Origin: Blastocystis sp. Blastoise
Lineage: Eukaryota > Protista > Bigyra: Opalinata
DNA length: 64,000 bases
Assembly (NCBI GenBank): GCA_039096225.1
Contig: JBBPEB010000028.1
Coordinates: 682,001-746,000, forward strand
Reading direction: 5' to 3'
The notes under the pieces were generated by a model. The model was not told the origin of the DNA. It made no database searches and saw only the letters and a list, made by a program, of their open reading frames with translations. The translations under genes were made by a program, and so were the position numbers. This document shows positions 1-64,000 of this stretch, piece after piece; position 1 is the stretch's first letter, and every line of letters starts with the position of its first letter.

Positions 1-1266
1 TCGATGAAGTGATTTCAATTTTTTCTTACCATGTGTTTTATTTTTATCATAAGTAACAGCAGAAATGGTTTCATCTGTTGATGAAATATCGCTAACCACT
101 GATGAATTCATTTTTTTCGTCTGCTGATATAATAAAAAATAATTAACTGGTTAAAGAAAAACAACTAAAACACAACAGAATTATATTTTTGCGTAATATC
201 CTATATAACCGTGATTTTTTGGAAATAATGGCCATAAATAAACAGATTCTTTTATTATTGGATCTTTCATACTATTTTCATAATAATCGTTTTCCACGTT
301 CGAATATATATATGCAAATAATCACTATTTTTTCAAAAATATAACATAATGCAGGCTATTGTAGTAATATCCTTTGTCATTTTTACTTATGTTAAAGAAA
401 CAATTATTGACTCTTAATACCATTTTCTTTACTTCATAAAACATGACAACCGTAAAGCATTTTAAAGCCCATAAAAAACCATCAGTGATTAGTACATATC
501 TATCTATTTTTTTGACCAGATTGCATATCAATTATAATTATATACTGTTTCAATATTTTTAGAATCAATTCAAAGAAATGTATCCATAAGCAACCATAAT
601 CAAATAAACATTTTAATTAACACATTTAATGAAAGTATGTATAATAAAGTATTATCAAAAATATCTAAACAATTAAATTTATTAATAAGCTTATTTCGTT
701 AAATTCTCAATTGATTATTTCATTTTATATAATATATAACTAACTAATTATCAGCTATCTATTGGTTTAACATCTTATAGCCAATATATATTGTATACTA
801 GTTAAACTTTTATTATATTTCATTACATGAATCTTCATATGTTGTCTATAGCCCAGGATATTCGCAAAAATAGCGTTATACTTCGCCAAATTATTGAAAT
901 AGCAGTATAAATAATAAGCTTTTATATTTCCATATCATATATTATTCATTTTAACCATTATATACATATATCGTATTTATAAAATAAGGTATTATATAGT
1001 AAATACTCTAGCAATTGTTTTTTTGTAATATTATAATTTATAATATACTACTATTACATAATAAATATATAACTTTATATAAATATCCATAATTAAATTA
1101 CTATTATATATTTCAGAGCAAATAAAAATGAATTGTAATCAATATATTTATTTAGATTAGCTTCTAATATAAATAATAATTATATTTATATATTATTGCT
1201 TTTTATTTATAAACTGTGCTATTTTTACTTCTTATATGCATTATTTAAATATTACTATATATATAG

Positions 1267-4260
1267 AATAAAGCAACGATTTATGGATCAAAATCAATTA
1301 AAGATGAATTAGAAGATGAAGCCTATAAGCTGTGGGTAACGCTGGAACTTCCATATGAAAAATTCCATGATATTTTAGTTTATACAAATTCAACGTTCAA
1401 ATTGGTAGATAGTAGTTATAGTACACTTCTGAATAGCAATTATGACTCACAAACATACATCAGAAGCATTAGATCTAAACAATTCTTCTTTCCAGCTTCA
1501 TTGAGACTTTATATATGTCCTGAATGTTTAAAAATTACAAATGCTACATCTTCTAGAAACAGCCTATCTTACGACGATATTAAATGTTTCGAGCATAACG
1601 ATATTTCAGATGATAGTATATATATATAATGATATTTAAGTATCTTAATAAATACTTAATAAAATTGTACTATTCACTATATTCTATAGAAATGTATCAT
1701 ACAACAATACTTCCTGTTATCCCACGAATAAAAAGACTTCTTTCTAATGCTGATCTTCTAGAAGATATATCGTTTTACAAGAAGGACGATATAATGCAAC
1801 TGCTAAGTCTTCATAGTCATGAAGACTATTATATTCAAACATCAGAGATGGATACTCGTGACATAACACAAAATACATTAGTTGATATCCCTTATTTCTT
1901 TTATGGTTCTACATTTTATAAATATACGCAACCTCTTGTAGAAAAAGGCGATATTTTCCTCTTTTTTTCTGTGACTTCTGATGGGATAACTGTATTTAAT
2001 AAACCTCAAAAGGAAGAAAATAAATCCAGTTATCCTATAACTCTTAAACTTCTTAATTATAACCAGCAACGGAAATATGATCATCGAAAATTATGGTGTT
2101 ATGCATGCCCCACGAGTAATATGATCTCTCCCTTAATTGATATACTTAGCAGCGAGTTTCAACTTTTAAATGAAGGATTAGATATTTATATAGATAGCAT
2201 TCAAGAAACAAAACGGGTAATAGGAATTCTACTCAATGTATATGGAGATTACCCTGCAGTCTCAAAAATGGTAAACACACCTTCATCTTCAAGTGTACAA
2301 CCGTGCCGTTTTTGTAGAATGACAGTACGTAGATCTAGAGATTCTGCATTTCATGAAGGAATCAAGTGTTGTTATGAAGAATCTCGAGAATTCAGAATTT
2401 CAGATGAAGGAATAACAACATTTTTTATACCAACTTATTGTCCAAATGATCCTATGAATACAAACAACATTATAGTAGATTACATCGATGAATCAAATAT
2501 TGATGCAAATATGTGTGTATCCTTATCATCACCATTAGAGATTCCTTCATCAAGCATATATAGTGACTCGTTAACATTATATAGTCCTGTTCTTCGTTCA
2601 TCTGAATCATCTTCTTCAATAATACCTGGAACAAATGAAGTGAGTCCAGAAGAAAGAAATCTAGGATTCAGTAAACTTACATACTTCAATATACTTCAAT
2701 CATGTTCCCTTGATCCAATGCACTTAATAAATAATGTAGCTACATCACTCATGGAGTACCTATGGAATTATCCAAAGACAAACGCTTATTCCAAATTAAA
2801 ATATACTATGTCTCAAAATGAAATGCAAGACTTCATTACAAGAATATCGCTAAATGAGGAAAACAAGAAGATTATTATGGAAAGAATAAAAGATATGAAT
2901 ATATTATATGATACTGATATGTATCAACTTATATCTATTCTAAATGACTTGAACTTCTATTCATCAACATCACATACACGTATTCTTCTTTTTTCAACAG
3001 TATTTCCTATCCTTCTATCTGATTTTACTTATGAAGATTCACCTTTAATACTAATAATAGAAATATTTGGTTCTCTTATTAGTGATATAATGAGAATTAA
3101 TCCAATAACAGAAAAGGATAATCTACTCACTTTTGAGAAGAAATGTATTCAATTCGTATCCATAATTGAATCTATTCTACCTTCTGCTTTAATAACAACT
3201 CAAATTCATAGTATAAAGCATTTAGCGTCATGTATCAGGGACTGTGGTTCTCTTTTCTATACTTCGACTTGGGAAGCAGAAAGATCATATCGTAATATCA
3301 AGAGAATAACTAAAGGAACAAAATCGTTTAATGAGTCAGTAATAATCAAAGTTCAGGATCAAGAATCAATACAGATACATATAGCACCTCAGATATCTTC
3401 TACTACTGCTGATAACAATACAAATGACGGTAGATTTACATCCTTACAACATAAAGAGATTCTAATTAAAGATAATCCAGAAATAAAATCATTTAAAGGT
3501 AAAGATAGCCACTCTCTGCCAAATATCATAGACAGAGATAAACTTGCAATAATATTATTATTATCTTCTAAATGCTCTTCTTTAATCCAATCCAAGCTTT
3601 TTTCGGAAGTGTTTCATGAGTCAGACACTCCTTATAGAAGAGAAGAGATAATAAGAAATAACATAGATATCCAAACCAAATTGCTTGATAAATTTAAATT
3701 ACTGAGAAAATATTGTTATGATTCTGTTATAGTGAATAATAATATTCTATTCAGAGTATATAAAGGATTAACAGAAGGAGCCAAAAATAATTCATATATA
3801 TTAAGAATCTCCCCAATCCAGTCTGATTCTGGAGACTTTGTAATGCATCCTTTTTTGTATAGTATACTATCTTTCATACAAATAGAAGACGTATTAATAT
3901 TAAAGTTGCATAAGTATCCTGTTTCAAACTACAGTCAATCAAGACTATATGCATACTTTATTAATCGTTCTAAAACAATTACATCCCAACTAGAGACAGA
4001 TTACGAATACTTTCTTTTAGACTCAATGAAACCATTTAATATTATATGTGTAGATTTCGGTATATCGAAAGAAATAACTAATGATATCAACGGTGAATAT
4101 GTAAGTAATCTATTGTATTTCAATATATATATAATTTCTATAGATAGGAGAGAATAATAACAACAACTCAACTTTGAAGAAGATAAATAGAAAAGATTCA
4201 TATATTGTATCTGTTTTTATACCATACAAAGCAATTTTATATGAAGATGATAATAACTAA
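1267..4260 (+). CDS. CACTA/EnSpm (CMC superfamily) DDE transposase, spliced, apparently intact
   Basis: The 842-aa ORF has CMC motifs: SVTSDG (first D), YGDYPA...QPCRFC (second D plus CxxC), LDPMHLINNV (DxMH) and QIHSIKHL...GSLFYTSTWEAERSY (HxxxH and catalytic E). Exons 1267-1615 (contains YICPEC), 1690-4100 and 4144-4260 join in frame through GT-AG introns and end at TAA 4258-4260. A possible first exon is 827-904 (MNLHMLS...). Confidence 0.85.
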
Positions 4261-4489
4261 ATTTTTTTAATTATGTTTCAATGTTTATTATAACTTTCTA
4301 ATTTATATAATAGTCTACTAGGGTCACGCCGCAGGTCCGGGGCCTAACGGCACCGGACCGCGGCTGCAAAGAATAATAACAGTTTGGCTTTTATTTTCTT
4401 TTTTTTCATTATTATCTATTATATATAATATATAATATATATTATATACTATATATTATATATTATATATATTATTTTATTAACACTTC

Positions 4490-4553
4490 TTATACTCTAT
4501 ATGGAGAGTAATAATCATTTGTTGATTATAATCAGGTTCAATTCCTGATATAA
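4490..4553 (+). ncRNA. tRNA-like (mascRNA-topology) cloverleaf, copy 1
   Basis: Folds as TTATA-[CTCT ATATGG AGAG]-TA-[ATAATCA TTTGT TGATTAT]-AA-[TCAGG TTCAATT CCTGA]-TATAA. The T-loop/B-box GGTTCAATTCC is perfect. Confidence 0.5.
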
Positions 4554-4799
4554 TTATTAAATTGATCATTTGAATAGTATCTGAAAAACTAAAAACAATA
4601 CTTAAAAAAATGAGAAACCCTTTTTGAATCATTATATTTGTTATTTATTATTTTAAAAATATATATTGTATTTATAAATAGTTAAGTTACTATTTTAATT
4701 ATTATGGAGTTTCTAAAGCTAATAAATTTAGAAATGGCTCACAATGTTAAGTATTGAAAGTCATTATTATGTAAAATCATTTTAAATAGATTATAATAA

Positions 4800-5620
4800 G
4801 GTAGTTTACACTTTCTTTAATCATTTCATAAAACCAAAACCCATTTAACACAACAAAGTCAACATTCATTTTCACTTTAACGACTTAAACACATAGTTTT
4901 AGAATTAATATTAATAAAGTCACTTTAAATAGCATTTCTATACATAAAGGTGTCAACAATATCGGTTTTAGAGAGACTTCACCATTTTGATATCCAGTGT
5001 ATCAAAATAGTTTTAAACATAACTTTCACACAATATAGATCTCATTGTGTTATATATTAATTAAAATTTGATGTCTTGAATCTCTGATATAGAGACCCTT
5101 TTTTATACATTTTGAAAAGTTGACACACTTAAAGTTAATTTAAAAAGCTAACATTTACACACTATACTCAGCATAACTCTATAAACACGTTAATAACGAT
5201 TTTAACACTCTTTATAAGCCTTTTACATTTGGTCATATACACTTTGTCAAGTGTATTTCTGTCCCTCGTTTTGATATAGTTTAAAACATAAATTATAGTT
5301 TGATAAATAAAATGTTTCGTATTGAATCGCATCCTCCTAAAACTTATTATTATATTTTTTTTAAATAAAACCCTTTAAACTTGTTTTTAAAAGTCAGTAC
5401 TTTCATATTATAACAAAAACACAGTTTTAAACAAACAGACAAACTCTTTTAAATTTTTAGACAACTCAAACACATTTTTAATTCACTTGTGAAAAATAAA
5501 ATTATTTTAATTTTTTACATGTTGTAGAGTGCATGCTATTTTATATTAAACAATTTTTAGAATTTTTAATCTCTTAGTTGAAGAGCCTATTTTTTAACAT
5601 TTATTAATTTTTACAATTTT
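4800..5620. repeat. Diverged ~245-bp tandem repeat, block A (boundaries approximate)
   Basis: TTGAATC recurs at ~5076 and ~5322, with a degenerate copy at ~5565. CATTTGGTCATATACACTTTG at ~5226 matches ~9462, and GTTGTAGAG at 5521 matches 9757. The offset to block B is ~4.23 kb. Confidence 0.6.
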
Positions 5621-5848
5621 ACATATAATAAACTATATAAAAAAAGTATGTGGAGGATTCAAAACTTAATAATAAGTCAATTATTGATATGATTACATTG
5701 GTGAGTCTATATAGAATTAGATGAGATCAATAAATGTTTTAATTAAATTAAATACAAAGATTAAAATGATCCATACTATTAATATTAACTAATTTAACAA
5801 TTGTTTTAATAGTCAACAATTAAAATTAAAAAACAAAGCAAAAAAACA

Positions 5849-5879
<31 letters not shown>

Positions 5880-6009
5880 CAAAGTATTATATTAAATAAG
5901 TAAATATAGATTAGCTAAAGCTAAACAAAGTAAATAAATAGATATATAAAGAAAGAAAATATAAATAAAAAATAATAAGCAAAAGAAAAAGAAAATTAAA
6001 AAAATAAAA

Positions 6010-7125
6010 ACATTCTAAGTATACCCATCATATTAGAAAAGCCTAAAAAATAAAAGACATATATATATATATATATATAAGAGATATAATAATAAATATA
6101 TGATATATATATATACCTTTAAGTATTAGAGACCTATCCACACTATCACCTATATAGATAAAGATATATATATAAAAGATACATTATAATAAATATATGT
6201 AATATATATATATACCTTTAGATATATTTCTATTTATAAGAATAAACATTATCATCATGATGATAGTATTCCAAATTAGATGGTACACCTATATATAATA
6301 AATGATTGAGATAATAATAATAATATACATGAATAAACAATAAATATATATATATATATACCTTCTAAAGAAGGAACAGAAGAATAACCATGATATCATA
6401 ACTGAGTTGAACAACCTATATATGAACAAATTAGTATTAATAAAATAAAAAGAAATTAAAAAATAAAGAAATATGAATATACCTGTATCATTACCTATAA
6501 TAGAAGACTCGATCAGAATAGAAGGACCTATATATAAATAATAAATAAAAATAAACTAAATTAAATTTAAAAAATAGACATACCTTAATTATTAACACCT
6601 TCAGCAACCACACACACAACAATAAAAGAACCTATAAAGAAACAGTAATAGACAAATAATAAATAAAAAAATAATAATAATAAATGAATGACAATATATA
6701 TATATACCTTTAATACCATAGGAACAGTCTACCTGATCACCAACAACATCAGCAGCAGTATTGAAAACATCAGAAGAACCTTCAACACTACACAGATATC
6801 TTCATCTACACCACTGTTTACATGCACAACAACTGAAGAACCTTCAATACCATAAGAGGAACCTATATCTACGTAAACAGAACCATTAGCATCATTTAAA
6901 GCAACAGAAGAACCTTCACAGTTAGCATAACAGGCAACACCACAGCCTCCGTATGATACAAATAACATAGAAGAACCTTTAAGACCATCAGAGCAAGTAA
7001 TACCAAGACCAAGAACATACACAACTGGATCCTATTGAGTAGAAGAACCTGAAAGTTTTTGAGAAATGTATATTTTTCCATCTACACACTTCGATCTTGA
7101 CAGCATCATGCCTTCTGAGGCATCT
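6010..7125 (-). pseudogene. Helitron-borne multi-exon cassette encoding a degraded Gly-Ser-Ser repeat peptide
   Basis: A large exon carries AGGTTCTTCT (xGSS) every ~62-72 bp, with one in-frame TAG and a frameshift. It is followed by AG/GT-bounded mini-exons 6584-6631, 6483-6527, 6362-6415, ~6216-6288 and 6117-6149. Confidence 0.5.
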
Positions 7126-7480
7126 TAGATAATATTTTAATTATAAAAAATAAGTGTTTTCTCTTAATATAAAAATTGTGTTTATATTTCTACTTTTAAA
7201 GAAAAGGGTCTTTTATAAAAATATGCTTCTTAAAATCTAATAGAAATCAAAAATACCCTTGAGTTTTCATTGATTTATTTACAAAAGTAATAATTGGGTC
7301 ATTTTCTATTAAAAACATTTATGGTACCCAAAAAACATAGTTTTTTACATTTTTTAAATATTTGATTATATTATTTGATTCTGTATATTTTATTTATTTA
7401 TTTGATATTGTTTTATATTGCATTATATCTATCTATCTATATAGTTATTTATTTATTCAAAATAATACACTTTTTTATAG

Positions 7481-8439
7481 GATTCTCTTGTATTTGTCTT
7501 GGTTGTTGTAGTAAAGAGTTCTTGAAGTGGTCACGGCTATGTGAATTGGATTACTTTGTGTCAGGTATATAATATATATTTATTTTTATAGTATTTGTTT
7601 TTTAATTCTCTCATTACTTTGTTTTATTTTATATTTTTGTTATCTATATTATTTATTTTGTCTTTTTATATCATTTATTAAATAGTTTTTAATTATTTTT
7701 ATTCTATAGGAAAGAAAATGTTGTTGATGTGTTGTCGTCTTCGTTTTTTCATGTCATTCTTCTTTAGTCTGTGGTTTCAGATTAATCTATTAGGTATATA
7801 TTTATATTTTATTTATTATTTTCATTTTTATTATTTATTATTTATGTTTTTTATTTATTTATTTATGTTTTTTATTTATTTATTTATTATATTTATTTAT
7901 TTATTTATTATATTTATTTATTATATTTATTATATTTATTTATTATATTTATTTATTTATTATATTTATTTATTTATTTATTTATTATATTTATTTATTT
8001 ATTATTTATTTATTATTTATTTATTTTTATATGTTTTCTATTATATATAGGTTTTATAGTCTTCTTGTTCTTTTTTCTTCTTTCTTCCTTCTTTCTTCTT
8101 CATTTTACTTCTTCCTTCTTCCTTATCCTTCCTACTTCTTTCTTCCTTCTTTCTTCCTTCTTTCTTCTTCCGTCTTTCTTATCCTTCCTACTTCTTTCTT
8201 CCTTCCTTCCTCATCCGTCATTCTTCCTTCCTTATTCTTCCTTCTTCCTCATCCTACTTACTTCTTCCTTCTTTCTCATCCTTCTTTCTCATCCTTCTTC
8301 CGTCTTCCTTATTCTTCCTACTTCCTTCTTCCTCATCTGGCATTCTTCCTACTTCTTCCTACTTCTTCCTACTTCTTCCTGCTTCATCATTCATCATTTC
8401 CTTCTTCCTGCTTCCTTCTTTCTTCTTTCCCATCCTTGA
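7481..8439 (+). other. Helitron-borne spliced cassette: two 84-nt exons plus a pyrimidine-rich last exon
   Basis: Exons 7481-7564 and 7710-7793 (both phase 1-1) splice in frame to 8051-8439, which is F/L/S-rich. No start codon was identified and coding status is uncertain. Confidence 0.4.
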
Positions 8440-8653
8440 TTCTTCCTTCTTCCTTCTTCCTCATCCTTCATCCTTGTTTTTTCCTTCTTCTTCCTCATTC
8501 TTCCTTCTTCCTCATCATTCCTACTTTTACATCCTTCCTCATTCTTCCTTCTTCCTCATCCTTCCTCATCCTTCCTACTTCATTCTTCCTCATTCTTCAT
8601 TCTTTCTTCTTTCTTCCTACTTCCTACTTCTTTCTTCCTACTTCCTTCATTCC

Positions 8654-8655
<2 letters not shown>
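8051..8655. repeat. CTT/CCT-rich homopyrimidine low-complexity tract
   Basis: About 600 bp almost devoid of G, built from CTTCCT, CTTCTT and CATCCT units. Confidence 0.9.
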
Positions 8656-8694
<39 letters not shown>

Positions 8695-8719
8695 ATTATT
8701 ATTATTATTTATAAACTCC

Positions 8720-8786
8720 CTTTATGCTCTAGAAGGAGAGAAGCAATCATTATAGATTGTTTTCAGGTTCAATTCCTGACATGAAG
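8720..8786 (+). ncRNA. tRNA-like (mascRNA-topology) cloverleaf, copy 2
   Basis: Folds as CTTTATG-[CTCT AGAAGG AGAG]-AA-[GCAATC ATTATA GATTGT]-TT-[TCAGG TTCAATT CCTGA]-CATGAAG. It has a 7-bp acceptor stem, GG in the D-loop, a 7-nt T-loop and T5 at 8792-8796. It is not a canonical tRNA, because it lacks the 8/9 connector and has a 6-nt anticodon loop. Confidence 0.6.
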
Positions 8787-9049
8787 TGTTATTTTTCTCC
8801 TGTTTTTTAATATTTTTTTTTACATATTATTATTATATATATATATTCTCTTTTTTAAATTCATTTTAATCCATTTTACTTTATACTTTTCAATTTTGAC
8901 ATTGCATACATATATCTAACTTTTTATAGTTTTTTTTTAGACTTCCTCTTCTCAACAACAGTCAGAATGAGAACAAAATCCATTTTAACTCGAGCAACTA
9001 AGTCATCTCAAAACTGTTTGAATCAATCAATATAGACGTGTATGTCATA

Positions 9050-10130
9050 ATTTATCATTTTAAACTGATTTTCAACTCTCAAAAGTAAACAAACCAAACA
9101 CACATGTTGACTTTTAAACGTTAAACTCAGTATTAAAAGGTTATTTTTATAGAGTAGACATAAAACATTGATTTAAACAAAAATGAATGGAAACAATCAA
9201 CTCTTGATACAACTTTGCCATTTGACAAAACACTCATCCACAATATTTTCCAAAGTTCTTTTAGTAAAGTGTTTATATATACATGTTATGTATAAAATGA
9301 AAGTCAACTTCTTGAATCTCTTTGTTTAAGACACGCTTTAAAACATTTTGACAAATTGACAACCTTTAACTGGTTATTTAAAGTTGATATTTTAAGAGTA
9401 AACTTGATTTAGACCCTTAAACACAACTGGCATCACCATAACACTTTTAAAGACACTTTACCATTTGGTCATATACACTTTGATCAAAACATTTTCGTCC
9501 CTTCTTTTAATATAATATAGATCATACACTCTAGTTTAATGAATAAACACTCAAATATTGAATCTCGTCCTCTAAGTTACTCATTTTTACATTTTTTTAA
9601 ATTAAGACCCTTAGAGTTGATTTTTTGACTCAATTTTTCTACAGTGCACGAAATTCACGATTTTGCTCAAACTGAAGTAAAAATAAATTTTAAATAATAG
9701 TCACAACCCTTCACACATCCACTCTCTAAAAATTATTTTCTTTGTACTTTTGATATGTTGTAGAGCTACTACAGCTGTACACTAATTAATATCTCTAAAT
9801 TTTTTATTCATAGTTTAAGACTATGTTTTACACATTCTTTTGAATTTGACAACCTTAAACTATTTATTTAAAGCTCTTATTCATAGAATTGACTTGACTT
9901 AACATTTGAAACACATATAGACACCCTTTTACTTTTTAAGACACATTTTGTCATTTGGTGATATACACTTTGACCATCATAATTTTGACTTTCCTTTTAA
10001 CATAGTATAGAGTATTATCTCTAGTTTACTAAACAAAAGTCATTATATTGAATCTTATCCTCTAAGACCACTTAATTCACATTTTTCAGAATTGTGACAC
10101 TCAAACTCATTATTTTAAGACTCTGTTTTA
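9050..10130. repeat. Diverged ~245/490-bp tandem repeat, block B (boundaries approximate)
   Basis: CATTTGGT(C/G)ATATACACTTTGA occurs at ~9462 and ~9952 (490 bp apart). TTGAATCT occurs at ~9312, ~9558 and ~10048. TTGACAACCTT occurs at ~9356 and ~9846. Confidence 0.65.
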
Positions 10131-10419
10131 ACTATAGTAGTTTGAGGACCTATTGATTACAATACTGTAATATTAGTCGATTATAAGAAGATCAAAGAAA
10201 ATATCGATCACTCAAAAATCGTCCTCAGGAGCTCAAAATTGGTACACCTAGGTTTTTTGACCTCCTGAATCAGAATATGATGTCAAATTAAGAATCTAAA
10301 TTTGACCGTTAAGGCCTCACGTGTTCAATATGAAAAAGTATTAAAAAATAGATAAATATAAAGAATAAACACGGATAACGTATATTGTGGGATTGAGAAA
10401 AAATCAAGTTTACCCCATG

Positions 10420-10700
10420 TTTATTTTCCAATTGTCTGGTCAACAATTTTTATCGGGACGATCCCAAAGAGCCAATCAAAAACGACTCAAAAATCATGTT
10501 TTCTGTTCTTTTATTAATAACTTTTTAATTATAAACAATATCGCTTAACCAAATATATGGTGCACAACTACATGTTATATCCTATTGAACTGTGTTTCAA
10601 CCAAAAGTTAACTCCCCGTAAGTTTAGAGGAGTTGTGGGTACAAACTATAGTATACCTTAACCAATCAAATGCATTTTCCAAAAACTGACCAATGGGAAT
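10420..10700. promoter_or_regulatory. Cluster of CCAAT boxes in the Helitron 5' subterminal region
   Basis: AGCCAATCA (~10470), AACCAATCA (~10660), GACCAATGG (~10688) and TCCAATT (~10428). A small hairpin AACTCC...GGAGTT lies at ~10610-10633. Confidence 0.35.
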
Positions 10701-10802
10701 TTTTTTGCCTATTCTCATATATATAGTAATGATTCCTGTTATATTAAAAAATTGTATTTCTTTATCTACATTCTTTGTTTTGTTATAAAATAAGTAGATG
10801 CT

Positions 10803-13060
10803 ATAAGGTATAAGTAGGTATTATTAGGTATAAGTAGGTATTATTTGGTATAAGTAGGTATAAGTAGGTATAAGTAGGTATAAGTAGGTATAAGTAGGTA
10901 TAAGAAGGTATAAGAAGGTATAAGTAGGTATAAGTAGGTATAAGTAGGTATAAGTAGGTATAAGTAGGTATAAGGTATAAATAGGTATAAGTAGGTATAA
11001 GAAGATATAAGTAGGTATAAGTAGGTATAAGTAGGTATAAGTAGGTATAAGGTATTAGTAGGTATAAGTAGGTATAAGTAGGTATATGTAGGTATAAGAT
11101 ATAAGTAGGTATAAGTAGGTATAAGTAGGTATAAGTAGGTATAAGTAGGTATAAGTAGGTATTATAAGGTATAAGTAGGTATAAGTAGGTATAAGTAGGT
11201 ATAAGTAGGTATAAGTAGGTATAAGTAGGTATAAGTAGGTATAAGTAGGTATAAGAAGGTATAAGAAGGTATAAGTAGGTATAAGTAGGTATAAGTAGGT
11301 ATAAGTAGGTATAAGTAGGTATAAGTAGGTATAAGTAGGTATAAGGTATTAGTAGGTATAAGTAGGTATAAGTAGGTATTAGTAGGTATAAGTAGGTATA
11401 ATAAGGTATAAGTAGGTATTATAAGGTATAAGTAGGTATAAGTAGGTATAAGTAGGTATAAGTAGGTATTATTAGGTATAAGTAGGTATTATTAGGTATA
11501 AGTAGGTATTATTTGGTATAAGTAGGTATAAGTAGGTATAAGTAGGTATAAGTAGGTATAAGTAGGTATTAGTAGGTATAAGAAGATATAAGTAGGTATT
11601 AGTAGGTATAAGTAGGTATAAGGTATTAGTAGGTATAAGTAGGTATATGTAGGTATAAGTAGGTATTATTAGGTATAAGGTATAAGTAGGTATATGTAGG
11701 TATAAGTAGGTATATGTAGGTATAAGTAGGTATAAGTAGGTATAAGTAGGTATATGTAGGTATAATAAGGTATAAGTAGGTATAAGTAGGTATAAGTAGG
11801 TATAAGTAGGTATTATTTGGTATAAGTAGGTATAAGTAGGTATTAGTAGGTATAAGTAGGTATAAGTAGGTATAAGTAGGTATAAATAGGTATAAGTAGG
11901 TATAAGTAGGTATAAGTAGGTATAAGTAGGTATAAGTAGGTATTAGTAGGTATAAGAAGGTATAAGTAGGTATAATAAGGTATAAGTAGGTATAAGTAGG
12001 TATAAGTAGGTATAAGTAGGTATTAGTAGGTATAAGTAGGTATAAGTAGGTATAAGTAGGTATAAGTAGGTATAAGTAGGTATAAGTAGGTATAAATAGG
12101 TATAAGTAGGTATAAGTAGGTATAAGTAGGTATAAGTAGGTATAAGTAGGTATAAGTAGGTATAAGAAGGTATAAGTAGGTATAAGTATGTATTAATAGG
12201 TATAAGGTATAAATAGGTATAATAAGGTATAAGTAGGTATAAGTAGGTATAAGTAGGTATTATTAGGTATAAGGTATAAGTAGGTATATGTAGGTATAAG
12301 TAGGTATATGTAGGTATAAGTAGGTATAAGTAGGTATAAGTAGGTATAAGTAGGTATAAGTAGGTATAAGTAGGTATAAGTAGGTATAAGTAGGTATAAA
12401 TAGGTATAAGTAGGTATAAGTAGGTATATGTAGGTATATGTAGGTATATGTAGGTATAAGTAGGTATAAGTAGGTATAAGTAGGTATAAGTAGGTATAAG
12501 TAGGTATAAGAAGGTATTATAAGGTATAAGTAGGTATTATAAGGTATAAGTAGGTATTATTAGGTATAAGTAGGTATAAGTAGGTATAAGTATGTATTAA
12601 TAGGTATAAGGTATAAGGTATAAGTAGGTATTAATAGGTATAAGGTATAAGGTATAAGTAGGTATTAATAGGTATAAGTAGGTATTAATAGGTATAAGTA
12701 GGTATAAGGTATAAATAGGTATAAGTAGGTATAAGGTATAAATAGGTATAAGTAGGTATAAGTAGGTATAAGTAGGTATAAGGTATAAATAGGTATAAGT
12801 AGGTATAAGGTATAAATAGGTATTAGAAGGTATAAGAAGTTATAAGGTATAAGAAGTTATAAGGTATAAGAAGTTATAAGGTATAATAAGTTATAAGGTA
12901 TAAGAAGTTATAGGGTATAATGTATTATACGTTATTAGAAGGTATAAGAAGGTATAAGAAGGTATAAATAGGTATAAGAATGTATAAGAAGGTATAATAA
13001 GGTATAAGGTACTAGAAGATATTTTGTATAATGTATAAGGTATAATGTATAAGGCATTAT
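10803..13060. repeat. 10-bp minisatellite (TAGGTATAAG)n, ~2.2 kb
   Basis: About 200 directly visible units with variants (TAGGTATTAG, TAGGTATATG, AAGGTATAAG, 7-bp GGTATAA). It degenerates into 17-bp units at the right end. Confidence 0.97.
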
Positions 13061-13189
13061 AAAGTATAAGATATAAAAAAATAATAATGAACATGAAAAC
13101 ATAATTATTACATTATTACTAACATACATGCTAGAAAATATATTTATATAAAACTTGATGAAATATTACGTTATAAATATATATATGTA

Positions 13190-14870
13190 CATTTCTTTTT
13201 TAGTTTTTGGTAGGATTTGCTGGTTCCTTTTAACAGTTTTCTTTTATATTCTTAGACATAAGATATCGGATACTAATTTATCTCATCACTTTTTGACAGA
13301 CTATTCATAATAATAGAATAAGAATCTCTCAATATCATATGAATGATTGACTTAACATAGTTATATTGATCTTCAAATGTAACTCAATATGTTTGAATAG
13401 CAATAGTATATATTACCTAATGAAGTAGTCATAAAGAACTGTATATCAGTAATAGTTTAAAGAGTTACCAATATAAATGAAAAATCTAAAGACAACAGCA
13501 TACTCAAGAAAAACCGTAAATCAAATATATAATGTGTTCTAATAGAAAGAATGGATAATAGATAATAACATGTATAAGAAAATAAACAATAGATACCATT
13601 AGATCTTAATATAACGACTGAGATTTGGCAAAACAACAACGATTACATTAATATACTAAATTCTATATATAAAAGAATAATTTTTAAAATAACACAATAA
13701 TATATATTGATATATATACTACCACATTGTACGAGTCTGGAAATCATGACTAGTTTTCAGGGAATGTATAACAGAAATTGAAGAGTAATAGAAATATAGA
13801 AAGGTAGCATTCACGGTAGAAGAAGTCGTTTTTATATATTTATAAGAATATATAATAGTAAGTGATTTTCAATATTATTAAGCAATATTGTAGCATTGAT
13901 GTGTAACATTAGTATTTATTACGAAGACTGAGAAAACGTATACTATGGATATATAAACGATACATTAATACTAATATTTATATATAACATATATATAATA
14001 TATATACGTTTTATTTCTATCCAATTTAATTTGAAGATACTGATTTTATTATTCGTTTATATATACATCTATTCATGTTGATAAATAATATATAGTTAAA
14101 TATATATATATAAATATATATATGTATATATATGTATATAGAAGTTTTGTCTTTACTATTAGAAAGCTAAAGAGTCGATTATGAAGATATAAATACATAC
14201 TTATGAAGGGAAAAAATGGATTGAAGATATTCAAATGATAGATTTGTAACAATATAATATTATATATAAAAAGTACAGTTCCTAAATATGGACAAACCAA
14301 CATTGAGTTCTAAATTCAATAGTAATAATAGAAGCCATTAAATACATCATTAAAACTTTTACTGTAATTTAAAGAGATAATTCTACGAATCTTTATAAAA
14401 CTAGATCATTTCTGTATTCTTAAAAAATATCAAACATTTTAAATTGATTCTGTTTCTATATTTAAATAACATTAAAAAAATATATACATGAATACAAATA
14501 TCATTATAAATAATAATACGAATGAATTATTATTATATTATATACAATTATTTCATTAACACTGTATATAAGAACAAAAGCATCATGTAAAATTCTATAA
14601 AAAAAATTTATGAATTAATTAAACAGATGTAGACAAACAAATAATAAATAAAAGATAACCAAAATTATTAAATGTAAGAATATGATATAAAATGAAAATA
14701 AGCTAATCAATAAAACATACCATTGTACTTTCAATAAATGCCAAGTAATTGTTTTTTTCATATCAAATATCCAATCAAGGTATCATCAAAATAAATCAAA
14801 TAGACACTATTTCAAGACGTCGCTCAACTTCTTTAATGTGTAATAATGTAATACAAGAATAAATGGTTGA
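13190..14870 (-). pseudogene. Heavily decayed multi-exon membrane-protein gene (weakly ALG6/ALG8-like)
   Basis: Residual GT-AG intron boundaries flank hydrophobic frames with many stops. The fragments MISRLVQ...VLPN and LLFKHIELHLKI are only weakly reminiscent of ALG8. Confidence 0.25.
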
Positions 14871-16399
14871 TACTAATTAAGAAATTCATTAATTATTTAG
14901 ACAGCTATATTATTACAGTAATGTAGTATAAGCAAATAGAAAAATTAATACTGAAATGTAAATTTTCTATGTATTATACATGAAAAAGTAAAATAAAATA
15001 TGTGTATTTCAAAAATATATTATTCATTGATGTATCCAGTTAAATTGAATCTTCACAACAATTGCTGCTTTCTTGTATGATCATTTGCTTAAAGATATTG
15101 TCTTAAAAACAAAACACACTTGTGTTTTGTTATGTGTTTTGTTATGTGTTTTGTAGTGTTTTTGCAATATTTATACTGATATGAAATCGTCGTCATCGAT
15201 TCAGAGTTAAACCTTACTGTTGTTAACAATACTAGAAACACTCTACCAAATAGAATCAGATCAAACTATACCATATTTGGCTTATGTTTACATTAATATG
15301 TATTCACTACAAACAAATCTATTGCGGATATAAATTTATAAACTTTAAAATTTCATCTTTTCAATCATTATATTAAATTAACAAATGTAGTATTGTTCTT
15401 TTTGATTTATTATTTATCTCCAACATTTTCAGATGCTACAGAGTATTTTATCAATAACAAAATATGTTTTTGTTATTCATGAAAAAACATAATGTCTAAA
15501 TTTTTTTTCATGTGTTTCACAAACTTGTGTTTTTTAAAATCTATTTTTGGATTGGAGAATATATCATATTGCATTGATTATATATATATATAGAAAACTA
15601 TTCATATTATATTGTTTTCAAGAATGAAACAAATAAGAAAGGTTTAGATTATTCTTAAGCTCAAACGACTATTTTTAGGAATCTTTTCATTGTATTTCCT
15701 ATGAGTTTATTATCTATTTCGTTTTATAATATTAGGATGGACAAAAGACATAAGATATAATCATTTAAAATACTTAAATTTATTTACAAATAAACAATAC
15801 AAGAAGTACTATAATGGAATAGAAATTCTATTAACTCATATCGTTTAATATCTACTGTAAATATATATACAATTCTTAGAACTGTAACAATATCAATATG
15901 TAAATAATCAGTAAACATTTTACAGATATTATGTTCTTATTGAATAATTAGAAATAATAAATATATGTTTATACAAACTGTATATAAATGAAAATCTATA
16001 GATACTATTATTATATTATTAATGAGATAATTGATAGAGACAATAAGAACTTTGCATTTATATTTTATATGATTTATACATAATGAACAATCATATTGAC
16101 TTTCTTTACAACTTGAATAGACTAAAGGAGAAAAATGCTAACTTTGTCTAATTCTTTTACAACTAGAAAAGTCGATCGTTGCATTTCTTTAATTCAAAGA
16201 AATCTAATTTTTTTCAATAAGACAGAAATAAATTTATTTGAAATATTTCCTTTTTTATAGCATATAGTAAAGATATAATTTTTTACTAAAATGAATTAAA
16301 ATGAACCATCAACAAAAAGTAAATACATATATATTAGTTAACATATCATATAGTAGCAAAAGATTTATTAATAACTCATAAATATATGTATTACTACCT

Positions 16400-19300
16400 T
16401 TTTTGTACCATTATTTGTTGAATGTATATGTAGATAAGATACAAATGACAATAATACTGAATAATAGCACAAAAATATAATTTAAAAGGAAAAGAAGGAG
16501 AAATTAAATTGAATTTATTTTAATGTTTTATCTCTACTCTGTTATACATAATTAAATAATAAAAACCGGAATGTAAGAATATATAAGACTAGTAATATAT
16601 ATGTTGAAGAAAGCATCGATTCTGTTTAAATAATAGCATGATTATTGTAGCATCAATAAGTATATTAATCAGTAATCTTAACAAAAAAAGCATAAGTAAG
16701 AAAAGAACAAGTAACTATTTAAGTATTATAAGCAAAACTAATAAATAAACTAAAATATGTAGATGTTGAACAATACAAATGCAAAGCGAAGAATTAGTAG
16801 TAGTAAATGATGATGACACATAAATAATAGTAGTTATCTAATTAGAAAAATTTTAAAAATGTTTCAAGTATAGCATACTCTGAGGATAAGAAGAGATTCA
16901 GAAGATTCAAATTTAATTAATATAATACAAGTATGATGAGAAGTAGTGTGGTAATTCTATATATAGCATTACTGTTATGAATTTTAATGGTGGAGCATCA
17001 ATAGAATAATAATAATTTATGAAATAGGAATAAAAATGTAAACAAAAAGGAGAAGTATAACAAGAGTAATATTAGTTATGTAAGAATTTGCTTTAATAAC
17101 CCAATTATAATATAATATTAAAACATAAAAATGAAGTATTAGTATTTGCTATAGAAGATATTGTTTATTTAGGTAACAAAAATATTTCAAATAATTGTTT
17201 TTATATTAATAAAAGTTGAAATAGTTAATCTTTTCTACGTTATATATGCATATGTAAACGAATATACACAATTATATATTAATTAAGGCAATAGAGATAA
17301 CTATATGAATGTTTATTGTTTAATATAAATAGTAAGAGAATGAGTAATAGAAAGATATAATTAAACATCTAAATATTATATCATTAATGTTATTAGAAGG
17401 ATTTTTTGGAATAAAATCAGGTAAATATTATTACTAATAACATAATTAATAATGGTTAAGAAGTAATAGTATTTTATAGCCAATAAATATCATGTAGCAA
17501 TAGTATAAATATAATTTGTAGATAGAACAAAAATATTATTAGATTAATGTAATTTATCGAAAACATTGAGAAAAATATAAAGGAATAGTAGGAATACGAT
17601 TAACAAAAGATATTCAAATGGATAGAAAAAGTACTATTACTAGTAATAGTATTCATTTATAAACAATATTTCGACAGTAATAGAAGTGTCAGTAGTAAAA
17701 GCAACACAAGAATGTTACCTGATCATAATTAGTACAAATATATAGAGCTATAACATGTATTATTTTATGTAGGTGGACTAATATAACAATTACGTGTAGT
17801 ACTAGGAATAGTTCAATAAAATCATCCTAGAATGCCAAATGAAGTAAAATATATGAGTAGTTAGCCATTTTAGAAATAACTTTAATCGTTATGTTGGAAA
17901 TAATCAGATATATATGTCAATCATTGTATAAGTGGAATTATCCAAATATTTATTACAGTATTATGGTTGAAGTAATAACATAAAACAAATAATACAAATC
18001 GAGGATATGAATTTATATCTAGGGGTTTTTGGAATTACATGGCTTTTATAATATAAAGAATAAAAAGAGAATTAGTAAAAGTATCACACGAGAGAAACTA
18101 GTTGTAGTAAGAGTAAAAGCATATGCATTCAAAGAAAATACAAATGATCCAATTATTAAGGCACATCAAATTAATAATAGATATAGAAGATTATTATGAT
18201 TAGTATAAACACAAAAAATTATTATCCATTAGAGAAGGAAGTACTCAATAATAAATAAATTGTTTAAAGAATAGTTGAAGCAATAATATGGCAGTTATAG
18301 AAGTAGAAGAAGTATAAATAAACAAATCTAATCTTATAAAAAAATATATGTATATATATAAATATATCATAATAGAATAATAATAGGAATATTGGCTATT
18401 TAAATAGTAGCAAAGATAGAATAATAGATTGAAGACTGGTAGTTTACTGTTATCAAAATTCAGTAATACGATATATTGTACAAATATAGAAGATATAAAA
18501 TAGGTACAAATCCATAATTAAGTAGACATTTTCATGAGAACCAACAAATGTAAGAAAACAATAAACCAATATAAGCAGTATATAATATTACAAATAAATA
18601 AATCAGTAGAATCAATACAAGTAATAAAAGGACTTTCATAATAAACAATAATAGCTAATACTAATAACTGAAGATAAAACTTACTATATATAAAATTGTA
18701 TATAAATGCATACATATGTATATATGTATATATGTGTCAAAATATAAATATATGTTTATATATATGTTTATATACATTTCATAATTATTACTTTCTTCGT
18801 TGAATTAAACTCTACAAAATGTTCATCATCCTTTATTCACAATTTTGAAATAATTACCATGGTTTATTTACAAATAAATGTTCATAACCACTATATGCAA
18901 CCTCATCTATATAAAAAGAAAATAGTTATATTATTAATACATATGTATTTACATAATTAGTGTGTACCTAGAACAATGTATTATACATATATTTGCTCAA
19001 TCATAATAAGTACTATGATTCACATAAAAATGTCTGAAACAGACTGATGAATAGCATCAGCTAAAATAAGGAACGATTGAACAAAACCTAGTTAATAATA
19101 TATTAGACAATATGTATATATATAAGATACTTTCATAACACATATTACCATCATAATTCCTAATCTGTTTATTTCCATAAAATAATACACTAGTTCCACA
19201 TATTGAATAATTTGAAAATTCTTTCATTCATTGATACAATGTAAAAACCAAAATTGTATAGACCATAGAGATTGTTCAAGATCATTGAAACACTTTATAT

Positions 19301-19680
19301 ACAGCAAAAGTAGATAAATTCATAAATAATAAGATGATAAAATAATAAAATCAAAAGAAATGTGTTAATGTCAACCAAAACTTTAACATAATATAACATA
19401 AAACAGTCAACAATGTTAGTATTTAATAAATAAAATAAGAGTATAACTGAAATACAACAAAGAAGAAAAAATAATTTATAATTATATACGGAATGTGAAT
19501 AACAATAATAACTTCCTATATCGTTAACATCTGAATTGTTGACCAACCAAGAAAAAGTAAAGAAACTTTTGAAATATTGATATCTTAATTCATTGACTTA
19601 GTGAGTATTCATAATTACAAAGAGACCAACAATCAAGACTACGAAGAATGAATTCTAAACTATAGTAGAACACATTTCTG
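16400..19680 (-). pseudogene. Heavily decayed multi-exon membrane-protein gene (possibly P5-type P-ATPase)
   Basis: Coding-like strand bias and relic splice sites are present. A frameshifted relic near 17690-17720 (GNILV/CF..TDT) resembles GKxxxxCFDKTGT. There are many stops. Confidence 0.25.
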
Positions 19681-21754
19681 TATATAAAAGACAAATCAAA
19701 AGAAAAATCAAAATCAGCTTTCTTTTTTAAATTTTTTGACTCAATTCTTGTTTTCTTTGCCATCTATTTATTATTTGAAATACGCACATATTTAGTAATG
19801 TGTGTTGTATTGAATGTAACCAATTTATTTTTGGTTACTATATTTGTTGAGAAGAGTTGATTCAATTCATTCCATTTTTTTTAAAGTAACACAATGATCA
19901 TATTGCATGCTTCTTACATATTTTGTGTACTTTCCGCACTCATAGAAAGCTATCATTCTTCAAATGATTATCAACACTTCTACATGAATTTCAGAAACAA
20001 CTAGTCTATGCAAATATTTCTTGTCATACTTATGGATATGACTGTAAGAGCTAATATGTATCATAAAAAGTCTTATTGAATTATTATTAGAATAATCATG
20101 TCACAATGTGCTGAATGTATTTTCTTTATGTATTGTTGTGATTGCAAATAATGTTTCTTTATCATTCAGAGTCACACTGTAATGAATTATAGATATTTAA
20201 TTATTTTAATAAGTAATTGTAATAATTAAAGAATTCTTTTTTCCTTATATGTATTATTTTTACTTGTTTCATAATTTTTATAAACGACATAAACAGTATA
20301 TAGAATACAAAGAATAATAATTATTAATTAATTAACTTATTTAAAAAACAAAATAGCACCATACTAGAGTGTCATTATGGGAATTTTTTTTAAAGAAATC
20401 CTAATTAATTTATTAAAATTTATTTATCTCTTTTTATCATTTTATTTTATTTTATTTTAATTTTTTATGTTCAGATAAACTAGATATATCATATGTGACT
20501 CATTTATATGATAATTCTTATTTTACAAGTCACCTAACACATTTACTGATTTTGAGGTAAATATTATTATATAAACTCATTGAGTTGCTAATCAGACTTG
20601 AAATGATAGCGTAAACAATAGTATAATTGTATAAATATTCAAAAATTAATATTTAAAAAGTTGACTGAATTACGACTCCTGTCTATTTGTTTTCAATAAT
20701 AGAAATAACTGTCACATTACAGATAGTTGTCTATACATAAGTATATAATTAACAAACAACAACTCTTACTTGCCTAATTCACTGATTATAAAAAGCCTTT
20801 AAAAGTGACTTATTTTTGCCTTTCTATGCCTCAGACACCACATTAAGTCATTATTATGTGTTTATTGTCTAAAAGGACTCTAAATGAAAATTCATTAATT
20901 AAACTTTTCACTAGTAGGCACGTTTTTCGCGTTAGATATATTTTTGGGTCACGTTAGATAACGAAAACGCACCAAAGCGTTCTCGCCTTTTTTTTAGACA
21001 TACTTTTAAAATTTAGACAGACTTCTGGTTTTTTAAGAAAGGATAAAATTTGAAAAATTAGAAATGAATTATGAATTCATATATATTTTTTTAAATTTAT
21101 TGTTTATATGAACATACTAGAACTGATTACAGTGATTATAGATGTTTCTAAGCAGTGTTCATGATGTGTTAGTATTTATTTATAAAATTTATCATAGTGT
21201 TTTACATCATTCTTATAGGTTTTCGATTCTGGATATCCTCTTCCTTTCAGACATTCTCCTTGACTAGTTCTAGAAAGGTACATAACATGGACTTGTTGGT
21301 TTATTTATTATAAGGTATTTTATTACATTTCTTTTTTAATTCACTTAGGTTTCTCAGTTATTCTCGTCAGTACTTCTTCCAAACAACAGGTCGAGACAAT
21401 ATAGAGCGTATATAGATGTATCTATTTAATTTTTTATTGCATTGGCACATTTCTCTTTTTTCTCTTTTCCTATCGAAATTATTCATTTGATTTTTATTTA
21501 CTCTATTCATATTTTATATATATTTACAATTTATATATTATATAGAAAAGTTATTTCTTACTCCATTCTTGAATCTTGTGGTTTCTCTGATATTTTCAAA
21601 TACCAAATACGATATCAGTTGTAAAATAGTTTGTATATATATATGTTTATTTATATATATTTAATTATTTATTTTTATCTATTTAATTTAATTATTAATA
21701 TAAGAATTTATTTATTTGTATATTTGTATATAGAATATATGCATTATATATATA

Positions 21755-22462
21755 GATGAGAAATGAGTTGGTATTCGTGATTATAATATTCATTATACAG
21801 ATAATTTTATTACAAAACAACCTTCAAATTATCAAAAGTATATATATATTTATTATTATTATATTTTTTTATATAGATATATATATTCAAATTTATATTC
21901 AAAAGAAGATAGAGTAGAAACAGTATGTGATAAAGTGAATGATTATGCTGATAATAATATTCGAATTTTTGTTGCTATTTCTCGTATATTTATATATATA
22001 TATATTTATATATATATATATATTCTATAATTTTTTATATCTTCTAGTCCTACATATTTTCCTTTAACAGATGTAAAAGGAGGATATGAATTAAGTCCAA
22101 TAGAAGAATATATTGGTAAGAAATGTTGGTTTACTATGAAAACAAATCTATTCTTCTTGTATATTATTATTTTATATTTATATAATATTATTATATATAT
22201 AGATATGAGAATAGAACAGATCAATTTATAGATTTTGAAACCAATAATGGATTATGGGTTTTTATGAATAAACATTTATTCTTAGATTATGGAGGGTATA
22301 TATATATTATATTATATATATTTTTATTATTTATATAGTTATAATACTCCAGTTGGTTCTCATATTAATATAACGAATTATGCAGATAAATTAGGTCTTA
22401 TTCCTGGAATCACCTATTCTATATCTATATTCTTTGCTTCTAGAACATGTAGATCAATCAAG
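21755..22462 (+). pseudogene. Captured fibro-slime/PA14-domain gene fragment
   Basis: Spliced exons translate to PTYFPLTDVKGG...CWFTMKTNLFF|YENRTDQFIDFETNNGLWVFMNKHLFLDYGG|YNTPVGSHINITNYADKLGLIPGITYSISIFFASR. This matches the fibro-slime pattern FT..h..F.Y...F.F.gdddvWVFiN.kL.iDlGG...LGL..G.tY...iF.aeR. Confidence 0.65.
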
Positions 22463-22596
22463 TATATATATGTTTATATATTATTATATATTATAATCTT
22501 TATTATTATACGTTTAATTATAATTATATTTTAGTTTATTAGTATATATACAAAAACTATAAGAATATTAGTTTCTATATCTATATCTATTCATTG

Positions 22597-22627
<31 letters not shown>

Positions 22628-22799
22628 TAGAATATGAGATACAACTTGTTTTATGATTAGAATTATATGTAAGAATAGCTATTGAACTTATTTCAATTGA
22701 TATAAATATGTGAAGATTTATAGATAATAGAATATTCAAGTAAATATATATATTATTATTATAATTATCTTTTAGTTTATTATTATATTAATTATCAAT

Positions 22800-28420
<5,621 letters not shown>

Positions 28421-29244
28421 ATATACTAAATTATAGATATTTTTATAATTAATTTATATAGGATAAAGAAAGAAGTCATATACATATATATATTTTTATT
28501 GTCTATTAACTTTTATATATGTCTTCTATTATGTTATATTTAATTATATATTATTCATTTTGTTTTGTAAATATTATAGAATGAGATTATTGTAAAGAAT
28601 TCTTTTCGAATAAAATAAAATGGAATAGGTATTAATGCTGTTTATTTTTTTATTAGATTTTGTTATTTTATGTTGATAGCAACTTACAAACCTTCTCAAT
28701 TCATTCACTTACTTATAATATCAACAATCCATTAAAATAAAAAATATTATAATAAAAATGTTCGTAAAATGTGAATAATGACGTTATAAACAACTATGTC
28801 AAATATATATTTTTATTCTCTATGATATTTATATTATGAATCAAATACTATTATATATATATTACTCACAAATATTTTAAATTGAAATTACATTCTGTTA
28901 AAAATAACAATTTTTTGTTCCTTTAAGTCTAGAAACATGTTGTAATGAAGTAATCTAGCTTAATACATATAAAATACATTTATAACTCAATTTAGCATTC
29001 AAATAGACGTTTTAGTAGAAAAAAGGAGAATTTTAGAGATTTGATAACCCCTGGAAATAAAGAAATTTATAGAGACTTTTATTATAGAAAAAAAAGATTT
29101 TCTGTATTTTTAGGGCCATGTATGTATTTTTAAAATAAATTCTAAAAAATTACATATTTATTTTTATTTTTTAATTGATTTACAACTATATTATATAGTT
29201 TTTAAAATGTATACAATATACTTTAGCTATTTTATATTATATAG

Positions 29245-29733
29245 GCTTACTGGTCCGTCGAAATAGCTTCAAATAGGTCCTGATTATTCTTCATATTTTA
29301 AAGTTAACTCATGAGTTGTGTGGTTTAGGTGATCCGAAATCCGGTGCTATAAAAGGTATATTTTTTTCCATTGTTGTAGTTTTTTTATTAATATTATCTT
29401 CTATAGGTTCAGATGTTGTAGGAGGTCTCCCTAGTCGACAACTTCATGGTTCTAAAGGTATTTAATTATATTAATATTTTTTGAAATTAACTATTTTTTA
29501 TTTTTATATAGGTTCTAGGTTTTCTCAGTGGTTCCGATTGGTCAACAATTTCTTGATGGTTGAAGGTATATTATTATATTATATATATTTGTTTACATCT
29601 ATTTTTATAGTTGTGGTTTTTCTTCATGGAGTCGCTTTAGAAGTTTTATTACAAGGTATATATTTATTTATTATCTATATTATTATTATTTCTATTATTT
29701 TTATATGTATAGTCATCAAAATGGTTCCCACTT
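29245..29733 (+). other. Symmetric mini-exon cassette near the right end of the Pack-CACTA element
   Basis: Exons 29245-29355 (111 nt), 29407-29457 (51), 29512-29565 (54), 29611-29655 (45) and a terminal exon VIKMVPT*. All are phase 1-1. Confidence 0.5.
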
Positions 29734-29986
29734 AGTTAAAACAAACAAAAATAATTATTATTTTTCTTATTTTTCTTATTTTTCTTATTGTTTTAATTAT
29801 TATATTATTATTTATTGTCTTTTGTTAATATAATTTTAATTATCATTCACACAACGATTAAATAAATAAATAAGACAGGTTTTATCCAACAAATAGCACC
29901 CAAATTCTATCTTAAAAATACATGATAATGTGTTTAAAATGTGTATTAGAGAAAAATATAGATACCTTTAGAGCAGATAAAATACA

Positions 29987-30398
29987 AATAGACATATATT
30001 TGCCTTGTGTTAGAAAAGAAAAACACCAAAAACTGCTCTTAAAAAAAAAGATGCCAGCTGTGTCAGACGTGTTAGATAACTTCCTGGTATATGGTTAGAG
30101 AAGAAAATGGCTCATTTTTTAGATAAGGTTTTGTTACCCAATAGATAGATTTTTTTACTAAAAACAAAATGCCTACTAGTGAATAGACATATATTTGCCT
30201 TGTGTTAGAAAAGAAAAACACCAAAAACTGCTCTTAAAAAAAAAGATGCCAGCTGGGTCAGACGTGTTAGATAACTTCCTGGCTTTTGGTTAGAGAAGAT
30301 TTTTTGTCGTTAGATAAGAAAATGGCCCATTTTTTAGATAAGGTTTTGGTTACCCAATAGATAGATTTTTTTACTAAAAAACAAAATGCCTACTAGTG
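29987..30398. repeat. Tandem duplication of the CACTA right terminus (195 bp + 217 bp)
   Basis: 29987-30181 and 30182-30398 are near-identical, and each ends in TGCCTACTAGTG. Confidence 0.92.
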
Positions 30399-30401
30399 TT
30401 T

Positions 30402-30541
30402 ATCAAAAATTTCTCTAAGTCAGTGAAAAAGAGTCAACCTTTTGCATTTTTTGAATTTAAAAAAAATATTAGGTTATCCCCATGGGAAATACACCTTTTT
30501 GACTGAAAAAAAAATACCAAATTTCTTCGTGCCTACTAGTG
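30402..30541. mobile_element. Right terminus of a second (outer) CACTA element
   Basis: CGTGCCTACTAGTG at 30528-30541 has a different subterminal motif (TGACT/AGTCA), which is also dense at 20490-20900. No unpaired left TIR is present in the window. Confidence 0.6.
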
Positions 30542-31629
30542 GTTATTCTAGTGATAAACGTAATTCTTCCATATTTTCATAATTTCCTAGAGGTATTGGT
30601 TTTTGTGAAGCATTTATTTCTTGATTTAATCTGTATATAAACTCTACATAAATAGAAAATAGAGAATTCAGTATATGAAAAAAGGCTATTATAATAAGAT
30701 TTTATGAATAGATATTATACTCTATATTTTATATACCTTGTCCATTCAATACCATATCGATATGATGAGATAATAATGTAAATTGAGCTAATAATTCTTC
30801 TGAAGACAATTGAGCTATATATGATAAGTAGTATTACTTGAGATTATAAATAATAACACATACAAGAGAGTAATTGAAATTGTTTGATAACCGTCATTAA
30901 AGAGGATTGAAGACGTTTCTGCTTTATTTCTAATTCATATTTCTTATTATTTAACTAGAAATATATATAATTCAAGCTTTAATGAATTTAAAATATTAAT
31001 AAGAATATTATTACAAATAAAAAATAAAATTTAAAAAAAAAAAGAGAATTTTGAATTAAAAAAAGATAATATAAAAAGAATATATATACCTATTCAAATA
31101 TTTAATTAATTTGATTACATATCTTCCAGAATGAAAGCCACGTAGAAATTATTAATAACAACATTTAACAATAAGTAACAGTAAATTATATACAATTTAT
31201 TATCATTTATATATATATATTTAGGATTTCATATTGTGTGAGTAAGAATTCTGTAACATAATAGTATTGTATATATATATTACAATTGCTTTATAGTTGA
31301 AATTTAATACTTTTTTATGATTTAGATTAATTATATATATTAATTCCCTCAATATGTTTCATTTGTTGACAAAGAATAAATATAGATACTATTAACTCAT
31401 TATGATTTAAACATATAATTATATATAGACAAACAAAGAGAGAATTATACAGTGAATATAGATTATACATACAATAATAAATATATATATAAAATATTAA
31501 TAAATATGTTAAGATATATTTGATAGAGTAAAACAGTTCATATAAAATAAAATAAAAATATATATATAGAGAATATATATATATATATGAATATAAAATA
31601 ATAGTCTAATAATCATATGCTTATGAACA

Positions 31630-33168
31630 TTAAGCTCTTCCCCACACTTCATAATCTTCCACTTGAAACTTGTTGTCAGCGTCAATATTACCAGTATTTA
31701 CAAATAATGATGATTTCTGAGGAGCATCTATTGTAGCATAAAACCGTGAATTACAGGAAGAATCAGTATTGCTATGACATTTATCAGATATATAGATACC
31801 ATAACCGTATCCAAATGTTGGACCATAAGAAGAACAACAGCATATACTATAACTATTCTTTGAATAATCATATTTAGTAGGAGGAATATTATGTTCATTA
31901 CTTAATGTAAATAAAAAATCTCCATAGGAAGATTTCCAGTCTATAGAAGAAATATATTGAATAATTAATATTAAATAAATAAATATACAACCTGAACTAT
32001 CCCAACTTTTATTTGTATACCCTCCAAATATATTCATATGATTATTATGACCGATATGTTTGATTATAGAAACTGTTTCTCCTTGATTATCACAATACTT
32101 ATGGAATTCACTTGCTAAATAATTATGCTCACTTGCTCTAAATAATAATTTCCATTTCTGTCTATAACCAAGCCAATTTACTAATGGAGTTTCAAAACAT
32201 TTCTTCTTAAGTATAGTGGAGTTCATAAATACAGTTGCATTTTCATTCATATTTGCTTTGGCAGCTTCTTTTCCTTCTTTTCCAAATAAATCAAACAGTT
32301 CTTTCTCTAATAGTTTTTTATCAATTTTTTCATAACTTTCATCATCAATAAAAATACATTCATTAAGTGCAAAACAATCAATATAATAAATATATTCATA
32401 ATTCTTCTTTATAAGCATTTCATTATTCTTTTCATCATAATCTACATATCCATCATCATATTCATTAATAAAATTAGGCCATAATCTATTTCTCCTCTTT
32501 AAGTAATCTCTTAATATATCATCTTTCTTATCATTTACATACAGAATAACATCATCACCTTCTTTATATAGTACCATATAATGATCAGTTTTATAAAAGC
32601 CCTTTACAAATTCTTCAGGAATAGGTAAATTACAATATTCAAACATTCTTAATAAATCAATTTGATCACTCAAACTTAACTTATCAATATTAACTTTCTT
32701 ATTCATTAAAGAATAAATTAATAAAGGAGCTACTGCTTCATCACTAGGATAATCTAAATAAATATGGCCATCAATAGTCTTTATATCTTCTTGAGAATAC
32801 TCATACAGAAGACTTCCTACTAAACTATTTGTTATTCGTTTAGGAAGAGAATAAACTGGACCATTACTTGTAAATCGAATATAATCAATTCCATTATCAT
32901 TATTATTCATAGTAGCATCATTTTCATAAATATGTGAAGATTCTTGGATAATTATATGTGGATCATCACCATTCTTATCATTCATTCCTTCGCAATTTCG
33001 TGTTAATCGATTCACTAATTCATTCACTGACTCACCTGAGTGAACACAGAAACTTATTGACTTACTTAAAACACCAATCAAATCACCAATCAGTCTCTCA
33101 AAGTGAATCACATCCTTCTGAATATCACCAATCTTATTCGTATCAAATTCTACCTTCTCTTTCACCAT
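31630..33168 (-). CDS. TLDc-domain protein with N-terminal BTB/POZ-like region
   Basis: The C-terminus KWKLLFRASEH...EFHKYCDNQGETV...NIFGGYT...FLFTL...GPTFG...FQVEDYEVW is a TLDc domain. The ATG is at 33168, and a 48-nt in-frame GT-AG intron lies at 31941-31988. Confidence 0.88.
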   Translation of the reverse strand: MVKEKVEFDTNKIGDIQKDVIHFERLIGDLIGVLSKSISFCVHSGESVNELVNRLTRNCEGMNDKNGDDPHIIIQESSHIYENDATMNNNDNGIDYIRFTSNGPVYSLPKRITNSLVGSLLYEYSQEDIKTIDGHIYLDYPSDEAVAPLLIYSLMNKKVNIDKLSLSDQIDLLRMFEYCNLPIPEEFVKGFYKTDHYMVLYKEGDDVILYVNDKKDDILRDYLKRRNRLWPNFINEYDDGYVDYDEKNNEMLIKKNYEYIYYIDCFALNECIFIDDESYEKIDKKLLEKELFDLFGKEGKEAAKANMNENATVFMNSTILKKKCFETPLVNWLGYRQKWKLLFRASEHNYLASEFHKYCDNQGETVSIIKHIGHNNHMNIFGGYTNKSWDSSGCIFIYLILIIQYISSIDWKSSYGDFLFTLSNEHNIPPTKYDYSKNSYSICCCSSYGPTFGYGYGIYISDKCHSNTDSSCNSRFYATIDAPQKSSLFVNTGNIDADNKFQVEDYEVWGRA

Positions 33169-34726
33169 TCTAAATAATAAAAGGAATGAAATCAACAAAA
33201 ATACCTTAAAGTCAATAAATGCGGTTATTTCTACAATATTTTTTTATTTCTTTATTATTCACTTATTTCTTATTTATAAATGCAATTATTGCATCAAGTG
33301 AAAATTAATGAACATGATATACATAAATATGCTATAAATTAAGTAGAATAAAAAGATCATTGTTCATGATCGGTTCGCAACTTACTCTAAATAGCTGGAT
33401 CATTGTGAATTATTTATATAGATTTTTTTAATAGTAAAACAATGTAATTATTTATCTCATAAGACTTATATGACTTGTATTATGTCTTCTAAGTCTCTTA
33501 GTTTTTCATAAATCTAGTTTTGCTTTTATTCATATGATTCTCATACATTTATACTTGATAATGAATAATCTTTAAAAGTATTATTATTATTATTTTCTTG
33601 TAATTGTTTCCATTTTTCTCACAGTATTTCATTCACTATTCTGTATTCATGTATTATATTTACAATATACGTTTCTATTTTTCAAATATATCTTTTCTAT
33701 AGCTTCTTTATACATTTATATCTCCTTCCTCATATATTTCCTGTTTCAGTACTATTATTCCTCTTCTGCATGTATTTCCACCCTCTTTATTGTCTGTGTT
33801 TTATATACAATTAATTATGATTGTCTACCAATTATTATTATTTATAATATGTTATCTATATATGTGATGAATAACAACTGTTTAAGAGATTCTATTCAAG
33901 AAGCTATTACCGTTAACATGAATATTGTTTGCTTATATATGTTATTGTACTAATTATGAGAATAAATATGAATAATTAGAATAATGTAATTTATATATAT
34001 TTATTCAATAGATCTCAATTCATATTCCTATTTAAAAATATTTATATAAAATGATATCATAAGAATGGAGTAATTAGAATTTTAGTGCTGTTTTTATTAC
34101 TAGAAGTGTATTTTATTAGAAAACCAATTTTTTGTTAACATTTATAATTCATATAATTCCAGAAAAATTTATTCTTACTTCTTTTTAATTATTGATTATA
34201 ATTATTAGCGAACTATTGTATACTAGTTCTGAACAATTAATTCAATTATATATATATATATGTATTTTCTCATATATTTCTGATATGTTCATTATAAAGC
34301 TATTGAATAAAGTTGGCTAACTATATATATAAACTATTAATTGAATTATAAATAATCAAAAAATAGCACATAATTTTGATCTTCTTAATATATAAAAAAG
34401 TCTAAACAAAGTTATTTATTCTTCTCTTTTATTCTTTTTATGAAATGACCAATTTCTATAAGATTATTATTGTAACCCATAAAAGTATATATCATTGTAA
34501 TAATAATCCTCTAGGAATATTTATTATTATGAAGGAATAACAAAGTACTTCAATAAAGGATTCATAATAAACGCTAAATAAATGTTATGATACTCTTAAC
34601 ACAATAATTTGTATTGTGTTCAACAACAATTATTGCTATTATATTAAATAAAAAAATTATGAAAGGAAAATAGATAATATTAATTGTAATAAATAAAGAT
34701 AAAAAATGCATATAAATAATTTTAAT

Positions 34727-37700
34727 TTATCTGAATATATATTTGACGTGATTCTCTTGAATAAATGAAGAGTCATTTAATTGTTGTTTAAATATATTAA
34801 TTTTATAACGTGAAATATCGTTACCTATAATAAATTTATATATAAATATAAGTATGTATATATACTTGGGTAAAAAGCAACTTCTTTTAGTTTAGGAATT
34901 TCTCCAAGAATAATAGAATTTATAATTTTTGATAATTGTTGTTCAGAAAAAATATCTATAACAATAAATCATAATATAGCATAATCATATAGGCATACAT
35001 ATTTCTAGATATCTTAAATTATGAGTTTTATTTTCATTTATACATTCGATTAATGTTTCTATCTCAAATTTATTCATTACATCACCTATATATATATATA
35101 ATATTAAATATATATATATATACTTAATGTAGACATAATTGTATCCACTGCTGTTTTGATATCGTGTTTACATCGAAAAACAGAAGTATTAGGATCATAT
35201 ATATAATCATCATGATGAATTATATCTATAGAATTATTATTATAACGAATATAAATATGAATATTATTATTATAAATATATACTACTTAATTGAATAGTA
35301 CTTGTTAATTGAAAGTTATTATTATTTATATACTCAAATATTCTTTCCATAAAATCATTCCACCATTTCTTATCCCATTTTTTACCTGTAGATATATATA
35401 ATATATTAATGAAAAAATATATATAGTCTATAATATATAATTATTAATCTATATGATAATAGATAATTATGAATATTTATTATAATATATAATTATTAAT
35501 ATATATTATAATATATAATAATTATTCGATACTATAACATATAATTACTATTCTATACAATAATATAGTTAAAATTATATACCAAACTTGATAGATTTTA
35601 ATTGAGGGAAATTGCTTGTAGTATAGAGTTCACAAAAGTTATTATCAGGTATATCATCAATATCTATATTCATATTCATATAAAAGATGTTAAAAAATAT
35701 ATAAATATAATATAATTAAAGAATTATATTGTCATAATAATATATGTATATACTGAAGTATAATTGAGTTGTATTATGGAACCAACCTTTGGGAATTAAT
35801 CGATTTATAAACGTCATATTAGCTTTATAATAATAGTAAAATTAATTTTATTATTTTCATTAATAATTATGATAATATATATAATTACAGCATAGAGAAA
35901 CATTAGAAGCCTTAGGAATTATATTTTCCATGATATTTTCACATATAGTGAGATATTCTGATGATGTAACATTCTTTAGATCACTTACTATATATTTATG
36001 TATGTATATTATAATAAAATATACAATAACACGATAATTCATGAATAGAATATATAGTATTGTCTTTAAAAACACTAGATATCCATTTTAAATGTTCTAT
36101 ACTCATATTATCATCAACTATAAATGTTATATAAAGGATAATTATAATAATAATAATACATGATTATAGATATATATAATAATAATAATTATAATTATTA
36201 TTATTATTATAATAAATATACATGAAACTATAAAACTATTCAAATGTTGTAATATATTACGTTTTAAGAATTGTTCTAATAAATTCTTCATATCATCTTC
36301 TTCATTATCTATATATACAAATAATAATATAAAAAATATACATTAACTATATATTTATAAAATATAAATGAATACTTGTGAAGTAAATAGTTAAACACTC
36401 AATATTTTGTTTATAATTCTCAAAATAATCCAGTTTTTTAATATTGACAGAATCAGAAGTATCAACTTTATAAGATATATATATATAGATATATATAGAT
36501 ATATATATAATAATACTAATAAGATACTTAAGAATAATAAAGAAATATATCATACTACTTAGTTTATGAATGGAAATAAGATTGTTTTCTAGTAATTTAT
36601 TTAAATGAGGAAAATAATAAACTAAATCATCTATATAAAAAAAAAGAAACATAATTATATAGATAATTATATAGATAATTATAAATATATACCAATTCCA
36701 TCAATATGAATTGAGTGACTCGTTGCTAATGTTTCTAAAAAAGAAGCTATTTCTTGTTTTTGTTTAGAATCTATTGTATTTATTTTAATAGTATCAATTA
36801 TAGAGAGAAGACTCAAAGGAAAATGACTCTCAAATTGATGTATATCTAAAATGATATAAAATATATAAAATATATATGTATATATATATATTAATATACT
36901 TATTTCAGCAGTATTGTCTATAATATGTAATTTTGGAAAGTTTTCTTTCTTTATTGAAGATAATTCAAAGTAATCTATACATAATATATATACAATAATC
37001 ACATTTATATATATATTATGTTATTTAATATATATACAACGATCAAATTTATATATAAGTTCAGTAACATTTGGAAATATATGAGTTTCCATTATTTTGT
37101 TAAATAGATTATCATCAATTTCACGAGTCCAATGTTGAACTATATTATATAATAATATTGATAATAATAACTTTAAAAATATACTCCATATTATACTTAA
37201 TATCGTTATAGAATCAAAAACACCCTCTTCTAGTAATTTCAAAATTGTTATTGCTTCATATTTTGAATAATTAGCTATAATAAATTATTTAATATACTAT
37301 ATATTTATTATATATATTTATTTACAAGTTTCTGCCATTATTTGTGAAATAGATAAATAGGAAGGAAGACGTAATAATTGAGAGATACCGATTTTAGAAG
37401 ATACTCTACCAATACTATTTAATATATATTTAAATACACTCAGTATTATTTATAGAATATATTTATATAACTATAAATATTTACCAAAATATTTTATCAT
37501 TTGTTTCATCTATATATAATGATAATAAATTATATGATTTAAATATATATATACCATTATATTTAATTGTAACTTCATCAATACATGTATATTCATCTTC
37601 TATTTCACTTATTTCAACATTCGAATAATCATTTGTATATATAGCTTCATTAACTATATATTTATATAATTTAGGGTACTCACATTTTCGTCTTTTTCCA

Positions 37701-38717
37701 TTATAAGAATCAATAAATTCAGGGGGATAACTTATATGATTAAGATCTAAAGAAGAAATCTGATTATATTCATTCATATCGGATTCAGTATAATATTCAT
37801 ATTTTTCAGGATTCTCTATTTCATAGTAACATCTACCAAATAAACGTATATATTCCATTTTATATTCATCACTATTTGGATTTAATAATTGTTCACTTTT
37901 CTTATATTTTGTAGTTACTATATATAATATAATATATATAATAGTTATATATACCAGCTATCTTCAATTCTTTTAATGCTGGAAATATATCTTTTATATA
38001 GGATGGACATATATATTCTAATGGAATATTCGAAGAATATTCATCTATATAGATATTATTATTTATATATTTTAATATATATACAAATAATTTCAACTTC
38101 AGTAATATTCATCATTTTAAAAAGAAGAGAATAATATAAGAATTCATCTTTCCATTGAGGTGTAAATAATCCTATATATATATATAAAATAACATGATTA
38201 TAAATAATAATATAGAATTACCTCTTATACTTATTTTTGTTTTATATGAACTAAATATTTCCAAAGGTAGATTTGATGGGTGATTATTATTATAATATCC
38301 ATATATAATACATTTATTCTCTTTCCAATAATTATAGAATAACTCTCTAATATGAAATAATAAATCGCTTTGTTTTTCACTATCAATTTTAACTGAATAT
38401 TCAACAAGTATTTCATATATATCATAACTATCTTTCAAATTTAATGAAAAAATATCAATATTATCTTTCATCAAAAAAGAAATCACTTTTTCTAGGTGAA
38501 AAGGAAGTATATCGATATAATAACTACCATCTTCATATTTATCAGTACGTTCAATAATATTATAAAATGGAAATTGAGGATATTTCTCCATAAATTCTTT
38601 AGAAATCCATAATTTTGTCTCATCTTGAAACGTAAATAAGTCTATAAGCAAATAAATAGATCCTAATTAAATTAAAATACATTTTTCTTCAGTTAACTGA
38701 AATCCAATTGCTGACAT
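34727..38717 (-). CDS. Multi-exon BTB/POZ-like plus LRR-like (FPNL/FPKL repeat) protein of an expanded family
   Basis: Starts MSAIGFQLTEEK|..LFTFQDETKLWISKEFMEKYPQFPFYNII...YYIDI. The motifs IFPALKEL, IFPNVTEL, NFPKLHI and NFPQLKSI recur. It has many GT-AG introns, and the last exon ends HVKYIFR TAA. Confidence 0.75.
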
Positions 38718-39548
38718 CACTTAAATTCAACTAGAATGATAAAAAGATCATATATTAGTATGCTTAAAAACAATGTATTTACATATATAATAAATAAATA
38801 CCTTAAGAGAAGTTATATTATAATCAAATATATAATGAATCATCGAGATAAGAAGAGAAAACAAAACTTGCAAATTTTTGTTAAAAAAATCTTCATGAAA
38901 ATCAATTGAAAATGATTAAAGATTTGCAAAAAAACCGTGAATGTTTTTGCCGCGTATTTGCTTTATGATATATCTCTATTGAAATGAGTTATGAACATTT
39001 AGAGTATCCTTCTAAGCAGATGAATACAATATAGTTTTGCATTAAAGAAAGAATTTTTTGATAATAAAAAACTATTTGTTTATACATGTGTTCTTCTTTG
39101 TGATTCAAGCTTCGTAATGAATGTATTTGAACTTTTCGATATCCGCAGCAATAGCCACATATCTCTAAATCTTCATTCAATGCTGTAAATTACCATTTGT
39201 GAAGAAGTTGTATATTATTCAGTCATTTAAACATTTTTGTGTTATACACATATATATCTTTAGTCTGTTTCTGCAATAATAATGAATGATACAAGCGTAC
39301 AATGATAAAAAAAACTCATTTAGTGTAATACTCGATATATATATGTATTAAGAATCATTATAGGTTTAAAACATCATTTCTAATGTATGAATAGGAGTAT
39401 TAAATGATTCACATAAAACAATCTTTCAGAGGTTTGTGAAGAAATATGATTATAGTTTTTTATTATAGTTTTTTAGTATAGTTTTTTATTATAGTTTTTT
39501 TTCCATTTTGAAATAGTATTATTATTATATTGTTTTACACATATATAA

Positions 39549-41094
39549 ATGTACATTATAAACAAGATATTAAAAAATAAAGAATCTACAAAGAGCGAAC
39601 ACAAGGAGAGTAGTATTTATGTATCACTCTAAATATATGTCATTTTTATATAGTTCAATTTATATTTCAAGACGAATCAAAAGTGTCTATTCCATTATCG
39701 ATACTAAATCAATATTCCGAGTCCTTGTTATCAATAGTAGCTCACAATTCAAGCAGTTACCTTGAAGATGATCATGCATATTTTGTTGATGCGCCTTCTC
39801 TAGCAATTGATAAACTGATTCAGTATATGAACGACAAATTATCAATAAAGGAAATGTCAATTAATGTGTTAATTGACTTGTACAAAACTATAGAATACTA
39901 TTTTGTAGAAGATAATTTATATAAATCAAAACTCTATGATCGTCTCACTGAAATATTTAATGATTTCTTGAATAGAAGCAACTGTCAAGTGTACATTTTA
40001 TTATTATATTAAAATAACTACGTCTATAATAGGGTTTCTGATTCAATTTACCAAAATAAAGATGTAGAAATAAATATAGATAGTATATATATTTTAATAA
40101 TACTTATTTCTTTTTATTGTTTCTTATATTTAGATGGTTTTACCGATAATTCAGAGAAACTCTTTAAGAAATACTCTAAAATTTTTGATTTCTTTAATGT
40201 AACAACTGTAACTAGTGATCGTATATATAAATTAATATATATATAAATTTAAGATATATATATATATTATATTTATAGTTATTTTTTCTGATGATATTCG
40301 TAGTGAAGAAATGTATCCATCAAATTTATTGGAAATATTCCCCAAAATTAAAAAATATAACCTTAAGTGTATATATATATATAAATGATTATTTTTTGAT
40401 TATTTTTTTGATATTTCCTTATGGATTATATTATAAATAAGTATATAGTTTATGTTAATATATTATTAATATATTATTAATAAATACTTACTGATATATC
40501 TATTTTTGTTAATATTATAATAAATAGTAGTAATTTACTAATTATTTCATAGTGTCCTATTTCCCTAAAGATCAAGAGATATGTATACCTCCTTCTGATC
40601 CTCATTATACTCTATTATACAAGGAATATAAACGATTATATTATAAAAACTATTATCCTGAAGCTTATAAACAATATAATCACGATTATCCTCAAATCTA
40701 TTCAAATTCCTTGAGTGATACAGACATACATATATTAGAATCAAATAATAATGGGAATATGAAAGAAAAGAATAGCAATAAAATTATTATTCATCATGAA
40801 ATTATACCTATAGATATCGATAAGGAAATTCAGAATGAAAAAGAAGAAGAGAAACCTGATTTATACATAGTTTCCCTTTCTGATTATTCCCGCGAATATG
40901 ATGATGATCAGTGGGCATTAGAAGAAGATGATCTTGATTTAGATAATTTGAAATCTACTATTATTGAATTCTCTTTTATAGATGATGATGATAGTATATA
41001 TATATATATATATTAAAAAGTTTATATTAATTATTTATTATTTTATAGATAGAGATATTTTACATCCAATTTTAACGTAATCATATTTTTATAG

Positions 41095-41146
<52 letters not shown>

Positions 41147-42674
41147 TGATATATTATTATTATTTAAATATTTTATTATTATTATATTTATTATTCTATA
41201 TAGAATACCTGATAATACATCTATTGATATATTGAGTTATATATTATCTATTCCTATTTGTAAACAATTGAAAGCAATTAATTATAAAGGCATATTATAG
41301 TAATAATAATAATAATCATAATAATAATCTATAGATCAACCTAGAAACAAGTTACAAATAAACATACCCCAATTATTAAAGGCAGTAAACGATGGAATTA
41401 TAGATTTTCCACAGCAATTAGATTTTTATTATTGTATATATTTATATATATTTACTAGAGTTCACTTTATAGTTGTCAAATATGGTGATTACCCTGAATA
41501 TATACAATTATTTAAGGATTTAATTACAACTCGTGTATTTCCAAATGTTACTACACTTGTGATTTGTATATATATAATGTTTTATTATTATTAAATTTAT
41601 TATTATATTTATTATTATATTTATTATATAAACTTAATATATGAATATAAATTAATAATAATAATTATACAGCTTCTGCTGATAATGATACCTATATAAT
41701 GTTAAAAGACATTCTTCCTTTAATAACAAGAGAACATTTCCCTAATTTACATATATATGATATAACAAAAAGACCTAAATATACATATTTAGATCCTTCA
41801 GAAAATATTACGCATTATATTCTTCCCATTTCTCTTATTTTATTAGTAGATACAATAATTGTTTCTAATGATATTAGAGACAGTTCTATGGATATATTAA
41901 ATGATAATGTTTATAACAATTTTATCACTGCTAAACAAAGCCATGATTTTACTGTAGAAGGTATATATATATTTGTATATATATTTTATATATTTATATG
42001 TTATAATTCTATATTTAATATATTTATATGTTATAATTCTATATATAGTATATTTATATATTATAATTCTATATTTAATATATTTATATATTATAATTCT
42101 ATATTTAATATATTTATATATTATAATTCTATATTTAATATATTTATATATTATATTTCTATATTTAGTATGTTTATGTGCTGAAAAGCTTACTGATTCT
42201 TGGAACGAACTTTGTAATCAAGGAATACTAAAAGTTAACTATATGTATTCAGATTTTTATAATTTAGATAAAAAAGAGTATGATTTATCGTTAATTGATT
42301 TGAGTAGATATGATTATAAACAGTTTATTCTTAGTATACAAATATATATCTATATAATAATAATAATTACACAAATGTAGTTATTCTATATATATATATA
42401 TATATATATATTATAGCAATTGATATCAGCCAAGAACAGCCAATAGAAATGCTCAAAAATCAATATTCAAAACTACTTAACAAGAATATAAATGAAATTT
42501 ATTTACTATGTATATTTTTTATAAATCAATTAATATATATATATATATATATATACTAAATAGTTGATTATAATGATGATGATGAAAAAAATATTTACTA
42601 TTTTAATGAATATTTTTCTATTTTTAATAAAGAAAACTATCAATCTGTTACTAACCTAACCATTCGTATATATA

Positions 42675-42720
<46 letters not shown>

Positions 42721-43957
42721 TGATATATTATTATATAATAGATGAGAGTATTTTATATATGGATAATCCACGAGAACTAAATGATATATCTGAAAAAGAT
42801 TTAAATTCTATATATAACTATTTTCAACGATTTACAAGTAATATTATTGAATTAGATCTAAAATGTATATATACATATATATATTTAACAACAATAATTA
42901 ATATAATAAGCTAAGTTAATTATAATCAATAGCATATTTCTTTATTGGATGCTTATTTTTGCTTAAAAACAGTAAGAAACTTGATTTATGGAAAAATATA
43001 CAAACATTGAGTCTTAGTTTTCGTAAATTTTTAAAATTAAAAAAATAAGAATACTTTTAATTAATATATATATATATATAGCCAATTATATAGTTCTTAA
43101 GGATTTATTAATGAGTATTTTCAGTTATTTTAAAGATCATAAATTATCTACATTGAAATCTTTACAAATTTCTGAAACTTATATGAGTATATATATATTT
43201 ATATTTATATATATATATAGATTCAAGAGGAGTTGATATTAGCCCAATTTTTCAATTTATAAATAAATTTAAAGATAGTTCAATAACACTTCCAAATCTA
43301 AAGGAACTTCAAATACAGTTTGGTTTCTATTGTATATATATATACTATTTATATTCATGTATAAATCATTATATTAAATAAATAAATAAGTTTTCCTATC
43401 TAATTATATAATTCTAATTTGCTATTTGATATATATCTAGATGATGATGACTATGCATTGAAAATTAATGTTTTTGATAGTTTTCCTAGCCTTCAATATT
43501 ATTTACATAGACCAGTCACTTCTATTCGTATGATTGTATATAGTCATGATAGTTCTGAGAATTTTGAGTTTTATTGTAATTATATATATGAACAACTCAA
43601 ATTAGATTATACAAAAAATATTCAAGTTCTATTATTATGTATATATATATATTATTATAGAATAAAAATAAAATTCTCTATTCATGTAAAAATTATTATA
43701 TTTTATTTGTAGGCATAGATAACAAAACAATTTTGGATAACATTATTCATTTAATAACAGTGAATACATATCCTTATCTTCGAGAATTGTTTATTTATAT
43801 TACTGGTATTTAGATATATATATATTGATTATTTTAATTATATATATATATAAAATTATTCTATATAGAAGATACTGATCAAAATGAATTAGATCATACT
43901 TTATCTTTATATAAGACGACCTATAATCCTCAATTAAAATATGTTTTTTATTTGTAA
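39549..43957 (+). CDS. Paralogous multi-exon BTB/POZ-like plus LRR-like protein
   Basis: Contains FIFQDESKVSIPLSILNQYSESLL...AYFVDAP, VFPNVTTL, ITREHFPNLHIYD and LPNLKEL, collinear with the minus-strand paralog. It ends LKYVFYL TAA. The start codon is tentative. Confidence 0.75.
41988..42170. repeat. 30-bp intronic minisatellite, ~6 units
   Basis: TATTTATATRTTATAATTCTATATTTAATA repeats between the donor at 41961 and the acceptor at ~42168. Confidence 0.85.
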
Positions 43958-44384
43958 TAAGTCTATATATATGTTACTTTTGCTTTGCCTTATATTTTTT
44001 TAATTTTTATTGTTGAAAATAGTCTCATTTGTTTTCATATTTATTAGTTTCATATAATGAAATATGTATATATATTATTTTAATTTGTTTACTAGTATTA
44101 ATTATTAAAAAAATTGTTCTTTAGGGAATATATATTGTTTTTCTTTTTCTATATAAGTATATAATAAAACAAGCAATGTATAATGAAATATTATGTAAAC
44201 ACTTTAGAAAACTATATAGATATATATTGATTAGTGGTGACACAATTAAAACAATATTATGGCAACAAAACACAATCATTAATTTAATGTCAAACAAATA
44301 AATCTTATATATGATTAATGCATATATAACGATTAGTTAAGAAATCAAGGAGTAGATTTTATACTAGACTTGATTAAATTTTAT

Positions 44385-44421
<37 letters not shown>

Positions 44422-45115
44422 CAATTAATAGCTTGAAAGCAAGAAAAAGTAGCTATCTAGTATAAGTTATACTATATATATTTTATATGTATAAATACAA
44501 TAATCATTATTAAAATGTATAACATAATAATCATAATATATTATATATAAAATAAGAATAAAATATGAAATAGCAAACTAAAGGAAAATATTAACTATGA
44601 TATATAAAAGTACACATGTAATACATAATAAAACTATCTTCTGTTTATATTTCTATATATATATATTTATGCTTATACTGACAAATATGTCATTGTTTTC
44701 AAAAAGAAATATATATAATATAGAAAAAAGAAATGATAGATATGTATATAAATAATAAAGGTAGCAAGTATAAGTGATAATAATATTTAAAAAATATTAT
44801 TTTCTTGATCATGAATAATTACAATATGTGAATATCAGTAATTATAAAGATAAAAATAATAATTGTAGATATGAATAAAAAAGAAATAAATATAGGATAT
44901 TATTTTAATATAAATAGAAAAATTATCTAAAATTGAGTATAGAATGAAATAGAGTGCAAAAGTAACTACAGATACTTATAGATTATGAAATATATACTAC
45001 AAAGCATAGACTCTTTATTAGTTACAAATAAAAAGAAAACATAAATAAAAAATATAAATAATAGATAATAATGATGAATATAAAAATTATTATTAATTCA
45101 TATGAATATATCTCA

Positions 45116-51314
<6,199 letters not shown>

Positions 51315-52745
51315 TGTATATACTTTGTTTTATCAAAAATATAAAAAATATCTGTCGGAAAAACGGTTGATAAACCCATGTTTCTCGTTTTTAATTTTGT
51401 ATTCTTTTAGAATCACATAATAATTGTGATTCTTACGGAAAAGTAAAGAAAAACAACCAAAAAACCATTTTTTCACAATGGAGAAACAAACAACAATAAC
51501 AGAGAAATATGAGTAACTTTATAATATTGCCTAATGTGATGCAATCAAAATGAAATTTATTAAATTTTACTAACGCTTGTATTCTGAAAATCACTTGAAA
51601 TAGCAAATAAGTTGTTTTGAGAAAAAAAATACAAAATCATGTAATTAGTAATTGAATTTCAGAGTTAAGTATCTTAATATAATAGTAAATATCTTACTCT
51701 ATATTTTTAGTCCATCCAGATAGAGGATAATTATAGTTTGCATGGATAATCGACATAAAGTTGTATTAGTTTCATGTGATTATTATGCAGATAGTTCTTT
51801 CAAATAATTTGTGTTCAAATAATTATTATTATAGAATGTTTATGTACATTTCGTTTATAACTATATGTATAGTCTGAATTCTTGGATAATATTAATTATT
51901 GAATATCTTCACAAATATCTCTGTATTTATATTGATGAAATGTTTGTATTAAAAAAAAACAAGTAAGTTATGATTCCATTTGATAATGGTCATTTTTCGT
52001 TGTTTATTCTTTTTTTTTTACTATTTTTAAATCATTAATAATACTGTAAATTCTTAGAATGTATACTCAAGAAGATTTAAATACGATTCAACGAAATAAA
52101 CCTAAATTTATTCAACTCTTATTATTATCAGCATTATTCTAGTAAAAAAAAATTATTATTATTGAGTTTGTCACTCATATAGAGTATTTATATTATTTGT
52201 AATGAATTTATTAATGATGTAGAAACCAAAATGAGGATATGAGTCAATTAAAAGCATAAGCATCCTTTGTATAAATCTTTCTAAGATGCCTAGCATATAT
52301 ATTAATTAAATATTTACCCGATAAATTATATTTTAAAGAATTTTGAATCTCTTCTTTTCTAACAATAAATTTAAAGATATAAAAAGGATACTTTATTCTT
52401 CTGTTTCATTAGAATTCTTTTTTACACGTCATCCAGCTGGTTTTTAACATATTTATTTATATGGTCTAGAATTCAAATTTCTTCTGCTTAAAGCCATCGA
52501 AAGTAACAAAGATAATAGTTGGCATTTCATGAAGAATTCTTAAGACTTATCATTTAAAACAAATAAAAAGAATATCCAATCAAAAATGTCACATGAAATT
52601 AATTCCACTGGAAGACTATTCTTTGGAATTCTTTTCTGGACGTTTTGATTTGGTGTTTTTTCTATTTTTGCTTTTCATGAAAATAAAAATCGAAATGGAT
52701 TCATAATTAATTTATATTAGATTTTCTTTGTTTTTATCTAAACTA

Positions 52746-53845
52746 ATGTTATATTTAGAAAGTGTATGTTTATAGGTAATCACTATAACAATATATAGAT
52801 ATCCAATCCTGTTGGAAGTTGTGATGTTGAGACACTTGGTGGTAAAGGGTATTCATTGGTAAAATTAACAAAAGGTGGTTTTCCTGTTCCTGGAGGCTTT
52901 ATTATAACCACTGAAGGCTATAGAGCTTTTGAATCAAAGCTTTGTTTGACTGAGAAATATAAGGACGTTCACTTACGTACTACTTTTTCTCTTCAAGATG
53001 CTGAAGATATTAGTGAAGAAATCATTGCGTTATTTAGACAAAGTCCATTTCCTGATGAATACTTGGATGATATAAAAGCATATATTCTAAAGATGAAGAA
53101 TAATCCGTTATTTGACATCAATTTCGTGGCAATTCGTTCTTCTGCAACAACTGAGGATCTTGGAGATGCTTCTTTTGCTGGTATGCATGATACTATTATT
53201 AATGTGCCTATTGAAATGGATGCAATTGAAAAGAATGTTATTGAATGTTGGGCATCATTATATACTCCTCGTGCAATTCTGTATCGATATGAAAAACATT
53301 TCCCTATTATTGATTCCTCTATTGCTGTTGTAGTTCAAAGAATGGTACCCTCTCAAAAGTCTGGTGTTATATTTTCCTGTGATCCTGAAACAAGTTCTCG
53401 AGAACATATTTCTTTAGATGGAGTTTTAGGATTAGGTGAAGCTTTAGTAAGTGGAATGGTAAGTACAGATCATTGGTCTATACGTAAACATTTCCCTATT
53501 TCTTATAATAAGACAGAATTAAAGATTGTTGAAAGTATTATTAATACTCAACAATATGCTTTATATACAAAGAAAGAAGGAGGTACAGAAAAGAGGGAAT
53601 TGGGTGAAGAAGGAAAGAAACCCTGTTTTACTGAAGAAGAAGTAGGTTTTTATTTATTATTATTATTATTCTGTATATAATTATTAATATATATATTTTT
53701 TGTATAGATATATAAAATAAGTCAGTATTCAGTTGATGTTGAGAAATATTATGGAAAACCGATGGATATGGAGTTTTGTATATATAAAGATCAAATCTAT
53801 TTAGTTCAAGCAAGACCTATTACTACTTTATTAGAAATACCTGAT

Positions 53846-53878
<33 letters not shown>

Positions 53879-54162
53879 CTTATAATAATAATATATATAG
53901 ATTTAAATCCATTATCTTCCTCTTTTAAGCCTGAATATCATGCTTATGTTGGATATAATTATTTACAAATGTTAACTTGTCCTTGGACTTACTGTAGTTA
54001 CTGTAGTTACGTTGATTTCTTTTTTAAAGATTATCAAATGGTTCGATATATAGGTGGATATGTATTTACAGAAACGGCAGCATCTTTATATGTATCGCCA
54101 TTACGTAATTTATGTTATAGTATATTTGAAAGACTAATGGATCCAGAAGTTATTGATGTATA

Positions 54163-54248
<86 letters not shown>

Positions 54249-54858
54249 TTATATAGATTTCAAAAGAGTATTTACAGTCTGATTTTCCATATTATTCATC
54301 TACCATATCTATAAAAGCATTTACAAAATCAATATTTGATATAGCCAGTTATATTCCAAGGAAATTTATATATTATTGGTTTCTTCATTTTAATAGTGAT
54401 GATATTAATAATGAAGTTAAATTAATGTCAAAAGAAATATTAGATTATAATAATAATTTAATAAAAGAATTGAAAAATAATTCTAATCATACTATTACTC
54501 TTTCTTCTTTAAGAAAAAATCCTTATACACATGTATATATACTTCAACATATTCTGCCTTTCTTTGTAATGTCTATCATGTCTCAAATGAAAATTGTTGA
54601 AATGTTACAGAAATATGGAATGAAAGAAGTCGATTTTGATGCTATTTATAGTGGTCGAAGAGAGAATATCGCGAATAAGATGAATTTCTTAGTTGCTGAA
54701 TTACATTCTCTTATAAATCAATGTGATCAAGAAGAAAATGGATTCACAGAGAAGTTATTAGTATATATATATTGTTATATTAGTATAATAACTTAATAGT
54801 AGTATTCTTATATATATATATTGTTATAATTAGTATAACAACTTAATATTAGTATTCT

Positions 54859-54893
<35 letters not shown>

Positions 54894-56124
54894 TATCAAA
54901 GAATGAAGAGGAAGAAACGATAAAAACATATATATCCTCTCTCTCTTCATCTACTCTTGTATCCCATAAACAATTTTATGAAAAATGGAATGGATTTATG
55001 GATATATTTGGTAGAAGAGGACCAGGTGAAGTTATGATTGAAACTCCTAGGTATGTTGAATGTATTATTAATAATAATTATTATTATACTTTATATTATT
55101 ATACTATACTTATTATTAATATTCTTCTTTTAGTATTAGTATGATATTTCTTGTCTATTATATATACTACTATATAGATATGAAGAAAAGCCATCCCTGA
55201 TTATTCAGATGGTTATTAATACTTCATTTACAGATATAAATGAAAAATCCCCGGATGCTCTGGAAAGAAAAGCAGATGAAGCCGTAGAAGAAGTATATAT
55301 GTATTATATATAGACATTCAAATTTATAATATATACTCTCTATACTAAAAATAATCAATATAAATTATATTTTTTTTATTATAAAAATCACAACAACTTT
55401 CTTTATATAGTTATGCTCTAGAATATCTCCTTCTGATGCTGCAAATCTCCGTTATTATCTCCCTGTAGCACGTGTACTTTTTGAATATAGAGAACATCCT
55501 AAATATTTTGTTGTTTCTGCATTAATTTCAAAACGTATTGTTATATTAAAATTAGCAGATAAAATGTTAAAAGAAGGTATTATATCGGAACGAGATGATG
55601 TTTTCCATTTCTCTCTCGATGAATTATGTGATTATGAACAAAATAAACTTGATATTCCATCTATTCTACCTATTATAGCTGAAAGAAAACGAGTTTATAT
55701 TCGTGCTAAAACTATTCGTTCACCTCGTTATATTACTTCTGCTTATACTGCTATTGTAAATGTCTCTCAAAAAACAAAAGATGAAACAAAGAATTTACCT
55801 GAAAATGTCTTAAAAGGAATGCCTACGTCAGCAGGTATAGTTGAAGGAAGAGCCGTAGTTGTTACTGACCCTAAAGAAGGCCATTTACAAAAAGGTGATA
55901 TATTAGTAGCTGAAGCTGCTGATCCTGGTTGGACTCCATTATTTGTACCTGCTTCTGCTGCTGTTATTGCTATAGGTGGTCCTCTTACTCATGGCTGTAT
56001 TGTAGCTAGAGAAATAGGTATTCCATGTGTTATTAATGTACAACATCTTATGGAAAGAATCAAAACAGGAATGAAATTGAGAGTTGATGGAAGCAAAGGT
56101 ACTGTTGAAATATTAGAAAATTAA
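52746..56124 (+). CDS. Rifamycin phosphotransferase-like (RPH-architecture) PEP-utilizing dikinase, 8 exons
   Basis: N-terminal ATP-grasp domain (LGGKG, VAIRSSATTEDLGDASFAG, AVVVQRMV, GLGEALVSG, QARPITTL), a central substrate domain (FGRRGPGEVMIETPRYEEKP, YREHPKY) and a C-terminal swivel His domain (DPGWTPLF...GGPLTHGCIVAREIGIP, His codon 55990-55992). Seven GT-AG introns are present, the first at 52764-52798. Confidence 0.88.
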
Positions 56125-57472
56125 AGAAGATCCATAAATCGATTATATCTATTATTGATATTGATTATATCAATACTTTCTATAAAGTGTATGCTGACCT
56201 TTGTTTACTTTATTTGTTCTATGAGTTTTTAATTATTTATTCAAGCCAATATATATTGAGCTTTGTTATATGATATGGTAATGATTCTTAAGAGTATTTA
56301 TAAATAAATATTCTCAACATTTCTAAAAATAATGAATTCTATTATAATATTTTTTAATAAAATGGTTGTATACATTATTATAAATATGACAATGGTTTTA
56401 ATAATTAAATGATCGAAAATATAAAATGATAATGCCATTAATTATCTTTATGTCGATTTTTATCATGTTTTAAATATCCTCTGAGCTATTCAATTATCGC
56501 TGATATTATAATATTAAATATATATTGTGGTAATTGTACAGAAACTAATTAAGAATTTACATTTTTCATCTAATCTATTAAACAAAGCATCATCATCTAG
56601 AGTAACTCAATACATAATTTTATAAATACAAAAACAACTATAAAAAGCAAATTTCGATGAAAATAAAAAAATAATTTTTTCAAAATTTTTATTTTTTAAA
56701 AAGTTTTTATTTTTATAAATCTATATAATTATATATATAATCCTTTCAAAATACTTAAAAAATACTTTATATATCCTTTCACTTCTCTCATTTATTATTT
56801 TATCATGATAAACTGATAATAATATCAAATACAAGAATCAACAAAATTTTCAATTCTATTCAAGATTTATTATTTCTCTGTGGATTATAATATGCTAGAA
56901 CATTTCCTTCTTAACCGGTGAACAACGTATTGCATGAATTATAATCAAAAGTGACTTTAAAGTACATTTCAAATTATTGTCCTTTTGATTGATTTCTTCA
57001 TATGTCTCGATTCTATACTCTATTTCAAATAATTCAAAAAGTATATTCTTCTCTATTATTTTTATATTCCAAAAAAAAAAACAAATTTTTCTTTATTTTG
57101 TGCTCAACTTTAGTATTTCGATTCTCTATAAGACTGTTGAACGATAATCTATTAGTGGATTCATTTATAGTGAACATAATTTTAGCAAATCTTCAAAAGT
57201 AAAATAGTATAACGGTCTTAAAACATGATAGAGAAACATTATTAATAAAAAGACTTGATAGCCAATAGAAACGATGCTAAAATATCCTCATGTTTTATTT
57301 ACTAAGAAAATCTACTAAAACAATAATCTCTATTTTTTTAAATTTTAGTATATAAATTGCTATAAACAGTTATAATTTTATAGTGTATGGATATTTCAAA
57401 TGAATATATCTTTTCTTCAAAGTTCTTTTCATATTATTATCCCAATAGAGACAATATTTATCGTTTTAAACA

Positions 57473-59739
57473 ATGGCAGAACAAAAAATAAGTATCTTTT
57501 TGTACTCATTTTAAAATGAATTATTTAAAAAATATATCTAGGTGAAGAGCAGAGAGCTAAGCTAAATAAAATGCTGTACACACTCACAGTAATTGGAGTT
57601 CTCATGTTTATTTTGTTTTTAATCATTTCATATTCTGTATGTTTTCCCTTCATCTACTTGACTAAAGTAATTGTTATTTATAGAACTTTGACAAAGCTGG
57701 AGTCAATCCACTAGAAACACTTCCTTTTGTAAGGTAATTTTAAAAGAAATGATAAAAATTCTATCCTATTTTTTCGTAGTGCAAGCTTTAGTTTATTCTT
57801 TATGTGTGGCTTATCAATATTGTTCTTTAAAAAAGCAGATAATGCATTCAGTTGCTGTGCTAAATGGGTATATATGACTCTTCAAAAAAATATTTTATAT
57901 TTATGTTTTTCTATCTATATAGAATTTGATATGGATAGGAGTACACGCTATTATTCATTTATTTTGTGGTGTTTTATGGACTGGTGCTGACTCAAGCATG
58001 ACTCAATTTGTCGTATATTTTTTATTAATTTAATATACTTATTTATATGAATACAAGAATTAATAAGTTTTTTTCATAATAGCTCTTTTTTGCTTGTATT
58101 ATAGTTTTTATGTAAAATAGTTACTTGATTTCTCTATTTATATGCTTATATTTTGATTTTAATTCTTATTATTTTAAAAGGTTTTTTAAATGTTATTACT
58201 ACTAATAAAAATAATTAATATATTTATTATTATTATTATTATTAATATATTCTTCATATATAGAATACAACGGATGCGAGTTTAAAACCTATGATTGATA
58301 ACTTATATACTGAAATATATAAATCTATTAAAAATGGTGTAGATACTCAAGCTTATATAAATATACAAGTATATATAGACTATTATATATATATATATTA
58401 TTAATAATTATAGAATAATTATGCCTGTTGTGGAGTTAAGGCTTTAAATGATACTTATAAAGATAATCCTAAGTCTTTAGGTGAATATTGTACAACTAAA
58501 TATACACCTGAAGTAATAGCTTGTGTTCCTCAATTCTTAAATATATCCTTATATATATTTTCTATTCTTTTTTTTTCCTTTTTTCCACTATGTCTAATAA
58601 GAATAGTATATATTATTGTTATATAAAATAACATATCCTATATTGTAATTCAATTAATAAATGTTTTTATGTTTAAAAAAATATAGAATTATTTTTAATA
58701 GAGTGATCTTAATACTAATACTTCTTCTCTGACTTTTGTACTGTTGCTTATATATTAGAATTTCTTCTACTTGTTGTCTGCGTAAATATTTATTAAATTG
58801 ATATTATATCATATCACATAATCTAGAATCATATATACATTTTACGTTTATATATATATATAGGGAGTATTAGTTGTTATGTTTTATTTAGCAAAGAATT
58901 CTGCTACAGATACGAAATTAAAGAATCATTTAGATACAACAAAAAGTAAGTTTAAGAAGACAAAATTACAAGTTACTATGGATAACTTTAAAAATAAATT
59001 AAAAGCTACATTTATTCGAAATCCTAAGAATGAGAATAAGAAAGAAGATATAGATATAGAGAATAATCATGAAATGACTGTAAAGAAAGATCCTCACAGT
59101 CCTATAGATAGTCCTTCTAATAATCCTAATAATATGTATAATCCAAAAATAGTAGAACAAGTATCTTATGGTAAAAATTTAAATGAAAATGAGAATTTGA
59201 ATAATAATATAAATAAGCCAAATAATGAAAAGAGAACAAGAAGTAATTTATATGTTTATGATGACAGAGTACAGAATAGAGCACATAAAGATAAACAACA
59301 ATCGAATATAAAAGATCCTTCATCTTCACGTCTTGTTGTCAATGCTCCTCAACCACAATTTGCTGCTCCTCTAGAAAAATCTAATTCAAAAACTAATAAT
59401 AATAATAATAAGCCTGTATCTCCTTCATTCTCATCACCATCAGTAAATCATCATAATCAACAACCTCCTATGGCTCCTTCTCTTCCTATATCTTCTCCTT
59501 CTCTTCCTATATCTCCTCCTTCTCTTCCTATATCTTCTCCTTCTCTTCCTATATCTCCTCCTCAACCTCCTATGGCTCCTTCGCTTCCTATATCTTCTCC
59601 TCAACCTCCTATGGCTCCTTCTCTTCCTATATCTCCTCCTCAACCTCCATCACTAGAAGCATTAATGAATAAACATCATAAAGAACCTCAAAATATGTTT
59701 GTTTCACTTCCTCCTGAACCACCAGCAAAATTCTTATAA
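57473..59739 (+). CDS. Tetraspanin-family protein with long Pro/Ser-rich cytoplasmic tail
   Basis: Four hydrophobic segments. The large loop has IQ|NNYACCG...YCTT...IACVP, and TM4 is CTVAYILEFLLLVVC|GVLVVMFYL. There are 9 exons, and one intron is AT-AC (58543-58721). Confidence 0.8.
58543..58721 (+). other. U12-type AT-AC (minor spliceosome) intron
   Basis: The 5' end is ATATCCTT at a codon boundary, a branch-site-like TCTTAAT lies at 58707-58713 and the 3' end is AC at 58720-58721. It is the only splice found that keeps the frame. Confidence 0.85.
59458..59648 (+). repeat. Coding minisatellite (PSLPISS/PPQPPMA units)
   Basis: Repeated 21-bp CCTTCTCTTCCTATATCT(T/C)CT units and CCTCAACCTCCTATGGCT units within the last tetraspanin exon. 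Confidence 0.85.
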
Positions 59740-60081
59740 ATTCATTATTATATTCTTAAAATTTTTTTTATTCAGTTTTATATTTGTTCTTTCTTAATTC
59801 TTATTTTAATTAAAACTTTGTCTTCCATAGATTTATCATCCTATTTGATATATGTTACTCTTTTATTCTTGCTTAATTAATTCTTATTATATTTGTTGCT
59901 TTCTAGAATACTAAATGATATTCAAACTAAAGTTGACACAATGATGACCAATAATATTAATGTACACATAGAAACAAATAGTATACTTGAAAAGAAAATA
60001 ATTTATATATATATTATTACTACATAAATAAATATTTATATAATAAATAAAAAGTTAAAAACAAAAATCCCATAATTAAAT

Positions 60082-60648
60082 TTATAAATCAAGACCATCA
60101 TCTTCTTCTAATAATTTTTTCATGACTTCTGCTTTTAATTCTTCTGTGACTTCTTGTTCTTTATCAAAATTAACAACTAACATTCCTTTTCCATCTTTAA
60201 TTTGTTTACTTTCTTTAGTTTCCGCTTCTACATAAAAATGATTATCACAATAAGGACAATATTCATCAGCTTCATCAAAATCTCTATATATTATAACTAT
60301 ATTACTCGTTATAATAACTATATACATACAACATATTCTTACGAAATACACCTTTACATTTCTTACATCCAAATATCTATAAATAATAAATAAAAAAGAA
60401 TGTAACATCTATATATCAAAAATAAAAGCAATAATAATATCATATATAGAAAAATAAAAAGATTACCATAGTTGTTTGCTTTTTAAGAGGATGTTTCATC
60501 TGTTCTTGATGACATTGAGCACAATCAAACCATTTTCCACAACAAGGAGCACGAATAGAAACCTATAAATGAAAATACTAGTTTTATACTGTTTCACAAG
60601 TAAAAAACTAATGAATCATACTTGAGCATTCAAAACATGTTTACACAT
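60082..60648 (-). CDS. CHY-type zinc-finger protein, 4 exons
   Basis: Translates to MCKHVLNAQ|VSIRAPCCGKWFDCAQCHQEQMKHPL...|IFGCKKCKGVFRKNML|DFDEADEYCPYCDNHFYVEA. Confidence 0.88.
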
Positions 60649-60956
60649 GACAAATTGTTTGTTATGAACTAGTAGAATAATATAAAATCAGTGATATCAA
60701 CAAGTATAGATCAATAAATGATTAGAATTAAATAAAAAATAGATACATGAATCAAGTTAAATACGAAATAATTATATAAACCAAAAAACAAATAGATTTA
60801 TGAATATATTTAAAAAAGAAGTAAAAAAGTATTATTTCTCATGGTTATTTCTCTTTGCTAAAAACAAAATTCTTTCATTCCATTTTTCTAAAAAATAATA
60901 AAAGAAATATAATAATTGTCATTGATTAAGAACTTAAAGGTGATTTATAACGAAAT

Positions 60957-61856
60957 ATGCAAGCTCCTGTTTTAGTCTTAAGTATGTAGATGAGAATATA
61001 GATAAATAGATTTATTTCTTATATAGATCAAAATACAAAACGTGAAAGTGGTAGAAAAGTACAACTTAGCAATATTACTGCTGCTAAAGCTGTAGCTGAT
61101 ATTATTCGTACAACATTAGGACCAAGATCTATGTTAAAGATGCTTTTAGATCCTATGGGTGGTATTCTTCTTACTAATGATGGTAATGCTATCTTAAGAG
61201 AAGTTGATGTATCTCATCCTGCTGCAAAGAGTATGATTGAATTATCTCGTACTCAAGATGAAGAAGTTGGTGATGGAACTACATCTGTTATTATCTTAGG
61301 TATATAGAATAGTAAAATTCAGATCTATTCTTATTAATTATGATAATGAATTTCTTAATTCTATTTTATTAACAAATAAATATATATATATATAGCTGGT
61401 GAGATGTTATCTGCTGCTCAACCCTTATTACAACAAAACATTCATCCTACTGTTATTGTTCGTGCTTATTATAAAGCTCTTGAATCTATTTTAAAACACT
61501 GTGAACAAATTGCTCGTCCATTAGATGTTAATAATAAAGAAGAAGTTACTAAGATTTTAAAGAGTGCTATTGGAACTAAATTTAGTGCTCGTTTTGGTGA
61601 TCTTATTGTATGTATTATTTGGGTTTATATTATATATATTTATATTCTAATATTTATATTGTATTATATATTATATATATATATAGTGTGATATTGCTCA
61701 TGATGCTATTAATATTATTAATACTGTTGAAAATGGAAAGAGAATTATTGATATTAAACGTTTTGTTCGTGTTGAAAAGGTATATATTATTGTTTTTATG
61801 TTTATTTTTTTATAAATAAATTATTTATATTATTGTTTTTATGTTTTTTTTTATAA

Positions 61857-61896
<40 letters not shown>

Positions 61897-63593
61897 GATA
61901 CCTGGTGGTGAATTAAGTGATAGTAAAGTAATTCGTGGTATAGTAGTGAATAAAGATGTTACCCATTGCGATATGAGAAGAAGAATAGAACATCCCAGAA
62001 TACTTCTCATGGACTGTCCTCTCGAATATACTAAAGTATATATATATATATGTATATAGATATATATAATCTACAATACTAAATATATAATATGTAAATA
62101 TCATCTATACTAATAAAATAAACTCTATAATACTAAATATATAACTATTATCTATAAATATAAAATAAATTTTATAATACTAAATATATAACTATTATCT
62201 ATAAATATAAAATAAACTCTATAATAATAAATATATAAATATAAAATAAATTCTATAATCCTAAATATCTATACTACTTGAATATAGCCTGAGTCTCAAG
62301 CTAATATAGAAATAACCGATCCTGAGGAATTTAATCGTGCTTTATTAGAAGAAGAAGAAGCTGTAAAACGTATGTCTGAAGATATAATTGCTTTAAAGCC
62401 AGATCTTGTAATTACTGAGAAAGGAGTCTCTGATTTATGTCAACACTATTTACAAAAAGCTGGTATTACTGCTATTCGTCGTGTTCGTAAAACAGATAAT
62501 AATCGTATTGCCAAAGCTGTTGGCGCTGTTATTTGTCATCGTACTGAAGAAATAGTTGAAAGTGATATTGGTACAGGTTGTGGCTTATTTGAAATTCGTA
62601 AAATTGGTGATGAATATTTTGCTTTTATAGAAGATTGTGATCAACCTAAAGCTTGTAGTATATTATTAAGAGGAGGAAGTAAAGATGCTCTTAATGAAAT
62701 AGAACGAAATCTTATGGATGTTCTTGAAGTCTGTAAAAATATTATGTATGACCCTCGTTTACTACCTGGTATATATATATAATATTCTATTTATTCATAG
62801 TATTATAAATATTGATTTGTCATTATAGTTTTTGGTAGTCTATTTTTATCTTTATATATTTCTTTATCTCCATTCTTTGTCTTTATTACTATTCTATTTT
62901 TTTTAAACTCTCTCTCTATATATCTATATCTATATATCTATATATCTATATCTATATATATATATATATATATATATATAACTATTATTATTATGTATAG
63001 GTGGTGGTGCTACTGAGATGGAGTTATCTTGTCGTATTTCTAAGGAAGGTGCTTCTATGGGAGGTATTGATGCTTTACCTTATATTGCTGTTGGAAAAGC
63101 TTTAGAATGTATTCCTCGTACACTCTGCGAAAACTGTGGTGGAGATGTTATCCGTACAATGACTTCTCTTAGAGTATATATATATATATATTAATAATAG
63201 AATAATTTTATTAACTATTGAATATTTATTGAGTATTTTAGTTATTATTAATAATAATAATAATATAAATATAATAATCCTAATAATATAAATATAATAA
63301 CTATATAGGCAAAACATTCGAAGAGTGGAAATGAGGCTATTGGTGTAGATGGAATAAAAGGAACAGAAGTTGATATGTTTAGTATTAATATATTTGATAC
63401 TTATCAAGTGAAAACACAAACTATTAAAACAGCTGTTGAAGTATGTATTCTATAATAATAATTATATTTATATACTTAACAATATCTATTTTAAAATCCT
63501 ATTTTAAAAACAAAAATTTATATTATGAATTTATAGTCTGCATGTATGCTTTTACGTATTGATGATATTGTCTCTTCAGCTCCTTCACAATAA
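60957..63593 (+). CDS. CCT3: T-complex protein 1 subunit gamma (chaperonin CCT3), 9 exons
   Basis: Starts MQAPVLVLN|QNTKRESGRKVQLSNITAAKAVADIIRTTLGPRSMLKMLLDPMGG...DEEVGDGTTSV, contains RRVRKTDNNRIA and ends CMLLRIDDIVSSAPSQ TAA. Confidence 0.97.
62100..62270. repeat. ~47-bp intronic tandem repeat in CCT3
   Basis: TATAATACTAAATATATAACTATTATCTATAAATATAAAATAAA repeats 3-4 times. Confidence 0.7.
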
Positions 63594-64000
63594 TCAAATA
63601 AATCTATTTTTTTTTATATAATTTTTATACTTTATATATAAATATGGATATAGATTTAATAATATTCTAGTTTTATTTACTATCGTCTCGTCTTTATTTG
63701 GGAACAAAATATTTCTTATTGTTGTTTATCTATTTTTGTTTTAGTCTGTTGTTCTTGAACGTCTAAGAAAATACATATTCATTTCTATTTCAGTTTATTG
63801 TCAATTTTATTATTGAAATGAATCATCTCCTCAACGTATTTTACTAACGAATCAACTCCGTTCTTAAAACAGACTCTATTTTTTCTTAATTAGCATTTTT
63901 TCGCAATTACTATTTCTTGTTACAACACAAAACACACCATCACTTGGTCCGGAAACACAGTTCATCATCATGCTATTTTAAAAACCTTTCAATGATCCAG

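What the first reader, a model, noticed from the sequence alone, without database searches (positions are those of the whole stretch)
52746..56124. Eukaryotic, intronised homolog of bacterial rifamycin phosphotransferase
Seen: the domain order is ATP-grasp / substrate domain / C-terminal phospho-His, the frame is intact with 7 spliceosomal introns, and the codon usage is host-like. Established: PEP synthase and PPDK place the His domain centrally, whereas the C-terminal arrangement with the motifs G.R..GE.....R..E.P, YRE.PKY and DP.WTPLF typifies RPH antibiotic-inactivating kinases and their relatives. Inference: an old lateral transfer from bacteria gave a probable gut protist a small-molecule or xenobiotic kinase, possibly inactivating rifamycins. 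The substrate domain is diverged, so the substrate may differ.
Basis: partly seen in the sequence, partly recalled or inferred. Interest (0 to 1): 0.82.

Follow-up and report, generated by a model that had tools for sequence, protein, structure and literature searches.

The report
RPH-type dikinase gene family in Blastocystis
This is a real, intron-containing gene of a tortoise-gut Blastocystis that encodes an enzyme built like the bacterial rifampicin-inactivating kinase; it is one of at least 13 copies whose substrate-binding part varies most, so it probably phosphorylates other small molecules rather than rifamycins.

Summary
Observation confirmed. Window 52746-56124 (+) holds an 8-exon, 7-intron gene of 916 codons. 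All introns are GT..AG. Every exon translation matches the GenBank protein WA158_001784 ('hypothetical protein', Blastocystis sp. Blastoise) exactly.

Domain order is ATP-grasp, central domain, C-terminal phospho-His swivel. An AlphaFold model (pLDDT 90.5) superposes over its whole length only on Listeria rifampin phosphotransferase.

- It belongs to the RPH-type dikinase superfamily and keeps all catalytic residues tested.
- It fails every curated family cut-off (RPH model 430 bits, cut-off 999).
- Most rifampicin-contact positions differ.
- An AU test rejects a sister relation to the validated Bacillota RPH clade (p 0.0004-0.004).

New here:
- The genome holds at least 13 paralogs. The annotated models map onto the same seven intron positions; some have lost a few.
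- The central domain is the most divergent part among them.
- A near-twin copy shows purifying selection.
- Relatives with introns at some of the same positions occur on ~40% GC metagenome contigs.

Outside this clade only prokaryotes match, so an old transfer from prokaryotes is likely. The clade is sister to all sampled prokaryotes, not nested, so the donor is unresolved.

Two other first-reader notes flagged paralogs elsewhere in this genome. Substrate unknown. Moderate interest.

The parts
52746..56124 (+). Whole gene: 8 exons, 7 introns, 916 codons plus stop. Equals GenBank WA158_001784 (P0185).
52746..52763 (+). Exon 1, 6 codons including the ATG. It is followed by a 35-nt GT..AG intron (52764-52798).
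   Evidence: The annotated paralog models also map from residue 6-9 onward, as expected if a short first exon precedes.
52799..53846 (+). Exons 2 and 3 (52799-53641, 53708-53846) with intron 2 (53642-53707): the ATP-grasp (PPDK_N) domain. The Lys22 codon is at 52844-52846.
53901..55713 (+). Central domain, residues 334-780. It is equivalent to the rifampicin-binding domain of RPH. It spans exons 4-7 (53901-54157, 54257-54760, 54890-55050, 55178-55292) and the first part of exon 8. It is the most divergent part of the protein.
   Evidence: No local Pfam or NCBIfam hit exon by exon. Precomputed Pfam PF27448 (Rph_4th) is listed on P0185. Fold matches RPH-Lm over the whole length. Identity by domain.
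55486..55506 (+). YREHPKY motif holding Arg706, Glu707 and Lys710. These are the equivalents of RPH-Lm Arg666, Glu667 and Lys670, which hold the transferred phosphate.
   Evidence: PMC4844700
55714..56121 (+). C-terminal phospho-histidine swivel domain (residues 781-916). The catalytic His873 codon CAT is at 55990-55992.
54164..54246 (+). (ATT)n microsatellite that fills most of intron 4 (54158-54256).

Best explanation
This is a functional nuclear gene of a tortoise-gut Blastocystis. It encodes a three-domain dikinase of the RPH type.

Inferred mechanism, by homology with RPH-Lm:
1. The ATP-grasp domain binds ATP.
2. His873 on the C-terminal swivel domain takes the beta-phosphate, releasing AMP and phosphate.
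3. The swivel domain moves to the central domain.
4. There Arg706, Glu707, Lys710 and Gln356 position the phosphate for transfer to a hydroxyl group of a small molecule.

The substrate is unknown and is most likely not a rifamycin. The gene is one of at least 13 paralogs, and the central, substrate-binding domain differs most between them. I therefore favour a family of kinases with differing specificities for plant or microbial secondary metabolites met in a herbivore's gut. That is an inference, not a result.

The family most likely came from a prokaryote long ago. It gained seven introns before it multiplied, and it has taken on the composition of host genes.
For: Real, constrained gene:
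- My model is identical to the GenBank model.
- The record's authors describe an annotation pipeline tuned to favour models whose introns are supported by RNA-seq (PMC10690189).
- Against the twin copy on contig C4, dN/dS is 0.14 outside residues 334-587 and 0.38 inside them.
- All 13 copies keep open frames in the two large exons.

RPH-type enzyme:
- Domain order.
- Listeria RPH is the best solved relative by sequence, E 1e-103.
- It is also the only full-length structural match, TM 0.75/0.81, to a model with pLDDT 90.5.
- The equivalents of Lys22, Arg117, Thr136, Gln337, Arg666, Glu667, Lys670 and His825 are all kept.

Not rifamycin-specific.

Diversifying substrate domain: between main-group paralogs identity is 70-76% in the ATP-grasp domain, 31-48% in the central domain and 71-77% in the swivel domain. 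Pocket positions differ from copy to copy.

Old in the lineage:
- The annotated paralog models map onto the same seven intron positions, including the most divergent one (P0047); several models lack one to four of them.
- Contigs of about 40% GC from metagenomes carry relatives. One has 32-34-nt introns at positions 2, 4 and 5, and two have a splice-acceptor-like sequence at the intron 1 site.
- These contig sequences fall among the Blastoise paralogs in the trees.

Prokaryotic origin: outside this clade only bacteria and archaea match, at 32% identity or less.
Against: - No substrate was tested and none can be read from the sequence.
- Residue mapping in the central domain rests on an alignment at about 18% identity.
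- The tree puts the clade beside, not inside, the sampled prokaryotes. The direction and date of transfer therefore rest on taxon distribution alone.
- Eukaryotic proteins annotated as PEP synthase in arthropods and cnidarians, which I recall from memory, were not sampled. They did not appear among the best hits.
- The link to plant or microbial metabolites is an analogy with RPH, YvkC, phenylphosphate synthase and HpeHI. It is not evidence.
Confidence: 0.6

Rival explanations
1. It is a true rifamycin phosphotransferase that inactivates rifamycins made by gut actinomycetes.
For: Same architecture and fold as RPH-Lm. The catalytic set is kept. Many top full-length bacterial hits are Bacillus RPH proteins.
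Against: It scores 430 bits against the 999-bit cut-off of the RPH equivalog, and 293 against 1700 for the second RPH model. Gln336 and most hydrophobic rifampicin contacts are replaced, and they vary between paralogs. A sister relation to the validated Bacillota clade is rejected, p-AU 0.0004 and 0.0036. Stogios et al. found that a distant homologue (clade N) gave no rifampicin resistance (PMC4844700). From general knowledge, rifamycins target bacterial RNA polymerase, which a plastid-less eukaryote does not depend on, so the benefit is unclear.
Confidence: 0.05
2. It is a biosynthetic activating enzyme like PigC or RedH. It would phosphorylate an endogenous intermediate so that it can be condensed, rather than detoxify a foreign compound.
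For: PigC and RedH share the architecture and match at E 1e-96 and 1e-89.
Against: Scores of 324 and 300 bits lie far below the cut-offs of 1300 and 1350. I saw no partner biosynthetic genes beside it in the window; the long open frames on either side were not identified as such. Thirteen copies with a variable central domain fit many substrates better than one pathway step.
Confidence: 0.1
3. It is a non-catalytic or regulatory protein, like the PPS-like regulator PspR of haloarchaea.
For: Such a role exists in the superfamily (abstract of PMC10948481). One paralog, P0047, has lost the Arg/Glu/Lys/Gln set. The two copies on contig C19 lack about 200 residues of the ATP-grasp domain.
Against: The window's copy keeps every catalytic residue tested and evolves under purifying selection.
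Confidence: 0.05
4. It is a PEP synthase or PPDK of central carbon metabolism, as the NCBI names of its bacterial relatives suggest.
For: The ATP-grasp and swivel domains match PEP synthase models.
Against: There is no PEP/pyruvate-binding C-terminal domain. The His domain is terminal, not central. PpsA and PPDK structures match only the ATP-grasp part. RPH itself does not use pyruvate (PMC4844700).
Confidence: 0.01
5. Rival on origin: the family is an old eukaryotic gene inherited vertically and lost from most eukaryotes. It was not transferred from prokaryotes.
For: The clade is sister to all sampled prokaryotic RPH-type proteins, not nested. It has a long stem, seven old introns and at least two host organisms.
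Against: No named eukaryote other than this Blastocystis is among the best 120 full-length hits of two searches or among the first 26 of the 150 best representatives (only 20 of the 150 were looked up by name). No named human-subtype Blastocystis protein appears either. Placements nested with either prokaryotic clade are not rejected, p-AU 0.15 and 0.10. A basal position is what long-branch attraction to the outgroup would produce.
Confidence: 0.12

Closest known systems
Rifampin phosphotransferase RPH-Lm of Listeria monocytogenes (PDB 5FBS/5FBT/5FBU, 5HV1; Stogios et al. 2016, PMC4844700)
   Same: Three domains in the same order. It is the only full-length fold match, TM 0.75/0.81. It is the best solved relative by sequence, E 1e-103. 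The ATP-site residues, the phosphate-holding Arg/Glu/Lys and Gln, and the catalytic His are kept.
   Different: Residues 343-572 of RPH-Lm do not align by phmmer. Central-domain identity to B. cereus RPH is about 18%. Most rifampicin contacts are changed. The host is a eukaryote, the gene has seven introns, and it is one of 13 paralogs.
PRK06241-type 'phosphoenolpyruvate synthase' proteins of bacteria and archaea (NCBIfam NF004878, NF004877 and related models), the wider RPH superfamily of uncharacterised small-molecule dikinases
   Same: Best profile match over the whole length (residues 12-915 against positions 12-890 of 891) and the same Pfam set: PPDK_N, Rph_4th, PEP-utilizers.
   Different: 518 bits against a cut-off of 945. 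It forms a separate clade with a long stem of 0.8-0.9 substitutions per site.
Other characterised relatives: flavonoid phosphate synthetase YvkC of B. subtilis (cited in PMC13099321), the HpeHI hydroxyphenylethanone kinase (PMC12167813; PDB 9GOJ), and PigC/RedH
   Same: The same ATP-grasp plus phospho-His chemistry acting on hydroxyl groups of aromatic or polyketide small molecules. 9GOJ matches the ATP-grasp domain.
   Different: These have different central domains or subunit make-up. PigC and RedH scores are far below cut-off. I did not place YvkC in my trees.
Lateral gene transfers into Blastocystis (Eme et al. 2017; Lind et al. preprint PMC10690189)
   Same: The same organism and the same kind of event. 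The preprint reports ongoing bacterial gene gain, including six transfers unique to the tortoise lineage.
   Different: This family is not among the six tortoise-specific transfers named in the preprint's text. Its supplementary tables and the Eme paper were not readable here.

Membership tests
Rifamycin-inactivating phosphotransferase (RPH; NCBIfam NF041857; clade A of Stogios et al. 2016) | Domain order: ATP-grasp, central substrate domain, C-terminal swivel His domain | tested here: met
Rifamycin-inactivating phosphotransferase (RPH; NCBIfam NF041857; clade A of Stogios et al. 2016) | Catalytic His825; ATP-site Lys22, Arg117, Thr136; phosphate-holding Gln337, Arg666, Glu667, Lys670 | tested here: met
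   All are kept in P0185.
Rifamycin-inactivating phosphotransferase (RPH; NCBIfam NF041857; clade A of Stogios et al. 2016) | Whole-protein score at or above the curated equivalog cut-off | tested here: not met
   430 bits against 999 (NF041857) and 293 against 1700 (NF000283).
Rifamycin-inactivating phosphotransferase (RPH; NCBIfam NF041857; clade A of Stogios et al. 2016) | Conserved rifampicin-contact residues (Gln336, Tyr351, Thr354, Pro356, Ala357, Met359, Val368, Leu387, Leu478, Phe479, Met673) | tested here: not met
   About 2-3 of 11 are kept, and the positions vary between paralogs. The alignment here is of low identity, so single positions are uncertain.
Rifamycin-inactivating phosphotransferase (RPH; NCBIfam NF041857; clade A of Stogios et al. 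2016) | Placement in or next to the experimentally validated clade | tested here: not met
   Trees. The AU test rejects this clade plus Bacillota RPH as one group, p 0.0004 and 0.0036.
Rifamycin-inactivating phosphotransferase (RPH; NCBIfam NF041857; clade A of Stogios et al. 2016) | Phosphorylates rifamycins | not testable with these tools
   Needs an enzyme assay.
RPH-type small-molecule dikinase superfamily (Pfam PPDK_N + Rph_4th PF27448 + PEP-utilizers) | All three Pfam domains present and an RPH-like fold of the central domain | tested here: met
   Precomputed Pfam on P0185 lists PF01326, PF27448 and PF00391. The local Pfam copy lacks PF27448. Whole-length fold match to 5HV1.
PRK06241.1-3 subfamily (NCBIfam NF004878) | Score at or above the curated cut-off | tested here: not met
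   518 bits against 945.
PEP synthase / pyruvate phosphate dikinase | Central His domain followed by a C-terminal PEP/pyruvate-binding domain (PF02896) | tested here: not met
   No such domain in P0185. The His domain is at the C-terminus. PF02896 was not found anywhere in the genome by a six-frame search.
Prodigiosin-type ligases PigC / RedH | Score at or above the curated cut-off | tested here: not met
   324 bits against 1300 and 300 against 1350.
Gene acquired by lateral transfer from prokaryotes | Relatives outside the recipient clade are prokaryotic only | tested here: met
   Limits: only the best 120-150 hits are listed, candidate lists were capped, and 20 of the 150 representatives were looked up by name.
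Gene acquired by lateral transfer from prokaryotes | Recipient clade nested inside a donor clade with support | tested here: inconclusive
   The clade is sister to all 32 (or 23) sampled prokaryotic rows. Nested alternatives are not rejected, p-AU 0.15 and 0.10.
Gene acquired by lateral transfer from prokaryotes | Truly integrated in the eukaryotic genome, not a contaminant | tested here: met
   Seven spliceosomal-type introns. Host-like GC3. A 944-kb contig. Paralogs on nine contigs.

The most novel reading that the evidence does not exclude
Blastocystis and its relatives carry an expanded, eukaryote-specific family of phospho-histidine dikinases. Their fast-diverging central domains would give each copy its own small-molecule target. 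Together they would form a phosphorylation-based detoxification or metabolite-handling system for plant and microbial compounds in the herbivore gut. Such a system has not been described in any eukaryote.
Probability: 0.35. Interest if true: 0.65.

Novelty: new member of a known kind. Interest (0 to 1): 0.45.

Why it matters
RPH-type dikinases are described as a large, mostly unexplored group of bacterial and archaeal enzymes (PMC4844700). Here the same enzyme type is a settled, intron-bearing, multi-copy nuclear gene family in a gut eukaryote. In GenBank its members are all labelled 'hypothetical protein'.

If the copies act on different compounds, they would show how a gut protist handles dietary or microbial chemicals. 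They would also give a natural series of 13 related substrate domains for learning what sets specificity in this enzyme class.

The case also warns against reading 'RPH-like' as 'rifampicin resistance gene' in resistome surveys of gut metagenomes that contain protists.

Tried and rejected

Trees:
- The 'careful' treekit tree never finished.
- The AU test under the mixture model never finished.
- An IQ-TREE ultrafast-bootstrap run timed out (one search failed on thread count).
- I therefore rely on quick mixture-model trees, FastTree and fast LG+F+G4 searches of 32 rows with AU tests.
- Rows left out of the 32-row set: P0163, P0170, P0047, P0105, P0082, P0141, P0320, P0318, P0422, P0041, P0023, P0034, P0196, P0188, P0316.

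Literature: the supplementary tables of the genome preprint and Eme et al. 2017 were not held. I could not check whether the family is already in a published transfer list. No paper links Blastocystis with RPH-type enzymes in the searchable library.

Identity of the ~40% GC organisms:
- Neighbouring genes on L013-L015 gave no usable Pfam hit and no match in this genome.
- Sample accessions are in no paper.
- One more relative, L028, also has about 40% GC and split frames.

Rejected readings: contamination, PEP synthase, and a sister relation to validated RPH. Reasons are given above.

Spliced model: searches were made exon by exon by reference. Whole-protein steps used the stored GenBank protein P0185 only. 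Inside scripts the exons were concatenated only to count length, stops, GC3 and dN/dS.

Full report
**What is there**

The window is very AT-rich, 16-30% GC per 2 kb. Reading 52500-56400 and translating the frames gives an 8-exon gene on the + strand. The exons are 52746-52763, 52799-53641, 53708-53846, 53901-54157, 54257-54760, 54890-55050, 55178-55292 and 55411-56124.

The gene has 916 codons and a single terminal stop. The seven introns are 35-129 nt long, all start with GT and end with AG, and have 2-23% GC against 31% in the exons.

Each in-frame exon piece is found exactly, and in order, in stored protein P0185. P0185 is NCBI 'hypothetical protein WA158_001784 [Blastocystis sp. Blastoise]', 916 aa, on a contig of 944,498 bp.

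The preprint that describes these genomes reports that models were built with RNA-seq, with scoring tuned to favour strictly RNA-seq-supported introns (PMC10690189).

**How the spliced model was searched**

I sent no joined model to any search. Whole-protein steps used the stored GenBank protein P0185. Inside scripts the exons were concatenated only for counting.

**The organism**

Cluster look-ups name the paralogs as Blastocystis sp. Blastoise. The assembly has 33.3 Mb in 34 contigs. This fits the Russian-tortoise isolate Rus-B of PMC10690189: 33.3 Mb, 33 contigs, 23.1% GC, and introns longer than in the human subtypes.

GC3 of the gene is 0.149. The median for other long open frames in the window is 0.134. 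The gene's composition is therefore that of the host.

**Domains and fold**

- PPDK_N covers residues 17-328 and the PEP-utilizers mobile domain covers 839-909.
- The last exon aligns to the C-terminal end of RPH-type profiles but to the middle of the PEP synthase profile. This confirms the C-terminal position of the His domain.
- Taken singly, exons 4-7 match no local Pfam or NCBIfam model. The precomputed Pfam list for P0185 does include PF27448, named Rph_4th.
- Against solved structures, the best relative by sequence is Listeria RPH, E 1e-103. Residues 19-362 and 620-915 align, and RPH-Lm residues 343-572 are left unaligned.
- An AlphaFold model built on a 38-row alignment has mean pLDDT 90.5 and pTM 0.86.
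- Foldseek finds only RPH-Lm entries over the whole length: 5HV1, E 3.6e-52, TM 0.75/0.81. PEP synthase and PPDK match just the ATP-grasp part.

**Catalytic residues against substrate residues**

I used B. cereus RPH (P0256) as a ruler for RPH-Lm numbering. Its motif block is offset by one residue, and it reproduces the published contact residues. On this alignment P0185 keeps the equivalents of Lys22, Arg117, Thr136, Gln337, Arg666, Glu667, Lys670 and His825 (residue roles from PMC4844700).

Of the eleven rifampicin-contact positions, about two or three are kept. Gln336 is Leu. The same positions differ from paralog to paralog. This part of the alignment has only about 18% identity, so single positions are uncertain. 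The overall picture is not.

**Curated family cut-offs**

| Model | Score (bits) | Cut-off (bits) |
|---|---|---|
| PRK06241.1-3 | 518 | 945 |
| RIF_Ptrans_rph | 430 | 999 |
| second RPH model | 293 | 1700 |
| PigC | 324 | 1300 |
| RedH | 300 | 1350 |
| PEP_synth | 309 | 740 |

The protein is a member of the superfamily but of none of the curated families.

**A gene family, not a single gene**

Six-frame searches of the genome with exon 8 and with exon 2 each find 13 places on nine contigs. All have open frames, at 38-100% and 37-100% identity.

Mapping ten annotated paralog proteins, and P0185 itself, onto their loci shows the same seven intron positions. In P0185 numbering they lie near residues 6/7, 287/288, 333/334, 419/420, 587/588, 641/642 and 679/680. 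The most divergent copy, P0047, has all seven; P0003 lacks one. The introns therefore predate the duplications.

Some copies have lost introns cleanly. P0001 keeps only introns 1, 2 and 5. Its partner P0151, more than 90% identical and about 45 kb away on the same contig, keeps introns 2, 3, 4, 5 and 7; its 5' end is annotated differently, so intron 1 could not be compared.

Identity to P0185 among main-group paralogs, by domain:
- ATP-grasp: 70-76%
- central domain: 31-48%
- swivel domain: 71-77%

**The near-twin on contig C4**

A copy lies at C4:1623658-1627153. Only the gene itself is duplicated, at 93% nucleotide identity. The pair is a mosaic:

| Region | dS | dN | dN/dS |
|---|---|---|---|
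| residues 334-587 | 0.29 | 0.11 | 0.38 |
| the rest | 0.05 | 0.007 | 0.14 |

Both parts are under purifying selection. The different dS values point to gene conversion of the flanks, or to a swap of the central part.

**Relatives elsewhere**

A HMMER scan of 1.84 billion representatives with exon 2 gives first the Blastoise paralogs, then a few unnamed metagenome proteins at 44-66% identity, then a plateau of proteins at 42% or less; those I looked up by name were bacterial or unnamed.

Word searches with full-length paralog P0001 and with P0006 list the following:
- Blastoise proteins
- P0006
- bacteria and archaea at 32% identity or less: Bacillota RPH, Clostridium, Anaerolineae, Polyangiaceae, haloarchaea, Bathyarchaeota

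No other named eukaryote and no named human-subtype Blastocystis protein is listed.

The metagenome relatives lie on contigs of about 40% GC:
- L015 has GT..AG or GC..AG introns of 32-34 nt at positions 2, 4 and 5 of the Blastoise gene, a frame change near position 6, and a splice-acceptor-like sequence at the intron 1 site.
- L013 is intron-free after that same acceptor-like site.
- L014 has introns of about 100-150 nt, one of them near position 4.
- L028 also has split frames.

These are therefore eukaryotes, related or not to Blastocystis. I could not name them.

**Phylogeny**

In a 60-row tree the RPH-type proteins (860-940 aa) form a group with SH-aLRT 100. It is separate from the shorter and longer families and from PpsA-like rows. 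Inside it, the Blastoise paralogs plus the ~40% GC sequences form one clade: support 100, stem 0.89. The metagenome sequences are interleaved among the paralogs.

With more prokaryotic diversity (47 rows), the clade is sister to all 32 prokaryotic RPH-type rows. This holds in the quick mixture-model tree (support 90), in FastTree (0.92), and in an LG+F+G4 tree of 32 rows. The validated-type Bacillota RPH clade sits deep inside one prokaryotic clade.

AU tests:
- This clade plus Bacillota RPH as one group: rejected, delta lnL 38.9, p 0.0004 and 0.0036.
- This clade with prokaryotic clade B: not rejected, p 0.15.
- This clade with prokaryotic clade A: not rejected, p 0.10.

The gene is therefore not a close relative of known rifampicin kinases. 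Transfer from prokaryotes is the simplest reading of the distribution, but the donor is unresolved and nesting is not shown. [quoted passage not shown]

**Likely function**

Shown:
- architecture and fold
- the complete catalytic set
- purifying selection
- expansion of the family, with the central domain the most divergent part

Inferred by homology with RPH-Lm: a swivelling phospho-His mechanism that turns ATP into AMP and phosphate and places the beta-phosphate on a hydroxyl group of a small molecule.

Characterised relatives act on rifamycins, flavonoids (YvkC, cited in PMC13099321), hydroxyphenylethanones (HpeHI, PMC12167813) and pyrrole aldehydes (PigC). From my own knowledge, phenol (phenylphosphate synthase) belongs on this list too.

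For a protist living in the hindgut of a herbivorous tortoise, phosphorylation of plant or microbial secondary metabolites is the most plausible role. It is a hypothesis only.

A rifamycin role is unlikely. The reasons are given above, and a plastid-less eukaryote has no obvious rifamycin target (general knowledge).

**Novelty and score**

The enzyme type is known, and transfers into Blastocystis are known. What is new:
- the RPH-type dikinase exists as an old, intron-bearing, 13-copy family in a eukaryote
- relatives occur in other unidentified eukaryotes
- the central domain is the most divergent part among the copies

I found no paper describing this. The published supplementary lists could not be read.

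Two other first-reader notes of this scan flagged RPH-like genes on other pieces of this genome. These fit the paralogs found here.

I rate it a new member of a known kind, interest 0.45.

Noticed in passing
G000:C25:760962-765446 (L025), protein P0047: The most divergent paralog keeps all seven introns (up to 586 nt), an open frame, Lys22, Arg117 and the catalytic His. It has lost the phosphate-holding set: Arg to Ser, Glu to Gln, Lys to Leu, Gln337 to Phe, and Thr136 to Pro. It may be a pseudo-enzyme or have another role.
   Followed up: partly
G000:C19:126643-129147 and C19:70185-72590 (L026, L027), proteins P0187 and P0189: An inverted pair of paralogs about 55 kb apart lacks roughly residues 89-285 of the ATP-grasp domain, including the Arg117 and Thr136 equivalents. 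The rest of each gene is kept open.
   Followed up: partly
G000:C32:134849-137851 (L020, P0001) and C32:89961-93087 (L018, P0151): Two copies in one 90%-identity protein cluster differ in intron content. P0001 has cleanly lost introns 3, 4, 6 and 7; P0151 has lost only intron 6. This points to recent, precise intron loss, as another report of this scan noted for Helitron copies.
   Followed up: partly
Window 52570-56137 against G000:C4:1623658-1627153: A single-gene duplicate at 93% nucleotide identity with a mosaic pattern. Exons 4-5 differ by 11-14%, while the other exons and most introns are about 99% identical. This suggests gene conversion or exchange of the substrate-domain segment.
   Followed up: yes
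G000:C1:316088-319388 (L022), protein P0184: This paralog is annotated with a 190-residue N-terminal extension that carries a SAP domain (PF02037). It could be a real fusion or two merged gene models.
   Followed up: no
Whole genome G000: A six-frame search for the PEP/pyruvate-binding domain PF02896 found nothing, although all 14 control genomes matched. This tortoise Blastocystis may therefore lack PPDK and PEP synthase, or split exons may hide them.
   Followed up: no
Dozens of places across the genome match it at 67-83% nucleotide identity.
   Followed up: no
L015:953-986: On the ~40% GC metagenome contig, the intron at the position of Blastoise intron 2 is 34 nt long and appears to start with GC rather than GT.
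   Followed up: no
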